64,000 nucleotides of DNA, taken from positions 1-64,000 of the IMG/VR virus record IMGVR_UViG_3300027542_000008; one strand, given 5' to 3'. Under the pieces are notes generated by a model. It was not told the DNA's origin. It did not search any database and saw only the letters and a program-made list of their open reading frames with translations. The DNA is from an uncultured virus (IMG/VR IMGVR_UViG_3300027542_000008) (lineage: Duplodnaviria; Heunggongvirae; Uroviricota; Caudoviricetes). A program made the translations under genes and the position numbers. Shown one piece after another: positions 1 to 64,000 of the stretch; within the stretch, counting starts at the first letter, position 1, and each line of letters opens with the position of its first letter.

Positions 1-85
1 AATGCAGACGGTGTATTTTTATGCAAAAACAGTCCAAAATCGGTAGCAAATAGTTGCAAATGGGAATTTATAACAGAAAATCAAA

Positions 86-126
86 GAAAAAACGGTGGAA
101 AGCGTTAAAACTTTTCACCGTTTTTT
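86..126. terminator. Inverted repeat, likely bidirectional intrinsic terminator
   Basis: aaaaaacggtggaaag...cttttcaccgtttttt stem flanked by A and T tracts. Confidence 0.6.
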
Positions 127-156
127 GTGAAAGATGAGAGATTTTGATACAAAAAT

Positions 157-211
157 CACTGACCGTTCAAATCGACCACTGACCGTTCAAAACCTCTCAT
201 CACCGTTCAAA
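157..211. repeat. Three direct repeats (ACCGTTCAAA core), 20-bp period
   Basis: accgttcaaa at 162, 182 and 202; first two extend to cactgaccgttcaaa. Confidence 0.85.
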
Positions 212-384
212 TTCAATTTTTATGGCTTTTTCAAACGAAAGCCGCCACATTTCGCCACACAGCCGCAGTTCCAAAAACCCGCTCACCTGTTCGAACTTTG
301 GAAAGAAGTGGCACACAGGCGAAGTGTCGGCGCGTACAGCAAAACGTAAACACAATCACCAGCTCTCTGGCTGATTGTCTTTTT

Positions 385-588
385 TTATTCGGAATATCCC
401 GCGATTCCCCGAACTGCGTCGTACAAAATTTGGTAAGTTTCCGAATTAAGCGGAACCTTCAATTCCTGACCACCAAGTTTGATGCTCACTTCTTCTTTTG
501 AAACTTTCTTTATTGAATGGTTGACCTCAAACATAATTTTCAGAAAGTCCTCTGCCGCCTTGACTTTTTCAAGTGTTAAGTTTTCCAT
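385..588 (-). CDS. Hypothetical protein
   Basis: RBS gaggtg; last gene of minus-strand operon. Confidence 0.6.
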   Translation of the reverse strand: MENLTLEKVKAAEDFLKIMFEVNHSIKKVSKEEVSIKLGGQELKVPLNSETYQILYDAVRGIAGYSE

Positions 589-596
589 GTTTCACC

Positions 597-1412
597 TCAT
601 TGATTTATTTCTTCGTCTTCAAGGACGATGCAATTCACAAACCTGCTCAGGACAGTGCTTGCATCAATAGCAATCACGCCTTCACCGTAATACGGAGTGC
701 AATCTCTCTCAAAAGACCTTGACCGCATCTCTTCCGGTGTCAGGTCTTTTTTCTCTAAATAAGTATGCCCGAAGGCGCAGTGCCAGTGTCCACAGACGAT
801 TGTTTTTCCAGGTTCATAGCACCCCTGGAAAGCAGCCAGCATTCCATTATACCAGCGTGCAAGCATCCAGTCGCTCTTGGGCATTTCTCGCCAATTTTCC
901 TGGTAATTGAACCAGTCGGCTTCCCCTCCATACCCGCTGGCGTGACAGGGAATCCATCCATGGACGAAAATATAACTCTTGGTTTCATAGAAGTCAAGCA
1001 TCGCCGGAATTATCTTTTTGAGGAAAGGTGTAGCTCTCATTTTTTCAGCGACCACATCGGGCTGCTGCTTTATTTTTCCAAGACTGCATCGAGTCAAATC
1101 CATCAAAGTTCTGACGGTCCGATTTCTGTAATGATGCGTATGTTCGATTCCCCTGACAACATACTCACCCAGCCTATTTACCAAGTCAAGCATCAGGTCC
1201 TCATGGTTTCCGCGAATTAAAATCACTTCGTCTTTTTCAAGCAAGTCAACCACAAATTTTTCTAATTCTTTTGACTGCGAACCCCTGTCAAAAAGGTCAC
1301 CACAAATCACGAGCTTGTGCGGCTCGGTGTCTTCGAAATATCCCTTTTCAGTTAGTGCCTTTATCATCAAGTCGTAGAACCCATGAACATCGGCAACCAC
1401 ATAAAACTTCAT
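597..1412 (-). CDS. Calcineurin-like metallophosphoesterase (Ser/Thr phosphatase family)
   Basis: DVHG, GDLFDRG, RGNHE, FVHG and GHWH motifs. Confidence 0.9.
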   Translation of the reverse strand: MKFYVVADVHGFYDLMIKALTEKGYFEDTEPHKLVICGDLFDRGSQSKELEKFVVDLLEKDEVILIRGNHEDLMLDLVNRLGEYVVRGIEHTHHYRNRTVRTLMDLTRCSLGKIKQQPDVVAEKMRATPFLKKIIPAMLDFYETKSYIFVHGWIPCHASGYGGEADWFNYQENWREMPKSDWMLARWYNGMLAAFQGCYEPGKTIVCGHWHCAFGHTYLEKKDLTPEEMRSRSFERDCTPYYGEGVIAIDASTVLSRFVNCIVLEDEEINQ

Positions 1413-1588
1413 TCTTTTATTCCTCTCTTCAGCTTCCTCAATTGCATAATTTCATCAATGGCTTTTTGAATTATGACCACGCCTTTTGGTTGCCCATCTA
1501 TGCGGTCAACAGTTCCCCAATTTGCCCGAAGCACAAGCTCGTTCAGCTCGTCAATTATATCCCGTTTTTCGGGTTCAAAAGTAGTCAT
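1409..1588 (-). CDS. 59-aa hypothetical protein (not in ORF track)
   Basis: MTTFEPEKRD...GIKE; ATGA overlaps with both neighbours; RBS aaggaagg. Confidence 0.65.
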   Translation of the reverse strand: MTTFEPEKRDIIDELNELVLRANWGTVDRIDGQPKGVVIIQKAIDEIMQLRKLKRGIKE

Positions 1589-2055
1589 TTTTTCCTTCCT
1601 TTATTTTTCAATTCTTCAAACTTCACAAAGGGCATCTCGCCGGCGCACTTGTTGCAATAAGGTGAGATATAACATACGGAAATTTTGGTTGCCTTTGCCC
1701 CGCATTTGATGCAGGTTCTTTCAGAAAGGTTCAAGTATTTAGATTGCCAATCAAGGTACTCTCTTTGCGCCTTGACCGGGAACCCATTCTCATACCACCG
1801 AAGCGTTCCGTACTTTTCCTTTATGTCGGTAATTCGATAGTCTGTCAAAGCCCCCGCTTTTACCAGGATTTCTTTTAATTCTCTGCACATCTGCACGCCA
1901 AAAGCAGACCGCCAACCATCCGGCATATTGTCCAGCTCGGTGTACGAAAAATCATAATCTTCTGGCACTTTGTCTGTCCACCGGTTTCGGGGCAGCAGAA
2001 AAGGAAACTCTTCAATGAGAGCCTTATTTTCTTCGATTGTGTCTTTACCCCTCAT
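1585..2055 (-). CDS. Phage-type hypothetical protein with C-terminal Zn finger
   Basis: IKEKYGTLRWY motif; CxxC...CxxC. Confidence 0.75.
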   Translation of the reverse strand: MRGKDTIEENKALIEEFPFLLPRNRWTDKVPEDYDFSYTELDNMPDGWRSAFGVQMCRELKEILVKAGALTDYRITDIKEKYGTLRWYENGFPVKAQREYLDWQSKYLNLSERTCIKCGAKATKISVCYISPYCNKCAGEMPFVKFEELKNKGRKK

Positions 2056-3103
2056 TAATTATCGCCCCAAAAATATACTTCACCACTGTCGTCATTGCCG
2101 GAATTGAATCCCACATTTCTGAAACAGCCTCTTTTGCCGAGTCATAGGTTTTCACCCTAATGAACGCTTTTGTCTTGAAGTTCGTTCCTTCCGGGTTCGC
2201 TTTTTCAACGATTGGATTTGTGTTCAGGTCATTGGATTCAGTCCAGAGCTGACATCCTTTCTTTCGATATTTAAACCGAATAATTTCTGCCGAAGCACAC
2301 AACTCATATTTGTCACCGTCCCGCAACAGAATTTGCGAAAGCAATGAAGAATAAAACTGTAATTCGTATGGCTCGCCCTGGGAATTCACACTCTCTAATT
2401 CAAAACCCTCCAGGTAATCAAATGATTTTTTTATGTACTGAAGTTCTTGAATGGTTTCTTCCGGGTTGCCATAATTACTTGGCAGATTTTCTATGAATTT
2501 CTTTATTTCATCTTCGCTGCCATACAAGGTTTCCTTTTTCGCACCCCAAAAGCAAGAATTAATTAAAACCGCAGCATATCTGGGGGGCAATCCGTTTTTA
2601 AGAGGTTCTTTCTTCCACTTTTCTAAATCAAAGCGCCACTTTTCCTCACTAAACTCCTCCGGGTGAGCTTTCCGCAACCACTCTACTTTCTCTTTAAGCT
2701 GGCATATTATGGGGGTAATGTCATAAGTCGAGTATATCTGTGCGCCCTTAAGAACATCCAAAATTTCCGAACCCCAAACCCAAGTTGTATCTTCCCAATA
2801 ATCCCCCAGCTCGCTCTCGGTCTTATCATACGAAATCTGCAAGTGGTCATCCTTTAAGAAGTGATTTGAATGCCAATTCGGAACATACCTTACAGCCTTG
2901 ATGCCCTTGGTAGAAAGGTAGCCGAACCGCTTATAAAAGCGACCATACACAAACCACTCTGGCAGTTCCGATGCATAGATTTTTGTTCTTCCATAATTCG
3001 CAGAGAACAGCGTTCCATCGTCCGTTCCCACATACCGATAGACACCTTTCACTCGTCTCAAGTCCTGCAAAAAATATAAATGTCCTTTAATTCTCTTTTT
3101 CAT
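2045..3103 (-). CDS. Hypothetical protein; C-terminal half similar to 3425-4063
   Basis: 352-aa ORF, translationally coupled to neighbours. Confidence 0.75.
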   Translation of the reverse strand: MKKRIKGHLYFLQDLRRVKGVYRYVGTDDGTLFSANYGRTKIYASELPEWFVYGRFYKRFGYLSTKGIKAVRYVPNWHSNHFLKDDHLQISYDKTESELGDYWEDTTWVWGSEILDVLKGAQIYSTYDITPIICQLKEKVEWLRKAHPEEFSEEKWRFDLEKWKKEPLKNGLPPRYAAVLINSCFWGAKKETLYGSEDEIKKFIENLPSNYGNPEETIQELQYIKKSFDYLEGFELESVNSQGEPYELQFYSSLLSQILLRDGDKYELCASAEIIRFKYRKKGCQLWTESNDLNTNPIVEKANPEGTNFKTKAFIRVKTYDSAKEAVSEMWDSIPAMTTVVKYIFGAIINEG

Positions 3104-3432
3104 AATCCATACTTCCTTTTGAATTCGGCAAACACCTCTTCCGCGGGAATAAAATTTCCGGCTCTCGCCTGCTCCAACCCTTTATTAATTTCCATCTGCA
3201 TTTCGAGACTCAAAGCCACCGAAGCAACCGTCCTTAAACTTTCCGACAAGACGAGACAAATTCGCTTCAATCCTTCCGGAGAGAGCGTGGACATAAACGC
3301 TTCTTGTTCTGTTTTAGTCAGGTCCGAGAAGCATCTATTTTGCCATTTTTCGTCACGACAAACTCGATAATAAATTCCGTCTAATTCAAGCACTACCGGA
3401 TACTTTTTTGCTTCTTCTTGTTTTTCAACCAT
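3100..3432 (-). CDS. Hypothetical protein with antitoxin-like C-terminus
   Basis: Probable start MVEKQ; tail EINKGLEQARAGNFIPAEEVFAEF resembles antitoxin C-termini. Confidence 0.55.
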   Translation of the reverse strand: MVEKQEEAKKYPVVLELDGIYYRVCRDEKWQNRCFSDLTKTEQEAFMSTLSPEGLKRICLVLSESLRTVASVALSLEMQMEINKGLEQARAGNFIPAEEVFAEFKRKYGL

Positions 3433-4063
3433 CACCAAATACCTCTTCAAAAAATGATGACCAGTCACACAAAGACAAATCGTCAAATCTTGCCCTTGCA
3501 ACCTGCTCGTTTTCAAAGCTCGACTCGATTAAGGCGAGAGTGTTTTTGAGCGATTTAGCCTCTAACTTTAACACCCCCGGATGCCCCCAAATCATATCGC
3601 CAAGCGGGTGCCACCGTTCGTCTGGATTTTGCGTACCACGATATTCCGCGTTCTCAATTTTAACGCGGTACGCAATGTAAAACATTTTATTCCTTTTCAG
3701 CAAATAGGCTGTCCCGGAAGCACGCGAAAAACGAACCCGATAATAAAAGCCATACGAGTTCTCGTAAAGATAATTCACGTCTTCCAAATCAAACGATTTC
3801 TCGTCCAGAACCTGAACCGAAATTGCGAACCGAGTTTTAATGTAGCCCGCATAATGAGTTATTCTTCTTTCCCCCGCTTCAAAATGCTCAAAGGTATTTT
3901 TTAATTCGTCCATTTTGCCGGCGGGAATATTTTCAAGCATCTTCTTGAAATCTTCAACCGAGCCGAAGAACAGTTTTGTAAACGAAGTGCAGCTTGGCGC
4001 AGAATAATCGTCAAGCTCAAAAGAATACCAGGGGACCTTCTTCCCTTTCCACATAGCCACCAC
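3425..4063 (-). CDS. Hypothetical protein
   Basis: 212-aa ORF abutting upstream stop. Confidence 0.7.
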   Translation of the reverse strand: MVAMWKGKKVPWYSFELDDYSAPSCTSFTKLFFGSVEDFKKMLENIPAGKMDELKNTFEHFEAGERRITHYAGYIKTRFAISVQVLDEKSFDLEDVNYLYENSYGFYYRVRFSRASGTAYLLKRNKMFYIAYRVKIENAEYRGTQNPDERWHPLGDMIWGHPGVLKLEAKSLKNTLALIESSFENEQVARARFDDLSLCDWSSFFEEVFGDG

Positions 4064-4363
4064 CTATTCCGAGCAGTATTCGTAATTGTCAAATAGGTCC
4101 ACCAACCTTGTGATTTCTTTTCCCAGCTCTTCGCTCATATGCAAACGCACATGCTTGGAAAAATCGAATATAAAATCGGTGAACCGGGCGTATGCTCTGC
4201 ACCCCGCTTTCGTAAAATACCGATATTCAGGCGAAGGTGGATCATAATCACCCCGGCTGCGGTTCCCTCCTACATAACCCACAACTTCGGGTTTTTTAAG
4301 ATAAAGGTTTCCTTTCAAACCGAAGTGCTTCTGCAATAAATATTCTAATGTTATATTTTCCAT
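4064..4363 (-). CDS. Hypothetical protein, first gene of operon
   Basis: RBS gaggt; extended -10 TGGTATAAT at ~4403-4411. Confidence 0.65.
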   Translation of the reverse strand: MENITLEYLLQKHFGLKGNLYLKKPEVVGYVGGNRSRGDYDPPSPEYRYFTKAGCRAYARFTDFIFDFSKHVRLHMSEELGKEITRLVDLFDNYEYCSE

Positions 4364-4551
4364 TTACCTCTTAACCGCCGAAGCTGCTATATTTCCGGTG
4401 AAATTATACCATACTCTAAAATAGAAAAGTTGGCGCTTTGGAAAATGTAATCGGAAATCGCAAAAATGTAAAAAAGGCAGCGCTTTAACCGGCAGTCATT
4501 TTCATAACTGTCGGTCTATTGCGCCGCTCTGCTCTGGAATATAAAATATAA

Positions 4552-4914
4552 TTACCGGTTCTTGCGCTTTGACAAAAAGTGGTATTCACGCATCGTCTTT
4601 TTCAGCGCCCGCGCATTTTCAATCAAAACCCTCCGCTCATATGGGGAGCAGTCATTGAGCAATTCAGCGTATTCCCCCACATCCACCATCAGGTGGTTAT
4701 CCAGGCTCTCTGCCAAAAGCATATCAGCAGTAACGCCCAGAGCATTCGCAAGCAAAATGAGCGTGTCCAGGCTGGGGCTTTTAATTCCGCTCTCTATGTA
4801 GCTGACATAAGGCGGGGACTTTTCAATAAGCTCTGAGAGTTCTGCCTGGGACATCTTACGCTTAACGCGAAGGTCCCTCACACGCTTGCCAAGTAAAATG
4901 TAATTGAGTGCCAT
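4552..4914 (-). CDS. XRE-family HTH regulator
   Basis: LRVKRKMSQAELSE...YVSYIESG...PSLDTL; RBS ggagg before MALNY. Confidence 0.9.
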   Translation of the reverse strand: MALNYILLGKRVRDLRVKRKMSQAELSELIEKSPPYVSYIESGIKSPSLDTLILLANALGVTADMLLAESLDNHLMVDVGEYAELLNDCSPYERRVLIENARALKKTMREYHFLSKRKNR

Positions 4915-4955
4915 CTTTCGTTTTTCCTCCAAAAAAAGTCCACTCAATTATATGC

Positions 4956-5039
4956 CATAGCCGATATTCTCGTCCATAGCTGATTTTGAATTTCGGCTAT
5001 AGATGATAAAATTAGGTCAAAATATAAGCTATAGCCGAA
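4956..5039. promoter_or_regulatory. Operator array between divergent XRE genes
   Basis: ATAGCYGA half-sites at ~4957, 4976, 4993 (reverse) and 5031; perfect IR ttcggctatag/ctatagccgaa. Confidence 0.65.
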
Positions 5040-5051
5040 GGAGGTGCAACC

Positions 5052-5411
5052 GTGGAAGAGAATATCGAATCAAAAAAACTAAAAAAAATCGGAAATCGCC
5101 TCCGAGAAGCAAGGCAAGCCGCGGGGCTAACGCAAGCGGATGTTGCCTATTCTGCGAACCTCAATGCTTCCCACCTTTCCGATATTGAATGCGGCAAGAA
5201 GCAACTGAGCATTCTCACCTTTTGCAAAATCATCGAGGTAATCCGAGTGTCGGCTGATGAGATCCTTCGTCCGAACGTTCCTACCGTCAATTCGATTTAT
5301 CAAGGTGAGTTCGAAAAAATCTTCAAAGACTGCACCGCCGCGGAACTTGAATCGCTCCTGAAAATCATTCAGGAAATCAAAACCTCAATGCGTACAAACA
5401 AAGAAGACTAA
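5052..5411 (+). CDS. XRE-family HTH regulator
   Basis: RLREARQAAGLTQADVA...HLSDIECG; RBS aggagg. Confidence 0.9.
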   Translation: MEENIESKKLKKIGNRLREARQAAGLTQADVAYSANLNASHLSDIECGKKQLSILTFCKIIEVIRVSADEILRPNVPTVNSIYQGEFEKIFKDCTAAELESLLKIIQEIKTSMRTNKED

Positions 5412-5415
5412 CAAG

Positions 5416-5446
5416 AAAGAGTGGAGACAGCTCCACTCTTTTTTTA
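5416..5446 (+). terminator. Intrinsic terminator
   Basis: aaagagtggag-acag-ctccactcttt followed by T run. Confidence 0.8.
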
Positions 5447-5565
5447 TTAATTTCAAAAAAGATGCCTTTTTCATAAACCAGTGGTTATTTACTTGACCGC
5501 TGGTTTATTCCTTTTTCCGGCGCGGGACTCTATAATTGTCACATAATTATGCCTTGAGGATTTTT

Positions 5566-6189
5566 ATGCCCAACGAAATAGACATTATAAATAAGTTTCA
5601 GGAAATAGCAAACGCGCCCCAGCAGCTTTCAATTTTCGGCACCAACTCCGAACACGCACAGAAGGTTGCTGACCATAAAAATTGGTTCCACAGTATTCGC
5701 CACGAATTCCCGAACCCCGCAACGCCATTCAAGGTTGGCGTTTATATTAGGTATTTTAATCAAACCCGGTACGAGGATTACCTCGCATTTCATAAGCAAC
5801 AGTTCAAAGACACAATCAACCTCTGCCCGAATTGGACGCTCATTGATTTCTATATTGACGAAGGCGCAACCGCCCCCAACATGGAATCCGCTTCCGAATG
5901 GAGTCGTTTATTAAACGATGCAATGGAAGGCAAGATCGATTTAATTATAACCCAGAAGGTCTCGAACGTTTCTAAGAAAATGCACGAGGTTACATTATGC
6001 GCCAGACTGCTTGCAGCGCACACACCTCCTATCGGGATTTATTTTATTTCGGAGGATATTTTCACCCTGGCTTCTTATTACCAGAATGACCTGAAAGACA
6101 CCTTCTTCCTTCCCTCACCGGATTGGAAAGTTCTGCCCGAAGATACTACCCCAGAAAATATAACCGAAAAAGGAACTTCCGATGATTGA
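5566..6189 (+). CDS. Resolvase-domain protein lacking the catalytic serine
   Basis: VGVYIRYF (no RVS), YIDEG and IDLIITQKVS motifs. Confidence 0.8.
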   Translation: MPNEIDIINKFQEIANAPQQLSIFGTNSEHAQKVADHKNWFHSIRHEFPNPATPFKVGVYIRYFNQTRYEDYLAFHKQQFKDTINLCPNWTLIDFYIDEGATAPNMESASEWSRLLNDAMEGKIDLIITQKVSNVSKKMHEVTLCARLLAAHTPPIGIYFISEDIFTLASYYQNDLKDTFFLPSPDWKVLPEDTTPENITEKGTSDD

Positions 6190-8092
6190 TGAAGAACGCC
6201 GCGTTTCCAAGGAACGCGAGAAAGCCAAAACGCGAAAGCGTATGCGCTTTGAAATTGATGAAGAGAACTACGAATTCACACCCGCGCGGAAAAGAGTCGA
6301 CTATTATGACAACGATACGCCTATGCGGGTGGTTATTTATGTCCGCGTTTCGACAGACGATGTCCGGCAGACCACTTCCTTCGAGCTTCAAAGACAATAC
6401 TATGAAGAATTCGTACAGAAGCACCCCCACTGGACTCTTATCAAAATTTACGCAGACGAAGGCATAAGCGGAACCTCCCGCCTACACCGCGATAATTTCA
6501 ACCAGATGATTGCCGACTGCAAAGCCGGCGAAGCTGACCTTATCATTACAAAAAGCGTTTCGCGTTTTGCCAGAAACGTGGTTGACTGCATCGGACTTAC
6601 GCGCGACCTTGCTGAATTGAAACCCCCTGTCGGAGTTTTCTTTGAATCGGAATGCATCTTCTCTTTGAATGACGATTCGCAAATGGCGCTGTCCTTCCAA
6701 GCAACTATGGCAGAGGAAGAATCACACACCCGCAGCCGCAGTATGGAAACCTCTCTGCGTATGCGCTTGGACCATGGCATTCCCCTTACTCCGAAGCTGC
6801 TCGGTTATACGCACGATGAAGATGGGAATTTAATCATCAATCCAGAAGAAGCACCCACCGTAAAGCTCACATTTTATATGTATCTTTATGGTTACTCAAC
6901 GCAGCAGATAGCGGACACTTTGAACGCGCTCGGCAGAAAGTCATATCTCGGAAACACAAACAAGTGGACTTCAAGCGGTGTAGTTCAAATCCTACGCAAC
7001 GAGCGACACTGCGGCGATGTTCTTACCCGAAAAACATTCACGCCAAATTACCGCGATCATAAGTCTGTAAAAAATCGCGGAGACCGTCCCCAAAGCAGAT
7101 ACCACAAGCACCATGAAGCCATTGTATCAAGAGATGATTTCATTGCGGTTCAGCGCATGCTGGATAATGCCAAATACAGGAATAAATCCTTCCTTCCGGA
7201 ACTTCGCGTAATTGACAGCGGCATATTAAAGGGTTTTGTTGTTATCAACCCCCGCTGGGCAGGCTTCAAGGAAATAGACTATTTCGAAGCTGCGAACAGC
7301 GTTTACACCACTCCGGAAAATGAGCAACCCGCAGAACCCCAAGTCCCGCAGGAAATAAAGATACCTGTTGAAGCCGGAGACTTTGACATGCGCGGGTTTG
7401 AAATAACACGCACTGAATTCTTCGATAGTGTCCGCCGCCCCTCTATTACCTTTGCAGAGAAAAAGCTCAAGTTAAGCACCGAGTGCATCCGGAAGCTGGG
7501 CGAAAGAAATTACATCGAACTATTGATTAATCCGATAGAAAAGAAATTCGCCATTCGCACAACTGACAAATCAAACCGTCAGGCTGTCATCTGCTCGAAG
7601 ATATCAGAGAAGGTATACTACTCTCGCCCGATATCAACCGCCGCTTTCAACGACACCCTCTTCTCGCTTTTCGGATGGAACGCCGATTGCCGTTACCGCA
7701 TCATCGGTTCACTATATGAAAAGGATAATGAAATCGCGTACATCTTTGATACCACCAATTCGGAAGCGTTCTTCAAGTCCTATGTTTTAACAAGCCAGGA
7801 AGCAACCGAAGCTGGCGGCAAAGGTACAGTCCAACCTTATACCCCCTCGCGCAACCGCATCCGTGCAATACCGCAAGCGTGGACCGATAGTTTCGGTAAG
7901 CCGTACTATTTACACGAGCAGACTCTCTCCGCGCTTGCAAATCAAAGCGAGTCGGATTGGAAAATACGAATGGAAGGTCAATTATTTGAAACCGGAAAGC
8001 AAATCCGAGTGACAGGCTTTGAGGAATTGCAAACGTACATAAATCAAGAATTAACTGGCATAACGCCACAGGAGGTAATACCTAATGATTGA
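6182..8092 (+). CDS. Large serine recombinase with extra C-terminal domain
   Basis: YVRVST, YADEGISG, KSVSRFARN, recombinase domain LRNERHCGD/HEAIVS. Confidence 0.92.
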   Translation: MIDEERRVSKEREKAKTRKRMRFEIDEENYEFTPARKRVDYYDNDTPMRVVIYVRVSTDDVRQTTSFELQRQYYEEFVQKHPHWTLIKIYADEGISGTSRLHRDNFNQMIADCKAGEADLIITKSVSRFARNVVDCIGLTRDLAELKPPVGVFFESECIFSLNDDSQMALSFQATMAEEESHTRSRSMETSLRMRLDHGIPLTPKLLGYTHDEDGNLIINPEEAPTVKLTFYMYLYGYSTQQIADTLNALGRKSYLGNTNKWTSSGVVQILRNERHCGDVLTRKTFTPNYRDHKSVKNRGDRPQSRYHKHHEAIVSRDDFIAVQRMLDNAKYRNKSFLPELRVIDSGILKGFVVINPRWAGFKEIDYFEAANSVYTTPENEQPAEPQVPQEIKIPVEAGDFDMRGFEITRTEFFDSVRRPSITFAEKKLKLSTECIRKLGERNYIELLINPIEKKFAIRTTDKSNRQAVICSKISEKVYYSRPISTAAFNDTLFSLFGWNADCRYRIIGSLYEKDNEIAYIFDTTNSEAFFKSYVLTSQEATEAGGKGTVQPYTPSRNRIRAIPQAWTDSFGKPYYLHEQTLSALANQSESDWKIRMEGQLFETGKQIRVTGFEELQTYINQELTGITPQEVIPND

Positions 8093-8855
8093 AAATGAAG
8101 AAAACACCACTGACCTTGAGCAGCCTACCCCGAACGGCGTTCCTATACCAGATGGAAATGTTCCCCCTGTTCTTGGCGAGAATGACGAACTGCTGGAACT
8201 GAGCGAGGACTTTAACTTTGACGATTTCCAGGTTGTAAGGCGTGAATTCTTCGCGCATATGCACGAGCCTTCCGTTTCCTTTAACAACTGTAAATTCTAT
8301 GTCAATGCCGCCTGCCTTTCCAAGTTCCCCAACTCCGGGTACGCGCAGGTACTCGTTAACCGCGAAAGAAAGATACTCGCCCTTCGCCCTTGCAACGAAG
8401 GTTCCCGCGATTCCTTTATGTGGTGTACTGAACCTGGAAAAGGAAAACGCAAACCCAAGCCAATAACTTGCAAGCTGTTCTTCGCAAAAATTGTTGAGCT
8501 TATGGGATGGAACCCGGATTTCAGGTACAAACTTCTTGGCAAGCTCATCCACTCGAACGGCGAATACTTGATTGCGTATGACCTTACCGCTGCCGAAGTT
8601 TACCAGAAGACTTTCCCCGACGGCGCAAAACCGAAAGTTTCCAGAACACCGGTATTTCCGCAAGATTGGCAGAATCAATTCGGCTTGCCTTATAACGAAC
8701 ATAAGCAGTCGATGCAAATCAATATCTTTGACGGTTACGCAATTTATACAATTAAAGAGGATGCTCAACTGAAGCCGGAAGAAACACCCACGGGTGGTCA
8801 GGACCAGCCCTCTCTTTCCGTTGGCATAACAGCCGGAGGTGGCTCACATGAGTAG
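8085..8855 (+). CDS. Recombinase-associated protein, paralogous to C-terminus of 6182-8092
   Basis: FDDFQVVRREFF vs MRGFEITRTEFF; MGWNPDFRYK vs FGWNADCRYR. Confidence 0.8.
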   Translation: MIENEENTTDLEQPTPNGVPIPDGNVPPVLGENDELLELSEDFNFDDFQVVRREFFAHMHEPSVSFNNCKFYVNAACLSKFPNSGYAQVLVNRERKILALRPCNEGSRDSFMWCTEPGKGKRKPKPITCKLFFAKIVELMGWNPDFRYKLLGKLIHSNGEYLIAYDLTAAEVYQKTFPDGAKPKVSRTPVFPQDWQNQFGLPYNEHKQSMQINIFDGYAIYTIKEDAQLKPEETPTGGQDQPSLSVGITAGGGSHE

Positions 8856-9240
8856 TCCCACTTCTACACCCACCACAATTGCTATTGACCTGAAAAAATA
8901 CAGAATACGCATCCACAAGCAAACCATTCACCTTCTGGGCGATCCGAAGTATATTCAACTTCTGGTCAACCCATCAATGATGGCTGTCGCTATTCGCCCA
9001 GTAGAAAAAGAGCTGTCAGGAGACCAGTCGCACAAGGTTAATATGAGCCTGATGAATTCCGATAATTCCTATGAAATTTACAGCCGCTCTTTTATCACCC
9101 GTCTTTGCGAAGTTATCGGCGGTCTGGAAACTAACTACTCCTACCGTCTTTCGGGTGAAGTTATTTCATCTAAAGCAGCGGCAGTTTTTTCATTAAAAAC
9201 AATAAAACGCATCGAGCCGGAGGTTCCTAATGGAAACTAA
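8848..9240 (+). CDS. Small AbrB/MraZ-like protein (putative)
   Basis: RIRIHKQTIHLLGDPKYIQLLVNP pattern shared with the two upstream genes. Confidence 0.65.
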   Translation: MSSPTSTPTTIAIDLKKYRIRIHKQTIHLLGDPKYIQLLVNPSMMAVAIRPVEKELSGDQSHKVNMSLMNSDNSYEIYSRSFITRLCEVIGGLETNYSYRLSGEVISSKAAAVFSLKTIKRIEPEVPNGN

Positions 9241-10162
9241 CCATACGCTCGAAATATGCAGAGAGTTTAAGTCTCTCATTCGCCCACATCCGCAAAAGGA
9301 ATTCCTGGAACTCGAAACCAGCATTCTCAATAACGGCTGTCTGGAACCCATAAAAGTCTGGCGCGGGTTCATCATTGACGGTCATTGCCGTTACGATATT
9401 TGTACCCGATATCATATTCCCTTTTCAGTTGAAGAAATGCCGTTCGATTGCAAGGAAGCTGCCGTTGTATGGATTTGTGCAACACAATGCAAGCGCGACA
9501 ACATAACCGAAGAAGCACGCCACTTCCTCATCGGAATGCAGTATGAAACGGAAAAGCTCATCAACTCAAATAAACGCGATGACCTTTTGAACCCACAGGA
9601 GGAAGATGATTTTTTACCGGAAAGCGAAATACTCCCCTGCCGCCACGTTACTGCGCAGCGGCTTGCAAAAGAAAACAACGTATCCTTCGGCACCATACAG
9701 AAGTATGCCCGCTACACCCGCGCCATTTTGGAAATCGGCAGGAAAGCCCCAGAGCTTGTACCCAAGATACTATCCGGGCGTTATAAAATATCGCACAATA
9801 GCATCTTGGAAGTTGAAAGGATGTCTCCGGAAGAGCTTCAAAAATTAAACAAGCGGCTCGGCAATTCCCGAAACCAGGTAATCCTGAAATTCAAAAAAAG
9901 CAGAGCCGTTATTCAAAGCAATTACACTCCTTCCGCTTCCGGCGCACAATCATCCGTAAAAGATATGCCAACCTTCGATCCTGATGCAGCCATCAACAGC
10001 TTAACGCTCACCATCCCATCGTGGCTTGATTCAATACAACGCACCAAACAAAACACAAATTTCAGCACCGTTTCCAAGCCGGCACTCATAAAAGTACAAA
10101 CCATACTTGACGAGCTTGCTTCCGCAGTAACCGAATTGCTGTTTTTAATTGAGGAGGTCTAA
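9230..10162 (+). CDS. ParB-like N-terminal domain protein with HTH
   Basis: SILNNGCLEPIKVW...IIDGHCRY; TAQRLAKENNVSFGTIQKY. Confidence 0.8.
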   Translation: METNHTLEICREFKSLIRPHPQKEFLELETSILNNGCLEPIKVWRGFIIDGHCRYDICTRYHIPFSVEEMPFDCKEAAVVWICATQCKRDNITEEARHFLIGMQYETEKLINSNKRDDLLNPQEEDDFLPESEILPCRHVTAQRLAKENNVSFGTIQKYARYTRAILEIGRKAPELVPKILSGRYKISHNSILEVERMSPEELQKLNKRLGNSRNQVILKFKKSRAVIQSNYTPSASGAQSSVKDMPTFDPDAAINSLTLTIPSWLDSIQRTKQNTNFSTVSKPALIKVQTILDELASAVTELLFLIEEV

Positions 10163-10164
10163 AA

Positions 10165-11124
10165 ATGCCCGATTTCTCTGCTTTCGTACCCAACGTACAT
10201 TTTGAGCAAATACCCATAAAAAACTTGGTATCCAACCAGGAGTATCAACGCAACCTCTCCCGCTCTCATATCAACCGCGCGGCAGAAAACTTCGACCTTT
10301 ACCAAATAAACCCTGTAAAAGTCAGCCGCCGCAATGGAATCAATTATGTATTCAACGGGCAGCACACCATTGAAATCGTGGCGCTCGTTTCCGGTTCCCG
10401 CGAAACGCCGGTCTGGTGTATGGTTTACGATGACCTTGACTATTCGCATGAAGCGGACATCTTCGCAAACCAGATGAAGTTCGTCAAGCCGCTCATTCCT
10501 TACGAAATCTTTATGGCAAATATCGAAGCCGGAAATGACAAACAATTAATGATACGAGACCTGGTTGAATCCTATGGAATGATAATCGGTTCTTCCAAAA
10601 AACCGGGCGCGATTTGCGCAGTTTCCACGCTTGAGTACATCTTCGACAAACATGGATACCACGCCTTAGACCGCGTGTTACGGCTTATTATCGGCGCTTG
10701 GGAAGGAGACTATAATTCCTTCAGCGCAAACATTATGAAAGCCGTTGCAAAGCTGGTCGTGGTCTATAAAGAAGCGCTGGACGATGACCTGTTCAAAGAA
10801 AAGCTCGGCGCTATTTCCATTAAGCAGCTCACCCGCACCGCGAAGGAACGCCGGGCAGGTTGCATGGGCTACGCCGAAGTAATGGTTCTGGAATATAACG
10901 GAAAGAAAAAATCCAACGCAGCCAAACTTCAGTTGAACGCGCTCTTCGCAAAGGACTACTCCGGGCTTGATAATATTGGCGATGACGATGAGTTCTACGA
11001 AGTAAATGACGATGCGCTTTTCCAGAACGGCGGTCAGGTAGAAGAACTCACGCTTGACGAAAACCTCAACGAGGTATCATCGGAAGATGGCGAAGAAGAA
11101 ACCGGAAACGATGACGAGGAATAA
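10165..11124 (+). CDS. ParB-superfamily protein (DUF6551-like)
   Basis: EYQRNLS...NPVKVSRR...VFNGQHT; acidic tail. Confidence 0.7.
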   Translation: MPDFSAFVPNVHFEQIPIKNLVSNQEYQRNLSRSHINRAAENFDLYQINPVKVSRRNGINYVFNGQHTIEIVALVSGSRETPVWCMVYDDLDYSHEADIFANQMKFVKPLIPYEIFMANIEAGNDKQLMIRDLVESYGMIIGSSKKPGAICAVSTLEYIFDKHGYHALDRVLRLIIGAWEGDYNSFSANIMKAVAKLVVVYKEALDDDLFKEKLGAISIKQLTRTAKERRAGCMGYAEVMVLEYNGKKKSNAAKLQLNALFAKDYSGLDNIGDDDEFYEVNDDALFQNGGQVEELTLDENLNEVSSEDGEEETGNDDEE

Positions 11125-11287
11125 ACCCTCCCGTCCGGAGCTGAAGTTCCACTTCCATAATCCCAACACGCCGGAAGAAACAGTCGCGCTTTTACTGTAT
11201 GCTTTTTACGATATGCAACGCAACCGCGCGCGGAAAGCTATTGATGAAGCCGCTTCCGAAAATGAAGAAAACCACCACCCCGATTAA
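11110..11287 (+). CDS. Small hypothetical protein
   Basis: FHFHNPNTPEET motif, which I associate with small genes next to recombinases. Confidence 0.5.
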
Positions 11288-11302
11288 GAGGTGATGGTTT
11301 TT
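11265..11302. terminator. Hairpin repeat copy 1 (bidirectional terminator)
   Basis: aaaaccaccacccc-gattaa-gaggtgatggttttt between convergent genes. Confidence 0.7.
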
Positions 11303-11304
11303 AT

Positions 11305-13071
11305 TTATGCTTCTTCAGTATTGCTGTCCGGGTTTTCTTCCGGAAGCGTAACGCCGAATATCGATGCGAGTTCTTTTTTAATCAGCTTCCTTCTTTCATT
11401 AAAGAACACATCAAAATCTTTCAGTTCAAGTGAAACGCCCGCGGGACGATACAAAAAGTTATACCCTGCGTTCACCCATTCATAAAGCGGTGTTTTATTC
11501 TTTGACTCGTTTTCTGTACCTTCCAAAAATTGAAGGTTCGGAAGGAGATTACGCTTCTTCTGCCACTCCTTCACTTTTTCTTCGGTCAGCCCCAGTGCAA
11601 TTATATTTTTATCATCAAAAGATACGTGTGGGTGACAATGGTCCTGATGGAACGCAACCTGGCTCAACTTGTAATTCGGGTAAAGCAGCGCCAAAAGCAA
11701 ATATGTGCTTTGCCCTTTTTCGTAGGTATTCAGCCAATGGTCGATGTCCTTTTCAGAAACCGTAAATGTTCTGCCACCGGTGAGCGTGGTTTCCGCGAAA
11801 AGTGATAACCCGAAAACCGCCTTCTTGCAATCAAGCGCTTTCAGCACGTTGCGCGTTTTATTCAAAGCATCGTTACTTGCAACACCGAAGAGGCGCTGAG
11901 CCATAGCAACCGACAGGAATTTACGCACTTCCTTTTTCGCTTCTTTATCTTTTATCTTGCCGCCCTTGTATAAGAAATAAACGATGGGCATCGTTGCGTT
12001 ATACGAAGTCAAGGTTTCGTTGGAAAGACCAATGTCTGCCAGGACAGTTGACATGGTATCTGCGGCGGCGTATATCGCATCCCAATTATCACGAATCGAT
12101 AAAACCGTCTTTTGATTTAAAGAGTTTATTTTCAGGTTTGTATTAGCATCAACCAGAACCAGGCAAAGTCGCATCAAGTAATCTCTGGTGAAATTGAACT
12201 TGTCCCCTTTGGAATTCATCGTGGCGAGAAGGTTTTCAATATTCTCTTTGCCGGTCTTCCACCCGTCTATCAAGGTCGAAAAAAGTAAGTCAGATTTTGA
12301 GAGCTTTCTGCCGGTGGAGTTTACGCGCACAAAGATGTCCAGAGCTTCATCGTATGTATTTTCGGAAATACAATAGTAATGAATCAACCCATTCCCGGAA
12401 GCGTTGTGCAGACGCTCAAAGAGCATTGACAAGTCATCGATTACCTTTTCATCGGTTGTCAGATTATTCAAAGCAAGCACAAACCGCTGCAATTTATCGA
12501 ATGCGAGTAAATTTTTTATTTTGTAATAATGTCCCGCTTCCGCATCCTCCTTTGTTAAAAAAACAAAGCGCTTCCTGGGGTTCTCATCATCCTCTTCTTC
12601 ATTGGATGCCGCGTAGAAATCAAGGTTATAATAAAGCTCTTTTGTCAACCACGACTTTGGATTATCCCAAGCGTGTCCCCTGCCGCCCTTGTAATATGTA
12701 TACGAACCATAAAGTGCAATGTTCAGTGAGGTGATACGCTGCTGTCCATCAAGCACGATGTAATAATCAATTTCGTTGCTAAACACCTCCGGCGCTTTTT
12801 CATTCTTCGTTTTCCAGCGCTCGTACTCACGCAGAAAATAATACAGGTTCGGTTTTTCTGCGTTTATGGTTGCGCGGTTGGTTTTCCAGAAAATACAAGA
12901 GCCAATCGGGTACTCGTCCACTATTGATTCAAACAGCCTTTCGATTTCCTGATAGTCCCATACATATTCCCTCTGGATATCCGGCAGCAATAAGGTATGG
13001 TTCTCGGCAAAGCGCAGCGCATCAAGGGCGCTCATATCTTCGTATTTATTGTTAGTGGGCATTGAGTTCAC
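11305..13071 (-). CDS. GmrSD-like type IV restriction nuclease (DUF262 + DUF1524/HNH)
   Basis: LPDIQREYVW, VLDGQQRITSL, IFVRVNSTG; C-terminal DHCHP...NLQFL...NESKN. Confidence 0.85.
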   Translation of the reverse strand: MNSMPTNNKYEDMSALDALRFAENHTLLLPDIQREYVWDYQEIERLFESIVDEYPIGSCIFWKTNRATINAEKPNLYYFLREYERWKTKNEKAPEVFSNEIDYYIVLDGQQRITSLNIALYGSYTYYKGGRGHAWDNPKSWLTKELYYNLDFYAASNEEEDDENPRKRFVFLTKEDAEAGHYYKIKNLLAFDKLQRFVLALNNLTTDEKVIDDLSMLFERLHNASGNGLIHYYCISENTYDEALDIFVRVNSTGRKLSKSDLLFSTLIDGWKTGKENIENLLATMNSKGDKFNFTRDYLMRLCLVLVDANTNLKINSLNQKTVLSIRDNWDAIYAAADTMSTVLADIGLSNETLTSYNATMPIVYFLYKGGKIKDKEAKKEVRKFLSVAMAQRLFGVASNDALNKTRNVLKALDCKKAVFGLSLFAETTLTGGRTFTVSEKDIDHWLNTYEKGQSTYLLLALLYPNYKLSQVAFHQDHCHPHVSFDDKNIIALGLTEEKVKEWQKKRNLLPNLQFLEGTENESKNKTPLYEWVNAGYNFLYRPAGVSLELKDFDVFFNERRKLIKKELASIFGVTLPEENPDSNTEEA

Positions 13072-13138
13072 CTCGCAATCTTCTTCTCTTTTATAATACT
13101 ACATTTTCGTAACTTTCACAATGGATTTTACGATAAAA

Positions 13139-13176
13139 AAGAAAAACCACCACCCCGATTAAGGGATGATTGTTTT
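13139..13176. repeat. Hairpin repeat copy 2
   Basis: aaaaccaccaccccgattaag identical to 11268-11288. Confidence 0.8.
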
Positions 13177-13186
13177 CTCGGATAGA

Positions 13187-13315
13187 TTAATCTAATCTAT
13201 CAAGTTCTTCTTCAAAACACTCATCACAGATAATCTGGAAGGGGTATTTTGAACGGACTTTACGCCCGCACACTACACAAAGAGTGTAATGCTTATGAAT
13301 ATTAAAATAATTCAT
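13187..13315 (-). CDS. 42-aa Zn-finger microprotein (not in ORF track)
   Basis: MNYFNIHKHYTLCVVCGRKVRSKYPFQIICDECFEEELDRLD; RBS aggagg. Confidence 0.6.
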   Translation of the reverse strand: MNYFNIHKHYTLCVVCGRKVRSKYPFQIICDECFEEELDRLD

Positions 13316-13492
13316 AAAAACCTCCTCTTCACACTCGATGGGATTTTTTAAGTGAGTGTGAAAGTGTTCATAGGTATATACACGATCCGAACTACTATTT
13401 TGATGGTGTTTTCAAAAAAAGTTGCAAAAAAATAAAAAAAATTTACCGCCACCCGGTTGGGATGACGGTTTTTTCATTAAAATGGTAGAAAA

Positions 13493-13654
13493 CTATTCCG
13501 GCTTGCTTTTCTTTTCCGGTTCTTCTGCGGGTTCTTCAAAAGGAGCCTCAAACTGCTTACCGCATTTATTGCAGACAACCGAGCCTTTTGTTTCCTGTAA
13601 AATTAACCCTTTCTGGACTGCGCCGCATTCCGGGCAGATTGCTGTTGTACGCAT
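13493..13654 (-). CDS. 53-aa Zn-ribbon protein (not in ORF track)
   Basis: MRTTAICPECG...VVCNKCGKQFE; RBS aggag, 10 nt after the upstream stop. Confidence 0.7.
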   Translation of the reverse strand: MRTTAICPECGAVQKGLILQETKGSVVCNKCGKQFEAPFEEPAEEPEKKSKPE

Positions 13655-13664
13655 TTTCTTTCTC

Positions 13665-15074
13665 CTATTTATAGACCGAGAGTGTTTTCGTAATGTCCGA
13701 AGTCAGGTTCTTCCCGCTGCGGGTTTTATCGCTCGTGGTTTTCGCCAAGCTGAACCAGTATTTGCTTCCCTTATAAACCAGCTTGTAGTGCGTGTTCTCG
13801 CTTGTGATTTCAAAGCCCACCCTTTTCAGCTCTGCCAGCTCTTTCGCGGAAAGGTCTTCACCATCAGCGAATATAGACTTAACCACTTCGAACAGTTCCT
13901 TGCCTTTTCCGATTATATGGTTATGCGCCAAAAGGTCGGTGAGCAGTTCTTTCTGCCGAGTATCCTTTGTGCCGCAGTTCGACAGCGCTTTCTGTAAAAT
14001 GGAAACCACCAAATCGTGCTGTTCGCCTTCGAAGAACTCCGGAATGCTTGAAGCCTCTAATACCGTTTGAACGGCATCGTTTTTCGTAAGCGCTCTGTTC
14101 AGGCTTTCGTTCTTTGCAGTCAACTGCATGTTCTCTTGCACCAGCGCTGCGATTCTTTCCTCTGCCCTTTTCAGCTTTTCGTCCAGCGTTTCGTTTGCAT
14201 CGAACGCTTCTTCTGCCAGAGCAGCATTTTCTTTCGCTTCCTTATGAACCAGCTCAGCGTGAAGTGCTTCCCAAGTCGGTGCTTCGGCATCAACCGCTGC
14301 GGTTACAAACCTTTGCACTTCATTTGCTATCTGCTTATCAAGCGTTGCGCCCAGGAACGCATCCTTTTTCCGGAACTGACGCGGCTTCCCACCTTTGCAG
14401 TAAATTGTAACCGCGCCATTGAACGGCACTGCACATTTCGCCTTATCCTTCAGAAGTCTTGTGTATTCGTTATCGCACACCACAATGTACGCAAGTCCTG
14501 CCAACTTCCTCGAAAGCGCAAAATCATCAATCTCGATTGCCTGGCTTCCAAAATATGTAGTCGCAAGAATTAACGGCAATTCCTCAGTATATTCTTCCTG
14601 AATAGCAGCCGCTATCCAATCGAGCAGGTCATTGGTTGCTTCAACGGTCCTGGAAGTAATAGGAACCTTCGGTTGCTTTACATACCCGCTGTTTACAAAA
14701 GTGCGAATAACCTCTGTGCGCATTTCAGGTGCTTCGTCAAATCTGGTCGCATCGCGGGAGCAATCAATGTGGAAGAACACCTCCTTCTCACTGCCGGCAC
14801 TTTTAAGAATAACTTCGTTCGTCCAGGTCTGCTGATGGAATTCCTGTTCCAACTTGAACAGGGTGAACGTTGAATCTTCCTTTTCGATTTGGAAAGTATC
14901 CGCAATACAATATTCCGCTTCCAGATGCACACCAACTTTCTCTTCGCAGGCTTCGAGCTGTTCAGCCACCGCCTTGCAAGGACCGGCATTTTTCATCCAC
15001 TGATTTATGGTTCCGAAAAACTCCGCTTCCGTAAACGCATCAACCATTTTCAGCTTTGTTGATACAACTCTCAT
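13665..15074 (-). CDS. Uncharacterised protein: N-terminal domains, coiled coil, HicA-like C-terminus
   Basis: Coiled coil LDEKLKRAEERIAAL; ELKRVGFEITSENTHYKL...TSD...KN. Confidence 0.7.
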   Translation of the reverse strand: MRVVSTKLKMVDAFTEAEFFGTINQWMKNAGPCKAVAEQLEACEEKVGVHLEAEYCIADTFQIEKEDSTFTLFKLEQEFHQQTWTNEVILKSAGSEKEVFFHIDCSRDATRFDEAPEMRTEVIRTFVNSGYVKQPKVPITSRTVEATNDLLDWIAAAIQEEYTEELPLILATTYFGSQAIEIDDFALSRKLAGLAYIVVCDNEYTRLLKDKAKCAVPFNGAVTIYCKGGKPRQFRKKDAFLGATLDKQIANEVQRFVTAAVDAEAPTWEALHAELVHKEAKENAALAEEAFDANETLDEKLKRAEERIAALVQENMQLTAKNESLNRALTKNDAVQTVLEASSIPEFFEGEQHDLVVSILQKALSNCGTKDTRQKELLTDLLAHNHIIGKGKELFEVVKSIFADGEDLSAKELAELKRVGFEITSENTHYKLVYKGSKYWFSLAKTTSDKTRSGKNLTSDITKTLSVYK

Positions 15075-16141
15075 CTGTCATCCTCCTCATTTGTATGGTT
15101 TAGAATCGAGAGAAGCATTTCATAAGCTGCCAGCCGTTTCGCTTCCTTCTTCGAACTTGCCTCGTAAAAATATGCGTCCTCATATTCGGCGATGCTGCAT
15201 TCGCAGGTCCAGACCGGGTTCCCGTTTTCATCGTGGTCCTCTTCGAACTCATAAACCGGCGCAGAGAAGTATCCCTTCTGGGACAGCTCGTGAAGTTGGC
15301 TCACTGCTCTTTCGCGCGAAGGTTCACCAATCTCATCCTGCATTGTGCGCAGAAGACCGTTTTCATCCAAATAATCATACGCAAGCTCCGCCGCCGCCAT
15401 TCTTGCCAGGCTCTTTGAATACCCGAAACCAACAAACGGTTCACCATCATCAATGCGCAATTCACAAACAATATCACCTTCACCCGCTTCCATTCTTTCA
15501 CGCCGGTTTACAAAGGTGTAACACCGAAGCATGCGGTTTAAGTCGTAAGTCTGCTTGTCCGTAAACTTGTAATCGGGTAATTCCCCGATGCGCTTCTGCT
15601 GCCAACGCTGGATGATGGAAACATAGTCCTGGTCCTCATCGAACCCTTCATCCAAATAGCAATCAACGTGCAGCATCATTTCCACCGCGTCCTGCATTGC
15701 AGCCATATCCCAACCGCTGTCAAGGGCAACAGCGCCGAGAATTGCTTCAAATAAATCCTCTTTCACATGGGTTTCGTTCTGGACATTATTCTTTTTGTCC
15801 CCTTTCCCCATAATTAAGTAATCCGCGAATCCAAGCTCGTCTATGCGCTCAGCCAGCATCTTACTTTCCACCAGATGCTTCTTAAACTCAGTGAGCTTGC
15901 CTTCTGTGTATTCGCACTCATACTCGTTGCGTTCGTTAATTTCACCGTAATACTCAGTCAGAACCTTGACGATGATCAGGTCCAGAACCTTATCGCCAAT
16001 GAACTCCAACACTTCATTGTTATCGCCATCGTGCGTTTCTTCCGTATAGCTTTTCCGGGTGAACGCTTGCTGCAATAACAACCTGTTCTCGAACTCGTAA
16101 CCGATTTGCTGTTCAATCTCGGTGTACTGTTCATCCTTCAT
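15071..16141 (-). CDS. rnc: Ribonuclease III with two dsRBD-like domains (accessory copy)
   Basis: NEVLEFIGD and EDLFEAILGA catalytic motifs; GYSKSLARMAAA and SSKKEAKRLAA dsRBD helices. Confidence 0.9.
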   Translation of the reverse strand: MKDEQYTEIEQQIGYEFENRLLLQQAFTRKSYTEETHDGDNNEVLEFIGDKVLDLIIVKVLTEYYGEINERNEYECEYTEGKLTEFKKHLVESKMLAERIDELGFADYLIMGKGDKKNNVQNETHVKEDLFEAILGAVALDSGWDMAAMQDAVEMMLHVDCYLDEGFDEDQDYVSIIQRWQQKRIGELPDYKFTDKQTYDLNRMLRCYTFVNRRERMEAGEGDIVCELRIDDGEPFVGFGYSKSLARMAAAELAYDYLDENGLLRTMQDEIGEPSRERAVSQLHELSQKGYFSAPVYEFEEDHDENGNPVWTCECSIAEYEDAYFYEASSKKEAKRLAAYEMLLSILNHTNEEDDR

Positions 16142-16346
16142 AAAAAAATACCTCCGTGTTTATTTCACAGAGGGCATAAAATGAGCCTGACGAATATAGA
16201 CTACGCCCTTGTAGCCCCGTCAGGCATCAACTCAAAAAATGGTGTTATATAAATCATTCGTCCTTGTTCCCTGTCACTTGCATAACAGGTCGCAAATCCA
16301 AGATGCTTTACATCCGACTATTTTTTTTGCAATGCCCTTCTCTGTG
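16142..16346 (-). ncRNA. Structured 5' leader of the RNase III operon (putative switch)
   Basis: Stem gcctgacg/cgtcaggc; 5' cacagagaagggcat pairs with atgccctctgtg; competing RBS hairpin ctctgtg/cacggag. Confidence 0.55.
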
Positions 16347-16351
16347 CTTTT

Positions 16352-16380
16352 ATTATATCAAACAGGCAGCCCGCTGTCAA
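16352..16380 (-). promoter_or_regulatory. Consensus sigma-A promoter
   Basis: TTGACA-17bp-TATAAT with TG extension. Confidence 0.85.
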
Positions 16381-16418
16381 TGGGTAGAATTCAAAAACAG
16401 CGGGAAACCAGCTCAATT

Positions 16419-17081
16419 TTAATTGCTCGTTCCGGAAACAGATGTTACCTTGCCATCCTGACATTGAACGATATAAGTGGTTTTTCCATTTTCACTGAAA
16501 TAATAGGTATAAGTTACCCAATGCCTATGCTGGTTATCACCTTCATGTTTTACTCTTGATGCATATTCGCCAAGTCCTGTAAAACTGATAAGTTCTTCTG
16601 ACATTCCCACATACGGAAGGTCTGGGTGCGGAACGGTTTCTGTAACGTATTTGAACTTATAATCACCTTTCTTTTCAAGCATGTAGCTGTTCAACGATGA
16701 AATGCTATAAGTGCCACCTTCATAAAACACATATTCCATAATGGATATTCTGCCCTCTTTGAAGCAGTCCATATCATAATTTGAATTCTTTAAAACCGAT
16801 AATGCTCCCCAAATAGACTCATAGTCTCCGGTTTCCTCCGTTTCCAGATAAATGGTTAAACTATATATTTTGTATTCTTTTTCGTTTGATGTCAGCGTGT
16901 TCAGGAATTCAGTTCTAATTTCGGTGCAGGAATAACCTTTATCACTCAATAGTGCATCTGCCTGGTTCCGCGCATTTGAAAGTAATTTTTCATCACTCGC
17001 AGAGCAGCCAACAACGAAGAATGAAAACACGCAAACCGCAGCGATACCTATAATGATTTTTGATAAAAGTTTTTTCCCCAT
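16419..17081 (-). CDS. Putative lipoprotein
   Basis: Signal peptide ending in a VVGC lipobox. Confidence 0.7.
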   Translation of the reverse strand: MGKKLLSKIIIGIAAVCVFSFFVVGCSASDEKLLSNARNQADALLSDKGYSCTEIRTEFLNTLTSNEKEYKIYSLTIYLETEETGDYESIWGALSVLKNSNYDMDCFKEGRISIMEYVFYEGGTYSISSLNSYMLEKKGDYKFKYVTETVPHPDLPYVGMSEELISFTGLGEYASRVKHEGDNQHRHWVTYTYYFSENGKTTYIVQCQDGKVTSVSGTSN

Positions 17082-17103
17082 GCTTCGCTCCGTAAATAAA
17101 CTT

Positions 17104-17343
17104 TTATTTCTTGAATACGATGTTATAAAAATCCATCATCAGCTTTTCAATGACCTTAAATTCAAACGTAGGTACATATCCAACAGAGGACATCAAGCCC
17201 CCGTTTTTCTCGCCCAACTCGGTCAACTTCCAAGAGTTAGTACCGTTTTTAATAATCAAGCCCATTTCTTCCCACATTTGATAAACTAAATCTGTGCTGA
17301 ATCCAAATCTCTTAGCCACAAATCTTGCGGACATTCTATCCAA
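17104..17343 (-). CDS. Small winged-helix-like hypothetical protein
   Basis: WEEMGLI...WKLTELG motif. Confidence 0.55.
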   Translation of the reverse strand: MDRMSARFVAKRFGFSTDLVYQMWEEMGLIIKNGTNSWKLTELGEKNGGLMSSVGYVPTFEFKVIEKLMMDFYNIVFKK

Positions 17344-17414
17344 TTTTACTACCCCTGTTTTCGTTTGGTAGTGAAATTATATCATTTTTTAAATGATGTG
17401 TAAAGCGTTATGCC

Positions 17415-18989
17415 CTACACTTCAACCGTTAATCCGTTGCGGAAATGATAAATCAGCTTTCCGTCCCTTTGAACCACCACTTTATCAACCGTCATAAACC
17501 AGAGCTTATTATCGAATTCTTCCACCGCTTCATCGCGCTCGTGAAGCTCGAACATAAACGCGCCGATTGTTTCCGCTTTCTGTATGCGCTGTGTGCGCTG
17601 CTCCATCAATTCCTTAATTCGCGCATCAGCCTTTTTCGCTCTCTCATCCAGCGGGTTGTATTTCGCCCAGAACTCATCCTGGTCCTGAACCTTGCGCGAG
17701 TTATCTTCAATCATCTTCCGAAGCATTTCTCGAACCACCATAAACTCATCGGTTACGGTTTTCAATTCTTCGTCCAATGCTGCAGTGTCGGATAGCACCG
17801 CCTGCATTTCCCGGCAATCTTCCAGCAGGCTTTCCTTAATGCCTATCAAGCTGTTGATGGCTTTGAGGAACCCCTCTTTCAACTGCTCTTCCGTGAGGGT
17901 GGGCGTTGCGCATTTCTCGCCGTGATATTTGCCGTTACAGCGGTATATTATCTTTCGGTATTTACTATTCGAATGCCAGACCTTTTGCCCGTAGAACTCG
18001 CCACAATCGCCGCACACAACCTTTGAAGCAAAAGGTGCGCAACAGCTATATTTCCCTTTGTTTGCTTTCCGGCGCTGAATTTCACCTTGCACAATTTCAA
18101 ATTCCGCTGGCGTTATTATTGCCGGGTGGCTGTCTTCTACATAATACTGCGGGACCTTTCCATCGTTGACTATCATTTTCTTTTCGAGGAAGTCCACCGT
18201 ATATTTCTTCTGCAGAAGCGCCGAACCTCTGTATTTTTCATTTTGTAGAATACTTTCAATAGTGCTTGATTTCCAGGGAATAACCTTCCCTGTCGGGGTA
18301 GGGATTTGCTGTTCTGTCAGGTAATTCGCTATGCCGTAGCTCGTCTTGCCTTCCAGAAAAAGCGAGTAAATCAACCTGACCACCTCTGCCTGTTCCGGCA
18401 CGATTTCCGGCAGATCGTTTTCACCTTTTTTATAACCCAGAAACCTTTTATAAGGCATATTAACTTTTCCGTCCGCAAATCGCTTCCGCTGTCCCCACGT
18501 TACGTTATCACTTATGCTTCGGCTTTCGTCCTGCGCCAGCGAACTCATAATCGTTATGAGCAACTCGCCCTTGCTATCCAACGTGTAGATGTTTTCCTTT
18601 TCAAAGTAAACCTCTATGCCTTTCTCTTTCAGCTTTCGGACCGTAACCAGAGTGTCAACCGTGTTTCGTGCAAATCGGCTGATGGACTTAGTAACAATTA
18701 AATCAATCTTTCCGGCAAGCGCATCGTCTATCATTTCTTTGAACCCTTTCCTACGCTTGGTATTCGTACCGGTTATTGCCTTGTCCGTATAAACTTTTAC
18801 AAACTCCCAATCCGGTCGTCCCTGAATATACTTCGTATAGTAATCAACCTGCGCATCGTATGAGGTTTCCTGTTCTTCACTTGCGGTGGAAACTCGCGCA
18901 TATGCAGCCACCTTTTTCTTTTTGAACGTGTTATTATCAACGCCGGTATAAAAATCCTTTGTTGCTGGAATTACTGTAACCTTCGGCAT
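17415..18989 (-). CDS. Large serine recombinase
   Basis: AYARVST, KSISRFARN, Zn ribbon CGDCG, coiled coil. Confidence 0.93.
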   Translation of the reverse strand: MPKVTVIPATKDFYTGVDNNTFKKKKVAAYARVSTASEEQETSYDAQVDYYTKYIQGRPDWEFVKVYTDKAITGTNTKRRKGFKEMIDDALAGKIDLIVTKSISRFARNTVDTLVTVRKLKEKGIEVYFEKENIYTLDSKGELLITIMSSLAQDESRSISDNVTWGQRKRFADGKVNMPYKRFLGYKKGENDLPEIVPEQAEVVRLIYSLFLEGKTSYGIANYLTEQQIPTPTGKVIPWKSSTIESILQNEKYRGSALLQKKYTVDFLEKKMIVNDGKVPQYYVEDSHPAIITPAEFEIVQGEIQRRKANKGKYSCCAPFASKVVCGDCGEFYGQKVWHSNSKYRKIIYRCNGKYHGEKCATPTLTEEQLKEGFLKAINSLIGIKESLLEDCREMQAVLSDTAALDEELKTVTDEFMVVREMLRKMIEDNSRKVQDQDEFWAKYNPLDERAKKADARIKELMEQRTQRIQKAETIGAFMFELHERDEAVEEFDNKLWFMTVDKVVVQRDGKLIYHFRNGLTVEV

Positions 18990-20305
18990 TATTGCACCCT
19001 CCTTTTTAACTCTTCTTGTCTTTCCGCTTCCTTAATCTTCGCTTTCAATTTCATTTCCGGTGTCCAGCTTTCGGCGCGGGACCTGTCTTTCCAAACACGC
19101 TCAACCACCTCGCCGTTCTTCAAGTGAAACACCAGCCGGTTTCCTTCAAAGGCATCGATAAAATCAATGGCATCGTGGATGTTCTTGTAGTTTAACCCGG
19201 TGATGCCAAGCACCTCTTCGGTAACGCTCACCATCGTATCTTCGCGTATCTGTTTTGACTGCGGGCAGGATTGCTTCCCGTGAACCACAAATGTGTTACA
19301 GCGCCAAAGCCAGGAACTATAACCTTTGCACCGGCGGTAATTCACCCCGCAATATGGGCAGCGAATCAGGCTCGTAAATAGGTACATCATATACGGAGCT
19401 TTCTTCGGAAGATTCGCGTTTCGGCGTTCAATCTCAGCCTGCGCTTGCTGGTATGTTTCCATTGAAATAATCGGCTCGTGCGTTTCCTGACAATGATACT
19501 TTGGTTTCCTACCATCGTTCACTATCGATTTTTTTGTCATAAAATTTTCTCGGTAGGTTTTCTGTAAAATCAGGTTGCCGGTATAAGCGTAGTTGCGCAG
19601 GATATTATAAACCGATGTCCTTTGCCATTTTTCTGCACGCCTGGGTTTGATGCCATCTCGATTCAAGCCGCGCAGAATTGATTCCCTTCCTTTCCCGGCA
19701 AGGAACTCTGCGAAAATTCGCTTCACCACTTCCGCTTCCTCCGGAATAATCTGGAGCTGACAATCTACTGCTTTGTAACCGTAAATCTGCATCCCCCAGA
19801 CCTTGCCTTCTTCGAAGTTCCGCTTTACCCTCCAGAGCTGATTTTCGCTTGCTGACCTGCTCTCTTCCTGCGCATACGATGCGAGAATTGTCAGCATCAC
19901 TTCGCCTTCGGTTGAGAGCGTGAAAATGTTCTGCTCTTCGAAGTAAATCTCGATGCCCATATCCTTGAGTTCTCGAACCGCCTGCAGAAGCGTTACTGTG
20001 TTTCGCGCAAACCTGGTGATGGACTTTGTGATGATCAGGTCAATGTTTCCCTTGCGACATTCTGCCAGCATTTCCTGAAACTGCTCACGGGAGTCCTTCG
20101 TTCCGGTTTCAGCTTCGTCCGCATATACCCCGCAGAACTTCCAAGCTGCGCGGGACTGAATGAGGCGTTGGTAATAACTGACCTGCGCCGAAAGCGAATG
20201 CAGCATTTCATCCTTTCCACTTGAAACTCTGGCGTATGCGCATACCCTTTTTATTTGCGCTGCCTTCGGAAGCGTAGGTCTTACTAACTGTACCGTCCTT
20301 TCCAT
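18989..20305 (-). CDS. Large serine recombinase
   Basis: AYARVSS, KSITRFARN, CPYCG; start MERTV after RBS aggagg. Confidence 0.93.
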   Translation of the reverse strand: MERTVQLVRPTLPKAAQIKRVCAYARVSSGKDEMLHSLSAQVSYYQRLIQSRAAWKFCGVYADEAETGTKDSREQFQEMLAECRKGNIDLIITKSITRFARNTVTLLQAVRELKDMGIEIYFEEQNIFTLSTEGEVMLTILASYAQEESRSASENQLWRVKRNFEEGKVWGMQIYGYKAVDCQLQIIPEEAEVVKRIFAEFLAGKGRESILRGLNRDGIKPRRAEKWQRTSVYNILRNYAYTGNLILQKTYRENFMTKKSIVNDGRKPKYHCQETHEPIISMETYQQAQAEIERRNANLPKKAPYMMYLFTSLIRCPYCGVNYRRCKGYSSWLWRCNTFVVHGKQSCPQSKQIREDTMVSVTEEVLGITGLNYKNIHDAIDFIDAFEGNRLVFHLKNGEVVERVWKDRSRAESWTPEMKLKAKIKEAERQEELKRRVQ

Positions 20306-20315
20306 TTCACCCTCC

Positions 20316-20711
20316 TCAATCTGCCAAAAGCATATCAAACCGGAGAGCCGCTTCCGCATCAAGGGAATATAGGTTTTCAAGCTCGAAGAAAACGCCTACC
20401 CCGCATTTTTTCAAAATGCTCATTATCTTTTCGAACTTCCTCACATCGCGCGAAAACCTGGAAACCGACTTTGTAATAATCAAGTCAATTTTGCGCTTCT
20501 TGCAGTCTTTCAGCATTCGCTTCATATCCCTGTCTTTCAGCCGCAGGTCGGTATAAATCCCGGCGTTCGTCCAACCATCGACACCATTGATTAACCGGTT
20601 GTAGTATTCGGTTTGGATGTCCGGCAGAGCCGCAGGAACGGGCTTGCGGCGAACATACGCGCAAACCCTCAAAGGTCGTTGTTGCTTCAATTTTTCCAGC
20701 TTGTTTTCCAT
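20316..20711 (-). CDS. Resolvase-domain-only protein lacking catalytic serine
   Basis: VCAYVRRKP; IDLIITKSVSRFSR; start MENKL after RBS aggagg. Confidence 0.8.
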   Translation of the reverse strand: MENKLEKLKQQRPLRVCAYVRRKPVPAALPDIQTEYYNRLINGVDGWTNAGIYTDLRLKDRDMKRMLKDCKKRKIDLIITKSVSRFSRDVRKFEKIMSILKKCGVGVFFELENLYSLDAEAALRFDMLLAD

Positions 20712-20770
20712 AGAAAACCTCCTTGTTTTTTGGCATGCGTATATTACCTCTAAACCGAATTTATATCCAC

Positions 20771-20947
20771 TCATTTTCGGGCATAATTTCGGAAAATAGA
20801 GGTAATTTTGATACAATATTTTTCACACATTTTCTGGTCGATTTTATAATGCTCGGCTTCCGATATAATCCCTTGCGCAAGCATTGAATCTGCCATACTC
20901 ATGGCGAGTTTATAACCCGTTATCCTCTCCGCTTCTTCTTTCGTCAT
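20771..20947 (-). CDS. Small SHOCT-like protein of the recombinase cluster
   Basis: MLAQGIISEAEHYKID motif. Confidence 0.65.
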   Translation of the reverse strand: MTKEEAERITGYKLAMSMADSMLAQGIISEAEHYKIDQKMCEKYCIKITSIFRNYARK

Positions 20948-21317
20948 TCCCCTTCCGGCGGGCAGCGGCGAAACAACTTCTTGAACAGTATTTTCTCTTG
21001 GCGTTTCCATAAGCAGTGAACTCCTTTCCGCATTGCGGGCAGATATATTTGTAGAAGGTTTTCCTTTTTATAACGGTCTGGTGTGAATTCCACCAAAGTA
21101 AACGGCAGCGGTCAGAGCAGAACTGTTTCCGCTTCCGATGTGGCAATGACTCTATCATTTTCTCGCAACAAAGACATCGGTTCTCATATCGTTTATTGTA
21201 CCGATTGAGAAACGTGCGCACCGTATCCGCAGGGATATCCAGCTCCCGTGCAATCTTTGAAAACCCTAAACCCTCACGCCGTAACGCAAGAACCCGGTTT
21301 CTCAATTCATCTGTCAT
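20910..21317 (-). CDS. HTH + Zn-finger regulator
   Basis: LRREGLGFSKIARELDI; FCSDRC, CPQCG, YCSRSC. Confidence 0.8.
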   Translation of the reverse strand: MTDELRNRVLALRREGLGFSKIARELDIPADTVRTFLNRYNKRYENRCLCCEKMIESLPHRKRKQFCSDRCRLLWWNSHQTVIKRKTFYKYICPQCGKEFTAYGNAKRKYCSRSCFAAARRKGNDERRSGEDNGL

Positions 21318-21382
21318 AAAAAGGTCCTCCTACCATTCGGAGATTTCAAACCTATTTTGAGGGGGTATTTTTATAAAAAAAT

Positions 21383-21417
21383 AAAGCCTACCCAGGATTA
21401 ACTCCCAGATAGGCTTT
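21383..21417 (-). terminator. Terminator after lysis module
   Basis: aaagccta...taggcttt stem with T-rich tail on the minus strand. Confidence 0.6.
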
Positions 21418-21444
21418 CAGAGTTTATTCAGTTTTACTTCCGCA

Positions 21445-21825
21445 TCATGCGTTTTTCAAAAGGTTAATTGAACTTTCGATTTGGTTGGTAAGCCACCCGT
21501 CAAGATTACCGAAGTTTGTGGTAATGTATTTTTTCACATCTTCACCAAACTGAGAAAGAGCGATATCCTTTGCCTTTTTTAACGCTTCCACTTGCGCATC
21601 CGGTCCGAAAGAACCGCTTGCTTTCAAGCTCTCCACATACGTTTGGAACACGCTTCTCACAGCGTTTAGCACGACAGTCGTTGCGGTAGAAAGCAACGTT
21701 GCTGCCTTTTCATTTTTGACCTTTGTGCCGATGTACTGAATGAGCTTCGTTCCCGCCCAAGTAATAAGCGGCAGCAACACCGTAGTCACCACCGCCGAAA
21801 TGATATTTATTAAGATGTCGTTCAC
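21445..21825 (-). CDS. Holin-like protein (LL-H type)
   Basis: N-terminal TM helix; AVRSVFQTYV; position at end of late operon. Confidence 0.65.
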   Translation of the reverse strand: MNDILINIISAVVTTVLLPLITWAGTKLIQYIGTKVKNEKAATLLSTATTVVLNAVRSVFQTYVESLKASGSFGPDAQVEALKKAKDIALSQFGEDVKKYITTNFGNLDGWLTNQIESSINLLKNA

Positions 21826-21837
21826 TTTTTGCCTCCT

Positions 21838-22107
21838 TTATTTATGCGCCTGTTGATTGATATAAGTTTCAATCTTATCAATCGCTATCGTTACAGGACC
21901 ATCACAGCCCTGCTCTTTCAGTCCTTTTAAGCACGCAAGCACACCCTGCGTGAGAATAGACTGTTCTTCCTTTATGACCTTAATATCGTCATCCTGTTTT
22001 TCCTGCTTCAAGTACCACTTATGCACCGAAAGAATTACTCCCAGAATAACCCCAAGCGCAGTGATCACTGATGCAATCGAAATAATAATCGCAGCCACAG
22101 TGCCCAA
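21838..22107 (-). CDS. Small membrane protein of lysis module
   Basis: One TM helix; GVLACLKGLKEQGCDGPV. Confidence 0.65.
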   Translation of the reverse strand: MGTVAAIIISIASVITALGVILGVILSVHKWYLKQEKQDDDIKVIKEEQSILTQGVLACLKGLKEQGCDGPVTIAIDKIETYINQQAHK

Positions 22108-22119
22108 ATTCTACCTCCT

Positions 22120-22515
22120 TTAATCTTCGAATACGACCAGTCCTTCCAGAAGCAGCATTTCCTCCGGCGTGGGCAAATCGTCCGTTGATTTGAAATCTTC
22201 CTCACGGATGCACACCGGTGTTATTCCATCAACCGGCGTTTCGTTCAACTTCAAGATTTCCGCTTCAAAATCTTTCTTCGCTTGAACATCCTTCAGCTTA
22301 AGTCTTCCGTCCGCAAGAAAAACGGGAGAGCCGTTTTCATCCTTTTCGGAATAAAGTTCCACGGCTTTCTTTTCAGCTTCAGTGTAGAACTCTGTCTCAG
22401 CATCGACTGTTTTGCGCAGTTTTACAAGTTCCCTCAGAACCCGATAACTTGAAAAGCGCCTCGCGGTCAACCGCTGCAGGGGTTCTTTTGCTTTTACAAC
22501 TTCAATTAAAATCAT
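22120..22515 (-). CDS. Phage hypothetical protein
   Basis: RBS aggag; lies between tail and lysis genes. Confidence 0.7.
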   Translation of the reverse strand: MILIEVVKAKEPLQRLTARRFSSYRVLRELVKLRKTVDAETEFYTEAEKKAVELYSEKDENGSPVFLADGRLKLKDVQAKKDFEAEILKLNETPVDGITPVCIREEDFKSTDDLPTPEEMLLLEGLVVFED

Positions 22516-22533
22516 AATGACACTCTCCTTTTA

Positions 22534-22914
22534 TTACTTGTTTTTTAACCATTCCGGTGTTTCGGGTGCGACACCAGTCTCTGTAACATCGAGCCAACTC
22601 TGATACCAGATTTCCAACTCTGCCTTTTCTTCCAGAGTGAGCTTCTCATACCAGAGCGCTCCGCGATTTATAACCGAGAAGCATTTTTCATTGCGTTGCA
22701 GACGCAGGTTTTCAAGCCGCCCATATTCGGCAAAGGCTTTTGCTTTTTGCTTGTATTCTTCCGTCTTTGTATATTCGTAGAAGAATAATGCGCCGTTATA
22801 GCCATTCACTATGTGGTAATTCTCACGATCCATCACTTTGCAGTTATCGTTAAACCGCTCGAATCCGTCCTCAATTATCTCTTCGTTTTCATTTTGAAGA
22901 TAGTAAATCTTCAT
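22534..22914 (-). CDS. Putative tail-fibre assembly chaperone
   Basis: LRLQRN...WYQSWLDVT...PETPEWL pattern; follows tail spike. Confidence 0.6.
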   Translation of the reverse strand: MKIYYLQNENEEIIEDGFERFNDNCKVMDRENYHIVNGYNGALFFYEYTKTEEYKQKAKAFAEYGRLENLRLQRNEKCFSVINRGALWYEKLTLEEKAELEIWYQSWLDVTETGVAPETPEWLKNK

Positions 22915-22916
22915 TT

Positions 22917-25900
22917 TTACCTCCCGAAAATTAAGCAATAAAACCCGTGTGGCAGCCCATTACTATCTACTACCACATAAACGGTTGTGCCAGAAATATA
23001 AATCCCGTAATTGGCTCTTTTATTTATTAAGTTGTTATCGCCATTAAGGTTGCTGCCCTCGCCGTTTGTGCTTTTTTCCTTCGGGATAACTATTGCCCCT
23101 GATACAGATGTTAAGCCATGAATACTACTCGAAATGGAAACACGTGAATCGTTAGAAACACTGCTGTTATAACTCCAAAAATAGAATTTATGCCCAACAA
23201 GGTCATAGGTTCTTCCCGTGTTTACGTCTCGCATTCGCCAAGAACCTGAATAGTAGCTGTCATAAACCAGCTCAGCAAGTTGGTAGTTTACAAACCTTAA
23301 ATATGCACCCCATTCCTGAGAAGGCATATACGGCGATTTTGCATATTTTCTGCACAATCCCAAAATAAACGGAACTGCAGAACCGGTTGTATAGCCGCCA
23401 TCGACATTATAGGAAGGCTCAGAAAATGCAGTAATACAGCCTTCAGCAACCGTTGTGCTGGAATAAGAACTTGTACTTAAGCGTTTTGAATAAGTCGGCG
23501 TTATCTTGATTCCGCAATAAACGCTCGAATTATATGATGATATTGATATGGCGCTATGCGATAAAGACCAGCCCCTTGAACCTGCCGATTCCTGATATCT
23601 GCTATAACAAGTATTCGCTCCAAGATAAGTCGTATAGTTCCCGCTTGTAATTTGAATTGAAGAACCGCCGCCTGCGTTCGTAAGGCTACTCGAATTTATA
23701 GTGAATCCACCTATCGTTCCACTTGTTGCCGTTATCGTCCCGGATATTTCCGCATTAGTCGCGTAGAGCTTACCCGCGGCAGTAACATAAAAAGTCCCCG
23801 CACCCAAGCCAATACCGTCCGTGCCTATATAGACACCTTCTGTTGAATTACTGTATGAAGTTTTGCTTTTGTAAATAGACGAGGTTGAAATCGTAAATCC
23901 GCCAATAGTTCCACTCGGCGCGGAGAGCTTTCCGCTGAAAACTGCTGTCGAAGCCTTATCTATTCTCAACCCCGGAAGGCTTATGTAATAGTTTCCATCG
24001 TTATAGTTCGCGCTGATATAATATGACTTGTCTCCACCGAAATACAGATAACCGTCAATCGTAAGATTTCCTATAGAGCCGCTGGTCGCATCGATTGCAC
24101 CTACAACCGAGAGTCCAGAACTGGTTATCGACATTACCGCGGTTGCATTTGAATACACATAAAAGCCTGTGGATTTCAACACCCAGCCAAAGGCTGAAGC
24201 GCTGCTTCCATAGGTTTCATCAACCTTCTTCGAAACCTCCGCAGATATTTCGGTGGTAGTTTGCTTCAACGTTGAGACCGCTGCTTCCACCGAGACAAGT
24301 TTTCCTTCTGCCGTTGTAACTCTGGTAGTAACAGCGGAAACTGAACTCGTCAAACCATCAACGCTGCTTTCAAGCGAAGCCTGCTTTGTAGTTACGGTTT
24401 TAACACTTGTGGTAAGCGCACCAACATTGCCGGAAAGCACACCTACATCTGAAGCCAAATCATCTACTGCTGTCTGCGCCTGATTCGCCGTAGTTTGTGC
24501 TTTGTCTGCAGAAGCCTGTGCCTTATTCGCAGAAGTCTGTGCTTGGTTTGCGGAACTCTGTGCGTTATTTGCTTCCGTTTGAACCTTTTCGACTGCTTCC
24601 ATTTTTGCATAGGCTTTTATGACCACCTCACCTGTATCCAAGTTCCAAAACGAAGAACCGTCAACGGAAGAAATCGTACCGGCTTTTATGATATTTGCCA
24701 CCAGCGTTCCGGAAGAAATGAAATCTGCAACTATTCTGCCATCTGCGGTAATAGCCGTGTCATAGGGTCCATTGTACCCCTTACTTGAAAAGCCGAGACC
24801 GTTTACGTTCCAACGCCAAATGTTAACCGCATCTTCAATTTTCGGTGCATCCATAATCAACAGCTCATACGGTTGCCCTGTTTCCGCATTTGTATGGATT
24901 ACCACATACCCGCCGGTCTGCCCAGTTATTAACTCAGTTGCACGGCGGATAGCCGAGTTAATAAGCATCGGCACCTTATTCGCGGACGCGTTTGCTTTTT
25001 CCATCACCTTTTCAAGCTCGGTTGTACTCTGCTCAATTGAACTCAGAAGACTTCCTTTTGCCGAACCGAGCGACACAGAGGTATACTTCTCTGAAAGAGT
25101 GTTATAAACAGTTTTGATAACTTTTGCCTTTGCTTTCACTCCCAGCACCGAATGTTTAATCGTTACCGTATCACAAAGTGAGAGCCGTTCCAAAACTGCC
25201 GTATATTCCGGTTGCTGCCAGAGAGGTTCGAAAGAGATGGTTATGTTAGGAACCGATGCTGCAAGTGAATGGTTCGAAATATACGAAAGCGCTTTATTCC
25301 GCAGCATATTTTCCGTGATTAGCGTTCCATCTTCAAATGACTCGGTTAAATCCAGAAATAAAGTTTTTGTATGCAGCAGCTCGGAACCTTCCACCGGGAG
25401 TAAGACCTCCGGAAGCGTTACCAATATTTGACCGTCTTCATCACTATCCATAAAAGCAAAGGGCAGCAACGAAGTATAGACCTCCGTGTCCTCGCTTTCA
25501 TGATTAAATTTTGTCAGGTTTTTTCCGTATTCAATAACAACATCGGTGTGTTCCCCGCGCCCCTGGTGATGTTTGATTTCAAAGTTGTCCCATTCAAATT
25601 CGCCACCCCAAAGCGAAAGCACAGACCCTTCCTCTCCTCCCAAGCAAGCTCTGATGCTCTTGGGTTTATCCACAGAAAAGTCCTTTGCCACCGAATAGTC
25701 CGTCTGGAACGAGAAGTTGTGCGCCTGAGTCGCGTGTTGGAGGATATAATCCATAGCAAGCTGCGGCGTGGTTGACTTTTTCTCGAACGGTAGCACTCCA
25801 ATACCTGAAAGGTCATAGGAAATGTGCTGCGCGTAAACCGTAATCGTTCCGTTGATAGGCAGCGAAATTTTATAAATTCGGAATGCCTGCGCCGCCTTGG

Positions 25901-26096
25901 TATCATTCGGCTTTGCCTTGATTATACGGTCCTTCAGGATTTCACTGTAAAGCCGCCCGCTTGAAGGGTAGGTTATTTTACACTCAAAAGTGCCGTTGCG
26001 CTCTTCTGTTACTTCACAAGTAAGAGCTTCAGTAAGAGCGCCAATGCCATAGGTACTGAAGTCGGTGGCATCGGCTTTGAATAAAATAGGAATCAT
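22917..26096 (-). CDS. Tail spike / Tal-like (prophage endopeptidase) tail protein with fibre repeats
   Basis: VTEERNG, FRIYKI, YGKNL motifs; heptad coiled coil; GTIGGFTI repeats. Confidence 0.85.
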   Translation of the reverse strand: MIPILFKADATDFSTYGIGALTEALTCEVTEERNGTFECKITYPSSGRLYSEILKDRIIKAKPNDTKAAQAFRIYKISLPINGTITVYAQHISYDLSGIGVLPFEKKSTTPQLAMDYILQHATQAHNFSFQTDYSVAKDFSVDKPKSIRACLGGEEGSVLSLWGGEFEWDNFEIKHHQGRGEHTDVVIEYGKNLTKFNHESEDTEVYTSLLPFAFMDSDEDGQILVTLPEVLLPVEGSELLHTKTLFLDLTESFEDGTLITENMLRNKALSYISNHSLAASVPNITISFEPLWQQPEYTAVLERLSLCDTVTIKHSVLGVKAKAKVIKTVYNTLSEKYTSVSLGSAKGSLLSSIEQSTTELEKVMEKANASANKVPMLINSAIRRATELITGQTGGYVVIHTNAETGQPYELLIMDAPKIEDAVNIWRWNVNGLGFSSKGYNGPYDTAITADGRIVADFISSGTLVANIIKAGTISSVDGSSFWNLDTGEVVIKAYAKMEAVEKVQTEANNAQSSANQAQTSANKAQASADKAQTTANQAQTAVDDLASDVGVLSGNVGALTTSVKTVTTKQASLESSVDGLTSSVSAVTTRVTTAEGKLVSVEAAVSTLKQTTTEISAEVSKKVDETYGSSASAFGWVLKSTGFYVYSNATAVMSITSSGLSVVGAIDATSGSIGNLTIDGYLYFGGDKSYYISANYNDGNYYISLPGLRIDKASTAVFSGKLSAPSGTIGGFTISTSSIYKSKTSYSNSTEGVYIGTDGIGLGAGTFYVTAAGKLYATNAEISGTITATSGTIGGFTINSSSLTNAGGGSSIQITSGNYTTYLGANTCYSRYQESAGSRGWSLSHSAISISSYNSSVYCGIKITPTYSKRLSTSSYSSTTVAEGCITAFSEPSYNVDGGYTTGSAVPFILGLCRKYAKSPYMPSQEWGAYLRFVNYQLAELVYDSYYSGSWRMRDVNTGRTYDLVGHKFYFWSYNSSVSNDSRVSISSSIHGLTSVSGAIVIPKEKSTNGEGSNLNGDNNLINKRANYGIYISGTTVYVVVDSNGLPHGFYCLIFGR

Positions 26097-26821
26097 AAGC
26101 ACATCCACCTTGGAATAATTTCGATACTTGTTATTGCGCCTTCAAACGATACCTCGTTTCTACCGGGGTACAGAATAGGAAAACCATCCCCGCTCACGGT
26201 GTCATTCTTAGACTGCATATCGTGATAAAAGTTCATTTGCTCACTGTCCGCTTCTGTATATCCGTTTAAGGTTTTGAAGATCCAAATTTTATTCGAACCT
26301 TCCGACTGAATTATGAGCCTTCCTTCGCCCCTGCCGTTCACTTTTATGTACGGCTTTGCGTTAAACGGATACGGATTTATCATTGTAATGGAATTTGTGC
26401 TATCAATTTTCCGCTGTCCTTCCAACGAATACCTGAACGGATAGCAGGAAAATGTTATCGTAAAAGTACCAATCTTTCTGCACTGTTCACCAATGTCCAG
26501 CTTGTTGCTTATAACAGCTTTGCGAAAAAACAGTGTGTCGTAGCTGTCCGACAAAATGTGGTACCGGTCAGGCTGCGTATAAAGCCACGCTTTAATTGCA
26601 GTTAACTTTTTGCCCAACTCATCTATACTTTTTGCCGGCACAAAACAGGTATAAGAAACTGTCGCATTCGGAAACCTACCGCTCGGCACCAACAGCTCAC
26701 CGTCCCTGCCAGGAATAGCAACACTGCTGATGTCGAACTTAGGTGCCGAATATATGCTCTTTGACTGTATGCGGACGCCCATATCCGCAGATGATATTCC
26801 ATTGTATGTGAATTGTATCAC
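26093..26821 (-). CDS. Distal tail protein (Dit)
   Basis: FTYNGISS...IPGRDG...FSCYPF...PGRNEV; follows tape measure. Confidence 0.8.
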   Translation of the reverse strand: MIQFTYNGISSADMGVRIQSKSIYSAPKFDISSVAIPGRDGELLVPSGRFPNATVSYTCFVPAKSIDELGKKLTAIKAWLYTQPDRYHILSDSYDTLFFRKAVISNKLDIGEQCRKIGTFTITFSCYPFRYSLEGQRKIDSTNSITMINPYPFNAKPYIKVNGRGEGRLIIQSEGSNKIWIFKTLNGYTEADSEQMNFYHDMQSKNDTVSGDGFPILYPGRNEVSFEGAITSIEIIPRWMCL

Positions 26822-29553
26822 GCGAACACTACTCCTTTTCTCTTCATAAAATTACCCGCCGTTTCCATAATTTCATTGGTTAGGTCGGATATATCTTCGC
26901 TTGAATAGTTGTTGAATTTATCGATGTTAAGCTGAATAGTGATGCTACCCGAAGCCCCTGCTGCCGTATCCCGAACGCCGTTTACAGTTTTGCTAACATC
27001 GAACTGCAACGGTTCTGAGCCTAAGTCGGCTGAAAGTTCATTGAATACGGAATTCAAATCCCGCGTCATATCCATTGCCGAATCCATAACTTCACCCGCA
27101 GACTCGTCAATACCGCCAGCCAAACCCTCCATCATCATGTCACCAATCCATGCCATCTTTTTAGACGGTGAGTGAATCCCGAAGAAATTCTTTATGCCGC
27201 TCCAGAGGTCTTTCGCCCAACTGCTAACTTTATCCCAAATCCAACCAGCAAGGCTCTTGATTCCTTCCCAAAGACCGCGCACCAAATTAGCGCCAATTTC
27301 AACGAATGAGCTTATACCTTGCGAGAAACCATCGACCAGCGCTTTTATGATTTGCGGAACCGCCTTCACAAGTTCTACGATGATTGTAGGAAGGTTCGCA
27401 ATCAATGACATAAACAGTTGAATACCCGCTTGGATGAGTTGTGGAATTGAGCCGAGAATTGCTTCAATAATTCCGTTGATAATTTTCGGAATAGCTTCTA
27501 CTATTGCTGTTATAATTTGCGGCAACGCTGCTACCAACGAAATCAAAAGTTGAATGCCTGCTTCAATCAGCAACGGAATCGCACCAATAACCGCATCGAT
27601 TATACTCGATATAATCTTCGGAATTGCCTCTACTATTGTAACGATAATGTCAGGCAGCGCTGTAATAAGCGCGGTAAGCAATTTTATGCCAGCATCAATT
27701 ATCAGCGGAATCGCATCCAATACCGCTTCAATTATTGCATTTATAATCTCAGGGAAGACTTCAACTATTGCCTGGATAATTTCTGGCAATGCAGCCACAA
27801 GTGAGGTCAAAAGCTGTATGCCTGCATCGATGATTTCCGGTATTGCACCGAGAATAAAAGAAACTATTGCTTTTATAATTTCCGGCAGCGCTTTAATGAT
27901 TACAGGAATTGCGTCAAGTATTCCTTTTGCAACGCCTTTTATGAGTTCAAGCACCGCTTTCAAGATTGTAGGCAGATTGTTTATAAGCGTTTTCGCTACT
28001 TGCACAACTACCTGAACGATTGCGGGTATCAGCTTCGGAAGTGCCTGTGCTAACCCTGCGACAAGCGTTTCAATTACTTTCAACGCAACATCAATCAGCA
28101 TCGGCAACTGGTCGATTATACCGTCCACCAAAGCCAATACCAACTGCAGCGCCCCGTCCGCTATCTGCGGAAGCGCGGAAATTAAGCCGTTTAATATCGT
28201 AAAGATTATCTGAGAAACGGCGGTGACTATCATAGGAAGGTTGTCTACTATCGCTTTACCGATTGAGCCAACCACCGAAACAATCAAGTCCAGAATTTGC
28301 GGTACATACTTCATCACGGTATTTAGTGCTTTCGGCAATATCTCGCTTATAACACTTGCCATCTTGCTGATATCACCGCCGCATTCCTGAATGCCGCGTG
28401 CGAAGTCTCCCAGAAGGTCAACCCCTGCGCCAGAAAGCTCGGTAAGTATCGGTAACAAAACAGTACCGAGAGAGTTTTTCGCAGCAGTCGCACCCGTGGT
28501 CAGTTTTTGAAGTTGGTCATCGTATGCGCCGTAAGCCGCAAGAGTATCGTCCGACAGGACATATCCTGCCTTTCGCGCTTCTTCCCCCAGCTCCGACATT
28601 CGGTCCGCACCTGCGACAATTAACGGATTGAGTTCTTGCGCGGACTTGCCAAGCACCTGCATTGCAATCGCATCTCGCTCGGTTTCATTCTCGATTTTCC
28701 CAAGCGCATCGATTAATTCCCAATACACAGTATCGCTATCGCGCAACTCTCCGTTCGCATCGACAACAGCAACACCAAGCTGCGCATACGCTTCTTCATA
28801 TGCTTTCGAACCGTCTGCCGCCGACTTCATTGATTTGATGTTTTTTGCCATCGACTTCGTCAACGTTTCAACCGAAACATCTACGAGTTCGGCGGCATAC
28901 ATGTACTCTTGAAGTTTGTCTGTTGCAATGCCGGTTACGGTTGATTCGGTGAGAACGTTATCTGCATACGCCGCGCCTTCCTTCGTCATATCCACCAATG
29001 CTTTACCCGCGGCGATGGCGGCAGCAGAAACGGCAGCGAACGCAGCAGTGATAGCCCCAGCTACACCTTTGCATACACTGCCGAGAGCTTCCATCTTGGG
29101 CGAGGATTTTTCGGCTTGTTTGCCTGCATCCTCAATTTCATCACCCATTTTATCGGCTGACTTCTTCGCATCATCCATTCCCGAACTGGTGGACTTAAGA
29201 GCTGTTTGGTTTTGTTTAAGCTCTTTTTCCATTCCGTTAAGTTCGGCTTGTGCATTGTTTAACTGAACTTGCCAAGCCTGAGTTCGTTTGTCCGTTTCAC
29301 CAAAGGACGATGCCGCGCTTGAAAGCGCGGAGCGCAATGTTTCAATTTTTGATTTTTGCGCTTCGATAGACTTTTCCAGAACTTCGTTCCGAGCCGTAAG
29401 CGCAGCAACCGACTGGTCATTTTTATCGAACTGCGAATCAACCAGCTTCATTTCGGAGCCAAGCACCTTAAATGACTGATTGATTTCCGACAGCGCTTTC
29501 TTGAATTCTTTCTCGCCTTCAAGCCCTATCTTCAATCCGAAATTATCTGCCAT
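26818..29553 (-). CDS. Tape measure protein
   Basis: MADNFGLKIGLEGEKEFK start; P-spaced amphipathic repeats; GIHSPS. Confidence 0.92.
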   Translation of the reverse strand: MADNFGLKIGLEGEKEFKKALSEINQSFKVLGSEMKLVDSQFDKNDQSVAALTARNEVLEKSIEAQKSKIETLRSALSSAASSFGETDKRTQAWQVQLNNAQAELNGMEKELKQNQTALKSTSSGMDDAKKSADKMGDEIEDAGKQAEKSSPKMEALGSVCKGVAGAITAAFAAVSAAAIAAGKALVDMTKEGAAYADNVLTESTVTGIATDKLQEYMYAAELVDVSVETLTKSMAKNIKSMKSAADGSKAYEEAYAQLGVAVVDANGELRDSDTVYWELIDALGKIENETERDAIAMQVLGKSAQELNPLIVAGADRMSELGEEARKAGYVLSDDTLAAYGAYDDQLQKLTTGATAAKNSLGTVLLPILTELSGAGVDLLGDFARGIQECGGDISKMASVISEILPKALNTVMKYVPQILDLIVSVVGSIGKAIVDNLPMIVTAVSQIIFTILNGLISALPQIADGALQLVLALVDGIIDQLPMLIDVALKVIETLVAGLAQALPKLIPAIVQVVVQVAKTLINNLPTILKAVLELIKGVAKGILDAIPVIIKALPEIIKAIVSFILGAIPEIIDAGIQLLTSLVAALPEIIQAIVEVFPEIINAIIEAVLDAIPLIIDAGIKLLTALITALPDIIVTIVEAIPKIISSIIDAVIGAIPLLIEAGIQLLISLVAALPQIITAIVEAIPKIINGIIEAILGSIPQLIQAGIQLFMSLIANLPTIIVELVKAVPQIIKALVDGFSQGISSFVEIGANLVRGLWEGIKSLAGWIWDKVSSWAKDLWSGIKNFFGIHSPSKKMAWIGDMMMEGLAGGIDESAGEVMDSAMDMTRDLNSVFNELSADLGSEPLQFDVSKTVNGVRDTAAGASGSITIQLNIDKFNNYSSEDISDLTNEIMETAGNFMKRKGVVFA

Positions 29554-29581
29554 TTTGCTTGCCTCCTTGTTTTTTTTGCAT

Positions 29582-29618
29582 AAGAAAAGCACCTACCCTT
29601 GGGGATAGATGCTCTTCT
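29582..29618 (-). terminator. Hairpin after fic gene
   Basis: agaagagcatcta...taggtgcttttctt on minus strand. Confidence 0.6.
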
Positions 29619-29641
29619 AATATTTTTAATAAATTACAAAA

Positions 29642-30691
29642 TCAATATTTTAATCTGATGTAATACACTGAACGCCCTATACCTTTACGTTCAATATCGC
29701 CTTCACTTATAAGCTCACGGAACGCAGCTTCAATAGAGCTTACACTTAATGTTGGACACAATTCTTTTATTTCCTGTTTAGTAAATTTGCCTATCTTGCA
29801 TTGTATTGCTTTACGTACCATTTCTTTCGCAGGAATTTTTTCACTTACAATTTCCATTCGCTGTTCAAAATCTCGATAAGCTGAAACTATTATACCCAGC
29901 AAGTATTTTACAAACGGCAACGGATTATCGCAATTATCATGCCAACCATCCTGGCTTGCTTGGAGTGCGTCATAATATAAATCCTTGTGCTTCGCAATTT
30001 TTGCTTCCAAGGAAATGTATTTCCCGACATAAAACCCTGAACGATACAAAAGTAATGTTGTTAAAAGTCGAGACATCCTTCCATTACCGTCAAGAAACGG
30101 GTGAATACACAAAAAATCATGAATAAAAATAGGTATGAGTATGAGCGGGTCAACGTCTCCACTTCCCAATGTCCTATTAAATTCTTCACACAGCGTTTGC
30201 ATTGCTATCGGTGTTTCAAACGGTGAAAGTGGCGTAAACAATGTGTACGTCCTTCCATTGCTGTCTGTTGCGCTTATATAATTTTGAACATTCTTATATT
30301 TTCCGTCCATTCCGGTTTCAGCGTGGCTTAAAAGAATTTTATGCAATTGTAAAATAAAATTCGGCGTTATCGGTATCGACTCAAAATTCTCATGAATAAT
30401 ATTTAGTGCATCCCTATAACCTGCTATTTCCTTTTCATCGCGGTTTCTCGGCGTGGTTTTATCCTGAACAAGCTGTTTTAATCTCGTATTTGTTGTTCTT
30501 ATGCCTTCAATTTCATTTGATGCTTCAGTACTCTGCACCTTTGCAATTTCGACAAGTACATCAAGATCCGCAGGTTTCTGTTTTAAATAAAGTTCTTGCT
30601 TCCCTTTTTCCTGATAAATCTGAGCAATATACCCCAAAATTTCAGAATCCCACTGCTTGTTTTTTAATCCTGCATAGCAAAACTCTTTCAT
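29642..30691 (-). CDS. Fic-domain protein with C-terminal wHTH (moron)
   Basis: IHPFLDGNGRMSR; inhibitory-type SNEIEG motif. Confidence 0.9.
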   Translation of the reverse strand: MKEFCYAGLKNKQWDSEILGYIAQIYQEKGKQELYLKQKPADLDVLVEIAKVQSTEASNEIEGIRTTNTRLKQLVQDKTTPRNRDEKEIAGYRDALNIIHENFESIPITPNFILQLHKILLSHAETGMDGKYKNVQNYISATDSNGRTYTLFTPLSPFETPIAMQTLCEEFNRTLGSGDVDPLILIPIFIHDFLCIHPFLDGNGRMSRLLTTLLLYRSGFYVGKYISLEAKIAKHKDLYYDALQASQDGWHDNCDNPLPFVKYLLGIIVSAYRDFEQRMEIVSEKIPAKEMVRKAIQCKIGKFTKQEIKELCPTLSVSSIEAAFRELISEGDIERKGIGRSVYYIRLKY

Positions 30692-30701
30692 ACGATACTC
30701 C

Positions 30702-30741
30702 TTTACCCTTAAATAATAGCATATTTTAAGGGCAAAGTCAA
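30702..30741 (-). promoter_or_regulatory. fic promoter overlapped by palindrome
   Basis: TTGACT-17-TATTAT; tttacccttaaa/tttaagggcaaa inverted repeat. Confidence 0.65.
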
Positions 30742-30793
30742 TTACTTATGCGAAAATCAAAAGCTATTTATGTATCGTTTTTGTCTATTTATG

Positions 30794-31003
30794 TCATATA
30801 CCATCTGGGATAATATCGTCGATGAAGACCTCCACCTTCGCTTTACTTATCCCGTGGAACTGTTTATGACATTCCCACAAATCCAGCAGTAAGCCGAAAG
30901 GCATCAGCCAAATTTCGTCTTGCGTTAAGTGCAAATGCGCTAACCCGTAATAAAGCAGACGGGTAAACAACTCGTCATCGTTTACCCGCCCACTGCGTTT
31001 TTT
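30794..31003 (-). CDS. -1 frameshift extension of tail assembly chaperone (gpGT-like)
   Basis: A AAA AAC slippery site; -1 frame reads RSGRVNDDELFTRLLYYG...IIPDGI*. Confidence 0.8.
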   Translation of the reverse strand, partial: KKRSGRVNDDELFTRLLYYGLAHLHLTQDEIWLMPFGLLLDLWECHKQFHGISKAKVEVFIDDIIPDGI

Positions 31004-31359
31004 GATTCTTCACTCTCCACGTTGCGCTTTGTTCCTTTAAATAAACATTCCGTAATTGCATCCTTGTAGGTTGCCAAATCTGTGGGAATAGTTAAAAGTT
31101 CTACCTCCTCCGCTGTAAGAAGCGGCTTTTCGCTTCCCTTATTGCGAAGGTTGAAAATCTGAACCGACTGGTTTGCAAGCGTAACTATAAGCCATACAAC
31201 TTCGTCAAGTGCCTGCTCGAAGTTCTCGCTCTTCATCAGCTTTTCGCCAAGGTTCTCTAAACCGCCGTAACGACTTGCGATTGCCTTTGTTGCTCTGGTT
31301 GTAAGGATGAGTTCATAATCCTTGCCTCCTATGTTAATACTTACTGCTCTCTCATCCAT
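30982..31359 (-). CDS. Tail assembly chaperone (gpG-like)
   Basis: Between major tail protein and tape measure; ends ESKNAVGG. Confidence 0.85.
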   Translation of the reverse strand: MDERAVSINIGGKDYELILTTRATKAIASRYGGLENLGEKLMKSENFEQALDEVVWLIVTLANQSVQIFNLRNKGSEKPLLTAEEVELLTIPTDLATYKDAITECLFKGTKRNVESEESKNAVGG

Positions 31360-32207
31360 CAGTTGCCTCCTCCGCCACTATGACTGCGCGTGGTTGTAGT
31401 AGATGTATTGTCTGTCTCTTCCTCATCGTTTCTTTCCGGTTCGGGTATTCCGCCGAGACCCAGAGGAACATCCGTATCATCTATCTCTACCGATACCCGT
31501 TCAGGCTCATCGATATAACCGCCGCTACCTAAGTTATCCATTTCAGTTGTCGTTTCCGTACCGCCATTCTCATTGGCTTTGGCTTCGTAATGTGCGGCTT
31601 CTTCGCTGCTTGCTTCGCTGTCTGTCGTGGATGTTTCATAACTCGGTTCATACACCTCGTCATACCATTTGTTAATAACCACAGCATTCTCGCTCGTTTC
31701 CGTAACCTCCGCTTTCCAGGGATGGTTTTTATTTCCGTCAAGTTTATTCCTGCGGAAAATGCTGCCTTCGATGGTCGGTGTCTGGAACGAAATTGAATCG
31801 CCCTTGGTTGCCAGGTTCGTGGCGGGAACACCGAACAGAACTCTGTACAACCAGTAATACTTGTACTTACCGTTCGCTTTCTTCGCTCTGAAACCGATAG
31901 CCACATACTTCGAAGTATCTTCCGAACCCGAAACAAGCACACCGTTTTTATCGAGCTTTGCACCGACAAGGTCTGCCGCTACTACGTGACCTATATCGTC
32001 AACGCCAAGCGAGAGCGTTCCACCTTTAAATTCCTTGACCGCCTCCGCTTGACCGTCATCCGCGTACAGCGTTGCTTCATTAAGTTCAACCGACAAATCT
32101 GCCGAGATTGCCTTTGCGAGTTGCTTCGGTTTTCCGTAGGCTTCGTTGCCGTTTTCATCTTCGGTAATATCGGCATAAAAGAGTTTGTCAAGTCCAATTG
32201 TTGCCAT
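31359..32207 (-). CDS. Major tail protein (phi13 family) with acidic C-terminal extension
   Basis: MATIGLDKLFYA, LYADDG, AIGFRAKK. Confidence 0.9.
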   Translation of the reverse strand: MATIGLDKLFYADITEDENGNEAYGKPKQLAKAISADLSVELNEATLYADDGQAEAVKEFKGGTLSLGVDDIGHVVAADLVGAKLDKNGVLVSGSEDTSKYVAIGFRAKKANGKYKYYWLYRVLFGVPATNLATKGDSISFQTPTIEGSIFRRNKLDGNKNHPWKAEVTETSENAVVINKWYDEVYEPSYETSTTDSEASSEEAAHYEAKANENGGTETTTEMDNLGSGGYIDEPERVSVEIDDTDVPLGLGGIPEPERNDEEETDNTSTTTTRSHSGGGGN

Positions 32208-32212
32208 AATTT

Positions 32213-32554
32213 TTAATCCTCCAATTCGTAGTTTTTTTGAACATCAATGGAATAACCATGATAGTTCGTTTCGGTATCAAAACCGAGATACCTTCGGTCC
32301 GTAACAGTGAAGTCCGCTTTCAAAAGCGCACTTGTAATACGGCGTTTTAACCGGGTATAGTTCGATACGGTAAAAATGGAAATACGCGCTTCGGAAACCT
32401 CGGTCCCCGGCGCATTATCTGCGTGAAGTGCGAAGTTATCCGAAAGAGGTGTTACCACCAAATACTCACCAGGTGCTTTGCCGGTAAATATCCCCGTTTC
32501 GATAGGTACCTTAACTTTCCCAAGCACGGAGTGCAATTCTTCGAGTATACTCAT
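32213..32554 (-). CDS. Tail terminator/completion protein
   Basis: Synteny and size. Confidence 0.7.
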   Translation of the reverse strand: MSILEELHSVLGKVKVPIETGIFTGKAPGEYLVVTPLSDNFALHADNAPGTEVSEARISIFTVSNYTRLKRRITSALLKADFTVTDRRYLGFDTETNYHGYSIDVQKNYELED

Positions 32555-32982
32555 AGCTTTTTAATCTCCTGGTCCAAAGTGTCCGTCATTTTTTGCACCA
32601 CAGCACCTTTACAGGCGTTTGTGGCGGGTTTAAGGAAAGGCTTGGGCGGTTGCCCCACCCGTCCGTATTCGAGGATGTTGGCGATTTTAGCGTTGCTCTC
32701 GCCGCCTTTACGCGGTTCCGAAAAACCCAGCTTTATGTTGCTGTTTCCGTTACGATCCTGTCGCACGCCGGTAAGTCCTAACGCGGAAGCAAGCTCACCT
32801 GTGGACCTGCTTTTAACCTTTGTATCTTTGCCAACGACTGCCTGTAAATTACTCTTCGTTTTAGAAAGAATTATCTCGCCACCAGCCTTCAATGCTTTTT
32901 CCGCAATCTCATCTGTCCGGCTTCCGAGCTTCGAAAGTTTCATCAGGAAATCGTCTGGCATTTTTATCGTTGTCTTAGCCAT
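32551..32982 (-). CDS. HK97 gp10-family protein
   Basis: LEYG...QPPKPFLKPA. Confidence 0.85.
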   Translation of the reverse strand: MAKTTIKMPDDFLMKLSKLGSRTDEIAEKALKAGGEIILSKTKSNLQAVVGKDTKVKSRSTGELASALGLTGVRQDRNGNSNIKLGFSEPRKGGESNAKIANILEYGRVGQPPKPFLKPATNACKGAVVQKMTDTLDQEIKKL

Positions 32983-33311
32983 TCATCTCCCTCGCTCACC
33001 TTTGCAAGTATCTCGGTGTACATGCCCTTGCCTTTCACATCTTCAACGGACACTATCTCGTACCGCTTTCCTTCACATACGATAAAATCGTGCGTGGTAA
33101 TCTTTACGCGAGGAATGCGCCTGAACCGGAAAAGGTCAGTTGCAACGGAAAAAGATGCAAGGTTCGCCCAACGTTCTGAGCCGTGCTTTCCTTCCTGATA
33201 AACCCGGACTGATGCGAGAATATGCTCTCCCTGTTTTACAAACCCTTCTTTATCTTTAAACTTGTGCGTGCGGACTATTTCCGCAAACTTATTCATTTTT
33301 CCGTAGCTCAT
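32964..33311 (-). CDS. Head-tail adaptor/closure protein
   Basis: MSYGKM...FRFR...YEIVSVEDV. Confidence 0.8.
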   Translation of the reverse strand: MSYGKMNKFAEIVRTHKFKDKEGFVKQGEHILASVRVYQEGKHGSERWANLASFSVATDLFRFRRIPRVKITTHDFIVCEGKRYEIVSVEDVKGKGMYTEILAKVSEGDEWLRQR

Positions 33312-33312
33312 T

Positions 33313-33627
33313 TCAAACCTTCCACTCTCGGTCCAACCTTAAAAGCAGATTGACTGTGTTCCATACTTGCTGCCCCGCCTGAACATTGTCCCCGAAGAAA
33401 CCGCCTGTCGAGCCATCCCTACTTTCGTAGAAATGGCTGGCAAGCATTATTACCGCCTGCTCGGTTGAAGCAGACATTACGTTTTCCCGATAGTACCCGT
33501 CTTGAATATGCTGGTATTTTTCAGCGTAGGAAACGGCGGCAGCAATGTAGCCTTCCAAGAGCTTATCGTCTTCGTCATGCGCAAGGATTAAGTTCCCTTT
33601 AACTTTCTCTAACAGGTTATTCATCAC
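33313..33627 (-). CDS. Head-tail connector (gp6-like)
   Basis: KVKGNL...DDKLL...AVIMLASHFYESR. Confidence 0.85.
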   Translation of the reverse strand: MMNNLLEKVKGNLILAHDEDDKLLEGYIAAAVSYAEKYQHIQDGYYRENVMSASTEQAVIMLASHFYESRDGSTGGFFGDNVQAGQQVWNTVNLLLRLDREWKV

Positions 33628-33646
33628 TGCCGCGCTCCTTTTTAAA

Positions 33647-34852
33647 TTACGCCTTCGCCGCAGCCTTGTGCTGAAGCACCTTGATTGCTTCGGGAAGGAT
33701 GAGTTTGCCGTCCACGCGCTTGGTTGCGAGGAAACCTACCTGACCGGTTTCCGCATAACGCTCGTTCAAACGCTTAAACGATACGCCCTGACGGTCTCCT
33801 ATCCAGTAATACGAAAAATCACCGAACGCAATCGTCTTTGCACCCGCCGCCGCTTCCGGCGCGAAAGGCGTAGTGAAGATGCGCTTACCGAGAATGGTAT
33901 CGAACTCACCGTCACGCAATGCGGGCTGCCACAGGTACTGACCGTTGGAGTCCTTGAGCTTGCGGATGATTTTAACCGTGGAATCGTTAAGAATCCAGAT
34001 TGCGTTTTTGCGATAGGGTGCCTTAAGCGAATAGAACAGGTCGATGAGTTCGTCCGCCGTGATGGTGTTCGCCGCAGCCGCCGTTACGCCGATTTCTGCG
34101 CCTCCTGTGGCGTTGAAAATGCCGGTAGGCTTACCAGTGCCATTGCCTGTGAGAAACGCCTCTTCTTCCGCGTTACCGATTCTACGCGCGAATTCGCTCG
34201 TGAAATAGGATTCGAGGTTGAACGCCGAGTCCGAAAGAAGTTCTTCGGAAACTTTGATGAGGGTTCCGACCTTGTGTGCGCCGATGAGCTGCTGTCCGAA
34301 GACATCATCGCTCTCGGTAATCGAGCCGGCTTCGTCAATCCAAGATGCGGTGCCGCGCTGCGATACCACGGGGATTTTGTGTGCGCCGCTCGAAGTGGTA
34401 AAGATGTGCGCGAACTTACGGATGATATTTTCATCGTTCAATGCCGTAATGAGAGTGTTCTCAAATTCGTCCGGAACAAGGAAGCCACCCTCGGTATCCG
34501 AGCCGATGCTCAGTGCATTTCTTACTTCGATGCTGTCGCGCCTTCTTGCGTGGTCCCAGAATGCTCTCTTGTACGCATCCGTTGCCCTGCCGGTTTTCAT
34601 GTCCGCCTTGGGCGCTTCGGGTTTCGCCGTAAGAGGCGCGTTTACGGGTTTGTTGAGTTCGTTTTCAAGAGCCTCTGCTCTTTCCATACGGGCGATTTCT
34701 TTGCCCAGTGCGCTGATGTCGTTTTCCATGCGCGTGTAGATTGCATCGTCCTCTGCCGAGAGCGTGCCATCACCGGTTCTGTGCGAGTCAAGGAATGCCT
34801 TTGCGGATTCCCATGCTTTTGCGCGTTTTTCACGCAGTTCCAAAATAGTCAT
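33647..34852 (-). CDS. Major capsid protein (HK97 fold)
   Basis: EGGFLVP, KLKDSNGQYLWQP, FGDFS, RVDG. Confidence 0.95.
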   Translation of the reverse strand: MTILELREKRAKAWESAKAFLDSHRTGDGTLSAEDDAIYTRMENDISALGKEIARMERAEALENELNKPVNAPLTAKPEAPKADMKTGRATDAYKRAFWDHARRRDSIEVRNALSIGSDTEGGFLVPDEFENTLITALNDENIIRKFAHIFTTSSGAHKIPVVSQRGTASWIDEAGSITESDDVFGQQLIGAHKVGTLIKVSEELLSDSAFNLESYFTSEFARRIGNAEEEAFLTGNGTGKPTGIFNATGGAEIGVTAAAANTITADELIDLFYSLKAPYRKNAIWILNDSTVKIIRKLKDSNGQYLWQPALRDGEFDTILGKRIFTTPFAPEAAAGAKTIAFGDFSYYWIGDRQGVSFKRLNERYAETGQVGFLATKRVDGKLILPEAIKVLQHKAAAKA

Positions 34853-34869
34853 TTTTTATTCCTCCAATT

Positions 34870-35640
34870 TTAATATTTCATAAGGTTGAGCCGTTCCATT
34901 AGCTCGTCAACGGAACGCCCGGTTTTCGAGGGCTGCTTACCCTCAGCCGCTTCCGGCACCTCCGGTTCTTTCGGAGCTTTGGTTTTTGCCTTGGCGGTTA
35001 TCTTGTTGAAAAGCTGCGTTTCCACCGCTCTGCCGGAAAAGGCATACGCAGGCACATCCACTGCCAGCTTTTCGTCCGTCAGGATGTCATCCGCGAACCC
35101 AAGCTCTATCGCTTTATTTGCGTTCATCCAGGTTTCCGCATCCATAAGGTGCGAGAGTTTTGCGCGGGACTGGTTGGTCTTGATTTCGTAGGCGTTTATG
35201 ATACTTTCCTTTACTTCGTCCAGCATTTCAATTGCCTTCTTCATATCCTCGTGGTCACCGAACGCCGCCGTTGCAGGATTGTGAATCATAATTAACGCCG
35301 TAGGTGCCATAAGAACCTTGGTTCCCGCCATTGCGATTACCGATGCCGCCGATGCCGCGATACCGTCTATCTTCACGGTTACGTTGCCCTTGTAATCCAT
35401 AAGCATCGAATAAATCTGGCTTGCTGCAATGCAGTCACCGCCAGGCGAGTTAATCCAAACAGTGATGTCCCCTTCGCCTGCGTTCAGTTCATCTCTGAAC
35501 ATCTGCGGGGTGACATCATCATCGAACCAGCTCTCTTCCGCAATCGTGCCGTAGAGTTCAAGAACTCTTTCGGCGGGTTTTCCGTCCGCTTCCGCTTGAT
35601 TTTTCCACGTCCAGAACTTCCTCGCTTGTGCTTTCTTCAT
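34870..35640 (-). CDS. ClpP-type prohead protease
   Basis: INSPGG, AASAAS, MIHNP, ETWM...GFAD. Confidence 0.93.
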   Translation of the reverse strand: MKKAQARKFWTWKNQAEADGKPAERVLELYGTIAEESWFDDDVTPQMFRDELNAGEGDITVWINSPGGDCIAASQIYSMLMDYKGNVTVKIDGIAASAASVIAMAGTKVLMAPTALIMIHNPATAAFGDHEDMKKAIEMLDEVKESIINAYEIKTNQSRAKLSHLMDAETWMNANKAIELGFADDILTDEKLAVDVPAYAFSGRAVETQLFNKITAKAKTKAPKEPEVPEAAEGKQPSKTGRSVDELMERLNLMKY

Positions 35641-36892
35641 TGTCTGTTTTGTCCTCCTTTCCTTTTTCTGCATAAGCACCCGCCTTATTTAACGGGAGCA
35701 TGTTGCCGTTGATTAAATACAAATCGCCGCCCTCCTCTGCGGGAATGCGGTCCAAGTTTTCAAGTTCGCGGATATCGTTTGCAGACATCCACCCGTTCTG
35801 TCGCGCGGTTGCGTAGCCGGTCATACGGCTTTGATAATCACCGCGAAGCAACCCCTCAAGGTTGAACTTGAAAAAGTATGTGGGTTTCTCTGTTGCGGAT
35901 AGCAGCGCTCTTGAAAGCGCCTGTTCCCAACGCACCACCCACGGTTCAAGGGTGTACTTTACAAATTCCAGCGACTGCTGCTCAATATTGGAAAAGCTCG
36001 ATTTCTCAAGGTCCCCAACCATATGCGGAGGAACTCTGAAAATTCGAGCTATTTCGTTAATTTGAAATTTCCGAGTTTCAAGGAATTGCGCCTGTTCTGG
36101 TGAGATAGATATCGGGGTGTATTTCATCCCCTCTTCTAACACTGCCACCTTTCCGGAATTTGCTGAGCCGCCAAAAGTTGAGTTCCAACTGTCGCGCACT
36201 TTAGCCGGGTCTTTTATGGTTCCGGGATGCTCCAGAACCCCGCTCGGCGCAGCACCGTTTGCGAAGAACTTCGCACCGAATTCCTCGCACGCGATTGCCA
36301 TGCCGATTGCGTTTTTCGCCATAGCTATAGGGCTATATCCCACCAAACCGTCAAAGCCAAGTCCGGGAATGTGTAACACATCGCTTGGTTTCAAGATTAC
36401 GGTGTTTCCCGTCATCGTAGCCGCTTCCTCATTCGCCCGCGAATATGTGTAATATAACTGCCCTTTTTCGTCTCGGTCCACGCTCATCTTATTAGGCATC
36501 AACGGGTACAAAGCAATAACCTCACCCTTGCCATTTCGGATGATTTGCGCGTAAGCATTACCCCAAAGCAGCAGGTGAGTCATCAAGGTTTCCCTGAAAA
36601 CGAAACTCGTCATTTCCGGATTAGGCTCATCATGCAAAAGTCGGTAGAGGTTTGTGTCAACCGCTTGTTCCTTTCCACCACCTTCCTTATAGCGGTAAAG
36701 GTGCAAAGGCAAACCCGCAATTGCCTCCGAAAGTATTCTCACGCAAGCATATACTGCGGTCATTTGCATTGAGGAACGTTCAGTTACCGACTTCCCGCTC
36801 GTAGAACCACCCATCAGAAACGAGAAGCTGCTACCTACCGTTTTATTCTGGGGTTTATCTCTCGCCCGAAATAATCGTGAAAATATACCCAT
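35558..36892 (-). CDS. Portal protein (HK97 family)
   Basis: AVYACV, GNAYA, IARIFRVPP. Confidence 0.95.
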   Translation of the reverse strand: MGIFSRLFRARDKPQNKTVGSSFSFLMGGSTSGKSVTERSSMQMTAVYACVRILSEAIAGLPLHLYRYKEGGGKEQAVDTNLYRLLHDEPNPEMTSFVFRETLMTHLLLWGNAYAQIIRNGKGEVIALYPLMPNKMSVDRDEKGQLYYTYSRANEEAATMTGNTVILKPSDVLHIPGLGFDGLVGYSPIAMAKNAIGMAIACEEFGAKFFANGAAPSGVLEHPGTIKDPAKVRDSWNSTFGGSANSGKVAVLEEGMKYTPISISPEQAQFLETRKFQINEIARIFRVPPHMVGDLEKSSFSNIEQQSLEFVKYTLEPWVVRWEQALSRALLSATEKPTYFFKFNLEGLLRGDYQSRMTGYATARQNGWMSANDIRELENLDRIPAEEGGDLYLINGNMLPLNKAGAYAEKGKEDKTDNEESTSEEVLDVEKSSGSGRKTRRKSS

Positions 36893-36902
36893 TGCCTACC
36901 TC

Positions 36903-38528
36903 CTATAAAAACAAAATGCCCCGGCTGTCGTACACAGACTCCGAAGCATCGTTACCGCACCTTATTGCGCGGTCCAGCGCCATAACAGTAGCCACAGCAC
37001 CGTCTATTTTTTCAGTTGATTTTTCTTTATCCATTTTTATGTTTCCTGCCGGATCGGTTCTCGCACACACGTTATCCATCATCCAGTGAAGCACCGGGTG
37101 TCCGCTATGCGCAATCTTCTGTTCCAGAACCAGCTTCATCAGCTCTTTCGTAGGTGGGGACATATCTTTAAACCCCTGCCCAAAAGGAACCACCGTGAAA
37201 CCCATTCCTTCCAGGTTTTGAACCATCTGCACTGCACCCCAACGGTCGAAGGCAATCTCGCGGATATTAAATCGCTCACCCAGCCGCTCGATAAATTTTT
37301 CAATGTAGCCGTAATGCACAACGTTACCTTCGGTAGTTTCCAGAAAGCCCTGCCGCTCCCAAATGTCATACGGAACGTGGTCCTTATTTACGCGCGTAGT
37401 TATGTTGTCCTCCGGTATCCAGAAATACGGAAGAACGATGTACCGGTCATCGTCATCGGTAGGCGGGAACACCAGCACAAACGCCGTAATATCCGAAGTC
37501 GAAGATAGGTCCAGCCCGCCGTAGCAAACCCGACCTTCAAGCTCGTCTTCATCAATTACCGCTTTGCACTTTTCCCATTTATCCATCGGCATCCAGCGCA
37601 CCGCTTGCTTTACCCATTGGTTCAAGCGAAGCTGCCGAAATGAGTTTTCTTCTGCCGGGTTTTGCTTTGCCGAATTGCAAGCTGCCTGCACCTTATCAAA
37701 CCCCACAGTAATTCCGAGAGATGGATTCGCCTTCTTCCACACCTTCGGATCGGTCCAATCGTCATCTTCTTCTGCACCGTAAATAACCGGGTAGAAGGTT
37801 GTATCGTGCTTCCTTCCCGCCAGGATATCCTTTGCCTTTTGATGCGTTTCATAGCAGATGGAATGTGTATCGGTTCCGGCTGTGGTGATCAAAAAGTAAA
37901 GCGGCTGCATTCTCGCATCACCTGAGCCTTTGGTCATAACATCAAACAGCTTCCGGTTGGGTTGCGTGTGCAGTTCGTCAAACACCACGCCGTGTATATT
38001 AAAGCCGTGTTTACTGTAGGCTTCTGCTGACAACACCTGATAGAAACTGTTCGTAGGCAGGTAAACAATACGCTTTGTTGCCGCCAGAATTTTTACTCGC
38101 CGGTTGAGCGCCGGACACATACGAACCATATCCGCCGCCACTTCAAAAACAATGCTGGCTTGCTGCCGGTCCGCTGCGCAGCCATAAACCTCTGCACGTT
38201 CTTCGAAATCACCGCAGGTAAGTAAAAGCGCGACCGCCGCCGCCAACTCCGACTTGCCCTGCTTCTTCGGAATTTCAATGTATGCCGTGTTGAATTGTCG
38301 ATACCCATTCGGTTTAATAACTCCAAAAACATCACGGATTATCTGTTCCTGCCAATCTATAAGTTCAAACGGCTTCCCCGCCCACGTTCCTTTTGTGTGG
38401 CACAGGCACTCTATGAAATTTACAGCGTAATCCGCCGCCGCTTTATCATAGTGCGAGTCCTTTGCCATGAACTTGGTCGGTACGTACTTTTTCAGTTTTC
38501 GCAACTTCTCACCTCCTTTTTTCGGCAA
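36903..38528 (-). CDS. terL: Terminase large subunit
   Basis: IPKKQGKSEL Walker A, FDELH, GLDLSS, KIDGAVA. Confidence 0.95.
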   Translation of the reverse strand: MPKKGGEKLRKLKKYVPTKFMAKDSHYDKAAADYAVNFIECLCHTKGTWAGKPFELIDWQEQIIRDVFGVIKPNGYRQFNTAYIEIPKKQGKSELAAAVALLLTCGDFEERAEVYGCAADRQQASIVFEVAADMVRMCPALNRRVKILAATKRIVYLPTNSFYQVLSAEAYSKHGFNIHGVVFDELHTQPNRKLFDVMTKGSGDARMQPLYFLITTAGTDTHSICYETHQKAKDILAGRKHDTTFYPVIYGAEEDDDWTDPKVWKKANPSLGITVGFDKVQAACNSAKQNPAEENSFRQLRLNQWVKQAVRWMPMDKWEKCKAVIDEDELEGRVCYGGLDLSSTSDITAFVLVFPPTDDDDRYIVLPYFWIPEDNITTRVNKDHVPYDIWERQGFLETTEGNVVHYGYIEKFIERLGERFNIREIAFDRWGAVQMVQNLEGMGFTVVPFGQGFKDMSPPTKELMKLVLEQKIAHSGHPVLHWMMDNVCARTDPAGNIKMDKEKSTEKIDGAVATVMALDRAIRCGNDASESVYDSRGILFL

Positions 38529-38607
38529 TAAAAAAAGACCTCTAAAGGTCCTATACGAGCAACAGCCCCATCGGGAGCTGCTGGTTGTTTTCAGTTTTAT
38601 TTTTTTA

Positions 38608-38793
38608 TCAATCCAATTCCAGGATTGTTATGTTCAGGTTAAACTCGGCTTGCCTTCGGTTAACCACATTTCTGGTATCGTAATAGTAGGTAGGAAAGTC
38701 CTGCGCCAACCCGGTCCATTGCAATTCGCCCTTTTCAACGATTGCGACCTTCTGGTCTTTCAGCTCTTTCAAAACATCCGTAAGTTTTTCCAT
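38608..38793 (-). CDS. Hypothetical protein
   Basis: Start MEKL after RBS aggagg. Confidence 0.55.
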   Translation of the reverse strand: MEKLTDVLKELKDQKVAIVEKGELQWTGLAQDFPTYYYDTRNVVNRRQAEFNLNITILELD

Positions 38794-38807
38794 TGCCGTA
38801 CCTCCTA

Positions 38808-39248
38808 TCAACCGAAGTTCCGAAGTACCCATTCAAGCGCCGCCTTCGCGCCTTTCGTCTTGGGTTCGATGTCCCAGCCCCTGTCATAGTTTACAACCTC
38901 GCGCCCCGTTCCTTCATTGGTAATGGTCAGCTTGGAAATCCTGCCGCCATCAATTCCGAATTCTGAGCATTCCTCGTGGCGCTTAACCCAGAAGTGGAAT
39001 GTCCCGCCCGCGATTTGAAGTCTGCCATCCTTCCTGAGAACCCCGACCTCCGGCTGTACTTCCTTGTATGCGGGAACGTAGCAGCATAGCTGTTTTCCGT
39101 TTCTCACCATGCGAAGCGAGAAAGGGGATGTCATTCCGTTAAACTCGCCGCAGCAGGCTCCGATGGAAATCAATTCATCGTTGCCATGCGCTTCCGCTAT
39201 CTTCTGTAGGCTTGCAATGTACTCGTTTAAGGTTATTGGCTTTCTCAT
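38808..39248 (-). CDS. Phage hypothetical protein
   Basis: SEFGIDGGRISKL...NYDRGWD motif. Confidence 0.7.
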   Translation of the reverse strand: MRKPITLNEYIASLQKIAEAHGNDELISIGACCGEFNGMTSPFSLRMVRNGKQLCCYVPAYKEVQPEVGVLRKDGRLQIAGGTFHFWVKRHEECSEFGIDGGRISKLTITNEGTGREVVNYDRGWDIEPKTKGAKAALEWVLRNFG

Positions 39249-39592
39249 GCTTTCGCCCCCTTTCTTTCTGCATCGAATGCGGCTTGAATTTTTTCAACCG
39301 CTGTTGCGCAAGCCTGCGCTGCTTTGATTGCTTTTCCTTCGCCAAGTTCTGCAAGCTCGAAAGCCTCGCGTTCCTTCTTGGTTAATCTGTGCTTGGAAAG
39401 TTCCCAAAGTTCATCGTGCGCTTTCATTGCCGCTTCCGCGTTCATTTGCGCTTCGTCCGCCCTGTTCCAAGCTCTGCCGGCTTCACCCGCGTCCGCCAAG
39501 GCAATCGCGTCTGCTGCGCGGTTGCAAGCCGTTGTGCCGTAAATTTCGCATGCTTCTCTTGCTGCTTCTCTCGTTTCATAAATCTTCGCCAT
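39245..39592 (-). CDS. Ala-rich helical hypothetical protein
   Basis: RBS aggagg; coupled to next gene. Confidence 0.65.
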   Translation of the reverse strand: MAKIYETREAAREACEIYGTTACNRAADAIALADAGEAGRAWNRADEAQMNAEAAMKAHDELWELSKHRLTKKEREAFELAELGEGKAIKAAQACATAVEKIQAAFDAERKGAKA

Positions 39593-39605
39593 TTTTCTTT
39601 CCTCC

Positions 39606-39800
39606 TTAACCTACCAGGCTGAGCATTCCGTTCTTGGAAGTTGTGTAGGAAATCTTGCATCCGATTCTGGCTGCCGAGTAAATCAAAAGGTCAAGTGCCA
39701 TTTTGTAATCGGCGCAAGCTGCTTTGTCTCCGTACTTCTTGTAATGGTTGTGGTCCCTTACTAAAATTTCTGCTTTTTCCCTTGCGTATGCTTCTGTCAT
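39606..39800 (-). CDS. Hypothetical protein
   Basis: RBS aggag; preceded by repeated promoter motif. Confidence 0.6.
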   Translation of the reverse strand: MTEAYAREKAEILVRDHNHYKKYGDKAACADYKMALDLLIYSAARIGCKISYTTSKNGMLSLVG

Positions 39801-39826
39801 GGTGGTGTCTCCTTTGCTTTTTGTAG

Positions 39827-39862
39827 GTGTATATTAACTCTAAAAAAGATATATATCCAGCG
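39827..39862 (-). promoter_or_regulatory. Repeated promoter-like motif, copy 1
   Basis: gtgtatattaactctaaaa...tatccagcg. Confidence 0.65.
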
Positions 39863-39959
39863 ATTTGAGGCACTATTTTGAAGATTTATTTATTTATTTT
39901 TACGATAAAAACCACCCCCGAAAAGGTGGTTTTCTGCGGCATATTCAGGGGGCAATTAA

Positions 39960-40703
39960 TCATTTATACTCTTTTACCAGAACCCTGATGTGCAGCCTTT
40001 GGATGTTGTATCCTCCGGCAAGTATGCTCTCGATTTCTGCCCTGCCTTCCTTGCCAATTACGATGCCGTTCAGGACCGTGAACCCTTGTGTGCCTTGCGT
40101 AGCTCTGATGTTCGCCCAGCTCGTTATTTCGCCGGTTATTGCCTGAACCCTTCGTACCAGGTCAAAGATTAAAAATTCCGCATCACGAATGTTGCTCTTG
40201 TGAATCTGTTCATCCGACTGTTCTGCGAACCTGGTGTCTGCGTACTTGTATTTCTTCCGGAATGCATCCCACTCCATTTCACGGCGGTCTTTCCAATACC
40301 TCGCTTTACGTTCCAGGTCCCAAGCATCCCACCGGGCAACCAGCTCGTCTCGGAGCTTCTTCAGCACCTCCGGTATTTCCCGAAGCACCGCTTCCTGTTC
40401 AAGCTCGCCCGTTAGCTGCTTTTCGTACTTTTTCAACGTTAGCTCTGTTTCTTCAATCTCACGCTTTCCCCTTTGGATGTCTTCCTTCAGGTACTTAATA
40501 TCGCACATCAGCCACATCGCTTCGGTGTTTCCAGTGCTACGAACATCGTCAACTGTTTTGCTGTCCGGGTCTGCAACTCCGAGCTTTATGAGCTTCTGCT
40601 TCTTCTTTTCAATTATGTTTAGCTTCTTCTCAATGGTTCCCTGCATGGTTGCGATTTTCTTCTGCGCGTTCGCAATACGCTCTTTCAAGGTTTCTACGGT
40701 CAT
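39960..40703 (-). CDS. Coiled-coil phage protein
   Basis: C-terminal GGYNIQRLHIR motif. Confidence 0.75.
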   Translation of the reverse strand: MTVETLKERIANAQKKIATMQGTIEKKLNIIEKKKQKLIKLGVADPDSKTVDDVRSTGNTEAMWLMCDIKYLKEDIQRGKREIEETELTLKKYEKQLTGELEQEAVLREIPEVLKKLRDELVARWDAWDLERKARYWKDRREMEWDAFRKKYKYADTRFAEQSDEQIHKSNIRDAEFLIFDLVRRVQAITGEITSWANIRATQGTQGFTVLNGIVIGKEGRAEIESILAGGYNIQRLHIRVLVKEYK

Positions 40704-40741
40704 ACCTTCCTCCTTAGTGGGCTTGCTGCCCGATTTGGTAT

Positions 40742-40777
40742 GTGTATATTCGCTCTAAAACGAATAATTATCAAGCG
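40742..40777 (-). promoter_or_regulatory. Repeated promoter-like motif, copy 2
   Basis: gtgtatattcgctctaaaa...tatcaagcg. Confidence 0.65.
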
Positions 40778-40808
40778 TATTTGCGAAGAATTATAAAGAA
40801 ATATTTAT

Positions 40809-41012
40809 TTATCTTTGCGGGAAATTTTGATGGATTACATCGATGATTTTGTCCTGTTCTTCCACGCTGATTCCCATTGAAATCAGCGCCTCTCGCGTAC
40901 CGCAATCCGGGCAAATAGCCGTAGCGTTATCCTCTCTGGACAGCGCCGGTCTTCCGCGGTATTCATTTCCGCATTTCGGGCAAATTCGTAACGTTTTTTC
41001 AGGTGTTTCCAT
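40809..41012 (-). CDS. Zn-finger hypothetical protein
   Basis: CPKCG...PALSR...ICPDCG. Confidence 0.75.
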   Translation of the reverse strand: METPEKTLRICPKCGNEYRGRPALSREDNATAICPDCGTREALISMGISVEEQDKIIDVIHQNFPQR

Positions 41013-41013
41013 T

Positions 41014-41460
41014 TTACATACCTCCTACGCTTGCTTTGATTGCTGCGCGTAAATATTTTTTATCAAATCCGAAATCATCATAGCCGTTTTTGCATACCTC
41101 CACATAGAAATTGGATGGTATCCCAAGCGGACGGTCCTCATGCATGATGTAAACGAATGCTTCAATTTCCTGCTGTGTTTCCTTCAGGGTAACCTTAACT
41201 TTTCTCTTGTAGTAGAAGGAAGGATACCCTTCGTAAATGTCTAACCGATGCTCGTGGAAGCGGTCAACTTCCCAAACTCCTACCGGGACCACCGCACCTT
41301 TCTTCTGTTCAATCGTCAGGTAGGAACCCGTCCTGCTGCCTTTGAACAGGAGCTGGTATCCTTTGATTTCTGCGGTCCCAACCGGAACCGCACCTGGGCA
41401 TCGCATCTGCATCTGCCCTTTATTTAAGTTGCTGCCGTATGCCAAATAATACTTTTTCAT
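41014..41460 (-). CDS. Gamma-glutamylcyclotransferase family protein
   Basis: YLAYGSNL, LDIYEG. Confidence 0.9.
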   Translation of the reverse strand: MKKYYLAYGSNLNKGQMQMRCPGAVPVGTAEIKGYQLLFKGSRTGSYLTIEQKKGAVVPVGVWEVDRFHEHRLDIYEGYPSFYYKRKVKVTLKETQQEIEAFVYIMHEDRPLGIPSNFYVEVCKNGYDDFGFDKKYLRAAIKASVGGM

Positions 41461-41474
41461 TACCGTCTACCTCC

Positions 41475-42419
41475 TTACGCTACTCTTCCGTTGCGGAAGG
41501 CTGCATCCCCTGAAAGGCGCTTCGTTAAGAACTCTCTTGCGGTTTTAAATTCCTCGCCTATGAAGCCGAGTCTAAGCAACCAGGTTCTCATCGCGTATTT
41601 CGGGTTCTCGTGCTGCTGGGGTTTGCTGCTTGCGGTTCTCAGCTCTTTTGCGAGTTGTGAAAGCGCCAGGCAAAGCTGAATGTAGCTCTTGAGCTGTCCG
41701 GCGTGAAGCCCATTCTGCTTGCCGTTTGCAGGTGCATCAAATTGGAAAAGTCTGAATTCAATCGTGCCTTTTGTGAAGGTTGCGTGGTAGTTCAGCATGT
41801 GGTAGCGGCTATCGTTATAATGGTCGGTTCTGCCCCAGGTTGCATTGTGGCTCTTGTACCAGATGTCTGCGAAGGCTGCCATCGTGGTGGGCTTCTTGCG
41901 ATTTACTTCGGTAAGGAAGCGGGTATCAACCGTTCTGCAATAGCTTCTGATTCTGGAGCTTGAAATGTTGAGCGCTTCGGAAAGCAGGCTCTCGTGGCTT
42001 GCCATTATGTTCGCCAGGGTTCGGAGCGTTTGAGGCGTGTGTCCATTCGCACCAATGTGGATGTGAACTCCGCAGCCGCGGGTTGAGTCGCTCTTCGCGC
42101 CGTTCTTGCGAAGAATTCTAATGATTTCCTGCAAGGTGTCCATGTCCGCGTAGGTCAGGATCGGCGTTACCATTTCGCATTTTTCTTCGTCCGGTCCGGC
42201 GATGCTTCCGTCTCTCTGGAATTTCCAAACCCTGCCTTGCTGGTCTTTGCAAGCCCAGGAGCTGTATCCGTATTCGCGGGCTGCGTACCAGGCTGTCGTG
42301 CCGAAATACTCGGCTATCTTCTTTGCTGCCTTCTCGCGGCTGATGCTGTTCATTTCAACTTCAACCCCGATGGTCTGTTCCTTCATTTTGCTGATTTGCT
42401 GTTCGATGTTTGCTTTCAT
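41475..42419 (-). CDS. Putative amidoligase (COOH-NH2 ligase type 2)
   Basis: GVEVEM, DGSI, EMVTPIL, CGVHIH, TIEFR. Confidence 0.88.
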   Translation of the reverse strand: MKANIEQQISKMKEQTIGVEVEMNSISREKAAKKIAEYFGTTAWYAAREYGYSSWACKDQQGRVWKFQRDGSIAGPDEEKCEMVTPILTYADMDTLQEIIRILRKNGAKSDSTRGCGVHIHIGANGHTPQTLRTLANIMASHESLLSEALNISSSRIRSYCRTVDTRFLTEVNRKKPTTMAAFADIWYKSHNATWGRTDHYNDSRYHMLNYHATFTKGTIEFRLFQFDAPANGKQNGLHAGQLKSYIQLCLALSQLAKELRTASSKPQQHENPKYAMRTWLLRLGFIGEEFKTAREFLTKRLSGDAAFRNGRVA

Positions 42420-42459
42420 TTTTAATCCTCCGTGGGCTGCTGCCCTTCGTTTTTTGTAC

Positions 42460-42495
42460 GTGTATATTCGCTCTAAAACACACATATATCAAGCG
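42460..42495 (-). promoter_or_regulatory. Repeated promoter-like motif, copy 3
   Basis: gtgtatattcgctctaaaa...tatcaagcg. Confidence 0.65.
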
Positions 42496-42577
42496 ATAAT
42501 CGAAGAATTTTTAAATATAAATTTATATTTATTTTCGCAAATTCTCTTGACTTTCAGCACCTTTTATGAACCAGAAT

Positions 42578-42913
42578 TTAAGCCTCGCTTTCCTCATTTT
42601 TTACCTGATACAAAACCAGAACGCCTTCCTCTTCCATAAGGTTATACCTTCCTTCGTAGCACCGTGCAATCTCTGCCGGGCAGCGGAAGTTGGGACCTTT
42701 CCCCACCTTGATTTGCTTTGCGTTTTTATCCTTTCGAAGTGCCAGGATATGTTGCGATTTATCTTCGCCCCACCTTAACCCAACTCCATCAAGATTAAAT
42801 CGCGCTCTTGCGGTCTTGCTTACATAAACGCCACCGCAGGAATAAATCACAATGTCAGATTTCGCTCTGCCGCTTCCGGCTTCGAAATGAAAATTGAACT
42901 TCCCCATCAGCAC
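42578..42913 (-). CDS. Hypothetical protein
   Basis: ORF directly downstream of DUF4314 gene. Confidence 0.55.
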   Translation of the reverse strand: MLMGKFNFHFEAGSGRAKSDIVIYSCGGVYVSKTARARFNLDGVGLRWGEDKSQHILALRKDKNAKQIKVGKGPNFRCPAEIARCYEGRYNLMEEEGVLVLYQVKNEESEA

Positions 42914-42922
42914 ACCAGCCTT

Positions 42923-43141
42923 TCAGTCCACTCTTTCGCAGTGGTCCTCGCCGTATACTACGCCAAGCGTGGAACCGTTGTCCCACGCAACGTGAATGGT
43001 CCCGATGTCATCAACCGACATCACCGTTCCCAGTGTTCCAATAGGCGGCGCAAACCTGTCAGACATTGCCGTGAGCCTTACCCGTGCGCCTTCAGGAAAT
43101 CTTTCCCTCAGCCTTTTCAAAGTTTCTTCGTTGAAATGCAT
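42923..43141 (-). CDS. DUF4314-family protein
   Basis: GARVRL...PPIGTLGTV..VDDIGTIHVAWDNGSTL. Confidence 0.8.
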   Translation of the reverse strand: MHFNEETLKRLRERFPEGARVRLTAMSDRFAPPIGTLGTVMSVDDIGTIHVAWDNGSTLGVVYGEDHCERVD

Positions 43142-43170
43142 AGAATGCCTCCTTTGTTTTTTTGGTACAC

Positions 43171-43204
43171 GCATATTAGCTCTAACCGGAAATAATATCC
43201 ACTG
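43171..43204 (-). promoter_or_regulatory. Repeated promoter-like motif, copy 4 (divergent)
   Basis: gcatattagctctaaccgg...tatccactg. Confidence 0.55.
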
Positions 43205-43312
43205 AATTTTGCCGATAATGAAAAACTTTTTTTGCTTTTTTCTTTTTTTTACATTGTTACTTTTTTAATTTGTTAATGCGGGTTTTCAACTCCTCGAAGA
43301 AAGCCCGGCTTG

Positions 43313-44071
43313 TTATTTTTTTCCTGCTTGCTCCCATTCTTCTTCAAGCCGGAAGCGGACCTCAAGTTCCACAACAGAATAGTCCGCCCGGAACTTGCGC
43401 CAAGTACAACTGTCCCAATATTTCAGCTTTGCCCAGAGTTCAGGGAAGAACCGGTAAAGTTTACGAAGTTCGGAAAGGCTCTGCAAAGGGCAGCACCAGC
43501 AAGATACCCGCTTGAAATATTGATACAGACCGCCCCAGTCAAAACCATGATCATAGCAATACTGCAGGCATTGAGCTTCGGTTATACCCCACTCAACCAG
43601 CGGGTGCCGGCAGTTCTCACGTTGGTTTGCTTTCCGTTCCAGGCGGTAGCCCTCATCCGCTGCCAACCCAACATACTCTATGAGGTCATAGTCCTTTCGC
43701 AAGTTGCTCAGGAACTTTTCACGAGGGTGGTCTTTCAGCTTAGATGTACACCACCGCATCTTGGGACCTGCCCAACCATAGCCGTTGTGTCCTTCACTGT
43801 ATTGCTCGATGAAGGTTTGACTTCTTCCCCCTGCGATTTTATGGTCTTTAAATAGGTACTCGAAATCCTTATCGGCACGCACTCGCGTTATAGGTCTGCC
43901 TATATACTTTTCGAGCTTTTCCAGGTGTTCGTACATTCCCGGAAATTCCAAGCCGGTATCGCAAAAGAGGATGCAGTCAATCTGCATCCCCTTTTCAAGC
44001 ATCATTAAGAGCATAGCCGTTGAGTCCTTCCCACCCGAAAGACTTACGATATGATATTCAGGCTTATTCAA
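43313..44071 (-). CDS. PAPS-reductase-family protein
   Basis: SLSGGKDS, DTGLEFP, RWCT, RVSCWCCP. Confidence 0.88.
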   Translation of the reverse strand: MNKPEYHIVSLSGGKDSTAMLLMMLEKGMQIDCILFCDTGLEFPGMYEHLEKLEKYIGRPITRVRADKDFEYLFKDHKIAGGRSQTFIEQYSEGHNGYGWAGPKMRWCTSKLKDHPREKFLSNLRKDYDLIEYVGLAADEGYRLERKANQRENCRHPLVEWGITEAQCLQYCYDHGFDWGGLYQYFKRVSCWCCPLQSLSELRKLYRFFPELWAKLKYWDSCTWRKFRADYSVVELEVRFRLEEEWEQAGKK

Positions 44072-45323
44072 CTTTGGTTTCCAGCTCCTTTACAAGTTCG
44101 GAATAAGGTATTTGCTTTTCGCTGCGCACACAATAAACTCCCTCTGCATCGCCGGTGTCCTCCACATAGCGGCGAAGGATAACCGATGCGTACTTCGGAT
44201 CGAGTTCCATCGTATAGCAAATGCGGTTCATTGCTTCGCAAGCCATAAGCGTGGAACCACTCCCGCCGAAGGTATCCACCACGATTGCGTTTTCCTGCGA
44301 TGAGTTCCCAAGAGGATAACTCAGCAGGTCGAGCGGCTTACTGGTAGGATGGTTCTCGTTGCGCTTAGGCTTTTTAAAGTTCCAGATGGTTGTTTGTTTG
44401 CGGTCGGAATACCAGCTATGCTTGCCGTTTTTCAGGAAGCCGTAAAGAACCGGCTCGTGCTGCCACTGATAATCGCTCCGTCCCAGAACCAGGCTGTCCT
44501 TTACCCAGATGCAGCATCCGGCAAGGTGGAATCCGGCATCGATAAACGCCTGACGGAAGTTTAAACCTTCGGTGTCGGCGTGGAATACATAAGCGGAACC
44601 GCCCTGTTCCAAATGCGCCGCCATATTGACGAAGGCGCTTTTCAGGAACTCATAGAACTCCTCGTTCTTCATGCTGTCATTCTTGATTGTAAGTCCGCTC
44701 TTGCTTTTGAAAGATACACCGTAGGGCGGGTCTGTAAGAATGAGGTTTGCGCGTTTACCATCCATAAGTTTGGCAACGTGGTCCGGGTTAGTAGCATCAC
44801 CGCAGATGAGACGGTGCTTGCCCACAACCCAGACATCATCTTCCTCAACGAAAGAGGCTTTTTCGAGGGCGGCGGTTAAGTCGAAATCGTCATCTTCAAC
44901 CTTGCCCGAATCAGTCTTGAACAGGTCCGCGATTTCCTTATCGTCAAACCCGGTCAACCCGACATCGAAGTCCGCACCTTGCAAGGCTTCAATTTCGACG
45001 CGCAAAAGTTCTTCATCCCACCCGGCATCCATTGCCATACGGTTATCTGCCAGGATATATGCTTTCTTTTGTGCTTCGGTGAGGTGGTCAACGAATACGC
45101 ACGGAACTTCCGCGATACCTTCCTCCCTCGCCGCCATAACGCGCCCGTGTCCGGCAATGATGCCGAACTCCCGGTCTATAATCACGGGATTAATAAACCC
45201 GAACTCGCGCAAGCTGGCGCGGAGTTTGTTAATCTGTTCCGGCGAGTGGGTACGGGCGTTATTCACATAAGGTACCAGCTTTGAAATTGATACCAACTGA
45301 AAATCTGTAGTTGTCTTCGCCAT
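44064..45323 (-). CDS. ParB-N fused N4/N6 DNA methyltransferase
   Basis: IIAGHGR ParB motif; TDPPY, HPTSKP, DTFGGSGST. Confidence 0.92.
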   Translation of the reverse strand: MAKTTTDFQLVSISKLVPYVNNARTHSPEQINKLRASLREFGFINPVIIDREFGIIAGHGRVMAAREEGIAEVPCVFVDHLTEAQKKAYILADNRMAMDAGWDEELLRVEIEALQGADFDVGLTGFDDKEIADLFKTDSGKVEDDDFDLTAALEKASFVEEDDVWVVGKHRLICGDATNPDHVAKLMDGKRANLILTDPPYGVSFKSKSGLTIKNDSMKNEEFYEFLKSAFVNMAAHLEQGGSAYVFHADTEGLNFRQAFIDAGFHLAGCCIWVKDSLVLGRSDYQWQHEPVLYGFLKNGKHSWYSDRKQTTIWNFKKPKRNENHPTSKPLDLLSYPLGNSSQENAIVVDTFGGSGSTLMACEAMNRICYTMELDPKYASVILRRYVEDTGDAEGVYCVRSEKQIPYSELVKELETKVE

Positions 45324-46360
45324 TATAAAAGTGCCTCCCGGTAATGGCAGCCCTCTGCCAACTTTTCATAGTCTTTTTCTGCAAGGCAAAGTTTGTTGAT
45401 GATTCCGCGCGGGGTGAGCGGGTAGTTCTCGCGCACCTCGTCCGCAAGGTCCAAGTCTCTATCGTTTTTCACACAAACGGAAATGGGCTGAGCAACGCCG
45501 ATAGCATAACCGAGCTGGACTTCGCACCACTTCAGGTCGTGTACTTCAAGCAAGTGGCAAGCTATCCACCGCGCCATATACGATGCCGAGCGGTCAACCT
45601 TTGAGGGGTCTTTGCCGGAAAAGGCACCGCCGCCAACTGCACAATAACCGCCGTACTGGTCGCAGACAATCTTTCTGCCGGTAAGCCCGCAGTCCGCCGT
45701 TGCCCCACCGACCGTCCATAACCCGGACGGATTGATAATAAGTTCCGGAAGCGGCTGTTCACCGAAGATGCCGGCAATCAAGTCCGTTACTTTTTCCTTG
45801 ACCGCTTCCAGCTCTATACCTTCCTTATGGCAAACCGAAACTAAAATGCTGTGAACGGAACCGAAGCCCGGCTCTGCATCCAGGTCAACCACCACCTGAG
45901 TTTTAGCATCGCCTTTGAAAATTGTATCGGAATTACCCTCGACATCCTTTTCAATTGCGGCAATGATTTTATTTGCAAGGTCAAACCCGAAAGGAAGTCT
46001 GCTTTCAGTTTCGCGCGTTGCGTAACCGAACATAGTTCCCTGATCACCTGCGCCAATTTCCTCGTCCGAAACTACCGCTTTATTGATTTCCTGAGACTGC
46101 TTCCCGATTATGTTTATAATCTTGTCAACCGTGTAGCCGAGCTTTCCGGCAACGCGGCGAACAATCGCATCAATATCGAGCTTGGCGGCGGTAGTGATTT
46201 CACCGCTTAGAACCACCGTATTGTCCTTCACCAGCGTTTCAATTCCGCAATGGCTGTTTTTGTCTTGGCGCAAACACTCTGTGAGGATTGCATCCGAAAT
46301 CTGGTCTGCATATTTATCCGGATGATACTTGCTGACCTGTTCTGTTGAAAATAATCTCAT
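45323..46360 (-). CDS. metK: Phage S-adenosylmethionine synthetase
   Basis: HPDK, GAGDQG, GLTGRK, GGGAFSGKD. Confidence 0.93.
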   Translation of the reverse strand: MRLFSTEQVSKYHPDKYADQISDAILTECLRQDKNSHCGIETLVKDNTVVLSGEITTAAKLDIDAIVRRVAGKLGYTVDKIINIIGKQSQEINKAVVSDEEIGAGDQGTMFGYATRETESRLPFGFDLANKIIAAIEKDVEGNSDTIFKGDAKTQVVVDLDAEPGFGSVHSILVSVCHKEGIELEAVKEKVTDLIAGIFGEQPLPELIINPSGLWTVGGATADCGLTGRKIVCDQYGGYCAVGGGAFSGKDPSKVDRSASYMARWIACHLLEVHDLKWCEVQLGYAIGVAQPISVCVKNDRDLDLADEVRENYPLTPRGIINKLCLAEKDYEKLAEGCHYREALL

Positions 46361-46377
46361 TGAAAAATGCTCCTTTA

Positions 46378-46932
46378 TTAATTTCCTCTCCTCGCAGAGA
46401 GAAGTCTTTCCATTAAATCGTCCTGCGGGTTTGCCCCGCCATAATCAGCCGAGCAGTTGTCCTTTACCACCTGGTAGATTTGGTACCAGATTTGGTTGAC
46501 CTGCTTCATATAGGTCTGGCTCATTTGCACATAAGGGCTGGCGATTGCGTTGCCCGTTGTAGGGTGCTTTGCCAGGAAGCCGAACTCGGAAATTGCTTCT
46601 TCGCATTGAATCCAACGCGAAACGCTCATCGCATACTGCTCGATGAGCTGTACACTTACCAGCTTCTCACACCCTTTTTCCTGCAACCAGGTGAAGGTTT
46701 CCCTGAACACTGCTTCCGCGCACATATCTTTTCCGTTTTTCTGTTTCGCTTTTAGATAATCTTTCACCGGAGGAACATCAACGCCAGAAAAATGAGCAGG
46801 CTCTGGTAATCCAGAATTGCCTGCTCTTTTCTTAGTTTCCACCTTTCCTTCGGTGATTTTATCAAACATTGGCTTCGGTTTTCTTCCAGCACCTATGCGC
46901 GTTCCACCGCGATTTGTACCGTCTTTTGCCAC
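46378..46932 (-). CDS. terS: Terminase small subunit (P27 family)
   Basis: MAKDGTNRGG.R.GAGRK; HPTTGNAIASPYV. Confidence 0.85.
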   Translation of the reverse strand: MAKDGTNRGGTRIGAGRKPKPMFDKITEGKVETKKRAGNSGLPEPAHFSGVDVPPVKDYLKAKQKNGKDMCAEAVFRETFTWLQEKGCEKLVSVQLIEQYAMSVSRWIQCEEAISEFGFLAKHPTTGNAIASPYVQMSQTYMKQVNQIWYQIYQVVKDNCSADYGGANPQDDLMERLLSARRGN

Positions 46933-46939
46933 GCTTTTT

Positions 46940-47050
46940 ACTCCTTGTTTGATTTAGGGGTTAATACCCCGTTTGATTTCCGATTTTTGCGTAACGAACC
47001 CCAGCCCGGTGTCCAATATAAAAATCCACAGAGATTTCATACCCCCTACC
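46940..47050 (-). other. Probable cos/packaging region
   Basis: HNH-terS intergenic region with GC-rich caccgggctgggg core; position typical of cos phages. Confidence 0.45.
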
Positions 47051-47053
47051 CGG

Positions 47054-47413
47054 TCAATATTTGTACTCAGGATTGGTTTCCTCCCGGAGTGTTTTTTCAT
47101 CGTGGCACTTCTTGCATAAGGGTTGCCAATTCGAACGGTCCCAGAACAGTGTTCGGTCCCCGCGGTGAGGCACAACATGGTCCACAACTGTTGCCGGAAT
47201 AAGCCTACCTTTGCGTTGACATTCTGCGCACAAAGGATGCTCTTTTAAGTATGCTTTGCTTGCCTTGCGCCATTCATAGGTGTAACCACGTTCTTGCGAT
47301 GGGCGGGTAAATTCTTTATGCAAAGGCAGGTGCTTGGCGCAGAACATCTTTCCCGGCTCTACCAGCTCAGGGCAGCCAGGATGCTTGCACGGCACCTTCG
47401 GACTTCTGGGCAA
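47054..47413 (-). CDS. Terminase-associated HNH endonuclease
   Basis: PLCAEC...VDHVVPH...NWQPLCKKCH. Confidence 0.92.
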   Translation of the reverse strand: MPRSPKVPCKHPGCPELVEPGKMFCAKHLPLHKEFTRPSQERGYTYEWRKASKAYLKEHPLCAECQRKGRLIPATVVDHVVPHRGDRTLFWDRSNWQPLCKKCHDEKTLREETNPEYKY

Positions 47414-47486
47414 ATGTGCCTCCTTTCGGAAATAAAAAAATGCGCATAAAATTTACGCGCATTTCTGTTTCATTATTTTTTTACGA

Positions 47487-47557
47487 TTATATCATACCAC
47501 ACTGAGCGGCGGCTCATCACGGTTCAATGGGGTTCATTTTAGCTCATCACGGTTCAA
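47487..47557 (-). promoter_or_regulatory. Late promoter with direct-repeat activator sites
   Basis: gctcatcacggttcaa at 47512 and 47542; extended -10 TGATATAAT with no good -35. Confidence 0.65.
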
Positions 47558-47592
47558 CTTTATAACCCCAGCATGCTTTGAAAAAGGGGCTA

Positions 47593-47958
47593 TTATTTTT
47601 TATCGGGGTTTAAGCTCTTATTATTGACAAGTTCATCCATTAAAGCAAACCATTTTTTATGCTTATCGGAAACTGCGAAGATAATTTCTTCACCTTCCAA
47701 GGTTGTGACTATCAATGCTTTTCTGTTTAATCGAAAGCGACCTTTTATCGCAGAGGCAACTTCATTATACGGCAAGACAAGATAAAATTCTTTTGAAGAA
47801 ATTAAATCAGAAATACCTTTTACAAGCCCACCACGGACATAAGTAGAAAGAAATCCACGTTTATTAAAAACGAGTCCTTCATCCGTTGCTACACATTCTC
47901 CGAGTATTCCTTTCCCGCCTCGCCACATATTAGTAACGCTGGATAATAAAACTTGCAT
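47593..47958 (-). CDS. Hypothetical protein (possible PH-like fold)
   Basis: 121-aa ORF with RBS ggagg. Confidence 0.6.
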   Translation of the reverse strand: MQVLLSSVTNMWRGGKGILGECVATDEGLVFNKRGFLSTYVRGGLVKGISDLISSKEFYLVLPYNEVASAIKGRFRLNRKALIVTTLEGEEIIFAVSDKHKKWFALMDELVNNKSLNPDKK

Positions 47959-47987
47959 ATCTTCCTCCGTAGCATTTTAATATTCTG

Positions 47988-48392
47988 TTATTCTTCGTTC
48001 CCGCCATCAAACATAAGCAAAGGAAGCTGTGTCAGCTCTCGCATCTTTTTGGAAGCAGCTATGAGGTCCTTTTGTATAGGCACAAGCGAACCCCCGATTT
48101 TTATGATTTCACCATTGACGGTTTCCGCACACAGCCCCCAATTTCCAACATCGGTTACTTCAATAAAACTCTCTTCGGAAATTCCAGCTTCAATCATGCT
48201 TAGAATGTTTTGTGCTTCTTCCTTCGGTATTTTGAAACGCTTGTATTCGATGCGATGCCCAGCAAAATTATACCGAACTAAAACCGCACCTCCTTCCGCG
48301 GTAATAGAGAGCCTTTGCTCAACTTCATCATCCATTGCCGGCGGCGGTCCATAGCATATTGAGTTTGAAATAATTTTTAACTTTTTCAGCAT
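47988..48392 (-). CDS. Hypothetical protein
   Basis: 134-aa ORF. Confidence 0.6.
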   Translation of the reverse strand: MLKKLKIISNSICYGPPPAMDDEVEQRLSITAEGGAVLVRYNFAGHRIEYKRFKIPKEEAQNILSMIEAGISEESFIEVTDVGNWGLCAETVNGEIIKIGGSLVPIQKDLIAASKKMRELTQLPLLMFDGGNEE

Positions 48393-48402
48393 AGATTTTT
48401 AA

Positions 48403-48708
48403 TTAAATACCGTTCAGTTTATCCTTGAGATAGCCGCCTGCGTTTTTGTATTCTTTAAGTGAAATCCAACCATCAACCGCTACTGCTTTTAAAGGGTTTT
48501 TGGTATCGCGGTAATATGCCTGATTATGCGGCGTGAGTTTTACTTCCACTGTTTCGAAGCTGTCTGTCGCTGCAAGTTTGAACAGTTCTTCAAGGAATAC
48601 CGGTCCTTCACCGGTGTGGCAAGGATACTGCTTTTTCACTCCAAGAATCTGAGACTCAAGCCGTATTTCTACCGGCACTTCTATCGGGTTATAATATAAT
48701 TTTTTCAT
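48403..48708 (-). CDS. Hypothetical protein
   Basis: RBS aggag. Confidence 0.6.
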   Translation of the reverse strand: MKKLYYNPIEVPVEIRLESQILGVKKQYPCHTGEGPVFLEELFKLAATDSFETVEVKLTPHNQAYYRDTKNPLKAVAVDGWISLKEYKNAGGYLKDKLNGI

Positions 48709-48859
48709 TTTCTTTTGCTCCTATTTTTCGTTTAATTTCTGCCGCTATTATAGCATTAACTTAAAGAAAACACAACCGTTCAATGGGTGGCTTATCCGAG
48801 GAAAGCGCAGATTTATACCGGCGTTCACGATGGTAATACCGATATTTGTCACATAACTA

Positions 48860-48887
48860 TTGACAAAAACGCAAAACATGCTATAAT
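48860..48887 (+). promoter_or_regulatory. Sigma-A promoter P1
   Basis: TTGACA-16-TATAAT with TG extension. Confidence 0.75.
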
Positions 48888-48978
48888 AAAATCATCCCAT
48901 AAATGTGTTTGAAATGGCTTTGTTTTGCATATATTATTATGGGGTGGATAAAATGTTTTTCTTTTTTAAGAAAAACTA

Positions 48979-49007
48979 TTGCTTTTCAAGGAAAAATATG
49001 CTACAAT
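48979..49007 (+). promoter_or_regulatory. Sigma-A promoter P2
   Basis: TTGCTT-17-TACAAT with TG extension. Confidence 0.65.
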
Positions 49008-49012
49008 AGCAT

Positions 49013-49083
49013 TAAGGAAATATGGGCTGTTCATATGAACCGGGTCCACCTTCGGCGGGGATGTTCCCCGCCATTTTTATTTT
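49013..49083 (+). ncRNA. Putative small structured RNA upstream of DUF3800 gene
   Basis: Nested stem aagg/cctt, tgggct/gggtcca, gttca/tgaac, then terminator ggcgggga/tccccgcc + T run. Confidence 0.5.
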
Positions 49084-49096
49084 GTGGAGACAAAAG

Positions 49097-49786
49097 ATGA
49101 AAGAACTTAGCATCTTTATAGATGAATCGGGCGATTTCGGGTCTTATGAAGTTCATTCGCCGTTTTATATTTTTACACTGGTTTTTCACGATCAGTCAAA
49201 ATCAATACACGCACAAATTGAACATTTAAAAAGTAATCTCACGGATATGGGGTTGGATGATGACCATTGTTTTCACGCAGGTCCTATAATACGCAGGGAA
49301 GCAGATTATGCCAACATGGATATTCCTGAACGCAGAAGACTTATTAACCGTATTATTACCTTCACAAAAAAAGTCGATATCCAATATGCAGCATTCTACG
49401 TCGATAAAAAGCATATATCCGATTCTGTTTCATTAACCGTTGGTTTGTCAAAACAATTATCAGCTTTTATTAAAAACGAATATGCCTTTTTTGATAGTTT
49501 CGATAAAGTAATAATTTACTACGACAACGGACAAGTGGAACTGGGAAAGATGCTGGCAACTATTTTTACTGTACTTATCCCGCACGCGGAATTTCGTAAA
49601 GTTGTTCCCGCCGATTATCGCCTATTTCAAGTTGCCGATCTAATATGTACGATGAAGCTAATCAGTTTGAAAGCGGAAGTTCACACCCTTTCAAAATCGG
49701 AAAGTTCATTTTTTGGCTCTATGCGAGACTTAAACAAGAACTACATAAAACCACTTCGAACTAAACAGTATGGACATAAGAAATAG
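49097..49786 (+). CDS. DUF3800-family (RNase H-like) protein
   Basis: IFIDESGDFG...FHAG...LFQVADLIC. Confidence 0.8.
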   Translation: MKELSIFIDESGDFGSYEVHSPFYIFTLVFHDQSKSIHAQIEHLKSNLTDMGLDDDHCFHAGPIIRREADYANMDIPERRRLINRIITFTKKVDIQYAAFYVDKKHISDSVSLTVGLSKQLSAFIKNEYAFFDSFDKVIIYYDNGQVELGKMLATIFTVLIPHAEFRKVVPADYRLFQVADLICTMKLISLKAEVHTLSKSESSFFGSMRDLNKNYIKPLRTKQYGHKK

Positions 49787-49817
49787 AAGAAAGCCGATTT
49801 AGACTTTCTTCTATTTC

Positions 49818-50228
49818 TTATTTATAAACCTTTATTTTAGAAAGTGCCGATTTATACCAACGTTTTACGGTGCTAATACTGATGTTCAGCTCATAACCGA
49901 TTTCTTCAAGTTTCATATGCTGCATATACCGGTAAAGAAGCACACAACGTTCATCAGCGTTCGTCTGGGTTTCTATGGCATTTCTAATTTCCTCTTTTAG
50001 CGCTTCCAGCCGCTTCAGCTCGGAATTAATTCTTTCTTCCTGCTTCCATATCCGTTCCAGCGCCTTAACAAAAGGCGGTTCGCCACTGCTGCTACTTTTG
50101 ACACGCTCTCCGAGATTTGGCGAAGATATGCCGATGGATAATTCACGCAATGATTCAAGCTCCCGTAAATCATATTTAATTTGTCTGTCCAAATAGTACA
50201 CCTGGCTCAAATACTCGTGCGCGGTCAT
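49818..50228 (-). CDS. ArpU/RinA-like late transcription activator
   Basis: MTAHEYLSQ...VLLYRY...EEIGYELNISISTVKRW. Confidence 0.8.
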   Translation of the reverse strand: MTAHEYLSQVYYLDRQIKYDLRELESLRELSIGISSPNLGERVKSSSSGEPPFVKALERIWKQEERINSELKRLEALKEEIRNAIETQTNADERCVLLYRYMQHMKLEEIGYELNISISTVKRWYKSALSKIKVYK

Positions 50229-50229
50229 T

Positions 50230-50448
50230 TTATACCTCCTTCTGCAATCTTTCCATAATCGGTATTCCGTCCATACCGGATAGGGTTTGAAACCACTCCG
50301 ACCGGAAAAAAAACTCTATTTCCTCTTCTGCGGTTATTGCTTTTTCATACTTTGGATAGCTTTTCAAAACTTGCAGCACTTCTCGATAATCTTTCACGGC
50401 TTGCAAAACTATAGCATTTGCAAGACTCTCTACACACTCATTCGTCAT
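50230..50448 (-). CDS. Phage hypothetical protein
   Basis: LANAIVLQAVKDY...FFRSEWF. Confidence 0.75.
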   Translation of the reverse strand: MTNECVESLANAIVLQAVKDYREVLQVLKSYPKYEKAITAEEEIEFFFRSEWFQTLSGMDGIPIMERLQKEV

Positions 50449-50451
50449 CGA

Positions 50452-51798
50452 TTACCTCCAAAGCTCCGCTTTTACTGCATCAATTAGCGCATCCTGCGTT
50501 TTTTCTTTTTTTGCTATGGATTTCAAAATTTGCTCATCCAAAGTTCCTCCGGTTACGATGTGATGAACCACAACCGTTTCTGTTTGCCCCTGTCGAAGCA
50601 AGCGTCCAATTGTCTGCTCGTACAGTTCCAAGCTCCAAGTCAGCCCGAACCATATCAGGGTAGAACCGCCAGATTGAAGGTTCAAGCCGTGTCCAGCAGA
50701 AGCCGGGTGAATAAGTCCCACAGCGATCTTGCGCTGGTTCCAGGAATGAATGTCTTCCGATGATTTGATTTCTCTGGCTTCCGGGAACCTTGCTTTTATG
50801 CGTTCAAGGTCGTGTTTGAACCAGTATGCAACCAGGACCGGTTTGCCGTTTGCGCTCTCGATTAAATCTTCAAGTGCGTTCAGCTTTTCATCGTGGATGT
50901 GCAGGACCTTTCGCTCTTCACCGTACACCGCACCGTTTGCCATTTGAATCAGCTTATTAGAAAGTGCCGCCGCATTGACCGCATCAATCTCGCTGCTGTG
51001 TATATTCACAATCATGTCCGACTTCAGTTGCTTGTAAATTGCGCTTGCCTTTTCGTCCATTTCCACTTTCACGGTGTTCATCACCAGGGCTGGAAGATTG
51101 AGATAGTCTTTTGCACGCATCGAAATAGTGATGTCGGATATTTTTTCGTAGATTCGCTCTTCAGCACCCGGAAGCGGCTTGTATGAAAAAATAATCTGCT
51201 GATTTCGCTTATCGGGGGTAAAGTAGTTTGTCCGGTATCGCGTTATGTACCTGCCCAAGCGCTCACCCATATCAAGTAACCTGAACTCTGCCCACAAATC
51301 CATCAAACCATTGCTGGAAGGCGTTCCCGTAAGCCCCACAATTCTGGACACATACGGTCTTGCCCGAAGCAACGCTTTGAAGCGTTTTGCGCTATGAGAT
51401 TTGAAGGAAGAAAGCTCATCAATTACGACCATATCATAGTCGAACTCAACGCCGCTTTTTTCTATCAGCCACTCCACATTTTCACGGTTGATAATCGTGA
51501 TGTCCGCCGCCGCCAACAGTGCCGATATCCTTTCCGAAACGCTCCCGATTGCAATTGCGTAGGTCAACCCTTGCAGATGGTCCCATTTTGCAATTTCATC
51601 TTTCCAGGTATTTTTGGCTACACGCAAAGGTGCAACTACCAAAACCCTGCGAACCTCACCGGAAGTAATCAGGTGCTTGATTGCTGTTAAGGTTATAACA
51701 GACTTACCAAGTCCGCATTCAAGAAACACGGCAGCGACTTCGTTCTTTTCGATGAACCGCGTTGCATATTGTTGATATTCATAAGGTTCGTATTTCAT
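50452..51798 (-). CDS. SNF2/DEAD-like phage helicase
   Basis: GLGKS, IDELS, LTGTP, GHGLNLQ. Confidence 0.92.
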   Translation of the reverse strand: MKYEPYEYQQYATRFIEKNEVAAVFLECGLGKSVITLTAIKHLITSGEVRRVLVVAPLRVAKNTWKDEIAKWDHLQGLTYAIAIGSVSERISALLAAADITIINRENVEWLIEKSGVEFDYDMVVIDELSSFKSHSAKRFKALLRARPYVSRIVGLTGTPSSNGLMDLWAEFRLLDMGERLGRYITRYRTNYFTPDKRNQQIIFSYKPLPGAEERIYEKISDITISMRAKDYLNLPALVMNTVKVEMDEKASAIYKQLKSDMIVNIHSSEIDAVNAAALSNKLIQMANGAVYGEERKVLHIHDEKLNALEDLIESANGKPVLVAYWFKHDLERIKARFPEAREIKSSEDIHSWNQRKIAVGLIHPASAGHGLNLQSGGSTLIWFGLTWSLELYEQTIGRLLRQGQTETVVVHHIVTGGTLDEQILKSIAKKEKTQDALIDAVKAELWR

Positions 51799-52060
51799 TG
51801 ATGACCTCCTCTATTTTTTCTTCACTATCCAGGCAGTAAACTTTGAAGCCGAGTTTTCCAAGTTGCCATTTTCTCTTCCTCTGCAAAGGTCGCATATCCT
51901 TTCCGGTAGTTTTAGTTTCAACGAACGCCATCCGTCCGCCCGGCATCAGCACAATTCTGTCGGGAACCCCCGCGAAAGAAGGCGAGACAAATTTCAAGCA
52001 CATACCTCCTGAACGCTTGACTGCCTTTGCAAGTTTGCTTTCTATTTTCTTTTCTTCCAT
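51779..52060 (-). CDS. VRR-NUC nuclease
   Basis: GVPDRIV...FVETK...RPLQ. Confidence 0.9.
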   Translation of the reverse strand: MEEKKIESKLAKAVKRSGGMCLKFVSPSFAGVPDRIVLMPGGRMAFVETKTTGKDMRPLQRKRKWQLGKLGFKVYCLDSEEKIEEVINEIRTL

Positions 52061-52080
52061 ACTTCCACCTCCGAAATGAG

Positions 52081-52179
52081 GGTGAATGGTGGTGAACCGA
52101 GTTTTCTAAACTTTTTTATTTTTTCAGCTTTTATTATTTCTTAAAGTAATTTAGAATTTATGGTTCAACACCCTTCACC
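52081..52179. other. Putative phage replication origin
   Basis: Inverted repeat ggtgaatggtggtgaacc / ggttcaacacccttcacc (16/18) around AT-rich core, directly after primase gene. Confidence 0.55.
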
Positions 52180-52190
52180 GACAGTCTTGC

Positions 52191-54326
52191 TTACCTCAAA
52201 AAATCCTCTTCTGCCGTAGTACCAACAGCCCTGTCAGCCGACAAAGTTAACCCGCGCCACTCATTGCCGATTTTCGTATGCTTCATTTCGAACCCTGCGA
52301 CACGCAGCGCTTCCCCAAAATCACGGTTGCTCCGCACATATTCGCCGGTTTCGATAGCCCACGCCCTGTATGCCTTGTAAAGCACGCCCCCGGTTATTTT
52401 TTCAATCTCGCCAATAATGCAGCACTCTTCCAGGAAGCTGCGCAACCAGTCATTAGATTTTCTGTATTCCTTATTCGCTTCATCGACTACTGCACAAGGC
52501 GGCATCTGATAACCGCCGGCTATAAACTTTTTCGCGCCTTCGATAGCCCACTGCAACACTGCACCACTCGCCTGCTTTATAAGCGTTTCGGCATAGTCAC
52601 GCTGCGGGTTCTTGATTACCGCATTGAAAGGAAGCACAATGAGCCTGCGCCACGTTCCTTTGTCCATTGAACCCACCCTCGGCAGATGATTGGTATAAAG
52701 AACAATGCTGTGTGTCGGCGCGAATGTAAAAGGATCGTGATATTTCTTTTCTGCGGAAATCTCATCTACCGAAGCTATCTGCTTGAGCATACTGGTAGAA
52801 AGGCGCTGTCCTTCTTCCGTTTCGCTTGCTAAGACGAACCTCTTTCCGAGCATTTCAGCAAGGTCGACTTTTGCGTTCTTTGCTCTGGTAGTCAAAGATT
52901 CTGCGGGTATCTTTCCGGCATAATCGCCAAGCACCTCGTGAATAGTATTGAAAACGGTACTCTTGCCGTTCGCACCATCACCGTATGCGATGAACATTGA
53001 CTCGGCATAAACCTTGCCAATTACCATACCCCCTGCAATATACTGCAGATACTCCTTAAATTCGGTGTTATTCTGAGTTGCGCTATTGAGGCAGTCCTCC
53101 CATAATTCCATACCGTCCGTACTCGGTGCAACTTTCGTCATTTTGGTACAAAACGCTTCAGCTCTGTGCGCATAAGAAATCCCGGTTTTCAGGTCGATGA
53201 TGCCTTTCGGCGTGTTCAGTTCAAAGGGGTTACTGTCAAGCTCGGATACCGCAATTTCAAGCTGGCTTTCGGCGCAGTGCATTACCGCGACAATCTTGCT
53301 GTAATCGTTCATTTTATTTGCGAACTTGTAATATGCCAGCGCCTCCTTTACAAGCTGCTCATTATCCTTACCGGCTTTTTTATCTCCGTCTTCCAACGCC
53401 CCTTCACCCATATTCGCGTATGCATCTTTGACTGCCTGCCTTGCCGTTTCCAGAACCTTTTTCACAAACTCGATATAACGTTGCTTTGCTTTCAGTTCCG
53501 AAACTTCCCACTGCTTCCCGTTCCAAACCAGCCAACCCATCGCTTTGCTGAACCTGATCTCAGCGCCATATTCCCGAACGAACAGGTCTGCCATGCCGGT
53601 ATCGTTTTGTGCTTTCGGTTTTAACTGATAGCCGAAATCATCCTCAGCCGTAGAGCGTTCGATGTAATTTTCAAGCGCATCCTTGCGGGTGATTTTTTGC
53701 ATTTCTTCATCAGGAAGCGGTTCTGCAAACGCATACTGATTTATCTGGAAAAGAATAGTCTTCACTTCCATCGGAGTGAACCCGTTTCGAAGTAACGTTG
53801 CAGAATGCTTGAACAGCGCCCCATTTCTGCCATCACCTTCACCCATACCGGTAAAGCTCTGCCCACCCTTAATAGGTGAGAATGCTTTCGGGAAGGTATC
53901 CACCGGGCGAGTTTCATCAAAGTCACGGATTATCTCTCTTACTTTTCCCCCGCTTTTCAAGACAACGTACATATTCTTTCCGGTGCGGACATCAAACGTG
54001 AATCCGAAGGCATCTATTGCCTTGACCACGCCTTTCGTACAGAACTCACTGTTGCGGAACATAAAGTGTAATCCGCGCGTAGTTTTGTAAACACGGCAGT
54101 TTAGGTTCATTGCGCAAACCAGCGCATATACCCTTTCCGCTTCGCCGGCTTCATCCACATCCTTAACCGTGTATTCACCGTTTAATATCCCGGCGTATTC
54201 GTCTAACTTGCTCACGTCTTCAAGAGACAAAAGCGGTTCACCGTTTCCGAATTTTTGACAAGGATGTTTGTCCTTGGTTTTTACATATCCCCTGAAAGGA
54301 CTAATCATTTCATTACCTCCTGGCAC
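52191..54326 (-). CDS. P4/D5-family primase-helicase
   Basis: GDGRNG PriCT region; GDGANGKST Walker A; WRRL. Confidence 0.9.
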   Translation of the reverse strand: MPGGNEMISPFRGYVKTKDKHPCQKFGNGEPLLSLEDVSKLDEYAGILNGEYTVKDVDEAGEAERVYALVCAMNLNCRVYKTTRGLHFMFRNSEFCTKGVVKAIDAFGFTFDVRTGKNMYVVLKSGGKVREIIRDFDETRPVDTFPKAFSPIKGGQSFTGMGEGDGRNGALFKHSATLLRNGFTPMEVKTILFQINQYAFAEPLPDEEMQKITRKDALENYIERSTAEDDFGYQLKPKAQNDTGMADLFVREYGAEIRFSKAMGWLVWNGKQWEVSELKAKQRYIEFVKKVLETARQAVKDAYANMGEGALEDGDKKAGKDNEQLVKEALAYYKFANKMNDYSKIVAVMHCAESQLEIAVSELDSNPFELNTPKGIIDLKTGISYAHRAEAFCTKMTKVAPSTDGMELWEDCLNSATQNNTEFKEYLQYIAGGMVIGKVYAESMFIAYGDGANGKSTVFNTIHEVLGDYAGKIPAESLTTRAKNAKVDLAEMLGKRFVLASETEEGQRLSTSMLKQIASVDEISAEKKYHDPFTFAPTHSIVLYTNHLPRVGSMDKGTWRRLIVLPFNAVIKNPQRDYAETLIKQASGAVLQWAIEGAKKFIAGGYQMPPCAVVDEANKEYRKSNDWLRSFLEECCIIGEIEKITGGVLYKAYRAWAIETGEYVRSNRDFGEALRVAGFEMKHTKIGNEWRGLTLSADRAVGTTAEEDFLR

Positions 54327-54778
54327 TCTTCATTGAAGTACCTGATTCGAATTCCTCGCTTCTGTGCTTTTTTAATCTCGCGCAGCATTCCCGCAGACAT
54401 CCTCTCACCGAAAACCCACAATTCGCTGCACTTGGTTAGAAGCACCAAGCCCATATACATTCCGATTTCTCGGTCATCCGGGTTCGCATCGTTTAAAAAC
54501 TGAGTGAAGAATAGGTGCGGCGTTATTGGTAGAAAACCTTCATCAACCGCGAACTTTGAAAAGCGCCGTGCCTGCGCAGTATTACGGGCAATATCACCGG
54601 CATACGGAGAGCAGACATAAACCAAAGGACGGAACTTGTGTAGCTCACGTTGCTTTTCCATTTCCTCTTCCATTAGGTGAAGTTCAGCGTAATACTCAGT
54701 CGGGCTGGGATAACCTTCTTTGTTATAAAAACTTGGTTTCTTCATTGCCTCACTCCTTTTTGTAAAATGCGCACTCAT
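54305..54778 (-). CDS. DUF4406-like (nucleoside deoxyribosyltransferase fold) protein
   Basis: VYVCSPYAG...PHL...CSELWVFG...SAGM..EI. Confidence 0.75.
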   Translation of the reverse strand: MSAHFTKRSEAMKKPSFYNKEGYPSPTEYYAELHLMEEEMEKQRELHKFRPLVYVCSPYAGDIARNTAQARRFSKFAVDEGFLPITPHLFFTQFLNDANPDDREIGMYMGLVLLTKCSELWVFGERMSAGMLREIKKAQKRGIRIRYFNEECQEVMK

Positions 54779-56699
54779 AACCGTCCGCGCGAAGGTTCAT
54801 CGTCTCTGCCCACTCCGACGCTTCACCCATAATTGCACAAACTTCTTCCACGCTCGATTTGCCGTTTTCAACTTCAAGCACAACTTCATCGTGAATATGC
54901 ATCGTAATCTTGAACCCAGCATTATCCAGGCGCATCATAGCATCCGCCAGAACATCTCTCGCGGTTGCCTGCACGATATTCTCTACGAATTTCGGTCCGT
55001 AACTCTCGATACGTTCCCACTTCTTCGAAGCACCCAAACCTTCATAAGTAACACAATCACTGCCGAAATTGTTCACTCCAATTCGAGGTCTCACATACGC
55101 AAGCCGTCTACCGGAAGGAAGCTGAATAAATAAAATTCCTTTCTCATACGAGAATTTCAAACCATAGCATTCATAGGTTTGCTTGTTTGAAACTACATAC
55201 CGAACTGCCCTATCGACAGCCCACCAGAATTTTGTAATGTTCGGGTTTGAGCCGCGCCACGCCGCCACCAGCGGCTTCAATTCGGTTTCGGGAATTCCCA
55301 TTGCCGTTGCGCCCATTGCCTTCAGTGCGCCCACAGAGCCGCCGTAACCGAGCGCAAGTTCCGCTATCTTCCCTTTCTGGCGCAGGTGTCCGTTTACGCC
55401 GTTCTTTTGCACCGGAACGTGGAACATCTGGCTTGCTGATGCGCAATAGATATCTTCGCCTTTTGCAAATACATCCAAGCGCCACTGTTCGCCGGCGAAC
55501 CACGCGATTACTCGCGCTTCAATTGCCGAAAAGTCAGCAACTATAAATCTGCATCCCGCCTTCGGAACAAAAGCTGTTCTTATCAGCTCAGATAGCACGT
55601 TGGGAATATTTCCGTATTTTTTCTCAAGGCTATCGTAGTCATCGGAACGCACCAGTTCACGTACTGCCGGCAGATTTTCAAGGTGGTTTTGCGGCAGATT
55701 TTGAACCTGAATCAAACGCCCGGCATACCGTCCGGTCCGATTTGCACCATAAAACTGAATAAGTCCGCGTGCGCGATTATCGCTTCCGACTACATTCTTC
55801 ATAGCCACATACTTCTTCACGCTTGACTTCGCAAGTTCCTGACGGAGCCGAAGGATTTCTTCAATGTTCCCGGTCGCATCTTGCAAAAGGCGATTTACCT
55901 CCGCTTTTGAAAGCGATTCCACAACCTGCCCCTGCTCTATCAGCCAGGCTTTGAGCTGAGACGGTGAGTTGGGATTGTCAATTCCTGTAAGCGCACGCGC
56001 CTTCTCGGTTGCTGAGCCGGTGTTAACTTCATCACACCGTATCGCGTGTTCTACGAAGTCCATATCCAGCGCGATGCCGTAATCGTTGATACGCTGATCA
56101 AGGTGATAATTTCCCCACTCTCTTTCCGAAACCGGAAAAGCAGAAAGTCGCATTTGTATTTCTGCTTCCGCTTCCACATCGCGTTTGTTGTAAGTTTTGA
56201 AAAGTTCCCACTTTTCGCGGCTATGGTAAGGAAGATTTCTGGTTCTTTCACCGTTAATTTGCGAAGGTTCACATGGTTTGCAAAAATAACGGATGAGTTC
56301 CTTACCGACACCGAGCTTCTGTTTGTCAAGCCCCAGAACTGCTCCCACTTTTTCAAGCGAAAGAGGCAGTCCCAAAGTTGCAGCCCACACCATCGTGCAG
56401 AACCAAGATTTCGGGTCGATATATTTCCCCGTTGAATATCCCAGAAGCCGTGATAAACACACCCTTTCGAACTGCGCATTGAACGCAAATTTCCGTACCG
56501 ACTCATCGGTAAGCGCCAGCACGATATCGGGAGGTATCTTCTCTCCGCAGGCAAGGTCGATTACTTTAACTTCGCCACCGTCTACGGAATAAGCAAAAAG
56601 CAAAATTTCAAAATCATCACTTGCCGCATACCGGTAAACACCGGACTTCTGCAAATCAACGGAAGAATATGTTTCAATGTCAATGCTGATTGTTTTCAT
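54750..56699 (-). CDS. Phage family A DNA polymerase
   Basis: IDIETYS exonuclease; DFSAIEARV, KIAELALGYG, HIHDE. Confidence 0.93.
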   Translation of the reverse strand: MKTISIDIETYSSVDLQKSGVYRYAASDDFEILLFAYSVDGGEVKVIDLACGEKIPPDIVLALTDESVRKFAFNAQFERVCLSRLLGYSTGKYIDPKSWFCTMVWAATLGLPLSLEKVGAVLGLDKQKLGVGKELIRYFCKPCEPSQINGERTRNLPYHSREKWELFKTYNKRDVEAEAEIQMRLSAFPVSEREWGNYHLDQRINDYGIALDMDFVEHAIRCDEVNTGSATEKARALTGIDNPNSPSQLKAWLIEQGQVVESLSKAEVNRLLQDATGNIEEILRLRQELAKSSVKKYVAMKNVVGSDNRARGLIQFYGANRTGRYAGRLIQVQNLPQNHLENLPAVRELVRSDDYDSLEKKYGNIPNVLSELIRTAFVPKAGCRFIVADFSAIEARVIAWFAGEQWRLDVFAKGEDIYCASASQMFHVPVQKNGVNGHLRQKGKIAELALGYGGSVGALKAMGATAMGIPETELKPLVAAWRGSNPNITKFWWAVDRAVRYVVSNKQTYECYGLKFSYEKGILFIQLPSGRRLAYVRPRIGVNNFGSDCVTYEGLGASKKWERIESYGPKFVENIVQATARDVLADAMMRLDNAGFKITMHIHDEVVLEVENGKSSVEEVCAIMGEASEWAETMNLRADGYECAFYKKE

Positions 56700-56762
56700 A
56701 TTCCACCTCGCAGTTCGGTTTCAGGGGTGATAGGCTAACCTACCACCCCAACCGATAGAGCC

Positions 56763-57314
56763 TTAAAGTAAATCGTCTGCATCCGCGGGCAATTCACCGA
56801 AGTCATCTTCTGCCTTCGTCTTGCCGCCGAGAGGTTCACCGTCACGGACCTTCTGAATGTTTCCGAGTCCGCACGCGATGCCCCTATTGCCGCTGCTGTT
56901 AAAAGCGTAGAAATTGATGGAAACTCTCGCATATACGCCGCTGTATACTTCGCCGCGCTCCAAAATAGGCTGCACTCTTGCATCCACAATCTGAGGTGCC
57001 GTTGCGCTGTTCGCGTTTACGAAGAATGCGTTTGCATACGCTTCGTCATCCTCTCTTTCCACATCACCGTCACGGAGCGGAAGTTTCAATGTTGCTTTGT
57101 TAGGCTTCTTGCCGCCGAACTTACCGATGCCTTCCTCAATCGCCGCATCAATTGCCGCGTTGATTTTTGCAAGCGTGTCTTTATCATCCTTGGGAATGAT
57201 TATCGACACACTGTACTTGGGAGTCTGTCCCTCGCTTACTGCCTTGGGTTCCCATACGTTTGCGTAGGAAAGTCTCACCACGCCCGTTACTACTTTTGTC
57301 TTCGAATTTGCCAT
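56763..57314 (-). CDS. DUF2815 ssDNA-binding protein
   Basis: RLSYANVWEP, PLRDGD, GIACGLGNIQK; acidic tail. Confidence 0.88.
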   Translation of the reverse strand: MANSKTKVVTGVVRLSYANVWEPKAVSEGQTPKYSVSIIIPKDDKDTLAKINAAIDAAIEEGIGKFGGKKPNKATLKLPLRDGDVEREDDEAYANAFFVNANSATAPQIVDARVQPILERGEVYSGVYARVSINFYAFNSSGNRGIACGLGNIQKVRDGEPLGGKTKAEDDFGELPADADDLL

Positions 57315-57318
57315 TTTT

Positions 57319-58458
57319 TTAATCTCCTTTTATTTCACTGAATTCGTTTTTTGGATTGGATACTTGAATTGCTACACGCTTATCGGTATCCTCGACAAGC
57401 GTAGGTTTGCCTTGCGGTTTTACTATGAGACCGCCAAGGACGGTTGCAAACTCCTTCTTCCCCATAAGCCTTTCCATTTCGGTTACCGGAATTAAAGTCT
57501 GCTTGTAAATGTCGTGGTAACCGGCAGCCTTTGCCGCCTTGACCACCGCTTCCTCATCCGCATATTTGCGGTTTGACCTGCCTTCGACCAGCTTGAAACC
57601 CTGCCACTGCTTCCCACCGAGCGCCGCCTGCAAAGCGTATTCCTGAATTTCCTCTGCCCACTTTTTTATGTTGGGCAGCTTTGCCAGGACAACTTCGATT
57701 TCAGCATCGGTTAACAGTGGAGGAAGTTTAAATTCGCTCTGCGCGATTTTTAACTTCTCTTCGGCTCTTGCACGGCACTTGACTGCCGCCTTGCAAAACA
57801 AGCACCATTCGCCGGGGCAATACTCGCCTTCGCCGTTGTAGGCTTTGACTGCTCTGGGTTTCAGGTCCTTATCCGCCCAGCGCTTAAGTCGTGCTGCCGT
57901 GATTTCCCAGGTGCTTACGTTTTCTCTTCGGGGTTGGAAGATAGTCATTTTTATTTTTTTAATTTGGTACTTCTCTCCAAACTCCCTCAAAGCGCCCAAC
58001 GCATACAGCTTCATCTGAGAATTATCTTCCGCTTCCACCAGCACACCCTGACCGTACTTAAAATCGATAATATACAGTCGACCTTTGGATACAATCAAAC
58101 AGTCTCCGGTTCCGAAGCCATCAGGCACATAGCAGGAAAAGTCCAGCCGCTGTTCAATGAGAACCTGTGTTTCCGCATCGCGCCTTCGTTCCCGGATGAC
58201 CTGCTCCATAACGAAATCCGTGTAATCGTCTGTGTACTGTTCCATTTCATCGTTATCGAAATTGGAAACCGGTCTCTCGCTGCGAAGTTTTAACTTTCGT
58301 CTGAGCTTGTGTTCACAGAGTGCGTGCGCCGCCGATCCTTCCGCTGCCGCCGCCGTTTCCCGGTCTTTGAATTCAAGTTCAAGCCTGGCTGACGGATTGC
58401 AGTGGAGCCAACGGTGCGATGCTGATGCCGAAAGCACTGCGTGTTTAGCAGGTGGCAT
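57319..58458 (-). CDS. DUF2800 PD-(D/E)XK nuclease
   Basis: LSASASHRW, GTGDC, IDFKYG, QMKLYALG. Confidence 0.88.
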   Translation of the reverse strand: MPPAKHAVLSASASHRWLHCNPSARLELEFKDRETAAAAEGSAAHALCEHKLRRKLKLRSERPVSNFDNDEMEQYTDDYTDFVMEQVIRERRRDAETQVLIEQRLDFSCYVPDGFGTGDCLIVSKGRLYIIDFKYGQGVLVEAEDNSQMKLYALGALREFGEKYQIKKIKMTIFQPRRENVSTWEITAARLKRWADKDLKPRAVKAYNGEGEYCPGEWCLFCKAAVKCRARAEEKLKIAQSEFKLPPLLTDAEIEVVLAKLPNIKKWAEEIQEYALQAALGGKQWQGFKLVEGRSNRKYADEEAVVKAAKAAGYHDIYKQTLIPVTEMERLMGKKEFATVLGGLIVKPQGKPTLVEDTDKRVAIQVSNPKNEFSEIKGD

Positions 58459-58696
58459 GTTCACCTCCTTTGGAATCCACTTCACAGATGGTGATACCTT
58501 CTACCGAGCTGCCGGGAACGACTATCATCACGCCCTGCATTCCGTTCAGCATACTTTTGAACTTTCTGTCTTTCGGGTTCATCTGCTTGCAAGTAACTAT
58601 GCCATCCTGCTTGGGTTCCTTGGAAACACTGATTTTGAGATTGTGCTTCACCTTCTTACCTCCTTCGAAGAGCGTTTCGTTATTGCTGCCCTTCAC
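58445..58696 (-). CDS. Phage hypothetical protein
   Basis: KHNLKISVSK...VPGSSV motif. Confidence 0.65.
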   Translation of the reverse strand: MKGSNNETLFEGGKKVKHNLKISVSKEPKQDGIVTCKQMNPKDRKFKSMLNGMQGVMIVVPGSSVEGITICEVDSKGGEHATC

Positions 58697-58744
58697 TATT
58701 CGGAGAAAAGGGGGTGGTTTCGAGGGGGGTATTTTAGAAAAAAA

Positions 58745-59134
58745 TTAAAAAAGTTTTTTGTATTTTGCTTTTATCTGTTTCAGGCTTTCCCGAACCACGC
58801 TCGGATCGCAGTGTTCTTCCCTTGCTATCTGCGCAGCCGAAGCGCCATCCAACCGGCGTTCAAGCCTCCGGCGCTGCACAGCAGTGAGTGTAGAAAGAAA
58901 CTTGTCCACTTTGGATTGACTTTCTTCCTCTTCCCGTATGCGGTCCTGGTTCTGGCTTTCGTCCGCGAACGCCTCGCCTTCATATTCAAATCCGTCCAGA
59001 GAAATGCAGTGGTACCGCTGCTTGCGGTCTCCGTTCGATTCCTCTCTCCTCGATGCGGTAATGTACGCACCTATTTCTTCGCTTACCTCAACTTCACTCG
59101 TAGTTCCGTCTGCAAATTGATACTTGATTATCAT
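58745..59134 (-). CDS. Sigma-70 region 4-like regulator
   Basis: LSTLTAVQRR...SAAQIAREE...VRESL. Confidence 0.75.
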   Translation of the reverse strand: MIIKYQFADGTTSEVEVSEEIGAYITASRREESNGDRKQRYHCISLDGFEYEGEAFADESQNQDRIREEEESQSKVDKFLSTLTAVQRRRLERRLDGASAAQIAREEHCDPSVVRESLKQIKAKYKKLF

Positions 59135-59340
59135 AAATGCTCCTTCCTCTCCCGAAGGAACATCTGCGGCAAACCGAAATATAAAAGGCTTGAGTACCTT
59201 TCGATACCCAAGCCGAAAACGCCATTAAAAGGACGCATTAAAGAAAGGGTATCAACACACCTCCACATCCTAAAAATTGTTCGAAGTGCGTTATATCCGT
59301 TTGCCCTTTAATGCATGTCCGGGCGAGATATTTTTAATTA
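59135..59340 (-). ncRNA. Structured leader with internal terminator (putative attenuator)
   Basis: Stem ggacatgcattaaag/ctttaatgcgtcc; terminator ggcttgggtatc-gaaa-ggtactcaagcc-tttt. Confidence 0.55.
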
Positions 59341-59576
59341 CGGTTACAGTATAGCAAGAAAAAACCGTGCTTTAAATGCCTGAAAGTTGCCCGATTATTG
59401 ACCAGTTATTGTCTTCACCAAAAGTTCTGCATAAATAAAAAAAGGCAAACTTCTTACTAACGAAGTTTGCCTTTTCAATATTATAGGGATTGTGTTTTTA
59501 CGTTTTTTATGCTATAATAAATACGATATTACTAATTGACTAATTCATACTACATATCTCTTGGAGGATGCGCTAT

Positions 59577-61028
59577 TTGAAGAAACTTTGCATAGGAACA
59601 TTCTTAAATATCATTTCGCAAGCCAAAGCTACTGCTCGAGGACAGCAGCGGCTTTTTAGTGCTATACTTGCTGGAATTGAGGATGATCCTTCATATGCAG
59701 AAGCCAGCTATCAAGGACATTTAAAATGTGGGGATAAAAATCCTTCCCAAGCATTCATAGATTTAACCAGAAAAAAACCTATAAATGAACTTGCCGATTA
59801 TTACGCTGAAAGTGTTTTACCACATCTCAATTCTTCACTTCAAAAACATATTGTTTTAGCGTTTAAGCAGGTACTTACCGAAGATACAACCATACCTGAT
59901 AGTCAGAATTTGTGCCCCATTTCGGGATATACTAAACATGATATTCTAACAAAAAATGCATTTTCTATATCCGGTCTTTTGGCTTGCCTGTTTTACTATT
60001 CTGTAACACAGGTTTCAAACACAGCTTGGAAAGCAAGCATTAAAGAAATCGATAAAGATTATGTAATTTCTTTTGAATCTCATAAAGATGAAATCAATAT
60101 TATTGAAAGCCATAGTCTCCCCGTAACCCCGCTTGCTGCTACCGCACGAAGCACAAGGTTTGATGCTGTATTCACTGAAGTTCATCCCAACCATGCTCTT
60201 TCTATTCCAAACCCTTCTGCCACTCATATTTATCACTTAAGCGTTTCCGGCAACGAATTCAGTTATAGAGATATTTCAAAATTTATCTGGGATAATATTG
60301 GACGCTATGTTTTTTCACGCGCGCAAAGAAATTCATACACAATGGAAGACATAGAAAATCTTACTGCTGATGCTATTCGAGCGTACAAAAAGAGAGTTAC
60401 TGCAGCCCCTGGTCAAAGCCATTTTGCAGAAATAATGTTATATTCGTTTCTGGAATGCGCATTAAACGCACCCAAAATAAGCAGTAAAATCGAACTTCAA
60501 AATATAGGTGGTACATACCAAAGTAAAACATCTGGCATACATTTACTTCCAAACGGTGCAAACAATCAGGTCATATTTGGAGCTTCTGAAGTAGTAAACG
60601 ATTTGAAAGCTGCAATAGATTCTGCTTTCGCTCAAATCAGTGAAATCAAGTCAACCGCTAATGATGAATATACCTTAATTGAAGGGGATATTTTAAACCG
60701 CTCGTTCGATGCCCCCACCATGCAATATCTCAAAGGAATGTTAATTCCGCAAAAAGGCGGTTCAGTTCCTCCCGATACTGCTTTCGGATTATTTATCGGT
60801 TATAGCATCGGCATTCCAAACGCCGCCTTACTTTCAAATGCGGATTACCGCGCCGCGGTTGATAGCAAAATGCAAGCCGATATAACTGCTTGCATCCCTC
60901 ATATAGAAAAATTAATTTGTGATAAAAATTTAACTGCGTATTCATTTTATATTTATGTCCTTCCACTGAATGATGCCGATAATGATAAAAACCTTATCAT
61001 GAATACCGCCTTAGGGGGTGAAGCATGA
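59577..61028 (+). CDS. hamA: Hachiman HamA-like nuclease (DUF1837) with N-terminal extension
   Basis: FAEIMLYSFLE..LNAPKI.SKIEL, GIHL, IFGAS, FYIYVLP; TTG start fits RBS ggagg. Confidence 0.75.
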   Translation: MKKLCIGTFLNIISQAKATARGQQRLFSAILAGIEDDPSYAEASYQGHLKCGDKNPSQAFIDLTRKKPINELADYYAESVLPHLNSSLQKHIVLAFKQVLTEDTTIPDSQNLCPISGYTKHDILTKNAFSISGLLACLFYYSVTQVSNTAWKASIKEIDKDYVISFESHKDEINIIESHSLPVTPLAATARSTRFDAVFTEVHPNHALSIPNPSATHIYHLSVSGNEFSYRDISKFIWDNIGRYVFSRAQRNSYTMEDIENLTADAIRAYKKRVTAAPGQSHFAEIMLYSFLECALNAPKISSKIELQNIGGTYQSKTSGIHLLPNGANNQVIFGASEVVNDLKAAIDSAFAQISEIKSTANDEYTLIEGDILNRSFDAPTMQYLKGMLIPQKGGSVPPDTAFGLFIGYSIGIPNAALLSNADYRAAVDSKMQADITACIPHIEKLICDKNLTAYSFYIYVLPLNDADNDKNLIMNTALGGEA

Positions 61029-63640
61029 TAACCCCTCACCATCTTACACTCGGTGAAGAAATTTTCAGGGACATCGATAAAAACGAATACCTAAATGAAA
61101 TTTATACAAATTTGCTGCTAAATTATAGTTATAAATTGATGAGCATACAGAGTATAAGCGCTCACCCTATCAATTTGGATGATGCCCTACGTTTTGCTGA
61201 TTTACTTTCAAAGTCTGCCGGCTTTGATAACTCGGAAAAACATAGAGCCTGGGCGCAAGAAATTGTTGCTCTTCTTTTTACCCTGTATCCAAACAATCCT
61301 AAAGTTGAATATTACGCAGCTTCAGTTCTCACCACAATCGGGAACTACCGCGGGGTGCAATTAATAAAAACAAATTACACCAGTACTTCTTTTCTTGATG
61401 CCCTTTACGCAAATTTTGATATGGAGTATCTATCAATTCCGTACCAAGAAAATAAGTATTTTTTCCATTCACAGAAAGCTATTTATGATCGGCTTGATGA
61501 AACTGCCTTCAGCTATTCTGGTCCCACATCCATGGGAAAATCACTCCTTATGAGAATGTTCATCAAGGATAAAGTAAAAAATGACGTTGCCGCTAATTTT
61601 GCTATTCTTGTCCCTACCAAGGCACTAATTACTGAAATTACAAGCAACATAATTCAAGACCTTAAATCATTATTGGAAGACAAAAACTATACAGTAATTA
61701 ACTCTGCCGGCGCGTTAATGCTTCAACAGCCGCATAACTTTATATTTGTTTTAACACCGGAACGCTTATTATACTTATTAATAAGCAATCCTCGCATTAA
61801 CATAAATTATCTTTTTATAGATGAAGCACATAAAATTTCCTCTGGCGATGGACGCAGTGCTTTTTATTATAAAGTTATAGACATGCTTGCAGAAAAGGAA
61901 ATCAAGCCGCATGTTGTTTTTGCTTCGCCTAACATCCCTAATCCTGAAGTGTATCTTAAGCTCGTACCAGACATTGAAGCAACTAAGCGGGCTGCACTTT
62001 CTACAAGCTATTCCCCCGTTAGCCAGCTAAAATATTATATAGATACTTTTTCACAAAAAGTTACCCTATTTAATGAGCATTCAAAGCAAATGCTTCCGAT
62101 TACCAGCTTACAACCCGGTGTTAGACCTTTACAACTCGTCAGGGCTATTGCTTCAACTCCAGGCAAACAAAGCATTGTTTATTTTAATAGCAAAGATAAA
62201 GCTATTGAAATGGCAAGAGAATATGCGCAGACTCTTCCTTCAAAGAATGACCCCGTATTAGAATCTATAGCCAAAGAAATAAGAAATGAAATTCACGATA
62301 CATATTATTTGGCAGATATTATTACAAAAGGCGTAGCTTACCACGTTGGATATCTCCCCGCATATATCCGCGCAAATATAGAAAAATGTTTCCGTGAACA
62401 TAGAATAACCATTTTATTCTGCACAAGCACTTTGGTTGAAGGCGTGAATCTGCCAGCCGACAATTTATTTATTATGAGTTACGGCAACGGACCTCACAAT
62501 ATGACTCCAGTTGACTTCCGTAATTTAATCGGGCGCGTTGGAAGAATCGAATATAACCTTTACGGAAATGTATTCATTATACGTTCCGAACTCAAACAAA
62601 GAGCAGAGAAATATCAAGAACTTATCGAGCAAGATGTCCCCGAACAAAAAATTTCTCTGGTTACAGAATTAACCAAGCCACAAAAGGCTAAAATTGTGGA
62701 ATCGCTGCTTGCTGGCACTACTGAGTTCCAGCAATATCCAGGGACACAAACAAAAGAATCATATGCGCTCATGCGTAAATTTGGTTTAATTTTATTACGC
62801 GACATAACTAAAGATAGAAACAGCGTCGTTCGTCGAGCCTTTGACGATTTCCTTAATCCAGAAAATGTTCAAGCAATCAAACAGCACTTTCTTGGCTCTC
62901 ATAAACGCACAAAACCTGACGATGACATAAATATTTCAGTTGACCAAACAGAAAATTTGTACACTGCAATTAGCAACGGAAAAAAGTATCCCGACCGAAA
63001 CGCTGATGGCACATTTGACTATGAAACGGTAGTAAAATTCTTAGAAGAACTATACGTAATGTTTAAATGGGATAAATATGAAAGTAAAACGCTCGGATCC
63101 ATTTCTGATGATGGATCACATAAAGCATTACGTTATTACGCAGTTATTTTAACTCAATGGATGGAAGGATATGGATTAAAAAGTATAATTGATAAGGCTA
63201 TATTTTACAAGAAAACACACTTTGAATCCACCGTAAATATTAATGGCAGACCAGAATATTATGATGATTCAAGATTACACAAAAATGCCGTAACCGCGGA
63301 AACACTAACAATCATTGATCATACCATTCTTTTTAGCCTTGCAAATTACTTCTTGCGTTTTTCAACAGAATATAAAAAGCAACATCATGTTGAAAACTTT
63401 GATAATGATTGGTATGAATTTGTGGAATATGGCTCAACAAATCCTCTCACCATTCTATTACAAAGAAACGGATTCTCGCGCGAAACTTCCACTTATATAA
63501 AACAAAACCAAAGCAAATATGTAGAAACAACTCTTTCGGGACCGAAACTGAAACTATCTCTTTTGGAATGTCCAAAAGAATCCGTGCGAAGTGAAGTTCA
63601 AGATATTCAATATAACATTCCCGAAATATTTATAAAATAG
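61025..63640 (+). CDS. hamB: Hachiman HamB-like DEAH/Ski2 helicase
   Basis: GPTSMGKS, LTPER, IDEAH, TSTLVEGVNLP, GRVGR; coupled to HamA-like gene. Confidence 0.8.
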   Translation: MITPHHLTLGEEIFRDIDKNEYLNEIYTNLLLNYSYKLMSIQSISAHPINLDDALRFADLLSKSAGFDNSEKHRAWAQEIVALLFTLYPNNPKVEYYAASVLTTIGNYRGVQLIKTNYTSTSFLDALYANFDMEYLSIPYQENKYFFHSQKAIYDRLDETAFSYSGPTSMGKSLLMRMFIKDKVKNDVAANFAILVPTKALITEITSNIIQDLKSLLEDKNYTVINSAGALMLQQPHNFIFVLTPERLLYLLISNPRININYLFIDEAHKISSGDGRSAFYYKVIDMLAEKEIKPHVVFASPNIPNPEVYLKLVPDIEATKRAALSTSYSPVSQLKYYIDTFSQKVTLFNEHSKQMLPITSLQPGVRPLQLVRAIASTPGKQSIVYFNSKDKAIEMAREYAQTLPSKNDPVLESIAKEIRNEIHDTYYLADIITKGVAYHVGYLPAYIRANIEKCFREHRITILFCTSTLVEGVNLPADNLFIMSYGNGPHNMTPVDFRNLIGRVGRIEYNLYGNVFIIRSELKQRAEKYQELIEQDVPEQKISLVTELTKPQKAKIVESLLAGTTEFQQYPGTQTKESYALMRKFGLILLRDITKDRNSVVRRAFDDFLNPENVQAIKQHFLGSHKRTKPDDDINISVDQTENLYTAISNGKKYPDRNADGTFDYETVVKFLEELYVMFKWDKYESKTLGSISDDGSHKALRYYAVILTQWMEGYGLKSIIDKAIFYKKTHFESTVNINGRPEYYDDSRLHKNAVTAETLTIIDHTILFSLANYFLRFSTEYKKQHHVENFDNDWYEFVEYGSTNPLTILLQRNGFSRETSTYIKQNQSKYVETTLSGPKLKLSLLECPKESVRSEVQDIQYNIPEIFIK

Positions 63641-63642
63641 AA

Positions 63643-63676
63643 AATGAGAGCTGGCTGTTTCAGCTCTTATTTTTTT
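63643..63676 (+). terminator. Intrinsic terminator
   Basis: atgagagctg...cagctcttat + T run. Confidence 0.7.
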
Positions 63677-63748
63677 ACATTATTTTCTAAAAAAAGACAT
63701 CTATTCAGGGTAGCATAAAATAGCCCTGAACGAGCCTGGCTTAGTAAA

Positions 63749-64000
63749 TTACCGCAGTTTACGGTCAAGAAAATGCGAAAGAATTAATTTTGATTTATCG
63801 CTCTGCCTGAATATTTCTTCAAATTCATTTTGAAGTTCGATTGGCGGTACTGAAATGGATATTTGCTCTAATCGCGCTTTGGATAGTTCCTTAAATGTAT
63901 TACCCGTTCCAAGGTTAATAAAATAATCTTTATTAATACGGAGAGCCGCATATAAATATACCGGATTGAGTTTTTCGCCACAAATAAAATTCTTAAATCC
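63749..64000 (-). CDS. hsdS: Type I R-M specificity subunit, 3' fragment (truncated by window)
   Basis: Translates GFKNF...LNPVYLY...GTGNTFKELSKARLEQISISVPPIELQNEF...DKSK. Confidence 0.8.
   Translation of the reverse strand, partial: GFKNFICGEKLNPVYLYAALRINKDYFINLGTGNTFKELSKARLEQISISVPPIELQNEFEEIFRQSDKSKLILSHFLDRKLR

Follow-up and report, generated by a model that had tools for sequence, protein, structure and literature searches.

The window, as the whole stretch of 64,000 nucleotides analysed here is called, is a viral record with tail, tape-measure, holin and repressor-like genes. Three serine-recombinase genes lie at 17415-20816, and between these various genes is the cargo region, which holds an RNase III module together with a GmrSD-type HEC-05 gene, the latter a strong PADLOC match. 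The RNase III-like gene (16141-15071, minus strand) encodes a protein of 356 aa with an RNase III domain and two dsRBD folds. It is preceded by a leader of about 204 nt, counted from the predicted transcription start near 16345.

The protein matches the Pfam families PF14622, PF00636 and PF00035 (RNase III domain, dsRBD), and its catalytic residues E43, E46, D50, D129 and E132 do not vary among 20 diverse members. The AF2 model (pLDDT 86.8) has a nuclease domain and two alpha-beta-beta-beta-alpha dsRBD folds, at residues ~173-260 and ~279-350. The best fold matches in the PDB are Aquifex and E. coli RNase III, Dicer, Drosha and Rnt1p. With an RNase III domain that bears the catalytic acidic residues, and a dsRBD, the protein has the make-up of a class 1 RNase III. 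The architectures of budding-yeast Dcr1 and Rnt1p were used as a comparison. Class 1 RNase III and these yeast enzymes likewise have one RNase III domain with the catalytic signature plus dsRBD. Compared with class 1 RNase III, however, the protein encoded here has an extra, middle dsRBD-like fold and scores below the cut-off of the rnc equivalog model (TIGR02191, 152.6 bits against 166.25). Identity with the housekeeping rnc was considered and rejected because of this score, the position of the gene as prophage cargo, and the next gene, which encodes a 469-aa protein. An earlier note on this DNA had described the region as an RNase III leader. That description is right in that a structured leader precedes a gene of the RNase III family, but the gene is not the housekeeping one.

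Protein searches returned many relatives of 330-390 aa, mostly unnamed and from gut metagenomes, and relatives of the gene are encoded on 491 stretches of metagenome contigs. One sub-clade of relatives has no middle dsRBD. A scan of species genomes for close relatives found only a canonical RNase III of 27% identity (L002), and the isolated phage records of INPHARED held no relative of the RNase III-like protein. Among plasmids, one 33%-identical gene was found, in Ruminococcus albus 7. PADLOC-DB 2.0 contains no model for the protein.

The 469-aa gene (15074-13665, minus strand) belongs to no Pfam family. It overlaps the stop codon of the RNase gene (ATGA), is probably co-transcribed with it and is followed by a terminator-like site at 13469-13445. 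Its product is a weak PADLOC match to HEC-07 (E 5.9e-8), and in the ESM Atlas only unnamed clusters were found for it. The idea of an operon with a downstream effector, also put forward in the earlier note, suits the closest clade but cannot be generalised: only in that clade (10 loci) does the 469-aa gene come after the RNase gene, and a 73%-identical copy sits behind a recombinase at a place with no RNase III gene.

At other loci the neighbours vary, and mobile-element and conflict genes dominate. The former include large serine recombinases, Mob_Pre, TnpV and integrase, the latter TOTE primase-helicase-PLD, Panacea, an AbiEii-like ATPase, Fic, BrxA/BrxB (BREX) and Schlafen-like genes. The RNase III-like gene is thus cargo of prophages and other mobile elements of gut Clostridia. 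According to contigs from DNA and RNA libraries, the element occurs in gut samples of mouse and rat. The leader itself is covered by RNA-library contigs from 4 runs (2 studies), which carry no information on strand, ends or processing. One of these contigs, of 217 nt, corresponds to 16111-16327 without differences. Some RNA-library contigs cross the promoter and could reflect either read-through or DNA.

Architecture of the leader

The leader is read from the minus strand. Its promoter (16380-16352, minus strand) is of the sigma-70 type and consists of TTGACA at 16380-16375, a 17-nt spacer and the -10 box TATAAT at 16357-16352, with a TG one base before it (TGnTATAAT). The consensus promoter named in the earlier note is therefore present, with 12/12 matches. 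The interval 13000-17500 has no excess of promoter-like sites in general (9 sites against a shuffle mean of 8.0), and the leader promoter is the sole site with 12/12 matches among the nine.

When 16346-16130 is folded alone, the MFE is -66.0 kcal/mol (z = -4.45), and 0/200 shuffles are as stable. In the predicted structure, the leader is a three-way junction of three helices (P1, P2 and P3), followed by a bistable platform. The 5' arm of P1, cacagagaagggcat (16346-16332, minus strand), is made up of a CACAGA extension (16346-16341), a GAA bulge and a GGGCAU core (16337-16332). The 3' arm, atgccctctgtg (AUGCCC followed by UCUGUG; 16177-16166, minus strand), starts 169 nt downstream. CACAGA pairs with UCUGUG, and GGGCAU with AUGCCC, around the 3-nt bulge. 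The pairing of the 5' end with a segment about 170 nt downstream, which had been proposed before, is thus found in the MFE fold of the window leader (16346-16332 with 16177-16166).

P2 is an interrupted hairpin of 101 nt (16330-16230, minus strand), with 36 bp in eight helical segments. Its tip, CCUGUUAU-GCAA-GUGACAGG (16289-16270), carries a GNRA loop at 16281-16278. P3 (16229-16182, minus strand) is a hairpin of 18 bp formed by GCCUGACG/CGUCAGGC and GGGCUAC/GUAGUCU. It includes the internal stem gcctgacg/cgtcaggc that had already been recognized, with 16225-16218 paired to 16192-16185. Together, P2 (36 bp, interrupted) and P3 (18 bp) form long dsRNA arms, a shape compatible with an RNase III substrate. 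A search for tandem repeats in 16100-16450 found none. Across the whole window, the conserved tip motif has an exact match in the leader only. Two further matches with one mismatch are at chance level (3/100 shuffles reach three matches).

The platform is built around a second hairpin, CCUCUGUG-loop-CACGGAGG (16173-16151, minus strand), called the OFF hairpin here. The distal half of the 3' arm of P1 is common to this hairpin and is the switching strand. The scan called the hairpin terminator-like: its stem has 8 pairs (5 G-C), its loop 7 nt, and TATTTTTTTA follows as the tail. The alternative pairing of ctctgtg with cacggag over GGAGG, which the earlier note had read from the sequence, thus coincides with an independently called hairpin. 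The partner cacggag (16158-16152, minus strand) overlaps the SD, GGAGG (16155-16151), which lies in the 3' arm of the OFF hairpin. A U7 tract (16148-16142) separates the hairpin from the start codon AUG of the RNase III-like gene (16141-16139). A G+C-containing stem-loop with a U-run directly after it is the arrangement of an intrinsic terminator, and a terminator is predicted here. In its sequence the OFF hairpin is therefore also intrinsic-terminator-like, which goes beyond the SD sequestration proposed before.

Conservation and covariation

The loci around relatives of the gene were taken from metagenome and viral contigs. With the window leader as query, blastn found matches immediately before the gene, and it did so even for relatives with as little as ~58% protein identity. 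In the relatives found at that protein identity, the leader still has a nucleotide identity of ~70%. A first alignment of 10 leaders was made with MAFFT only and was therefore blind to structure. RNAalifold derived 51 consensus pairs from it, 21 of them with compensatory changes, and such changes are present in helices 2-6 (P2). In this alignment 94.7% of pair cells were paired, against 41-47% in slid controls.

Two covariance models were used, R1 built from the 10 leaders and R2 from 57 distinct matches. Of 97 loci with the gene, 86 had an R1 match on the sense strand that ended at the gene start. Most of these matches were full-length, and a few were partial or cut by the contig end. R2 added 12 further loci, among them those of relatives of 276-278 aa. 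Taken together, the two models place the RNA directly upstream of the gene in 98 of the 107 loci with a relative. Among the nine misses, two have only 41 nt upstream on the contig (L040, L045), one has a truncated copy of the leader (L065) and another gave no match (L099). The five others form one group (L103, L104, L106, L108, L116); three leaders of this group were inspected and are of similar length and diverged sequence. The leader of the Ruminococcus albus 7 gene matched neither R1 nor R2 at E up to 0.1.

Across the 57 distinct leaders, pairing holds in 91.3% of the pair cells, whereas slid controls give 42-48%. The covariation among homologous leaders that had been suggested as a check was found: 43 of the 51 pairs change on both sides, and 0/500 shuffles reach the observed values. 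Since the 57-leader alignment is fitted to the model and its sequences are related, the covariation counts lean towards the structure, and the numbers are strong support, not a probability. The abundant G-U pairs and the far weaker scores of the reverse strand assign the RNA to the sense strand. It is the conservation and covariation in homologous leaders, rather than the single sequence, which indicate that the leader is more than chance. Judged by these comparisons, the leader is a genuine, widely conserved folded RNA.

Conservation differs in kind along the leader. The P1 core GGCAU/AUGCC is nearly invariant and 97.5% paired in the 57 leaders, with four of its five pairs changing on both sides. 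The length of P2 is conserved, and its UAAA/UUUA and U-rich/A-rich pairs are kept in sequence. The tip of P2 is near-invariant and consists of a G(C/A)AA tetraloop on four pairs, which in the window are UUAU/GUGA. Conservation reaches 90-97% or more in the tip motif and the UAAA/UUUA pairs. The middle dsRBD of the protein was considered as a reader of the tip hairpin, but this found no support, as relatives without that domain keep the tip. At the base of P3 (helix 7), 9/9 pairs change on both sides, and the tip of P3 varies by up to ~60 nt in relatives. A U-rich linker precedes the 3' strand of P1. The OFF hairpin (helix 9) is 97.8% paired, with both-sided changes in three of its four pairs. 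Many conserved bases lie within helices and at the hairpin tip.

The promoter is conserved as well, with at least 9/12 matches upstream of 55 of the 57 homologous leaders. The distance from the end of the -10 box to the P1 core is 12-16 nt in 41/57 leaders. This spacing puts the predicted transcript start ~6-10 nt before the core, so that the 5' strand involved in switching would be the extreme end of the RNA.

The leader could not be assigned to a described family. An Rfam search, one of the checks named in the earlier note, matched no known family: Rfam 15 (4227 families) gave no match over the window leader at E up to 10 and none in 7 homologous loci at E up to 1. Full-text searches of the literature found no description of the leader motif, nor of this RNase III paralogue as a defence gene. 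Term look-ups did not find the motif in the main text of the motif-discovery papers PMC5737381 and PMC11109978, whose supplements might list a similar one. The leader is an RNA family that uses known switch logic and belongs to none of the tested families.

The two predicted states of the platform

Loss of the 5' arm had been proposed to convert the RNA to a fold in which the ribosome-binding site is sequestered, and the folding of truncated leaders agrees with this. When the 5' arm is removed in silico, the 3' arm of P1 folds onto the SD region in 57/57 leaders, and the resulting hairpin has at least 5 bp in 55 of them. The mutual exclusion of the two pairings, also claimed before, needs to be narrowed. 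It applies to the 5'-terminal extension of P1 and the 5' arm of the OFF hairpin, which in the predicted folds are the truly exclusive pairings. It does not apply to the short P1 core (GGCAU/AUGCC), which is able to coexist with the hairpin. Because the P1 extension competes with the hairpin arm, the intact, P1-extended RNA is predicted to be the ON state, and an RNA with a lost or displaced 5' arm the OFF state.

The two states are close in predicted energy. With predicted transcript starts, the SD-free state exceeds the hairpin state by a median of 1.7 kcal/mol, and for 38 of 55 leaders the difference is within 3 kcal/mol in either direction. By itself the hairpin contributes -10.5 kcal/mol. 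If folding is constrained to leave the SD arm unpaired, the 5' end of the RNA takes up 3-10 nt of the hairpin's 5' arm in 55/55 leaders, and it is this pairing that makes the states nearly equal despite the strength of the hairpin. For the window leader, the two states are at -63.3 and -62.7 kcal/mol. The full-length MFE fold contains P1 in 32/57 leaders and the hairpin in the remainder, a split that fits a bistable element. The 5' and 3' extensions fit better when both come from the same leader: their pairing is then worth -2.63 kcal/mol, compared with -1.36 kcal/mol for cross-combinations (p = 3.6e-5 on non-independent sequences). Outside the clade of the window, the 5' extension is weak, about -2 kcal/mol.

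The way in which the hairpin can act differs between leaders. In 49/57 leaders, a run of five or more T lies no further than 15 nt beyond the hairpin. In the 8/57 without such a run, the hairpin can act on translation only. In three leaders (L020-L022) the hairpin and the U-run are followed by ~45 nt and a second SD, so that the hairpin there can act as a terminator only. The short-protein clade, like these three, has its terminator apart from a second SD. The platform types thus comprise terminator only, terminator plus SD, and SD only.

In this diverged short-protein clade, the pairing partner of a 5'-terminal segment of the GUCCGA type lies immediately ahead of the SD. Intact leaders leave the SD free in 5/7 cases, and after the removal of 14 nt it is paired in 7/7; the fate predicted for leaders that lose the 5' arm thus extends to the diverged clade. 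According to these folds, the switch logic of the clade is the same, carried by different sequences.

Candidate effectors

What acts on the switch can be approached through the distribution of the motif. The 107 loci were collected through the gene, so that the exclusivity of the motif to this gene family depends on a small unbiased sample. That sample is a gene-blind pattern scan of viral contigs, which gave 116 matches. Among the 80 examined, five sites were positive with the model, and 5/5 were on contigs carrying the RNase III-like gene. As in autogenous leaders, then, the motif is seen only before the gene of an RNA-binding protein, within a small viral-contig sample. The reading put forward here, at a probability of roughly one half, is that the leader founds a new family of cis-regulatory RNAs in which a switch between P1 and the SD hairpin gates a mobile RNase III-like gene, with the gene's own product as the likely effector. 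The association of motif and gene and the substrate-like shape of the RNA suggest the gene's own product as the most likely effector. The product is favoured because the motif was seen before no other family, the protein is a nuclease that binds dsRNA, the P2 and P3 arms are long, and many of the conserved bases are in helices and at the tip.

Under the autogenous reading, the leader would be transcribed from its own strong promoter. The first transcribed bases would extend P1 and thereby occupy the strand of the hairpin's 5' arm, leaving the gene ON. The gene's own product would bind or cut the double-stranded P2 and P3 arms and so free the 5' arm. The terminator/SD hairpin could then form and turn the gene OFF by termination, translation block, or both. 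The outcome would be negative autoregulation of a potentially harmful nuclease. As a speculation, the GNRA tip may dock on conserved G-C pairs of P1, with the protein competing with this docking.

Several observations speak against a switch operated by the gene's own product. P1 is in the MFE fold in just 32/57 leaders, and its extension is weak outside the clade of the window. The tip hairpin is kept in relatives without the middle dsRBD. The three-way junction, the GNRA loop, the junction bases and the swappable platforms are also riboswitch-like.

The E. coli rnc leader (rncO) is the closest precedent for control of an RNase III gene by its product. There, the enzyme acts on its own message and limits its own synthesis by removing a stabilising stem-loop, which speeds up mRNA decay. 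The rnc leader, too, precedes an RNase III gene and is structured, with long stems. To our knowledge, however, it has no three-way junction, no switch between P1 and an SD hairpin, and no terminator. Moreover, the gene here is a mobile-element paralogue with two dsRBDs outside the housekeeping rnc-era operon, and the leader has no Rfam match even at E up to 10, a difference that counts if Rfam holds an rnc model. Ribosomal-protein leaders and the rne and pnp leaders are other autogenous leaders. In these, too, the motif is confined to the gene of the putative binder, and the structure resembles the natural substrate of the protein. The RNA described here is unrelated to them, and its interaction with the protein is a putative one. 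By analogy, the leader resembles autogenous leaders in function and riboswitch expression platforms in form.

This second likeness leads to a serious rival, which is nevertheless considered rather unlikely. The leader may be a riboswitch, or a sensor of another trans factor, in which the junction serves as the aptamer and a ligand stabilises P1, giving read-through into the nuclease gene. The ligand would be a small molecule or an ion, perhaps a nucleotide related to infection or stress. Riboswitches with a P1/terminator platform are well known, for instance those with three-way-junction or GNRA-docked aptamers. Like them, the leader has a multi-helix core closed by P1, a P1 3' strand common to the terminator/SD hairpin, and platforms that differ between relatives. 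The conserved core supported by covariation, with its GNRA loop and conserved junction bases, the mutually exclusive pairings of P1 and the terminator hairpin at near-equal energy, and the modular platforms (terminator only, terminator plus SD, SD only) would all be expected of a riboswitch. It would be an orphan, since no known class in Rfam 15 matches. Riboswitch classes, however, usually control several functionally linked genes. The motif was found before one gene family only, in 98 of 107 loci that were gathered through the gene and in 5/5 of the gene-blind sites, which are few and from viral contigs only. That family itself encodes an RNA-binding enzyme. A good share of the conservation falls on paired positions instead of a compact pocket, and the variable neighbour genes point to no ligand.

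A second role of the leader, as a separate RNA that partners the nuclease, is considered improbable. In that case, an RNA of ~200 nt ending at the U-run would be an inhibitor, decoy or cofactor, as in type III toxin-antitoxin systems. ToxIN-like systems consist of a promoter, a structured RNA, a terminator and an endoribonuclease gene and are carried on mobile elements. The order of promoter, structured RNA, terminator-like hairpin and endoribonuclease gene is the same here, and so is the mobile-element carriage. The setting resembles a defence island, with serine recombinases, TOTE, Panacea, AbiEii-like, BREX and Fic genes. Leaders L020-L022 and the short-protein clade, where the terminator stands apart from the second SD, would even permit such an RNA to be separate from the message. 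But the tandem RNA repeats of ToxIN-like systems are missing from the leader (16100-16450), the nuclease is of the RNase III type and not of the ToxN/AbiQ type, and PADLOC has no model for it. In most leaders, the terminator hairpin includes the gene's own SD, which points to cis control.

Least probable is control by the host. In this proposal, the housekeeping RNase III of the host would cleave the leader and thereby hold the module in the off state, until a phage inhibits or saturates that enzyme and so de-represses the downstream effector. In its favour, the long dsRNA arms could be substrates of any class 1 RNase III, leaders that lose the 5' arm adopt the OFF fold in silico, and in the clade of the window a second gene is probably co-transcribed. 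Against it, no observation distinguishes the enzyme of the host from that of the element, the strict coupling of motif and paralogue would be left unexplained, and the downstream gene is absent from most loci (present in 10). The titration of RNase III by a phage as the trigger, which the earlier note had suggested, is pure speculation.

Building on the autogenous reading, a further step can be imagined, although it is a long shot. Leader and enzyme may together act as a self-contained circuit with which mobile elements sense dsRNA, and such a circuit would be the bacterial counterpart of an innate immunity triggered by dsRNA. In a resting lysogen, the enzyme would keep itself low by cutting its decoy-like leader. 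A flood of phage dsRNA, or inhibition of RNase III, would draw the enzyme off the leader, and P1 would stay closed. The nuclease, whose architecture is Dicer-like, would then be made in a burst, with the 469-aa partner in the clade of the window.

The leader adds a structured regulatory RNA family absent from Rfam 15, with dozens of distinct sequences and ~100 loci. This RNA goes with an uncharacterised RNase III paralogue that has two dsRBDs and is carried, near defence genes, by prophages and integrative elements of gut Clostridia. A short RNA, one protein and a set of compensatory mutants would suffice to test the prediction. If the leader were a riboswitch, it would be an orphan class controlling a nuclease. 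If the autoregulation is true, it would be a second solution to RNase III autoregulation, by a conformational switch rather than through message stability, and the leader would provide a specific RNA substrate for studying how the enzyme reads RNA.

Genes flanking the RNase III-like gene and its leader

A promoter-like site matching 11 of 12 consensus positions (17376-17404, minus strand) precedes two ORFs located 5' of the leader's own promoter. The first, which follows this site, is small (17104-17343, 79 aa). The product of the second (16419-17081, minus strand) is 220 aa long and begins with a lipoprotein-type N-terminus; no family match was found for it, and its conservation is limited to the closest loci.

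On the 3' side, the second gene after the RNase module (11305-13071, minus strand) encodes a GmrSD_N protein, assigned to HEC-05 by PADLOC (E 4.7e-148). Between the two lies the 469-aa gene (13665-15074, minus strand), which matches HEC-07 of PADLOC weakly (E 5.9e-8). A relative of the 469-aa protein with 73% identity is found 3' of a serine recombinase in another locus (L007, 3629-6410), with neither an RNase III-like gene nor the leader beside it. Therefore, the RNase III-like and 469-aa genes, which form an apparent 'operon' in the window, are separable.

Serine recombinases and integration context

Three large serine-recombinase genes in a row (17415-20816, minus strand) adjoin the cargo region. 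The last of the three is a short gene that partly overlaps the one beside it. The opposite strand bears a fourth serine-recombinase gene (6182-8092, plus strand). In 16 other loci, a pair of such genes stands immediately 5' of the RNase III-like gene. The RNase III-like loci L016 and L061 adjoin tRNA genes (5597-5670 and 2585-2657, respectively), an arrangement compatible with the elements that carry these loci having integrated at tRNA genes.

Divergent and rearranged leaders

The leaders of the window and of locus L009 are 97.5% identical, whereas the encoded proteins share only 81% identity. Either constraint on the leader exceeds that on the gene, or recombination has exchanged the leader. 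In L065 (about 1200-1300), the promoter and the initial ~30 nt of the motif directly adjoin the RNase III-like gene at about its codon 10. The start codon could have been deleted here along with the remainder of the leader, or the junction could be an assembly chimera. On viral contigs (L102-L115), a sub-clade of shorter relatives (276-297 aa) is without the middle dsRBD-like domain. The topology of their leaders is rearranged: a hairpin resembling P3, the third helix of the leader, is enclosed with its U-run by the closing helix, and a second Shine-Dalgarno sequence (SD) follows.

A plasmid relative in a cultured Ruminococcus

Plasmid pRUMAL01 of Ruminococcus albus 7 (L234) carries a gene with 33% identity, whose annotation reads ribonuclease III domain-containing and whose 506-aa product has an N-terminal extension. 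Its leader gave no match to the covariance models R1 and R2 (E up to 0.1). In the region at about 3300-3545, a GCCUCCAUG.../...UAUGGGAGG hairpin covers the SD of this gene, with a U-run after it; ~150 nt 5' lies a CAUGGAG segment that could act as a competitor of the SD hairpin. R. albus 7 is a cultured strain, potentially usable for experiments.
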